Positions 1 to 23,177 of a stretch of 23,177 nt of DNA are shown here, one piece after another. The notes beneath the pieces were generated by a model. That model had not been told where the DNA came from and did not search any database. It saw only the letters and a list, made by a program, of their open reading frames with translations. The translations under genes were made by a program, and so were the position numbers. The first letter of the stretch is position 1; the number at the start of each line of letters is the position of its first letter. Source of the stretch: an uncultured Bdellovibrio sp. (GTDB taxonomy: Bacteria > Bdellovibrionota > Bdellovibrionia > Bdellovibrionales > Bdellovibrionaceae); assembly GCA_963932905.1 (NCBI GenBank), contig CAWVRN010000042.1, positions 1 to 23,177 of the forward strand, given 5' to 3'.

Positions 1-51
1 TCTTTCCAATAGAATTTAGCTTCTTAGCCGCAAGCTAAGGAGCCAGTTCTT
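1..51 (+). repeat. Left copy of a ~51-bp hairpin-forming repeat, truncated by the window edge
   Basis: 1-51 is the reverse complement of 23124-23174 with one mismatch (pos 10 vs 23165). Core stem GCTTCTTAGC-cgcaa-GCTAAGGAGC (19-43), extendable by AGAATT/AGTTCT (11-16/45-50). Confidence 0.95.
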
Positions 52-99
52 GGATCGAACCAACTGAGGTTTTGTAACACATCAGATTGTAGAGCTATA

Positions 100-507
100 C
101 TATTTTAATCTGCAAGCAACTGTCTTGACGGCGCCACCGTAAGCTACACCTTTATTAAAAGACACAAACCCAGTAGAAATAAGCTGAATTTCGTTGCCGC
201 TAAATTTGGCGATACCTACACCGCCTTGGAGAGGATACTCATCGTCGGTAGTTACTTTTGTCAGCGATCCAAACGCAGACTGAGTATCGTTACTATAGTC
301 CCAAATGCCAGTGAGTTGCCTCTCTAGTTTTCCAGCAAGTCCAGGTGCATGAATTTTAACTTTTACTTCAACAGAAACGGGGCTCAATTTGTTAAAAACT
401 ATTTCAACGGGCCCATATTTAGCATCGCAAGTGTATGTTTCCTGTAAAATGTTTGCAGAACAAACTGTCGCTAAAGAAAACAGCGATAAAAACGCAAAAT
501 TTTTCAC
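100..507 (-). CDS. Small secreted hypothetical protein (~135 aa)
   Basis: ORF track gives 100..531. The GTG at 507 is preceded by SD AAGGAG (518-513) and yields a signal peptide MKNFAFLSLFSLATVCSA. Two Cys near the mature termini (TYTC, VAC) could form a disulfide. Confidence 0.7.
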   Translation of the reverse strand: MKNFAFLSLFSLATVCSANILQETYTCDAKYGPVEIVFNKLSPVSVEVKVKIHAPGLAGKLERQLTGIWDYSNDTQSAFGSLTKVTTDDEYPLQGGVGIAKFSGNEIQLISTGFVSFNKGVAYGGAVKTVACRLK

Positions 508-746
508 ATTAACTCCTTGCCTATGAGACACTCTATTTTCAATTAATTTGAGCCTCAGAATGACATCGCCCTAGAAAAAATAAAGTGCAGATATTTTTAC
601 AGGAATTATTTACCTGTCAAACTTTTGAACGAAAAAGGACTCTAACTGAAGAAAATCTAAAAACCAATCTAGTCTAGCACACTTATGCGGAATTGAACGC
701 ATTCGTTTTCTTTACAACAACGCTTGTGTCTGTTTGAATCTAGAGA

Positions 747-1109
747 ATGAAGAAATATGTAATTATTTATATGGCCCTGTTAATAATTGGATGTGCCCAT
801 AAATTGCCCGATAAGGAGGAAGCTTTGAATGTTAGTCGCCCATTAGCGGAATTTAAGAAAGCATTTGATAACTTGAGTGATACGGGAGGATTATTAAGTC
901 TGGAGGAGGCTAATAGTCTGTTTGGTCCAGATGTTAAGGAAGCCTATGAAGCGATGAGTAGCTGCCCAAATGCAAAGTACAGTGTTAAAGAGGGCGGTGC
1001 CGTTATGGTGATTTTTTTCAAGCACGATAAATCACGGTTTTATATGACATCGGCAGTTTATTCGAATCAAAAAGGCGACAGAGAGTTCCTTTTTCCCAGA
1101 GAACCTTAA
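747..1109 (+). CDS. Putative lipoprotein, unknown function
   Basis: MKK + hydrophobic stretch + lipobox-like IIG/C at residue 16. 120-aa ORF. Confidence 0.7.
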   Translation: MKKYVIIYMALLIIGCAHKLPDKEEALNVSRPLAEFKKAFDNLSDTGGLLSLEEANSLFGPDVKEAYEAMSSCPNAKYSVKEGGAVMVIFFKHDKSRFYMTSAVYSNQKGDREFLFPREP

Positions 1110-1295
1110 TCTGATTTCACAAGTATTGTAGTGACTATTGGTCTGAGGGGAGGTCATTCAATGAAGATGTTTCGGTTGGCTACTACGAGATGTGTTCAGC
1201 TTCCGAGCCGCAAATAGGTCTATTAATTACAGAACGCCTGTCAGATGGTTTACAGTAACAAATCCTGGATCTGATGAGTTTTATTTCAAACTTCG

Positions 1296-1682
1296 CTAAG
1301 CAACCGAAGGTGGATTCAAAAGAAGCATGATCTTGTTTCTTAGTGTTTTGATATCACAGGGCTTTGTCATTAATCCAGAGGCCCCAATGCTGCAGGCACT
1401 TTGTTCCGTAAGATCCGATTGCCCCGAGATTAATAAAATCACAGGAATCAAAAGGTTTTTAGAACGAACTCTTTTAGTTAATTCAAAACCGCCCATAACC
1501 GGCATTTGGACGTCCGAAAGAATTAAATCGACAGATTCAGTTTCCAATATTTGTAAAGCCTTTTCGCCGTTTTCTGCGACAAAAACTTCACTCACTAGGT
1601 TTTCTAAAACCGCTGCGAGGATATCTCTTAAATCTTTCTCGTCTTCAACTACTAGAATTTTTTTGTCTTTTAAAGAATTCAT
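1296..1682 (-). CDS. Single-domain response regulator (receiver only)
   Basis: ILVVEDE, LILSDVQMPVMGG (phospho-Asp), LLISG, KP motifs. SD GGAGG upstream. Lies 23 bp after the hybrid kinase stop. Confidence 0.92.
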   Translation of the reverse strand: MNSLKDKKILVVEDEKDLRDILAAVLENLVSEVFVAENGEKALQILETESVDLILSDVQMPVMGGFELTKRVRSKNLLIPVILLISGQSDLTEQSACSIGASGLMTKPCDIKTLRNKIMLLLNPPSVA

Positions 1683-1705
1683 AATCCTCCACTTAGGATT
1701 TTATT

Positions 1706-4700
1706 TTAAGCCACCTTGCCTTGGATACTGTCTGCTTTTTTTAAGCGTATTATAAAACGAGTATTGGCACAAGTCTCATCATAATAGAGCTGTCCACCAT
1801 GCCGCTCTATGATTCCTCGAGAAATACTGAGTCCTAGACCCGTACCTTTACCAATGTCCTTCGTCGTAAAAAACGGCTGAAATAATTTTTCGCGGGACTT
1901 GGCATCTATTCCAGCACCGCTATCAGTCAGGGAAAAAATCACTACGCCTTCATCGTGACCTATAGCTTCGATTCGAATCCATGAATTTTTTTGTTCATGA
2001 ATGGCGTCAAAAGAATTATTAAGCAAATTCAAGATAACTTGTGAAATTTCTGTGGGGCGACCCAGTATACTGAGTTGTGGGTCGATATGTCCACATTCAA
2101 TGATTACGTTTGATTTACGGAAGCGTTCCTGGCACAACGCTAACGTTTGATCTAAAATTTCGTGAACGTTGACGGAAACCATAGGATCGGAAGATCCATC
2201 TCGAGAAAACTGCCGCAACCCAGTTATAATTTTAGCAATATGATCAACAGTTTTCGTAATAGACTGAGAAACCTTCAATATCATCTCAGCATCAAGTTTT
2301 TTTGCCTCAAGACGCATCTCGAGTCTTTCCGCATGCAATCGAATCGTGGTTAGGGGCGTGTTGATTTCATGAGCGATACCACCAGCCATCAATCCAAGAG
2401 CCGACATTTTACTGGAATGGGCCAGCTGAGCTTGAGTCTCGCGTAAAGTGACTAAACTTTGATTTAATTCCTGAGTTCTGAGTTGAACTCGTCCTTCCAG
2501 GTCATGGTACAAGGACGCATTCTCAAGAGAAACCGCAGCCTGCGACGCCAGAATTTTTAAAACCTGAACGCGATCAGGACTAAACGCGCCCGAACTCAAG
2601 TTATTTTCCAAGTATAAATAACCGGCAATCCGTCCATGATTAAGGATCGGCATACATAAGATGGACTTATTTTTATTTTTCTCGATGTAGGGGTCGGATT
2701 TATAACGTGAATCTGTTAGTGCCTGATCTAATACAACGGGTTCTTGGGTTCTAAGAGCTTCACGGAAAACACTTTGAGCCATCTTATCATAGGCCGTAGC
2801 CTCAATATTTACAAGATTCATACCTGATCCTTCGGAGTGGGCACGAACAAAAACTTGCCCGTCATTCGACAAAATCAGACATGCCGTCTGAGCCCCGGCA
2901 TTTTCCTGTGCAATTTGTAATAGTTTTATAAGAAGTTTCTCCTGGATGATTTCCCCAGAGATCGCTTGCGATGCTTTAATGATAGCCCCAACATCAAGCA
3001 TAGCAGAGGTCATATAACTAGTGCTCTGCTGCGTAGAACCAAAAGATTTTTGTGTATGGGACGACGTTCTTGTTTGTAAATCTGGGAACTCTTGCTGAAG
3101 TAAAGCCATTTTCTTTTTACACGCAAAATTTTCGTACAAGGCATAGGCATCTGCTAAATAAACATAAGCTATTTTTTCATGTCCCCAAACCAACCACGTT
3201 CGACCAGCTCTTTCTGCACAAAGGGCGGCAAAAAAGATAAGACCAGATTCTTTAGCTTGCCCGATAGCTAAGTCATAATATTTTAGTACGGTTTCCATTC
3301 CGTCTTTACTTTCCAAGTAACTCAACTCAGCCGAAAGTAAATTTTCGATCCAAGCAAAATTCATAGGAGCACTTTTACTCAAGTCTATTAGAATGGCCCT
3401 GTGTTTATTAAATTCGGCCATCAATTTCACCTTCTCTGATTCATCGGCATCGCGACAATACGCAGCGTGAGCCATTGCCGAAAAAAATCTATAAGTCACT
3501 TGATCTAGTATCATGGATTCAATGGCAGTGAAATTGCTTTCAAGGGCGACTTTTGAAGCGTCTGCGAATTTTCCGTAGTGGAATAATCTGCCAATCAAAA
3601 GCAAGCTTGAAAAGGTATTAAATAAAGGTGCTGATTTAAATGTGTCGCGATAGTGAGTATCATTAAAGTGGTTATAATCAATTGAATCTAGACTCGAAGT
3701 AAGACCTAAAAAATTCATCGCTTCACCTTTTTGGGAAGCCAGCATTTCTCCCATGGCAAAGTTATTAATTTTTTTCACCCGAGCCAACTGCTTGTCAAAA
3801 CTTTCGACCGCGCTCAAGAGGTTTTTTTTGCTCCACATAAGACTCAGGCGCCCTAAACCAACAGCAGCGTAGGCAGAAAACAATTGATCACCGGAATCAA
3901 CTCCTTCTTTATACGCTCTTTCGTAAAGATCATATACTTCTTGATACGATTTTTTAAGAGGTAAGAACATAGTCGCAAAAACGTAAACTAAAGTACTCGA
4001 TATAGCTTTATTCTTAAATATTTCATCATTTACTCTCAGTGATAAGGCTCCGAGTTCATAGGCGTCGTCATAATTTCGGAAACCTGCGGAAAGAACAATT
4101 GCAATACTTTGGTAACCGATCGGCGAAAAAGATGTGTTTCCCTTGCGAATGGTTTGATTGATCATCGTAACCGCCATGACACCATAATAATGAGAAGCGG
4201 CGATGAAGACACAATCCAACATGCTAGCACAAATCGAAATAACCAAATCATGTTCAACGGAACGGCTTACCGGAAGGTCATAGAGCGCTTGGATTCCCTT
4301 CTCATTTCTAAATTGCAGATAAAACTGATACTCTTTCATAAAGTAACTACCCACGTCTTCAGGTACATGAGTCGCAGGTAGGTGAATCCCTAAAAGTTCC
4401 AAGGCCTTTAATCCTTCGGTAATCGCTTCAGGGTAACGACCTACTGCCGCTAGTTGATTTAAGCGAATCGCATATATTTTGCCAGAATCGACGGGAGACT
4501 GTGAATTATTCAATGCTTTCATCAAAAATTTTTCAGCTTCGTCAACGTGTCCTAGTAATCCGCAACATCGTCCGCCCAATAAATAAAATTCAAAAGATCT
4601 TTCATAAGCGTTATTCCAGTTTTCAGCTTCTGGGAGTGCTAACGCAAAACGGACGAATTCCAGCGCTGCTTGATAGGCCGTTGAGTCTTGAGATTTTTGA

Positions 4701-7000
4701 GCGGCTCGCAAATTCAATGTGACCAGTTTGTCTATTTCAATAGGTTCGGTAATTAATTGATGGGCTTGATTCAAATGGTTGACGGCCTCCAGGAGGTATT
4801 CTTGATTAGCTCCTGTCATGAGCTGATTGAAATGTCGACCGATTCTTAAATGAAATTGTAGTTTTTCATTTTTACTGCTGGAATCATATGCTGCCTGTTG
4901 CACGCGATCGTGCAAAAAACGACAGGTAAAATAAGGGCTGATGGCCTCAAGTTCAGTCTCTGTTGCCTCGCCCTGACTGCACTGCCAAGCCATGCTATAA
5001 TATTTGGTGAACTCATCACCGAATAAAACAACGCCGTTATGAATAGCATCCCAAATTCGTAAAACTGTTTTTGAAAGAGGTGTTCCCTCAAGTTCTGCGA
5101 TAGTTTTCAGGTCAAAACGCGCACCTAAGCACGCTGCGATTTTTAAAATTTCTTGGGAGTCTTGACTTAATTCTTTCAGGCGATGAGTAACCAGATCAAC
5201 AACGTTGTCAGTTACTTCCAAGCTTTTAATTCTACTTATATCCCATTCCCAACAACTGGCCAGAGTATTCACTTGAACGCAGCCATCCTTATGTAGTCGT
5301 CTTATAAACTCGCTGGCGAAAAAAGGATTTCCTCCTGTTTTTGCAATCACAACTTCGGCAAAATCGAGGCAGTCTTCAGGTGATCGATGAAATGTATCCG
5401 CAAGCAACTGCTGCATATCGTTTAGCTGTAATGGCTTTAAACTAATCTTGGACACAGTTTTATTTTTTCCAATTTCATTCATTGCATAGGTAAGTGGGTG
5501 AGACTCTGTGACTTCATTTTCACGATAGGAACCTACAAGAAGAAAATAAGAACTTTCAAGCAACAAACTTTTTATTAAATCCAAGCTGCTCAGATCAGCC
5601 CATTGCAAGTCGTCTAAAAAAATGACTAGGGGATGCTCGGCACTGGCAAATGCGGATACAAATTTCTGGAAGGTACGGTAGAATCGACTTTTTGACTCCA
5701 CCGAACTCATTGGAGGAATAGGCGACTGTGGTCCAATAATGTGTTCCAGTTCAGGTATGACATCCACTATAATTCCAGCGTTTTCGCCTAATGTAGAGAT
5801 TATTTTTTCTTTTATATTTTGGATCTTTGGTTGTGACTCAGAAAGTAAACTTCGTACTAAACTTGTAAAGGCTTGAGTGATTGCACTGTAGGGTATATTA
5901 CTATCATATTGGTTGTATTTACCTGAAATAAAATAGCCTTTTTGCTTCACTATGGGCTTTTGTAACTCATTAACCAAAACAGTTTTTCCGATTCCAGAAT
6001 AGCCAGACACAAGAACCAGCTCGCCGCTGCCTGTTGCAGATTTTTCAAATGCTTTTATAAGTTCAATTTGCTGTTTTTCACGTCCATAAAGTTTTTGAGG
6101 TATGGTTAATACAAGTGGTACATCGTAAGATGCGATTTCAAAATCAGGAATCAGGCCTTTTTCCAAAAAACTCTGACGACATAATTCAAGATCTTTTCTC
6201 AAACCCTGGCCGCTGTGATAGCGATCTTCCGAGTTTTTCGCCATGAGTTTCATAACTATACGAGAAATTACTTCTGGCACTTCATGTGAAACTTCGCTCG
6301 GGAATTTTGGCTGCTTAGCTAAATGACAATAGACAAGCTCCATAGGATCTTCCGAAGTGAAAGGAAGTTTCCCAGTTAACATAAGATAATAAAGAACGCC
6401 TAACGAGTAAAAGTCAGTTCTGTAATCAACTGGGCGATTCATACGACGAGTTAACTCTGGAGAAATATAGGATAAGGTGCCTTCTAGAGCACTCAGATTT
6501 TGAGAGTCTTGGAATTCTACAGCGATTTGAGACGCCGTACCGAAATCAATAAATTTGAGATCACCTTGATTCGACAAGACGACATTTTCAGGTTTAATAT
6601 CTTTATGAATGATTCCGGCTTCATGAATGCGGCTTAAAGCATCTGCTAAAGAAATTGCAATATTCAAAAAGTCTTTTATTTCGACTTTTCCGTAATTTAT
6701 AAATTCTTTTAGAGAGAAACTTTCGTGGGTCACCGGCATAATAAGAACCCAGGAATCTAAATGACGTTTTAATTCAGCATTCTGGGGTACGCAGGTAAGA
6801 TGATTTATCGTTTTAAGAATAGTGTACTCATTTTGAATCCGCGCGATGCTCGAAATACTTGATGGTGAAATCTTTTGAAGTTTTAGATAGGCGGTTTTCG
6901 TTTCGTGAGTTCCTAGAAAAACAATTGAGTTGTCAGTTTCTAATACCGTCTTTTGTATAGAGTAGCCTGCGATTTGATGAGTCCTTTTTGAATTTGACAC
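1706..7000 (-). CDS. Hybrid Ser/Thr kinase - P-loop NTPase - helical repeats - GAF - histidine kinase (HstK-like trifunctional kinase)
   Basis: HKDIKPEN, IDFG, YISPE (Hanks kinase). GYSGIGKT Walker A, LVIFLDDLQWAD Walker B. GAF (DPYI..KSILCMPI..YLYLENN). H-box IAHEINTPL, N-box NLLNNSFDA, DSGAGI, FQPFFTTK, GTGLGL. GTG start. Confidence 0.93.
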   Translation of the reverse strand: MSNSKRTHQIAGYSIQKTVLETDNSIVFLGTHETKTAYLKLQKISPSSISSIARIQNEYTILKTINHLTCVPQNAELKRHLDSWVLIMPVTHESFSLKEFINYGKVEIKDFLNIAISLADALSRIHEAGIIHKDIKPENVVLSNQGDLKFIDFGTASQIAVEFQDSQNLSALEGTLSYISPELTRRMNRPVDYRTDFYSLGVLYYLMLTGKLPFTSEDPMELVYCHLAKQPKFPSEVSHEVPEVISRIVMKLMAKNSEDRYHSGQGLRKDLELCRQSFLEKGLIPDFEIASYDVPLVLTIPQKLYGREKQQIELIKAFEKSATGSGELVLVSGYSGIGKTVLVNELQKPIVKQKGYFISGKYNQYDSNIPYSAITQAFTSLVRSLLSESQPKIQNIKEKIISTLGENAGIIVDVIPELEHIIGPQSPIPPMSSVESKSRFYRTFQKFVSAFASAEHPLVIFLDDLQWADLSSLDLIKSLLLESSYFLLVGSYRENEVTESHPLTYAMNEIGKNKTVSKISLKPLQLNDMQQLLADTFHRSPEDCLDFAEVVIAKTGGNPFFASEFIRRLHKDGCVQVNTLASCWEWDISRIKSLEVTDNVVDLVTHRLKELSQDSQEILKIAACLGARFDLKTIAELEGTPLSKTVLRIWDAIHNGVVLFGDEFTKYYSMAWQCSQGEATETELEAISPYFTCRFLHDRVQQAAYDSSSKNEKLQFHLRIGRHFNQLMTGANQEYLLEAVNHLNQAHQLITEPIEIDKLVTLNLRAAQKSQDSTAYQAALEFVRFALALPEAENWNNAYERSFEFYLLGGRCCGLLGHVDEAEKFLMKALNNSQSPVDSGKIYAIRLNQLAAVGRYPEAITEGLKALELLGIHLPATHVPEDVGSYFMKEYQFYLQFRNEKGIQALYDLPVSRSVEHDLVISICASMLDCVFIAASHYYGVMAVTMINQTIRKGNTSFSPIGYQSIAIVLSAGFRNYDDAYELGALSLRVNDEIFKNKAISSTLVYVFATMFLPLKKSYQEVYDLYERAYKEGVDSGDQLFSAYAAVGLGRLSLMWSKKNLLSAVESFDKQLARVKKINNFAMGEMLASQKGEAMNFLGLTSSLDSIDYNHFNDTHYRDTFKSAPLFNTFSSLLLIGRLFHYGKFADASKVALESNFTAIESMILDQVTYRFFSAMAHAAYCRDADESEKVKLMAEFNKHRAILIDLSKSAPMNFAWIENLLSAELSYLESKDGMETVLKYYDLAIGQAKESGLIFFAALCAERAGRTWLVWGHEKIAYVYLADAYALYENFACKKKMALLQQEFPDLQTRTSSHTQKSFGSTQQSTSYMTSAMLDVGAIIKASQAISGEIIQEKLLIKLLQIAQENAGAQTACLILSNDGQVFVRAHSEGSGMNLVNIEATAYDKMAQSVFREALRTQEPVVLDQALTDSRYKSDPYIEKNKNKSILCMPILNHGRIAGYLYLENNLSSGAFSPDRVQVLKILASQAAVSLENASLYHDLEGRVQLRTQELNQSLVTLRETQAQLAHSSKMSALGLMAGGIAHEINTPLTTIRLHAERLEMRLEAKKLDAEMILKVSQSITKTVDHIAKIITGLRQFSRDGSSDPMVSVNVHEILDQTLALCQERFRKSNVIIECGHIDPQLSILGRPTEISQVILNLLNNSFDAIHEQKNSWIRIEAIGHDEGVVIFSLTDSGAGIDAKSREKLFQPFFTTKDIGKGTGLGLSISRGIIERHGGQLYYDETCANTRFIIRLKKADSIQGKVA

Positions 7001-7031
7001 GAGAGCCCCCTAGTGACGGACAATAAACTTC

Positions 7032-7060
7032 TTGTCGGAACAATGTGTAAGTGAATCAAG
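7032..7060 (-). promoter_or_regulatory. Putative sigma28(FliA)-like promoter of the hybrid kinase/RR operon
   Basis: Minus strand CTTGA-N16-TCCGACAA. The -10 resembles GCCGATAA, and the same motif recurs upstream of cheW and the cheR-REC gene. Confidence 0.5.
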
Positions 7061-7249
7061 ACAAAAAATATTTTCCTCATTTGGTCTGATATGAGATCGC
7101 GGACTTTGGTTAAAATCATATAGGCTTTATCAGTATGTCATTTTGATACAGACGTCGCTGATTTCTAAACAAGACGGTCGCGAAATCTTTACTTTCATTT
7201 ACAGTGGGATCGGTGGAGGTTTAAGATTCGTGACGAACAAAATGAAGTT

Positions 7250-7639
7250 TTATGGGTTCGCTAAGTCATCTAAAATTGGACAGTTTGGTCTGTCGTCGCC
7301 ATGGCAACATTTTGCTAGATGCTTCAACGTCTTAACTATCGCTTGGAGGACTACAATTTTTTGCTCCATTTCACTAATATGATTAAGAGCTAGATTTTTA
7401 ACCTCGACGCTTGCTCTTGTTTTGTTGCGCCATAGACTCACGAGCTTTTTGATTTCTTTCATAGAAAAGCCAAGGCTTCGCGATTTTTTTACAAATACCA
7501 GGATATTTACATCGGCTTCTGAATAGGTTCTGTAGCCCGCCATCGATCTGCTGGCTTTTGGGATAATTCCAATGGACTCATAGTGACGGATCAGTTTTGC
7601 ATTCACACCCGATATTGTTGCTGCCTCGCCGATATTCAT
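7250..7639 (-). CDS. cueR: Cu(I)-responsive MerR-family regulator CueR
   Basis: MNIGEAA..GVNAKLIRHYE..GYRTY MerR HTH. C-terminal metal loop CCHGDDRPNCPIL. Divergent from a Cu-ATPase with CueR boxes between them. Confidence 0.95.
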   Translation of the reverse strand: MNIGEAATISGVNAKLIRHYESIGIIPKASRSMAGYRTYSEADVNILVFVKKSRSLGFSMKEIKKLVSLWRNKTRASVEVKNLALNHISEMEQKIVVLQAIVKTLKHLAKCCHGDDRPNCPILDDLANP

Positions 7640-7670
7640 AGTTTTCCCTTTTGGTTGTACCTAAGAGATG

Positions 7671-7701
7671 ACTATAAACCTTCCCATAATTGGAAGGTCA
7701 A
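7671..7701 (-). promoter_or_regulatory. CueR box within a 19-bp-spacer sigma70 promoter facing cueR
   Basis: ACCTTCC-N7-GGAAGGT at 7678-7698. Minus strand reads TTGACC (7701-7696)-N19-TATAGT (7676-7671). Confidence 0.88.
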
Positions 7702-7773
7702 GCAATTGATAAAAAGTTGCGTATCAAAGCAATCCATTTTTAACGAAACGCATCTAAACTCTAATTTTCTCTA

Positions 7774-7804
7774 TTGACCTTCCAACCACTGGAAGGTGCA
7801 TGCT
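7774..7804 (+). promoter_or_regulatory. CueR box within a 19-bp-spacer promoter of copA
   Basis: ACCTTCC-N7-GGAAGGT at 7777-7797. TTGACC (7774-7779)-N19-CATGCT (7799-7804). Confidence 0.88.
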
Positions 7805-7859
7805 GTACACAAAGAGGAAAACAGACTCTAGCCTTGAAGGGCATTTGACTGGAGAATAT

Positions 7860-10274
7860 ATGGATCATTCGAAGCACAACCACAATAAACATCAGGGGCA
7901 TAGTCATCAACATGACCATTCCCATAGTGAAGGCCACTCGTGTAGCTCAATTGCACCAAAGAAGGAATCCGATCTTGTTAAAGATCCAGTTTGTGGAATG
8001 ATGATTGACCCTAAAACGGCTAAAGGTGGTAATACGAATTACAAAGGAGAAACTTTTTATTTCTGTAATCCAAAATGCAAGACTAAGTTTGATACAGAAC
8101 CTTTGAAATATTTAAATCCTCAAGTTGAACAAAATCAGAGAAATGATAAAGAAGTTATCTACACTTGTCCCATGCATCCAGAGATCCGACAAACGGGAGC
8201 CGGCAATTGTCCGATATGTGGTATGGCGCTTGAACCTGAAGACGTGTCTATAGAAGATGTTGAAAATCCGGAGCTTGCGGATTTCACAAAGCGCTTGAGA
8301 GTCAGTGTCCCATTAACGATCCCGTTATTGCTATTGGCGATGTCCGATTTAATTCCGGGACAACCAGTACAACATGCAATCCCTAGTTGGATTAATGCAG
8401 GAATTCAATTTTTGCTTGCAACCCCAGTGGTTCTTTGGGCAGGCTTTCCATTTTTTGAACGGGGATGGCGTTCAGTTAAGTCTCGAAACTTCAATATGTT
8501 CACGCTCATCGCTCTTGGAACTAGCGTAGCCTATCTATTCAGTTTAGTAGGAACATTCTTTCCGTCACTCTTTCCTAAGAGTGTCACGATGCACGGTGGA
8601 ATGGTTCCGTTGTATTACGAAGCAGCCGCCGTTATTACAACCCTTGTTCTGTTGGGACAGATTCTTGAGCTTCGAGCCAGAAGCCAAACTGGAAATTCCA
8701 TAAAAGCGCTTTTAGGACTTGCGCCGAAGACGGCAAGGAAAGTTCTCGCTGACGGAACGGAAGAAGATATTTCTATCAAGTACATTCACGTTGGCGATTT
8801 GTTAAGAGTTCGACCTGGTGAGAAAATTCCTGTCGATGGTGAAGTGACTGATGGCCGCAGTTCAGTGGATGAATCAATGATTACAGGTGAACCAATTCCT
8901 GTAGAAAAAGACAACGGGGATTTAGTTACGGGAGGAACCGTCAATAGCACGGGAAGTCTAGTTATGAAGGCAACAAAAGTAGGTTCTGATACTTTGTTGT
9001 CGCAGATCGTAAAAATGGTATCTCAAGCGCAAAGAAGTCGTGCACCGATCCAGAAACTTGCGGACACCGTTTCGGGTTATTTTGTTCCAGCTGTTATTGC
9101 TATCGCTCTTGTAACCGCCATCGTTTGGTATTTTATCGGGCCGGAACCACGATTGCCCCATGCAATTATAAATGCAGTCGCAGTGCTTATTATCGCTTGT
9201 CCTTGTGCTCTTGGTCTTGCGACTCCGATGTCCATTATGGTCGGCACAGGTAAAGGGGCGAATGTCGGTGTGTTAATTAAAAATGCAGAAGCCCTTGAAG
9301 GTCTTGAGCGGATCACCACTTTGGTTGTTGATAAAACAGGGACTCTTACTTTAGGGAAGCCCAAACTTGCGGTCGTGAAAACCCTGAACGGTTTTACGGA
9401 ATGGGATGCTATGAGCCTGGTGGCTTCTCTTGAAAAATCCAGTGAGCATCCTCTGGCAGAGGCCATTGTTCAAGGCGCAATTGATAGAAATATAAAAATT
9501 GAATCTGTCGCCGAATTTGAATCCATAACTGGTATGGGTGTAAAAGGGCAAGTTCAAAAACGAAATGTCTTAGTAGGAAACAAAAAACTTTTTGAAAAAT
9601 TTGGTGTTGATTCGAGCGAACTTTCTCAAATTGCAAAAGATCTTCAAAGCACTGGGCACGGCACTATGCTTGTCGCTATTGACGGAAAACCAGCTGCTGT
9701 CATCGCCGTGAAAGACCCGATCAAAGAATCAGCTAAACCAGCTGTTAAGTACTTTCACTCTAAAGGTATTAAGGTTGTCATGGTAACTGGCGACAATCGT
9801 AATACAGCTGAAATTGTGGCAAGGGAAATGGGAATCGATAGGGTCGAAGCAGAGGTTCTTCCTCAGCGAAAAAATGAAATTATTCAAGAGCTGAAGTCTG
9901 AAGGACAAATTGTTGCCATGGCAGGAGATGGGATAAACGATGCACCTGCGCTGGCTCAAGCCGATATTGGAATTGCAATGGGCACTGGTACAGATGTCGC
10001 TATGGAAAGTGCAGGAGTTACTTTGGTCAAGGGTGATCTTATGGGAATTGTTCGTGCTCATAAACTGAGCCAGGCCACAATGAAAAATATAAGGCAGAAC
10101 TTGTTATTCGCTTTTGGGTACAATGTCCTTGGGGTACCGATTGCAGCAGGGGTACTCTATCCAGTTTTTGGGCTGCTACTGAGTCCAATGATTGCCAGTC
10201 TAGCAATGAGTTTAAGTTCTGTGTCGGTGGTAGCCAATGCCTTAAGGCTTAGGCAGAGTAAAATGGACGGGTAG
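7860..10274 (+). CDS. copA: Cu(I)/Ag(I)-exporting P1B-type ATPase with His-rich leader, YHS and heavy-metal-binding domains
   Basis: DPVCGM..FYFC..C (YHS), [53 protein letters not shown] and MSLSS. Start moved from 7800 to 7860 because SD GGAGA lies at 7851-7855 and the 7800 ATG overlaps the -10. Confidence 0.95.
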
Positions 10275-10315
10275 TCATTTGCATCATCACCGGCTAGTTA
10301 ATCAAAGAAGTAAGT

Positions 10316-11902
10316 TTATGCAGATCGTTTTAATCCCCAAACCTGAGCCAGCTTAGTGGCAACTTCATCTAAGGGGACTTGCCACTGACTGGCTCCTGAT
10401 TCCCACGCCGATTTCGGCATTCCATATACAACGCAGGTCTCTTCGTCCTGAGTAAAGGTGAGTGAGCCTTTTTCTTTCATCTTAAGCATGCCACTTGTTC
10501 CATCGGAACCCATACCTGTTAAGATTACTCCAATCGCATTTTTTCCAATCGCTTCTGCTACCGATTGAAAGAGATAGTCAACCGAAGGTTTGTGACGGGT
10601 CATGGGAGGATCGTCGTTCACCTCTACAAATAGTCCCGAAGGTTTCTTTATAATTTTCATTTGCTGCCCACCAGGTGCAATGAGTACGCGATTCGAATGT
10701 AGGGCATCGCCCGACTCAGCTTCTTTTACTTCAAAGGGGCAGAGAGAGTTCATTCTGTCTGCGAAAGCTCTAGAAAAAACGGGTGGAATATGCTGAACGA
10801 TAACGATCGGTGGGATATTTTTTGGCAATGCAGTCAGAACTTCTTTGAGTGCCTCAGTGCCTCCCGTGGAAGAGCCAATTGCGATAACAACATTGGGATC
10901 AAAGGACTGATTCAAAATTCCAGAGGGAACAAACTTCTTTATTTGTTTAGGTATTCTAACTCTTGCAGAGGCGGCATTAATTACTTTCTCTCGAATAAGG
11001 GGGGCAGCTGAACTGATATCAGATAGCGATGGTTTTTGAATGTAATCGACAGCTCCTAGTTCCATCGCTTCAAACACCTCATTGCCATCTTTTAATTCCA
11101 AAGATGTAATCATGACAACCGGCAGTTTGTATTTTGGAACCAGTGTCTTTAACCACTGGACACCAGTCATTCTAGGCATATGCACATCAAGAGTAATGAC
11201 ATCCGGCTTAGTCGTTGGCAGTAATAACTCGGCCTTAAGTGGATCTTCGGCTTGACCTACGACTTCTATATTGGAGTCTTGACCCAAAACTTTGGTTAAC
11301 AGGTCACGAATAGTTTTCGAGTCATCTACAATTAAAACGCGCAGTTTTCGTGTCGATTTAGTCGTGCCGGAATTAGAGAAAGAAGTCATCTTCTTATTTG
11401 GTAGGCTAATTGCTTTTGCCGCTGATGGCCTAGAGAAGCCCGGCCCAACAAGTGCGACTTGTAAACGTCCGGTTTGGACGTGAAATAGAATTTTACGGCC
11501 CCGGGTTCCCCCTACATCTTCACCAACAATAGGGATCTTGTGCTTGGAAAGCATTTTCTTGGCCATTTTTACGTTTTCAGCGCCGACATGTTGAGACGGG
11601 TGTTCTGATGCTATATTGTTGGCACCCCCAACAAGTTTTGCTTTGAGTTGATGGCTTTTTACGTCCAGGTGATGGCAAACTTCTAAAATCAATTGTTCTA
11701 TGGCATAGTCGCCATAGCGCAATGGATTGTCGATTGAATTAATTGGAAGTTCAGGAAGCGCGTAATGAATGACCCCACCACCGTTTACTACTTCAGAGAA
11801 AAGACATACTGAAACGCATGAGCCTAGAACTGTACTTACCACGACGGATTCTTTGGATACGACAAGTTCAGCAATATTTAGACTAACGATTTCTTGGCTC
11901 AT
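10316..11902 (-). CDS. cheB: CheD-receiver-CheB fusion (deamidase + response-regulated methylesterase)
   Basis: N-terminal CheD motifs TVLGSCVSVC, IHYALP, AKLVGGA, EDVGGTRGRKI. REC motifs VLIVDDS..ITLDVHMP..KP. Methylesterase triad GSSTGG, VQHIP, LTGMGSDG. ATGA overlap with the cheR stop. Confidence 0.93.
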   Translation of the reverse strand: MSQEIVSLNIAELVVSKESVVVSTVLGSCVSVCLFSEVVNGGGVIHYALPELPINSIDNPLRYGDYAIEQLILEVCHHLDVKSHQLKAKLVGGANNIASEHPSQHVGAENVKMAKKMLSKHKIPIVGEDVGGTRGRKILFHVQTGRLQVALVGPGFSRPSAAKAISLPNKKMTSFSNSGTTKSTRKLRVLIVDDSKTIRDLLTKVLGQDSNIEVVGQAEDPLKAELLLPTTKPDVITLDVHMPRMTGVQWLKTLVPKYKLPVVMITSLELKDGNEVFEAMELGAVDYIQKPSLSDISSAAPLIREKVINAASARVRIPKQIKKFVPSGILNQSFDPNVVIAIGSSTGGTEALKEVLTALPKNIPPIVIVQHIPPVFSRAFADRMNSLCPFEVKEAESGDALHSNRVLIAPGGQQMKIIKKPSGLFVEVNDDPPMTRHKPSVDYLFQSVAEAIGKNAIGVILTGMGSDGTSGMLKMKEKGSLTFTQDEETCVVYGMPKSAWESGASQWQVPLDEVATKLAQVWGLKRSA

Positions 11903-12735
11903 TTTGAGATTTTCCTAAACACCGCGGGTTGAATCGGTCCAAATAAATGCTGTGTTCCTGGAATCGACTCTGAATGTCCGATGAAAAGATGCCCTGGCTG
12001 TTTAAGTGATAAATGCAATTTTTCCATCAGTTTATTTATCGTCTGTCTTTCAAAATAAATAAGGACATTTCGACAAAAAATCAAATCAAAGACTTCGTCA
12101 CCAGGATATGTACTTTCAACTAGGTTATGTGGCTTAAACAAGATTTTTGAGTGGATTTCGTCTGATACTTTGAACCAACCATTCGCCCTGTTTGTTCCTT
12201 TGACTAGGTATGGTTGGTATTCTTCGGGTATCTCGTGAATTTTTGAAATCGGGTAGACTCCGTTTTGAGCTTTTTTTAAGACCTGCGTGTCTATATCTGT
12301 TGCAAGTATTTTAAAAGAGATGTTTTTAGGAAGGTGATTAAGCAATACCATGGCGATAGTATAGGGTTCTTCACCTGTCGAAGAGGCCGAGCACCAAATT
12401 TTGATTTCTGTTTTTCCTTCTTTTTTCCATTGAGGAATGAGGTTGTAAATCAGAAAATCAAAGTGTTTGGGTTCGCGGAAAAAATCAGTTTTATTTGTGG
12501 TTAGCAAGTTAACGAATTGTTGGGTAACCGTCGGGTTGGAATTCATAAGTTCAACTTTTAACTCATCAAGTGAATTAAAAGTTGATTTCCGTAAAAAGGA
12601 TTGAACTCGGGAGCGAACTAACTCCCTTTTTTTTTCAGTTAGATGAATCCCAGCTAACTGGAAGATTTTCTCTTTCAAAAAGAGAAAATCTTCATCCGTA
12701 AATACTTCGACGGTCATAGAATCAATTTTGTTCAC
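11899..12735 (-). CDS. cheR: Chemotaxis methyltransferase CheR
   Basis: TTNKTDFFREPKHF, IWCSASSTGEEPYTIAM, ATDID, FDLIFCRNVLIYF, LFIGHSES. GTG start overlaps the MCP stop (TAGTG). Confidence 0.95.
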   Translation of the reverse strand: MNKIDSMTVEVFTDEDFLFLKEKIFQLAGIHLTEKKRELVRSRVQSFLRKSTFNSLDELKVELMNSNPTVTQQFVNLLTTNKTDFFREPKHFDFLIYNLIPQWKKEGKTEIKIWCSASSTGEEPYTIAMVLLNHLPKNISFKILATDIDTQVLKKAQNGVYPISKIHEIPEEYQPYLVKGTNRANGWFKVSDEIHSKILFKPHNLVESTYPGDEVFDLIFCRNVLIYFERQTINKLMEKLHLSLKQPGHLFIGHSESIPGTQHLFGPIQPAVFRKISK

Positions 12736-14498
12736 TATACGTCTTTAAAGCCATCATCGTCACGATCGGGTGTTGATGAATCATCCCCAGATACTTTTTG
12801 AAGTGACTTTGATTCAAAGCTATTAGATTTTTTAGTCTTCGCTTGAGCCGATTTTATATGCACGATATTTGACTTAGGCATTTTGGTGACTGTCGGAGTC
12901 GGTCGTGGGACAGTAACAGAAGCACTAGAGTTTCGATTTCCAGTAATCACCGCCATAAGATCTTCAACTGAGGCCTTAAGGGATTCGGCTTGGCCAGAAA
13001 GTTCTTCTGCGGCGCTGGCGGCTTCTTCACTTGTTGCCGCATTCTGCTGAGTTACTGTGTCCAGCTGTGACATGGCCTTGTTAATTTCTGAAACGCCAAG
13101 GGCTTGCTCTTTGGATGCCTGAGAAATTTCTTGCGATAGACCAGACACTCTTGAAACATTTTGAACGATTTCATTTAGTACGTCGGAACATTGTTTTGCT
13201 ACGGTTACGCCAGACTCAACTTTTGCTTTGCCAGATTGAACCAAACCTTCAACTTTCTGTTGAGTATCTCTGACAATACCTTCAACTTTGGAAATGCTTG
13301 CATCTAGCATGTCGGTGATTTCCTTAGCAGCGTTTCCTGACATTTGAGCCAGATTTCCTACCTCTTCAGCAACCACTGCGAAACCTTTGCCGTGCTCGCC
13401 AGCTCGGGCGGCTTCAACAGAAGCATTGAAGGATAGTAGTTTGGTTTGAAATACGATTTCGTTAATAACTTTAGTTCTATTGCCAATGTCTTGAATGACT
13501 TTTACTATATCAGACATTTGACGGTTACTTTCGTTGATCTGAGTCAAGATAGCCTCGTTACTTTGGCTTATTTCATCCATAGAAGTGAGCATTTGATCCA
13601 CTGACTCACGTCCTTCTTCTGCTTTTTTGTGAGATTCTGATGAAGTTTCAGATGTATTTTGCGCATTTTCGGTCGCTTTGGAAATCATAGAGGTAATTTC
13701 TTCTAGCGAAGCCGCCGTTTCTTCCAGCGAAGCGGCTTGTTCTGTGCTTGCTTCCGAAAGTTGCTGAGACGAGGACGCTATCTGCGAGCTAGCTGCTGCA
13801 ACTTGGTCTGCGTTCGAAGCTAATTGTTGAGCAACCGCTGTGATGGAGCTTGCTACTTTGGTCGAGAAAATAAAACCTACCATTAGACCTAAAAGTATTC
13901 CTGCTATTGATGTAAAAATAACGAGTTGATTTGTACTCTGCCCAGTTGCTTCCGCGTCTTTAATGTCACGATCGGCCTCTTCGCGATGGAATTTTTCTAA
14001 TTCTTCAATGGCCTCTGTATAGTGTTTTGCGGCTTCCATACAGTCATGCAGGAAAATCTGATTAAGCTGTTCTCTAGCGGACGATGATCCGTCGTCATAA
14101 AGAGCCAAAGCTTTCACTCCTATCTCTTTGAAATGCGACCATGCCTTGTTTACATTTTCGTATTTTTCTTTTTGTCCGGGCAAAAATGGAATTTCCCGAT
14201 ACTCCTTATCTGCGGCTTCATAAGCAGCAATCGAATCTTTTGTGTGTTGAACGTAATATTTAGATTGCTCTTGTGAAAGTCCCGCTAGTCCAAGTAACCT
14301 AAGATTAATTCGAATGGCCCTATAGGTCAGAAACATATCATGTGCTGCGTTTAAACTTGGCATTGAACCATGGGTGACCTTGTCATAAGTAGTTTCCACT
14401 GAGTGTAAACCCCGGTAAGAAATGGATCCTATAACTATACTGACCGATGCCATGAAGGCGCATAGACCTAACAATTTTGCTTTGAAGCTAACGTTCAT
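12735..14498 (-). CDS. Methyl-accepting chemotaxis protein, 2 TM with ~160-aa periplasmic four-helix-bundle-like sensor
   Basis: Two hydrophobic segments. Methylation helices [15 protein letters not shown] and QQNAATSEE. Hairpin tip [38 protein letters not shown]. Confidence 0.95.
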
Positions 14499-14552
14499 AT
14501 AGAGTCTCCTTAAATTTTTTCGACGTGAGTCGAATTTATTTTCTACCGTAAA

Positions 14553-15398
14553 TTACTTGTCGTCTTCTTCGCCAGAGGCAGCACTTCTGCTCTTTTTCCC
14601 GCGAGACGCAGCCTTAGAGTCATTGAAAATTACGACCGGTTGTCCAAGGCTCCAAAACTCTACTTCGCCAGAAGCCAAATGGTATATACCTTGCGCTAAA
14701 AGAAGGTGATTAAGTTCAAGTGCTTCACGAACAATTTTTGATTTCTTGATAAGTTCTTTAACCGTGGCCGTAACATTGGCCTTAACGGGGCCTTCAAGGG
14801 TCTTGTCATCAGGTGAAATATTTTTAAATGCCGAGATTCCCGGCTTGATTTTGGCAATTAAACTATCAAGGCTGGGTGACCCTGCCGATTTTCCATCTGG
14901 AGTTGTCAAAGCAGCCTTAACCGCTCCGCAGGAATCATGGCCCATTACGACGAGTGCCTTGGCTCCTAAGTGTTCTATTGCATACTCGATACTGGCGATC
15001 GCTTCCGCATTTAAAACATGGCCAGCAAGCCGCACTGTAAATACTTGCCCAAGTCCCTGATCAAATACCTTTTCGGGAGGAACTCTAGAATCAGAGCAAG
15101 AAAGAACAATGACAGGAGGCTGTTGACCCGAGGCTAGTTTTTCTCGTGTTGATTTGTCTTGGTTAGAATTATTTAAGCGTCCTTCAACATATCGTCGGTT
15201 ACCGGCCTGGATTTCTTGGATGGCGGCCCAGCCATCTTTTGAAGATGAGGTTTTTTGATCAGTAGTTCCATGAACTTCCGTTTGCTGTTTAGCAGTCTTT
15301 GTTTCGTGTTTGCTGACTTCAGTTTTTCCCAATGCTCCAAAACTTAAAATCGAGGCGATAAAAAAACCTAAGAAGTTATTTTTTAAATTTGAGTTCAT
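14553..15398 (-). CDS. Beta-class carbonic anhydrase with predicted signal peptide
   Basis: Zn ligands and dyad CSDSRV, GHDSCGAV, plus GNRRY and SIEYAIEHL. ATG at 15398 follows SD GAGGAG (ORF track start 15410). N-terminus MNSNLKNNFLGFFIASILSFGALG looks like a Sec signal. Confidence 0.92.
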   Translation of the reverse strand: MNSNLKNNFLGFFIASILSFGALGKTEVSKHETKTAKQQTEVHGTTDQKTSSSKDGWAAIQEIQAGNRRYVEGRLNNSNQDKSTREKLASGQQPPVIVLSCSDSRVPPEKVFDQGLGQVFTVRLAGHVLNAEAIASIEYAIEHLGAKALVVMGHDSCGAVKAALTTPDGKSAGSPSLDSLIAKIKPGISAFKNISPDDKTLEGPVKANVTATVKELIKKSKIVREALELNHLLLAQGIYHLASGEVEFWSLGQPVVIFNDSKAASRGKKSRSAASGEEDDK

Positions 15399-15406
15399 TT
15401 TTCTCC

Positions 15407-15895
15407 TCACGCGGCCTTCGTTATTTGTGATTTCATGGTTTTCAGGTCATCAGTGTTCAATACTTTTTTTAAATCTATTAAAAGTGTAAGATCTTTTTCA
15501 TGCCTAGCTACCCCAAAAATATAGTCAGCTTTTGTGGAGGAGTCGTGGACTGGGGGTTCGCTGATCATGGAATTTTCAAAACTGGTTACCGAGTTGACGG
15601 AGTCAACGATGACTCCGAGTGATAAGCCATTCAAATCAAGAATGACGATTGTTGTTTCAGGTGTCGTTTCAATTTTTCCAACTTTGAGTTTGATGCGAAG
15701 GTCGATAACGGAAATAACTTGTCCACGTAGATTCATAATGCCCTTAAAGTAAGGGGCTGCTTGCGGAATATTAGTTGTTTCGGTATTGGCGATGACCTCT
15801 TTGACTTGCAACAAAGGCATAGCAAATTTTTCATTTCCTAAAGAGAAACACAGAAACCGACCTGCTGATTCTTGATATTTTTTTTCCTCGTTCAT
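15407..15895 (-). CDS. cheW: Chemotaxis coupling protein CheW
   Basis: FLCFSLGNEKFAMPLLQVKEVI, IPQAAPYFKGIMNLRGQVISVIDL, GVIVDSV. SD GGAG. Confidence 0.95.
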   Translation of the reverse strand: MNEEKKYQESAGRFLCFSLGNEKFAMPLLQVKEVIANTETTNIPQAAPYFKGIMNLRGQVISVIDLRIKLKVGKIETTPETTIVILDLNGLSLGVIVDSVNSVTSFENSMISEPPVHDSSTKADYIFGVARHEKDLTLLIDLKKVLNTDDLKTMKSQITKAA

Positions 15896-15979
15896 TTCTT
15901 AATGCTCCATCGACATTAAAGCCGTACTTAGGTTCAAAATCATGAAAAAGTCCTAATTTTATTTTCTACTCTTACAGAT

Positions 15980-16008
15980 GTTTCGGACCAAAGAACTAAA
16001 ATATTAAG
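15980..16008 (-). promoter_or_regulatory. Putative sigma28(FliA)-like promoter of the che operon
   Basis: Minus strand CTTAA-N16-TCCGAAAC, equivalent to TAAT-N15-TCCGAAAC versus the consensus TAAA-N15-GCCGATAA. Confidence 0.55.
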
Positions 16009-16138
16009 TAAATCTATAGTGAAGATTTCTAAATCTCCGAAACAATCTCAAAATGAGTCATCTAGCCGTAGGTCTGTGATTCCTATTAGGTCCCTATAAC
16101 ACCTTCAATCTCTTCAGAATTCAGCCTATAGTATCTTT

Positions 16139-16828
16139 ATGAGACGTCCCCAAATTCTTGCCATTGATGACGAACCAGCTCTACTAAGAATTATAAAAGA
16201 CTTCTTACATTCAAGCTATGATGTCTCTTTAGTAGAAAACGCGAAAGATGCGTTTGCTTCAATACTAGACAGGAAGCCTGATTTAATACTGATCGATAAT
16301 ATTATGCCGGGGCTTAGTGGTATTGAGTTCGTACGGGAAATTCGTTCAGCGAGTCATACCAGAAATATTCCAATTATAATGGTTACTGCATTAAAAGAGT
16401 CAATTGATCGAATCGATGCTTATAAAGCTGGAGTTGATGATTTTATTTCTAAGCCTTTTAATCCGGACGAACTTCTGGTTCGAGTGGAATCAAAACTGTT
16501 AAGGCAGAAAATAATTGAAAAGCAGCCCACCAAATCTCTGATTTTAGGTAACTTAAAAATAGATTCTAAAAATCACGATTTAAGAATTAATGGTGAATTA
16601 ATTCATTTAACTCAGGTTGAGCTTAAAATTATTGAAAAGTTGATAACTGAGAAAAACCAAATCGTAAAACGCGAAACATTAGAGCGTTTGATATGGCCCG
16701 ACAATATTCCTGAAGCCAGAATTCTAGATATTCACATAACCACTTTAAGAAAAAAAATTAAGAACTTTGATCATAAAATTGAAACAATTTATGGTAAAGG
16801 CTATCTGATTAGGAGTTTAGAAAAATGA
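16139..16828 (+). CDS. OmpR/PhoB-family DNA-binding response regulator
   Basis: REC (ILAIDDE, LILIDNIMPGLSG, KPF) plus winged helix (LTQVE, LDIHITTLRKKI, IETIYGKGY). Confidence 0.93.
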   Translation: MRRPQILAIDDEPALLRIIKDFLHSSYDVSLVENAKDAFASILDRKPDLILIDNIMPGLSGIEFVREIRSASHTRNIPIIMVTALKESIDRIDAYKAGVDDFISKPFNPDELLVRVESKLLRQKIIEKQPTKSLILGNLKIDSKNHDLRINGELIHLTQVELKIIEKLITEKNQIVKRETLERLIWPDNIPEARILDIHITTLRKKIKNFDHKIETIYGKGYLIRSLEK

Positions 16829-18105
16829 CTAGTGTAATCTCGGGCGATCTATATAAAAGTGGTCTGAGCAGTGAAATGCTAGAAGAACACATTATCGAAA
16901 AAATTCTCTCGAAGTTACAGAATGAACGTCAACTAAATAGTATCGAATTGATCGAAGATCTTAAAAAAGACTTGTTGGATCTTAAAATGAAATTTGGGGA
17001 GAGCGAGTTTAAAGCGCGTTATCTAAATACTCGAGAAAAAGCACTGCAACAGTTTATAGATAATTTTCCGTCAATGCTTGGATATTGGAATAAAGAGTTA
17101 ATAAATGTACATTCCAATAAAGCCTATGCTACCTATTTTGGAAAAAGTCCAAGCGAAATCAGAAACCGAAACATATCCGATCTACTTGGTGAAAAGATCT
17201 TCAGTTTAAATTTAAAATATATAAATGGAGTCCTAAACGGTAATCCCCAAACATTTGAACGAGATATTCCAACACCAGATGGACAGATAAAAAGTACTCT
17301 TGCCAATTATATACCCCATTTTCTAGATGATGAAGTAATCGGGTTTTTTGTAATAGTCACAGATATTACCGAGAAAAAACAACTAGAAGAAAAAACGAAA
17401 ACTTTGGAAGCTTCATTGTATGAACAGTCAAGACTTTCTTCAATTGGGCAAATGGCGAGCGGCATCGCTCATGAGATCAATAATCCAGTTTCCATCATCT
17501 ATGGTGATGCGTACCTTGTTTTAAAAGAGTTTAAGAAGGAATCCCCGGATAGGGATTTTATCATTGCGCGTTTGTCAGAAATTGAAAGCACGGCACTCAG
17601 AATCGAAAAAATTGTAGACGGGTTGCAGTCGCTGCATGCAGGTCGTTCAGGAGTCCTAATGTGTCCCAATGTTTTAGCGCAGGTCGTAGATCGTGTTTTA
17701 GCAATTTGTTCCAACCGATTTCTGAGAGCTGGGATTAAAATCATTTGGCATTTGCCAGAAAAAGAAATAGGAGCCCTTTGTAGTGACATTCAGGTTTCAG
17801 AAATAATTTTAAATATTCTAAATAACGCCTTTGATGAAGTAAAAAAAGTTAAAAATGGAGAAGTTGAAATTCGAATTCTGGAGTCAACCGAACACTGCGA
17901 AATTCGAATTTCAAATAACGGACCGATAATTAAAAAAAATGAAAGAGACCATTTGTTTTTACCTTTTTATACTACTAAAGGAAAAAATGGAACTGGGTTG
18001 GGATTGAAAATTTCAAGGGATCTAGCTAGAGCCAATGGGGGAGAACTATGGCTTTCTGAAAATGAAAAAACAGAATTTATTTTATCGCTTCCGGCGCTAA
18101 AATAA
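16825..18105 (+). CDS. Cytoplasmic PAS-domain sensor histidine kinase
   Basis: No TM segment. PAS (NFPSMLGYWNKEL..NKAY..DITEKK). H-box IAHEINNP, NILNNAFD, ISNNGP, PFYTTK, GTGLGL. ATGA overlap with the RR. Confidence 0.93.
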   Translation: MTSVISGDLYKSGLSSEMLEEHIIEKILSKLQNERQLNSIELIEDLKKDLLDLKMKFGESEFKARYLNTREKALQQFIDNFPSMLGYWNKELINVHSNKAYATYFGKSPSEIRNRNISDLLGEKIFSLNLKYINGVLNGNPQTFERDIPTPDGQIKSTLANYIPHFLDDEVIGFFVIVTDITEKKQLEEKTKTLEASLYEQSRLSSIGQMASGIAHEINNPVSIIYGDAYLVLKEFKKESPDRDFIIARLSEIESTALRIEKIVDGLQSLHAGRSGVLMCPNVLAQVVDRVLAICSNRFLRAGIKIIWHLPEKEIGALCSDIQVSEIILNILNNAFDEVKKVKNGEVEIRILESTEHCEIRISNNGPIIKKNERDHLFLPFYTTKGKNGTGLGLKISRDLARANGGELWLSENEKTEFILSLPALK

Positions 18106-18140
18106 ATTCTGACCTGATTTTGTACCTTTTAATTTTCCAA

Positions 18141-19475
18141 CTACGCAGATTTCTTCATACTCAAAAGAAGCTTTATTTTTGATCTTATTTCATTGCTTGC
18201 TTGCGCTAGGTTTTCAAGCGATGGTTTTTCAATATAGTCACTAGCGCCTTGAGAAAGTGCTTTCTGAGCAATAGATGGATCGTCACGATTTACAGATGAT
18301 AAAATGACGATAGGTGCGGAGCGATCTTTGTATTCTTTTAAAAATCCAACTCCGTCAAGCTCAGGCATGTGCATGTCTAAAGTAATGGCGTCAAATTTTC
18401 TAGTTTTCAAAATTTCAATGGCTTCACGGCCGTTATTGGCTTTTGCCGTAATCTTAAAACCTTGATCTGGAATTAGTATTTTTCCTAAAAGTGTGTGAAT
18501 AACAGGAGAATCGTCGATGCACAGAACTTCGATTGGTCTTTCAGGCGCAGGTTTCGGAGTCGGCCTAGAACCATTTACTGTGACGAGTTTTTCCGGCGTC
18601 GGTTTTATGTGGGCTTTTTTATGTTGGTAAACTGAAGGTCCTACGGGTTCGATATTAAGAGAGAGCCCATTTAAAGTTTCAGAAACGCCAAGGACCAAGA
18701 AACCATCTGAATCAAGGTGTTTCATAAAATCTTTAGTGATTTTTTGAATTTGTTCTTGATTAAAATAGATAAAAACATTTCTACAGAAAATTAAGTCGAA
18801 TGTTTTGTTTTTTAAAAAAGTTTCTGAATTTAAAAGATTAACTGTTTCAAAATGACAACTATTTAACAAATGATCTTTGGCCTTTGAAAAATTTTGGACA
18901 TTACCGGTTCCTCTGATCCAGTTGCCTTCAAGATACATAGCCGGAGACTGCCTTAGTTCGTCCGTTTTATAAACTCCATTTTTTGCGGACTTAACTGATG
19001 CCGAGTCCACATCAGTTCCCCAAATTTCAAATTTTACGTCTGGGGCCATGTGCATTAGATGAAATCTAAAAAACATAGCAAGTGAATAGACTTCTTGTCC
19101 TTTGCTACAGGCGGCGGACCAAACTCTAATAGTTTTATCTTTGCGTTGCTTAGCTCGCTCTATAAAACGTGAAAGACCTTTGTTTAGCAAAAATTCGAAA
19201 TGGTTGAATTCTCTGAAAAAGAAAGTGTGGTGAGTGGTAAGCAGCGATAGTAGTGCTTGGCTTTCGACTTCAAGGTGTGAGTTCAAATAATTCAAGTAGT
19301 CGCTAAATGAGTCTATTTTCAACTTTAACATTCGCGAACGTAGGCGGCTTTCAACCATTGGTCGTTGTTTTTCCCCAAGCTGAATTCCGGCTATGTTAGA
19401 TACGACGTCCGCGACCTGGTCAATGACGGAGTCAATTGTGCTTTTTGGTTCATCTCGTTTTATTAAATGGCTCAT
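18141..19475 (-). CDS. cheR: CheR methyltransferase fused to a C-terminal CheB-type receiver domain
   Basis: TTHHTFFFREFNHF, VWSAACSKGQEVYSLAM, GTDVD, FDLIFCRNVFIYF, LGVSE. Pro-rich linker, then REC VLCIDDS..ITLDMHMPELDG..GASDYIEKPS. Confidence 0.9.
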   Translation of the reverse strand: MSHLIKRDEPKSTIDSVIDQVADVVSNIAGIQLGEKQRPMVESRLRSRMLKLKIDSFSDYLNYLNSHLEVESQALLSLLTTHHTFFFREFNHFEFLLNKGLSRFIERAKQRKDKTIRVWSAACSKGQEVYSLAMFFRFHLMHMAPDVKFEIWGTDVDSASVKSAKNGVYKTDELRQSPAMYLEGNWIRGTGNVQNFSKAKDHLLNSCHFETVNLLNSETFLKNKTFDLIFCRNVFIYFNQEQIQKITKDFMKHLDSDGFLVLGVSETLNGLSLNIEPVGPSVYQHKKAHIKPTPEKLVTVNGSRPTPKPAPERPIEVLCIDDSPVIHTLLGKILIPDQGFKITAKANNGREAIEILKTRKFDAITLDMHMPELDGVGFLKEYKDRSAPIVILSSVNRDDPSIAQKALSQGASDYIEKPSLENLAQASNEIRSKIKLLLSMKKSA

Positions 19476-19618
19476 ACCGCAATCCTTTTAGTGCTGGTCG
19501 TATTTAGAAGTGGCAAATTTTCATTTCTAAGCAGACGTAACTTTTACTTCGTTTTGGAGTGTTCGCTTTTGCTTGCTTTAAAAAATGCCATTTCAGTACC
19601 AATCACTAGCGCATTCCT

Positions 19619-19646
19619 AGATCGGAGTTTGCCCTAACGACTCAAG
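19619..19646 (-). promoter_or_regulatory. Putative sigma28(FliA)-like promoter of the cheR-REC gene
   Basis: Minus strand CTTGA-N15-TCCGATCT, the third copy of the shared motif. Confidence 0.45.
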
Positions 19647-19796
19647 TACTGAAACGAGAAAACCTTAAATGAAAAAATAGTTTTCGACCTAAGTGTGGTT
19701 TGGTTTTTCAAACTTGTATACTTGGTTTCTAGATAATACTCGACCAAAAATGAGCTTCAGTTCTTGTCGAGTTTGGTAAAACGATCATTTTATTGC

Positions 19797-20090
19797 TCAA
19801 TTGTTTTGTAATGAGTCACTATACCTATTTTCGACCGGACATTTAGGCAGAATAGAGGTCTGGTCAAAATATGAGTTTGGAGTGGGGGATGCGCATGAAA
19901 AGTCAGTCTTTTGATTTTTAAAATCTATTAATAGCTTTTCTATAATTGATGGTTCTACAATACTTGAATTTTCAGGTATTGTTTGTGCGGACGGGAACGT
20001 TGTAGACAAAAGAATAGCGATGAGAGAAATAAATATTCTGATCGCTGAGAAATCAAATCCTTTCTTGTTTCTTAAATAAACAGTTTTCAT
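19797..20090 (-). CDS. Small exported or membrane-anchored hypothetical protein
   Basis: Strong SD GGAGGT (20100-20095) before the ATG. Basic N-region and hydrophobic stretch IFISLIAILLS followed by PSA/Q. Two Cys in the mature part. Confidence 0.6.
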   Translation of the reverse strand: MKTVYLRNKKGFDFSAIRIFISLIAILLSTTFPSAQTIPENSSIVEPSIIEKLLIDFKNQKTDFSCASPTPNSYFDQTSILPKCPVENRYSDSLQNN

Positions 20091-20287
20091 TGCTACCTCC
20101 TTTGTAATTTTACTTTATATTATAAATCTCCTAAAAAAAATCTGAGCGTCGATATTATCTTGTCAAGATGTGATGTAAGTTACTGATTTAAAATAGCATT
20201 ATTGAATTTCTAATTTTGGGAACTTGACAGATTTAAACAGAGTGCACTAGCTTTTTTTAAAATTAGTTTTTTCTAGGAGGATTATTT

Positions 20288-20344
20288 ATGAAACCTATTT
20301 TGAAACAAATTTTAGCGCCAGCCGTAGCTGGAAGCCGTAAGTAA
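20288..20344 (+). CDS. Candidate 18-aa small ORF MKPILKQILAPAVAGSRK
   Basis: Perfect SD AGGAGG (20275-20280) 7 nt before the ATG. TTGACA-N18-TAGCTT upstream (20224-20253). Below the ORF-track size cutoff. Confidence 0.5.
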   Translation: MKPILKQILAPAVAGSRK

Positions 20345-20432
20345 TCTTGCAAACTTGACAAAAAAATTGGTCAGCACAATTTAAAGATATTGATGGCAGC
20401 TAAACATAAATTTTAACCATAGGAGGTATACA

Positions 20433-20975
20433 ATGAGAATGTTAAGCCCATTATCAACAAATTGGTCACGCAGAAACTTCGTCCCATCCTTAATGGTTGG
20501 TGATGTTTTTGACGACTTCGATCGTATCGTAGACAACCTGATGAGACCATCTTATGCCAACACAATTGGCTTTATACCCACTTGCGATATCAATGAAACT
20601 AAAGAGCATTACCTAGTTAGTTTCGATATGCCGGGTGTAAGAAAAGAGGATATTAAAATTGAAGTAAAGGAAAGTACTCTTTTCGTTTCTGGTGAACGCC
20701 ATAAGGAAGTAAGAGAATCAAGTGCCCAAGCTACGCTGAGACACGAACGTACTTACGGCAAGTTTGAAAGATCTTTCGAACTTCCTAATACGATAAATGT
20801 TGATAAAATTGAAGCTCACTATGACGACGGAGTTTTGAATATCGCCCTTCCCAAAGCCGAAACCGCAAAAGGACGATCTGTTCACATCCAAACAGGGGAC
20901 GGCGGATTTTTCAGTAAATTGTTAAGTTCAAAAAAGGAAAATCCCAAGGAATTAAAAGACGTTAAAGTTTCATAA
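20433..20975 (+). CDS. Small heat-shock protein (Hsp20/alpha-crystallin family)
   Basis: PTCDINET..DMPGVRKEDIKIEV..LFVSGER..ERTYGKFERSFELP..AHYDDGVLNIALPK. SD AGGAGGT. Confidence 0.95.
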   Translation: MRMLSPLSTNWSRRNFVPSLMVGDVFDDFDRIVDNLMRPSYANTIGFIPTCDINETKEHYLVSFDMPGVRKEDIKIEVKESTLFVSGERHKEVRESSAQATLRHERTYGKFERSFELPNTINVDKIEAHYDDGVLNIALPKAETAKGRSVHIQTGDGGFFSKLLSSKKENPKELKDVKVS

Positions 20976-20985
20976 AGGTTTGATA

Positions 20986-21013
20986 GGCAGCTGGGGCACA
21001 GACCACAGCTGCC
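20986..21013. terminator. GC-rich hairpin after hsp20, between convergent genes
   Basis: GGCAGCTG (20986-20993) / CAGCTGCC (21006-21013) perfect 8-bp stem, 10 nt after the stop. There is no clear U-tract, so it may be a stability hairpin instead. Confidence 0.5.
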
Positions 21014-21169
21014 AGATCTATTCTGTTTCGATGATAGTATTTGGACTAGGGGAAACCATCACTGCCAAGAAAGATGGAAAACACGTTTTATCTATTTTAG
21101 GAAAGTTAGAAAAACAATGATGAAGCAGATTCATCGACTGAATCAGAAAAGAGTTAGTTCCAGAAAGTC

Positions 21170-21700
21170 TTATTTTTCCCCAGAACTTTCCAATTTTTGA
21201 GGTTGCAATAGGTCCTCTAGAAAAAATGCAGCTAATTCGGATCGCCCAGAAAGGCCAGATTTGGAATACACTGAGATGGCCTGAACTCGCGCCGTTTTTT
21301 CTGTAGTATTTCGTATTTCGCCAATTTCTTTTATGGAAAGCCCTTTGAGTAGAAGTAGTGCGACCTCTTTTTCAGCGCTAGTTAAATTCCACTTTGAAAG
21401 CTGAAGGTCAATTGAGTTCGATAAACCAACAATATATTTTTGAGCTTCATTTTTCCAAGCGTCCGCTACGTTTGTAAGCTTAACATTTTCTTTCATTGAG
21501 TCTGTGAGTTGGTGTTGTAGTGTAAGAGAACCTTTTAAAAAATAAAAAATTCCAAACAGGGCTGCTAGACCCGTGCTGCCTTCAACTAACAAATGCCAAT
21601 TAGGTACGCCCTCAACCGAGTCGGTAAAAATATCAATGCCAACCATAAACGCGACAACGGAAAGGATGATTACGACAAAGAAACGTTCTTTTTGATTCAT
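21170..21700 (-). CDS. Membrane-anchored LuxR-type HTH transcriptional regulator
   Basis: Two N-terminal hydrophobic helices, a coiled-coil-like linker, then LTSAEKEVALLLLKGLSIKEIGEIRNTTEKTARVQAISVYSKSGLSGRSEL. Confidence 0.88.
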   Translation of the reverse strand: MNQKERFFVVIILSVVAFMVGIDIFTDSVEGVPNWHLLVEGSTGLAALFGIFYFLKGSLTLQHQLTDSMKENVKLTNVADAWKNEAQKYIVGLSNSIDLQLSKWNLTSAEKEVALLLLKGLSIKEIGEIRNTTEKTARVQAISVYSKSGLSGRSELAAFFLEDLLQPQKLESSGEK

Positions 21701-21789
21701 GGATCAATTGTATATATAAATGTTTCTTTAGTCACCCGTATCGATAGTTAGATGCGGTTTATCTAAATAGTTTTGGATGGTGTCTTTAA

Positions 21790-21834
21790 TTGCCAATTTG
21801 TCCACTAAGTCTTTGAAAAGGGACAAATTGGCAA
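21790..21834. repeat. Perfect 14-bp inverted repeat with 17-bp spacer in a divergent promoter region
   Basis: TTGCCAATTTGTCC (21790-21803) and GGACAAATTGGCAA (21821-21834). Confidence 0.9.
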
Positions 21835-21928
21835 CAGATGATTTCGTTATAAATTATTTTATTTAAAAATGCAGATGACATTCTTATATTGAGTCAGTAG
21901 GTTAAACCGTCTTTTCATAGGGGAGATT

Positions 21929-23125
21929 ATGACAGCTATCAAAGCAATCCTGACGTTGGTATTTTTCTCATCGCTTTCTTGGTCTCAATACTTGGACATG
22001 AACGATATCACGATTTTACTTCCCGTGCCCCGAGCTGGTGAAGAGAATCTTTTAATTAAACCAACTGATGTCACCCGCACGGGAGAGCTTTTGTTCCCAG
22101 CGCAGTATCTTTTTGTTGGATTTGAGTTGGAAATTGGAACTCGTCGTCCGATGACTCATCAGACGGATGATTTCCGCGTGATTGCTATCCGAATTGATCA
22201 TTACTTGCGTCAGCTATACATAAATCTGGTGTGGCAAAAACCTTCCAATGGCGGTATCTACACGCAAGCATCTATTCATTCGGGACATACGATATTGGAC
22301 CTGCCACAGTTTTTAAGTAAACTTGAAGCGCTCAATCATCGACTGCGACGTACGGCTCAACGCGGTAGCTTACCTTTGCAAGTGAACCCAACTATTGCGG
22401 CTGAAGGCTTCAGGGGACCGTATTACCAAGAATTGAAGAAAGTTGTTATGGCTCATATGAGTCCAGCTTTTAAGGTCACGTTCCGATCATCACGTCGCAG
22501 TGACGGTGCCAATGGATTTGCTGGTTGGGAGTTGCCGATTAATATGAATCAACCGTCGGTAAATCAATTTGCGATCATTCCCGAATATCAACCGATTCAA
22601 GAACCCTTTCGCAATTGGGAAACGTACATTCCTTTTAATTACCTTGAAATAAAAAACAAACTTTTTTCAAATATCGTGTCAGTGGGTGGCGTTCCACCTT
22701 ATGCGACAAAACACTTCCAACCACTTATTGAAGATGGATCTCGTGCAGAATCACTGCCGGAACGTGAGCTTTTGGAAATGATGGGTCGAGTGTACATGGT
22801 GGAAAATCCCAGAGTAATGCCTGGAGTGGTGCAAACAGAATGCATGAGTTGTCATTTTGCTCAGCCCGTTAGGAATATGACAATCAAATTACGTCCTGGA
22901 TTGCCTTATGATAAATTTGCCGAGCGTTTGATATTTAATTCGGCACGCTACAATTTACAAAATTTGAGTCCGGCTCAACGAAGCAATTTTACAATGGCTT
23001 TAGGTTACGCGGAAAACACAGCTTTGTGGAATCAGCGTGTAATCAATGAAACCGCCGATACGCTAGAAACTCTATATGGCAATCGATCGGCACTGAGTTC
23101 AGTACGCATCCGCGGTTCACATTAA
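21929..23125 (+). CDS. Secreted hypothetical protein with one CxxCH motif (possible c-type heme protein)
   Basis: Signal peptide MTAIKAILTLVFFSSLSWS. CMSCH contains the only two Cys in the 398-aa protein. SD GGGGAG. Confidence 0.75.
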   Translation: MTAIKAILTLVFFSSLSWSQYLDMNDITILLPVPRAGEENLLIKPTDVTRTGELLFPAQYLFVGFELEIGTRRPMTHQTDDFRVIAIRIDHYLRQLYINLVWQKPSNGGIYTQASIHSGHTILDLPQFLSKLEALNHRLRRTAQRGSLPLQVNPTIAAEGFRGPYYQELKKVVMAHMSPAFKVTFRSSRRSDGANGFAGWELPINMNQPSVNQFAIIPEYQPIQEPFRNWETYIPFNYLEIKNKLFSNIVSVGGVPPYATKHFQPLIEDGSRAESLPERELLEMMGRVYMVENPRVMPGVVQTECMSCHFAQPVRNMTIKLRPGLPYDKFAERLIFNSARYNLQNLSPAQRSNFTMALGYAENTALWNQRVINETADTLETLYGNRSALSSVRIRGSH

Positions 23126-23177
23126 GAACTGGCTCCTTAGCTTGCGGCTAAGAAGCTAAATTCTGTTGGAAAGACAG
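23124..23177 (-). repeat. Right copy of the hairpin repeat, inverted relative to 1-51 and truncated by the window edge
   Basis: 23124-23174 matches the reverse complement of 1-51 at 50/51 positions. It begins within the TAA stop of the preceding CDS. Confidence 0.95.

Follow-up and report, generated by a model that had tools for sequence, protein, structure and literature searches.

In the genome of an uncultured Bdellovibrio sp., the gene for a predicted exported β-carbonic anhydrase (CA) is located in a chemotaxis operon, between cheW and the gene of a chemoreceptor (MCP) with a four-helix-bundle (4HB) sensor. This arrangement appears to be the split form of a CA-MCP fusion which is present in the databases and for which no paper was found. 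We think it somewhat probable that the CA is an enzymatic front end which equilibrates CO2, HCO3- and H+ in the periplasm for the co-made 4HB receptor, i.e. the fusion design divided over two genes. The evidence is comparative: the operon linkage is recurrent, several dozen fusions have a consistent periplasmic topology, and the catalytic residues are conserved.

The chemotaxis operon and its carbonic anhydrase

The window is the whole stretch of 23,177 nucleotides that was analysed, positions 1 to 23,177 of contig CAWVRN010000042.1 (assembly GCA_963932905.1, genome label G000). Labels such as G003:C96 denote genome and contig, L-numbers distant loci or contigs and P-numbers long CA homologues. 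The features are:

15896..16138, minus strand: intergenic region upstream of cheW, common to a divergent OmpR-type response regulator gene; presumed operon promoter region
15407..15895, minus strand: cheW, 162 aa (PF01584, E 3e-32)
14553..15398, minus strand: β-CA, 281 aa from ATG (PF00484, E 6.8e-37)
15327..15398, minus strand: signal-peptide-like N-terminus of the CA, residues 1-24, likely cleavage after ALG (by inspection)
15228..15326, minus strand: polar linker of the CA, residues 25-57, about 33 residues, between signal peptide and catalytic domain
14556..14651, minus strand: charged C-terminal tail of the CA, residues 250-281 (translation and alignment)
14499..14552, minus strand: CA-MCP spacer, 54 nt, with a 6-bp hairpin (14519-14534) and the MCP Shine-Dalgarno sequence
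12735..14498, minus strand: MCP, 587 aa (PF12729, 4HB_MCP_1, E 3e-10; PF00015, MCPsignal, E 6.5e-40), with predicted TM1 at residues 9-27, TM2 at residues 192-210 and the signalling domain after TM2
13926..14417, minus strand: periplasmic four-helix-bundle sensor of the MCP, about residues 28-191 (PF12729)
11899..12735, minus strand: cheR methyltransferase, 278 aa (PF01739, E 5.5e-57; PF03705)
10316..11902, minus strand: cheD-receiver-cheB fusion, 528 aa (PF03975, PF00072, PF01339; NF001965, 383.9 bits)

The open reading frame map and Pfam thus gave cheW, β-CA, 4HB MCP, cheR and the cheD-receiver-cheB fusion in that order on the minus strand. All five genes were found where an earlier note, made from the letters alone, had placed them, and Pfam together with NCBIfam identified the single-strand cluster of CheW, MCP, CheR, CheB and CheD genes. 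The junctions had also been read correctly. The CA Shine-Dalgarno sequence, GAGGAG, overlaps the cheW stop codon TGA (15407-15409) and lies 5 nt ahead of the CA ATG at 15398; the CA stop codon is at 14553-14555, and the MCP ATG at 14498 comes 54 nt later with its own AAGGAG. An alternative GTG start at 15410 would yield a CA of 285 aa. On the minus strand a simple scan called no terminator-like or promoter-like sites between cheW, CA and MCP, and no consensus sigma-70 site in 15896..16138. The genes are presumably co-transcribed. A search of public RNA runs listed none as a carrier, and two runs contained only 0.07 of the words sampled. The stems of the spacer hairpin are kept in G003:C96. Because the spacer folds no better than its shuffles (z 0.59), the hairpin is given no function. 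In a Pfam domain search cheA and cheY were absent from the operon and from the window. CheA homologues of G000 are encoded on contigs C34 and C18, and the cheA adjoining the orthologous cluster in G006 matches that of C34 at 72%.

The CA scored 127.6 bits against PF00484 (cut-off 25.7) and covered profile positions 2-156 of 156. The best NCBIfam model was NF011765/PRK15219 with 128.7 bits, which is below the cut-off of 221 for that subfamily. The most similar solved chains, 2a5v/1ym3 (E 8.6e-31), align from CA residue 58 onwards. The zinc and catalytic residues, C101-x-D103-x-R105 and H154-x-x-C157, align to 2a5v and are invariant in both alignments of relatives, which bears out the claim that the enzyme has kept all of them; it is predicted to be catalytically competent.

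The earlier note had also read a signal peptide and a polar linker of about 30 residues. By inspection the N-terminus starts with MNSNLKNN, which has one Lys; a hydrophobic run of 16 residues, closed by ALG, comes next, and then KTEV. The signal-like start and some 33 polar residues stood, and export itself was graded as likely. The hydrophobic run was not called a membrane helix (19-residue hydrophobicity window, threshold 1.5), and a run of this kind with an AxA-like end is present in 9/9 translated cheW- or MCP-linked CA relatives. By inspection and by likeness to these relatives the window CA is likely a Sec-exported protein. Lys/Glu-rich C-terminal tails are longer in the CA relatives of G003, G025 and G205. 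G000 has a second exported-type CA at C4:53183-54100 that is 43% identical to the window CA; periplasmic CA activity, as predicted, would thus be independent of the window copy. A passage in PMC5746736 reports predicted signal peptides on some Gram-negative β-CAs and proposes a periplasmic location. The earlier note had called most β-CAs cytoplasmic; exported ones are in print already.

Carbonic anhydrases linked and fused to chemoreceptors

The neighbourhood survey proposed in the earlier note did find recurring adjacency, either CA-cheW or CA-MCP, in several CA lineages. The closest relatives of the window CA, from three further genomes in two genera (G003, G025, G205), likewise come after cheW with an MCP alongside. 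In G003:C63 the order is cheW-CA-Porin_5-4HB MCP and the CA is 64-71% identical. In the second genus (G025:C14, G205:C2) it is 4HB MCP-cheW-CA, opposite cheR, REC-cheA, Hpt-cheW and cheD-cheB, and an Alginate_exp-type barrel adjoins the CA in both. Among the 30 best-scoring places given loci, the pairing occurred in only 4 of 182 family genomes. In a sister clade of Silvanigrellaceae/Oligoflexia type an MCP is directly upstream of the CA on the same strand at six loci (L089-L092, L105, L168). Their CAs are 51-59% identical to the window CA, with MCP-CA gaps of 30-39 nt where measured. On two distant contigs, L213 and L241, the gene of a signal-bearing CA (36% identical) begins within about 15-30 nt after cheW.

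A same-strand cheW or MCP neighbour was found for none of the 79 rows in the 'housekeeping' exported-CA clade of Bdellovibrionota, which includes the second CA of G000. Holding all 36 linked or fused CA rows together, a group chosen after the first tree was seen, gave p 0.019 in the AU test with lnL 100 lower. In this tree analysis the chemotaxis-linked CAs do not form one clade. No separate copy of the G003:C63 cluster was found in G000; the best G000 match of its MCP is the window MCP (51%), and its porin, used as query, found no homologue there.

Four orthologous cheW-MCP-cheR-cheDB operons of the same genus have no CA (G003:C96, G006:C12, G009:C57, G001:C96). Their cheW products are 70-88% identical to that of the window (84-88% in the first three), their MCPs 53-82%, including orthologues at 72-82%. 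Orthologous operons lacking the CA had been named beforehand as evidence against a signalling role, and in part this was what we found: the window MCP lineage works without an adjacent CA. At the same place G003:C96 has a 49-codon open reading frame with a signal-like start and a segment resembling CA residues 157-183 (BLASTP E 0.002), probably a decayed CA remnant. This suggests that the CA gene is easily lost and, together with the CA-less congeneric operons, that the copy is dispensable. An insertion specific to G000 was considered and dropped, since G003:C96 has the CA-like small reading frame and the same spacer hairpin at that position.

Enzyme and receptor are also joined in single proteins. 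L215 encodes a 1013-aa protein with Pro_CA, 4HB_MCP_1 and MCPsignal, a Rosetta-stone fusion. PF00484 and PF00015 occurred together in at least 82 of the 120 listed long homologues of its CA part; a blastp recount gave 84 CA-MCP fusions among 121 listed, query included. The layout was CA(s), TM hairpin, sensor of at least 120 aa, TM and signalling domain in 74 of these 84, and in another six the CA is between TM1 and TM2. In both layouts the CA would be periplasmic and would share the compartment of the sensor. The idea that the CA is functionally tied to a chemoreceptor thus gained support from the recurrent adjacency and from fusions in which both share a compartment. CxDxR...HxxC is kept in 99/100 CA domains of the fusions, and 15/84 fusions have two or three tandem CA copies. 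Other CA fusions among the 120 listed were CA-Porin_O_P (P0007, P0016) and CA-SulP (P0119). Sensors that adjoin a CA or are fused to one differ in type (4HB, HBM-like, CHASE3-like), and the Silvanigrellaceae-type MCPs have almost none, i.e. a loop of about 38 residues.

The window has the trait of the fusion receptors in that an exported CA (predicted) with its catalytic residues stands beside a periplasmic helical sensor, here as separate open reading frames and not as one polypeptide. Sensor profiles built from 76 fusions (46 short, 30 long) and run against all G000 open reading frames left the window MCP unmatched, and a solved-structure search with its sensor returned 0 matches at E <= 0.01. 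These searches therefore gave no tie between the window sensor and bicarbonate or pH. Complex prediction of MCP residues 28-192 with the mature CA (55-281) scored 0.00 in a run without controls and counts neither for nor against docking.

Possible role of the enzyme in signalling

CO2 passes membranes freely and its uncatalysed hydration is slow. The CA, exported and catalytically competent as predicted, would be co-produced with CheW and the 4HB chemoreceptor. This would be the two-gene form of a one-protein design in which an exported CA is followed by a membrane hairpin, a periplasmic sensor and the MCP signalling domain. In the periplasm the enzyme could equilibrate CO2, HCO3- and H+ quickly enough for a swimming cell to make its temporal comparison. 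The periplasmic domain of the receptor would then read bicarbonate or a local proton signal, CheW would link the receptor to a CheA from another part of the genome, and adaptation of the receptor would fall to CheR and CheD-CheB. As the unfused counterpart of a widespread enzyme-receptor fusion, the CA may enable the cell to navigate by CO2, by bicarbonate or by the acid that they form. More tentatively, and with rather less confidence, periplasmic CA might be a general enzymatic front end of bacterial chemoreceptors for true CO2/bicarbonate taxis, fused in many phyla and split in Bdellovibrionota, where a predator could track respiring prey or oxic-anoxic interfaces.

The dispensability of the gene suits a different reading, in which an extra, ordinary periplasmic CA for pH or inorganic-carbon homeostasis rides in the chemotaxis operon and has no signalling role. 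The orthologous operons without it, the probable decayed copy in G003:C96, the second exported CA in G000 and in most relatives, and the exported β-CAs already known as such (a passage in PMC5746736) would all agree with this. Yet such a gene should neither recur beside cheW or MCP in several separate CA lineages nor be fused to an MCP in at least 82 of 120 listed long homologues, while the housekeeping CA clade is without any such link. We regard this explanation as rather unlikely. Still less probable is that the CA conditions the surroundings of the receptor, either by buffering periplasmic pH or bicarbonate round the array for an unrelated ligand or by supplying CO2/bicarbonate for a modification of the sensor. 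The diversity of CA-linked sensors, down to almost none in the Silvanigrellaceae type, and MCP orthologues that function with no CA next to them are compatible with such a role. However, tandem CAs on one receptor (15/84 fusions) suggest that the enzyme flux itself matters, and for the sensor-modification variant no supporting evidence was found.

The barrels pointed in yet another direction. With Porin_5 between CA and MCP in G003:C63, the Alginate_exp-type barrel beside the CA in G025 and G205, and the CA-Porin_O_P and CA-SulP fusions, an outer-membrane channel and a periplasmic CA might together acquire bicarbonate or CO2, and the chemotaxis link would merely co-regulate uptake with motility. 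But the window operon contains no porin or transporter, the query with the G003 porin found no homologue in G000, and fusions to receptors are far commoner than those to porins, 82 against 2 among the 120 listed. This makes an uptake module very improbable, and the enzymatic front end is the reading we prefer.

Relation to known systems

To our knowledge, little is settled about how swimming bacteria perceive CO2. A literature search outside supplementary tables and subscription journals found no paper on che operons that contain a CA or on an MCP-fused CA, and no chemoreceptor described as working through carbonic anhydrase; PMC7691447 mentions CA in another context. If the front-end reading is true, chemotaxis gains an enzyme-coupled class of input, parallel to the CA-dependent CO2 sensing of animals and fungi. 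The split form lends itself to receptor tests, as the enzyme can be supplied apart from the receptor.

In eukaryotes, CO2-sensing olfactory and taste cells depend on CAs, as does fungal signalling through bicarbonate-activated adenylyl cyclase. The logic is the same, as an enzyme converts poorly bindable CO2 to bicarbonate and protons, which then serve a downstream sensor; however, proteins and pathways are unrelated and this is an analogy only. Closer in layout is indirect chemoreception in E. coli, where Tar uses the maltose-binding protein and Trg the ribose- and galactose-binding proteins. Like the window CA these are soluble periplasmic proteins, encoded apart from the receptor, that give it input. 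They are ligand-binding proteins which dock on the receptor, whereas the window accessory is proposed to be an enzyme that creates or equilibrates the ligand.

Helicobacter pylori also has a periplasmic CA. Its TlpA, a chemoreceptor of dCache type, reportedly senses arginine, bicarbonate and acid, and so shares two named signals with the proposed window receptor; its sensor is dCache and not 4HB, and the abstract describes no CA gene or domain as part of the system (PMC8406319). The signal-bearing Gram-negative β-CAs and 2a5v/1ym3 resemble the window CA in β-class fold and zinc site, but none of them is described in a chemotaxis operon.

The CA::MCP fusions are most similar. They, too, combine an exported-type β-CA, its zinc ligands intact, with a transmembrane MCP whose sensor is often 4HB. 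In contrast, the window has separate genes with a 54-nt spacer in a cheW...cheB operon, and a CA that has no membrane tether and branches apart from the fused ones in the tree. Some of the fusions carry the automatic name 'methyl-accepting chemotaxis protein/carbonic anhydrase' in sequence databases.

Organization of the operon and its carbonic anhydrase

Five co-oriented genes were mapped as ORFs on the minus strand of the window. Pfam and NCBIfam confirmed all assignments.

15407-15895, minus strand, cheW
14553-15398, minus strand, beta-class carbonic anhydrase (CA; PF00484, 127.6 bits)
12735-14498, minus strand, methyl-accepting chemotaxis protein (MCP) with a four-helix-bundle (4HB) sensor
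11899-12735, minus strand, cheR
10316-11902, minus strand, cheD-receiver-cheB fusion (cheDB; 528 aa)

Inspection of the sequence bore out the junctions described in the earlier note: GAGGAG overlaps the cheW stop TGA and lies 5 nt upstream of the CA ATG, and 54 nt separate the CA stop from the MCP start. A simple consensus scan of the coding strand found no terminator-like or promoter-like sites between cheW, CA and MCP. The CA-MCP spacer contains a 6-bp hairpin with a fold not better than that of shuffled sequence. cheA and cheY are absent from the operon. CheA homologues of this genome (G000) are located on contigs C34 and C18; the C34 cheA is a 72% match of the cheA adjoining the orthologous cluster in the congener G006. 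By Pfam, the flanking genes encode an OmpR-type regulator, divergent from the operon and paired with a PAS histidine kinase, and a CheR-receiver fusion.

The best NCBIfam model for the CA was the PRK15219 subfamily (128.7 bits, under the cut-off of 221), and the closest solved chains were 2a5v and 1ym3 (E 8.6e-31, CA residues 58-244). The residues of the CxDxR...HxxC signature, C101, D103, R105, H154 and C157, were invariant in two alignments. At the N-terminus a short polar start is followed by a 16-residue hydrophobic run to ALG and about 33 polar residues before the fold; a hydrophobicity scan called no membrane helix there. This suggests that the CA is exported, the more so because every cheW- or MCP-linked CA which was translated has a comparable N-terminus with an AxA-like end. 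Exported beta-CAs as such are already known; a passage of a review (PMC5746736) mentions predicted signal peptides on some Gram-negative beta-CAs and proposes a periplasmic location. Two more CAs are encoded in G000: an exported one on contig C4, 43% identical and with a lipoprotein-like start, and a distant beta-CA.

Linkage of the CA to chemotaxis genes

The orthologous cheW-MCP-cheR-cheDB operon is present in the congeners G003 (contig C96; cheW 88%, MCP 82%, cheR 81%, cheDB 85% identical), G006 (C12) and G009 (C57). The match between G006:C12 and the window extends to the divergent regulator pair and to the CheR-receiver gene. In G001:C96 cheW and MCP are kept (70% and 53% identical) and no cheR match was found. 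A CA between cheW and MCP is absent from all four. Together with a lack of MCP linkage among CA homologs, the earlier note had counted such absence against its own proposal of an exported CA as a component of CO2/bicarbonate/pH taxis. Thus, the CA is not a fixed member of this cheW-MCP operon.

The cheW-MCP spacer is a few tens of nt in G006, G009 and G001 and 187 nt in G003:C96, where an ORF begins 11 nt past the cheW stop.

8677-8826 of locus L078 (G003:C96), minus strand, 49-codon ORF in the cheW-MCP spacer; its start is signal-like and one segment is CA-like

This segment matches CA residues 157-183 at 12 of 27 positions (E 0.002 in a single comparison) and includes a 12-nt exact DNA match; the hairpin stems of the CA-MCP spacer are conserved as well. 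On this modest evidence the ORF is probably a decayed CA, although it may also be a genuine small exported peptide. If it is decayed, a CA already separated cheW from MCP in the ancestor that the G000 and G003 operons share, and G003 lost it later. In G003:C116 (L079, 1052-3470), cheW recurs as a third near-copy with 90% identity, again followed by an MCP. That MCP combines a signalling part 83% identical to that of the window MCP with a Tll0287-like sensor domain carrying a CxxCH motif. Two overlapping ORFs (1586-1870 and 1833-3470) apparently make up its gene, owing to a frameshift or an assembly error.

The neighbourhood survey suggested in the earlier note was more favorable to it: cheW-CA or MCP-CA adjacency recurs in the family and beyond. 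CA matches at E <= 1e-40 were present in 91 of 182 genomes of the family. Among the 30 best of these 93 places, cheW is directly upstream of the CA in G000, G003:C63, G025:C14 and G205:C2. The order is cheW-CA-Porin_5-4HB MCP in G003:C63 and 4HB MCP-cheW-CA in G025 and G205, which belong to a different genus. Neighbouring genes there are a divergent set (cheR, REC-cheA, Hpt-cheW, cheD-cheB) and an Alginate_exp-type barrel gene in convergent orientation. Of the 80 best loci in genome contigs, six have cheW or an MCP on the same strand immediately upstream of the CA; L087 is a repeat of the G003 cheW-CA cluster, and L089-L092 and L105, with record titles that read Silvanigrellaceae or Oligoflexia or are mislabelled, have MCP-CA-MepA(M74)-DUF1853 as far as the contig reaches. 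The 80 best metagenome loci, less one identical to the window, added L168 as MCP-CA, L213 and L241 as cheW followed by CA, and the fusion L215. Overall, a same-strand cheW or MCP lies within 1.5 kb in 13 of 189 distinct CA rows, window included; 142 are without such a neighbour, 33 are too short upstream to tell and one has an MCP on the other strand.

The MCP-CA-MepA(peptidase M74)-DUF1853 arrangement (L089 4333-8722, L091 284-4682, L090 277-3237) is common to Silvanigrellaceae/Oligoflexia-type contigs. MCPs of this type have two membrane segments about 38 residues apart and therefore almost no periplasmic sensor domain.

CA-MCP fusions and the proposed role of the enzyme

L215 is a single protein of 1013 aa. 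A signal-like start leads into Pro_CA (94-243); two membrane segments then precede 4HB_MCP_1 (351-527), and one more lies between this sensor domain and MCPsignal (755-911). Because two membrane passes separate them, CA and sensor face the same compartment, which homology with Tar-type receptors identifies as the periplasm. The CA part of L215 matched 179 proteins of 557-1773 residues, of which 120 were listed. Precomputed annotation gave PF00484 together with PF00015 in 82 of these 120; by blastp both parts were present in 84 of 121, query included. Of the 84 fusions, 74 are laid out like L215, six have the CA between TM1 and TM2, and four were unclassified at the threshold used. One CA copy is present in 69, two in 14 and three in one, and CxDxR...HxxC is kept in 99 of 100 domains. 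Sources among the matches listed include Opitutae, Phycisphaerales and Planctomycetes, Zixibacteria, Hydrogenedentes, Spirochaetota and Marinimicrobia.

These CAs are also found with outer-membrane barrels. Among the 120 matches listed, the CA is joined to a Porin_O_P barrel in two proteins (P0007 and P0016, each with two CA domains) and to a SulP domain in one. The Porin_5 gene between CA and MCP in G003:C63 is at L033 8786-10573; the Alginate_exp-type barrel adjoins the CA in G025:C14 (L034 8352-10019) and in G205.

A FastTree tree of 189 CA domains placed the ordinary exported CA of Bdellovibrionota, including the other G000 copy, in a 79-row clade (support 100) in which no same-strand chemotaxis neighbour was found. 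The window CA grouped with G003 (97), G025 with G205 (100), and these four with one unlinked row (94). Six MCP-CA rows formed their own clade (99); L213, L241 and L215 were apart, among other phyla. The picture did not change in an IQ-TREE quick tree (116 rows, 23 fused domains added), where a branch with support 94 set the fused domains apart from the window CA. Keeping all 36 linked or fused rows in a single clade cost 100 log-likelihood units (AU p 0.019); this group was named once the first tree had been seen, and the backbone is weak. For these two reasons several origins or many losses are only likely, short of a branch-by-branch proof.

The recurrence of the linkage in differing gene orders, the fusions which place an apparently active enzyme beside a sensor, the tandem CA copies on some receptors and the lack of such a link in the housekeeping clade argue that the CA was selected to work with chemoreceptors. 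This makes a passenger gene in the che operon an unlikely explanation. We lean slightly towards the CA as the sensory front end of the receptor. CO2 hydration without a catalyst is slow, and CAs serve CO2 sensing in animals and fungi. In the simplest mechanism the CA would bring periplasmic CO2, bicarbonate and protons to equilibrium as fast as swimming requires, and one product would be what the receptor reads. However, in four congeners this MCP lineage manages with no CA next to it, and G000 has another periplasmic CA. Further, neither the sensors of the fusions nor any solved structure proved detectably related to the window sensor, and both results count against a front end. What probability remains falls to a role in conditioning or uptake. 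A prey cue sensed by the CA-receptor pair is speculation.

The abstract of PMC8406319 gives bicarbonate and acid as signals of H. pylori TlpA. In the literature covered, i.e. outside supplements and subscription journals, we found no description of a chemotaxis operon that includes a CA or of a CA-MCP fusion. The window adds the split CA/MCP form inside a cheW...cheB operon of Bdellovibrionota, a recurrent cheW-CA pair and evidence for CA gain and loss within one genus.

Receptor tails and neighbouring genes

A conserved acidic tail, ...DDDGFKDV, closes the window MCP (C-terminus at 12735-12770) and its relatives; Silvanigrellaceae-type and G025 MCPs end ...SGF or ...DGF. By analogy with the pentapeptide of E. 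coli receptors the tail may tether CheR or CheB. Two adaptation enzymes are unusual fusions, CheD-receiver-CheB (528 aa, 10316-11902, minus strand) and CheR-receiver (444 aa, 18141-19475, minus strand). Both are conserved in congeners, and G025 has a CheD-CheB fusion as well.

A copper/heavy-metal efflux pair converges on the end of the che operon: a P-type ATPase gene (7800-10274, plus strand), whose product carries YHS and HMBD metal-binding domains, and, divergent from it, a gene for a MerR-family regulator (7250-7639, minus strand). A 1764-aa protein (1706-7000, minus strand) combines a Ser/Thr protein kinase domain with AAA_16, GAF, HisKA and HATPase_c, and a single-domain response regulator is located downstream at 1296-1682.
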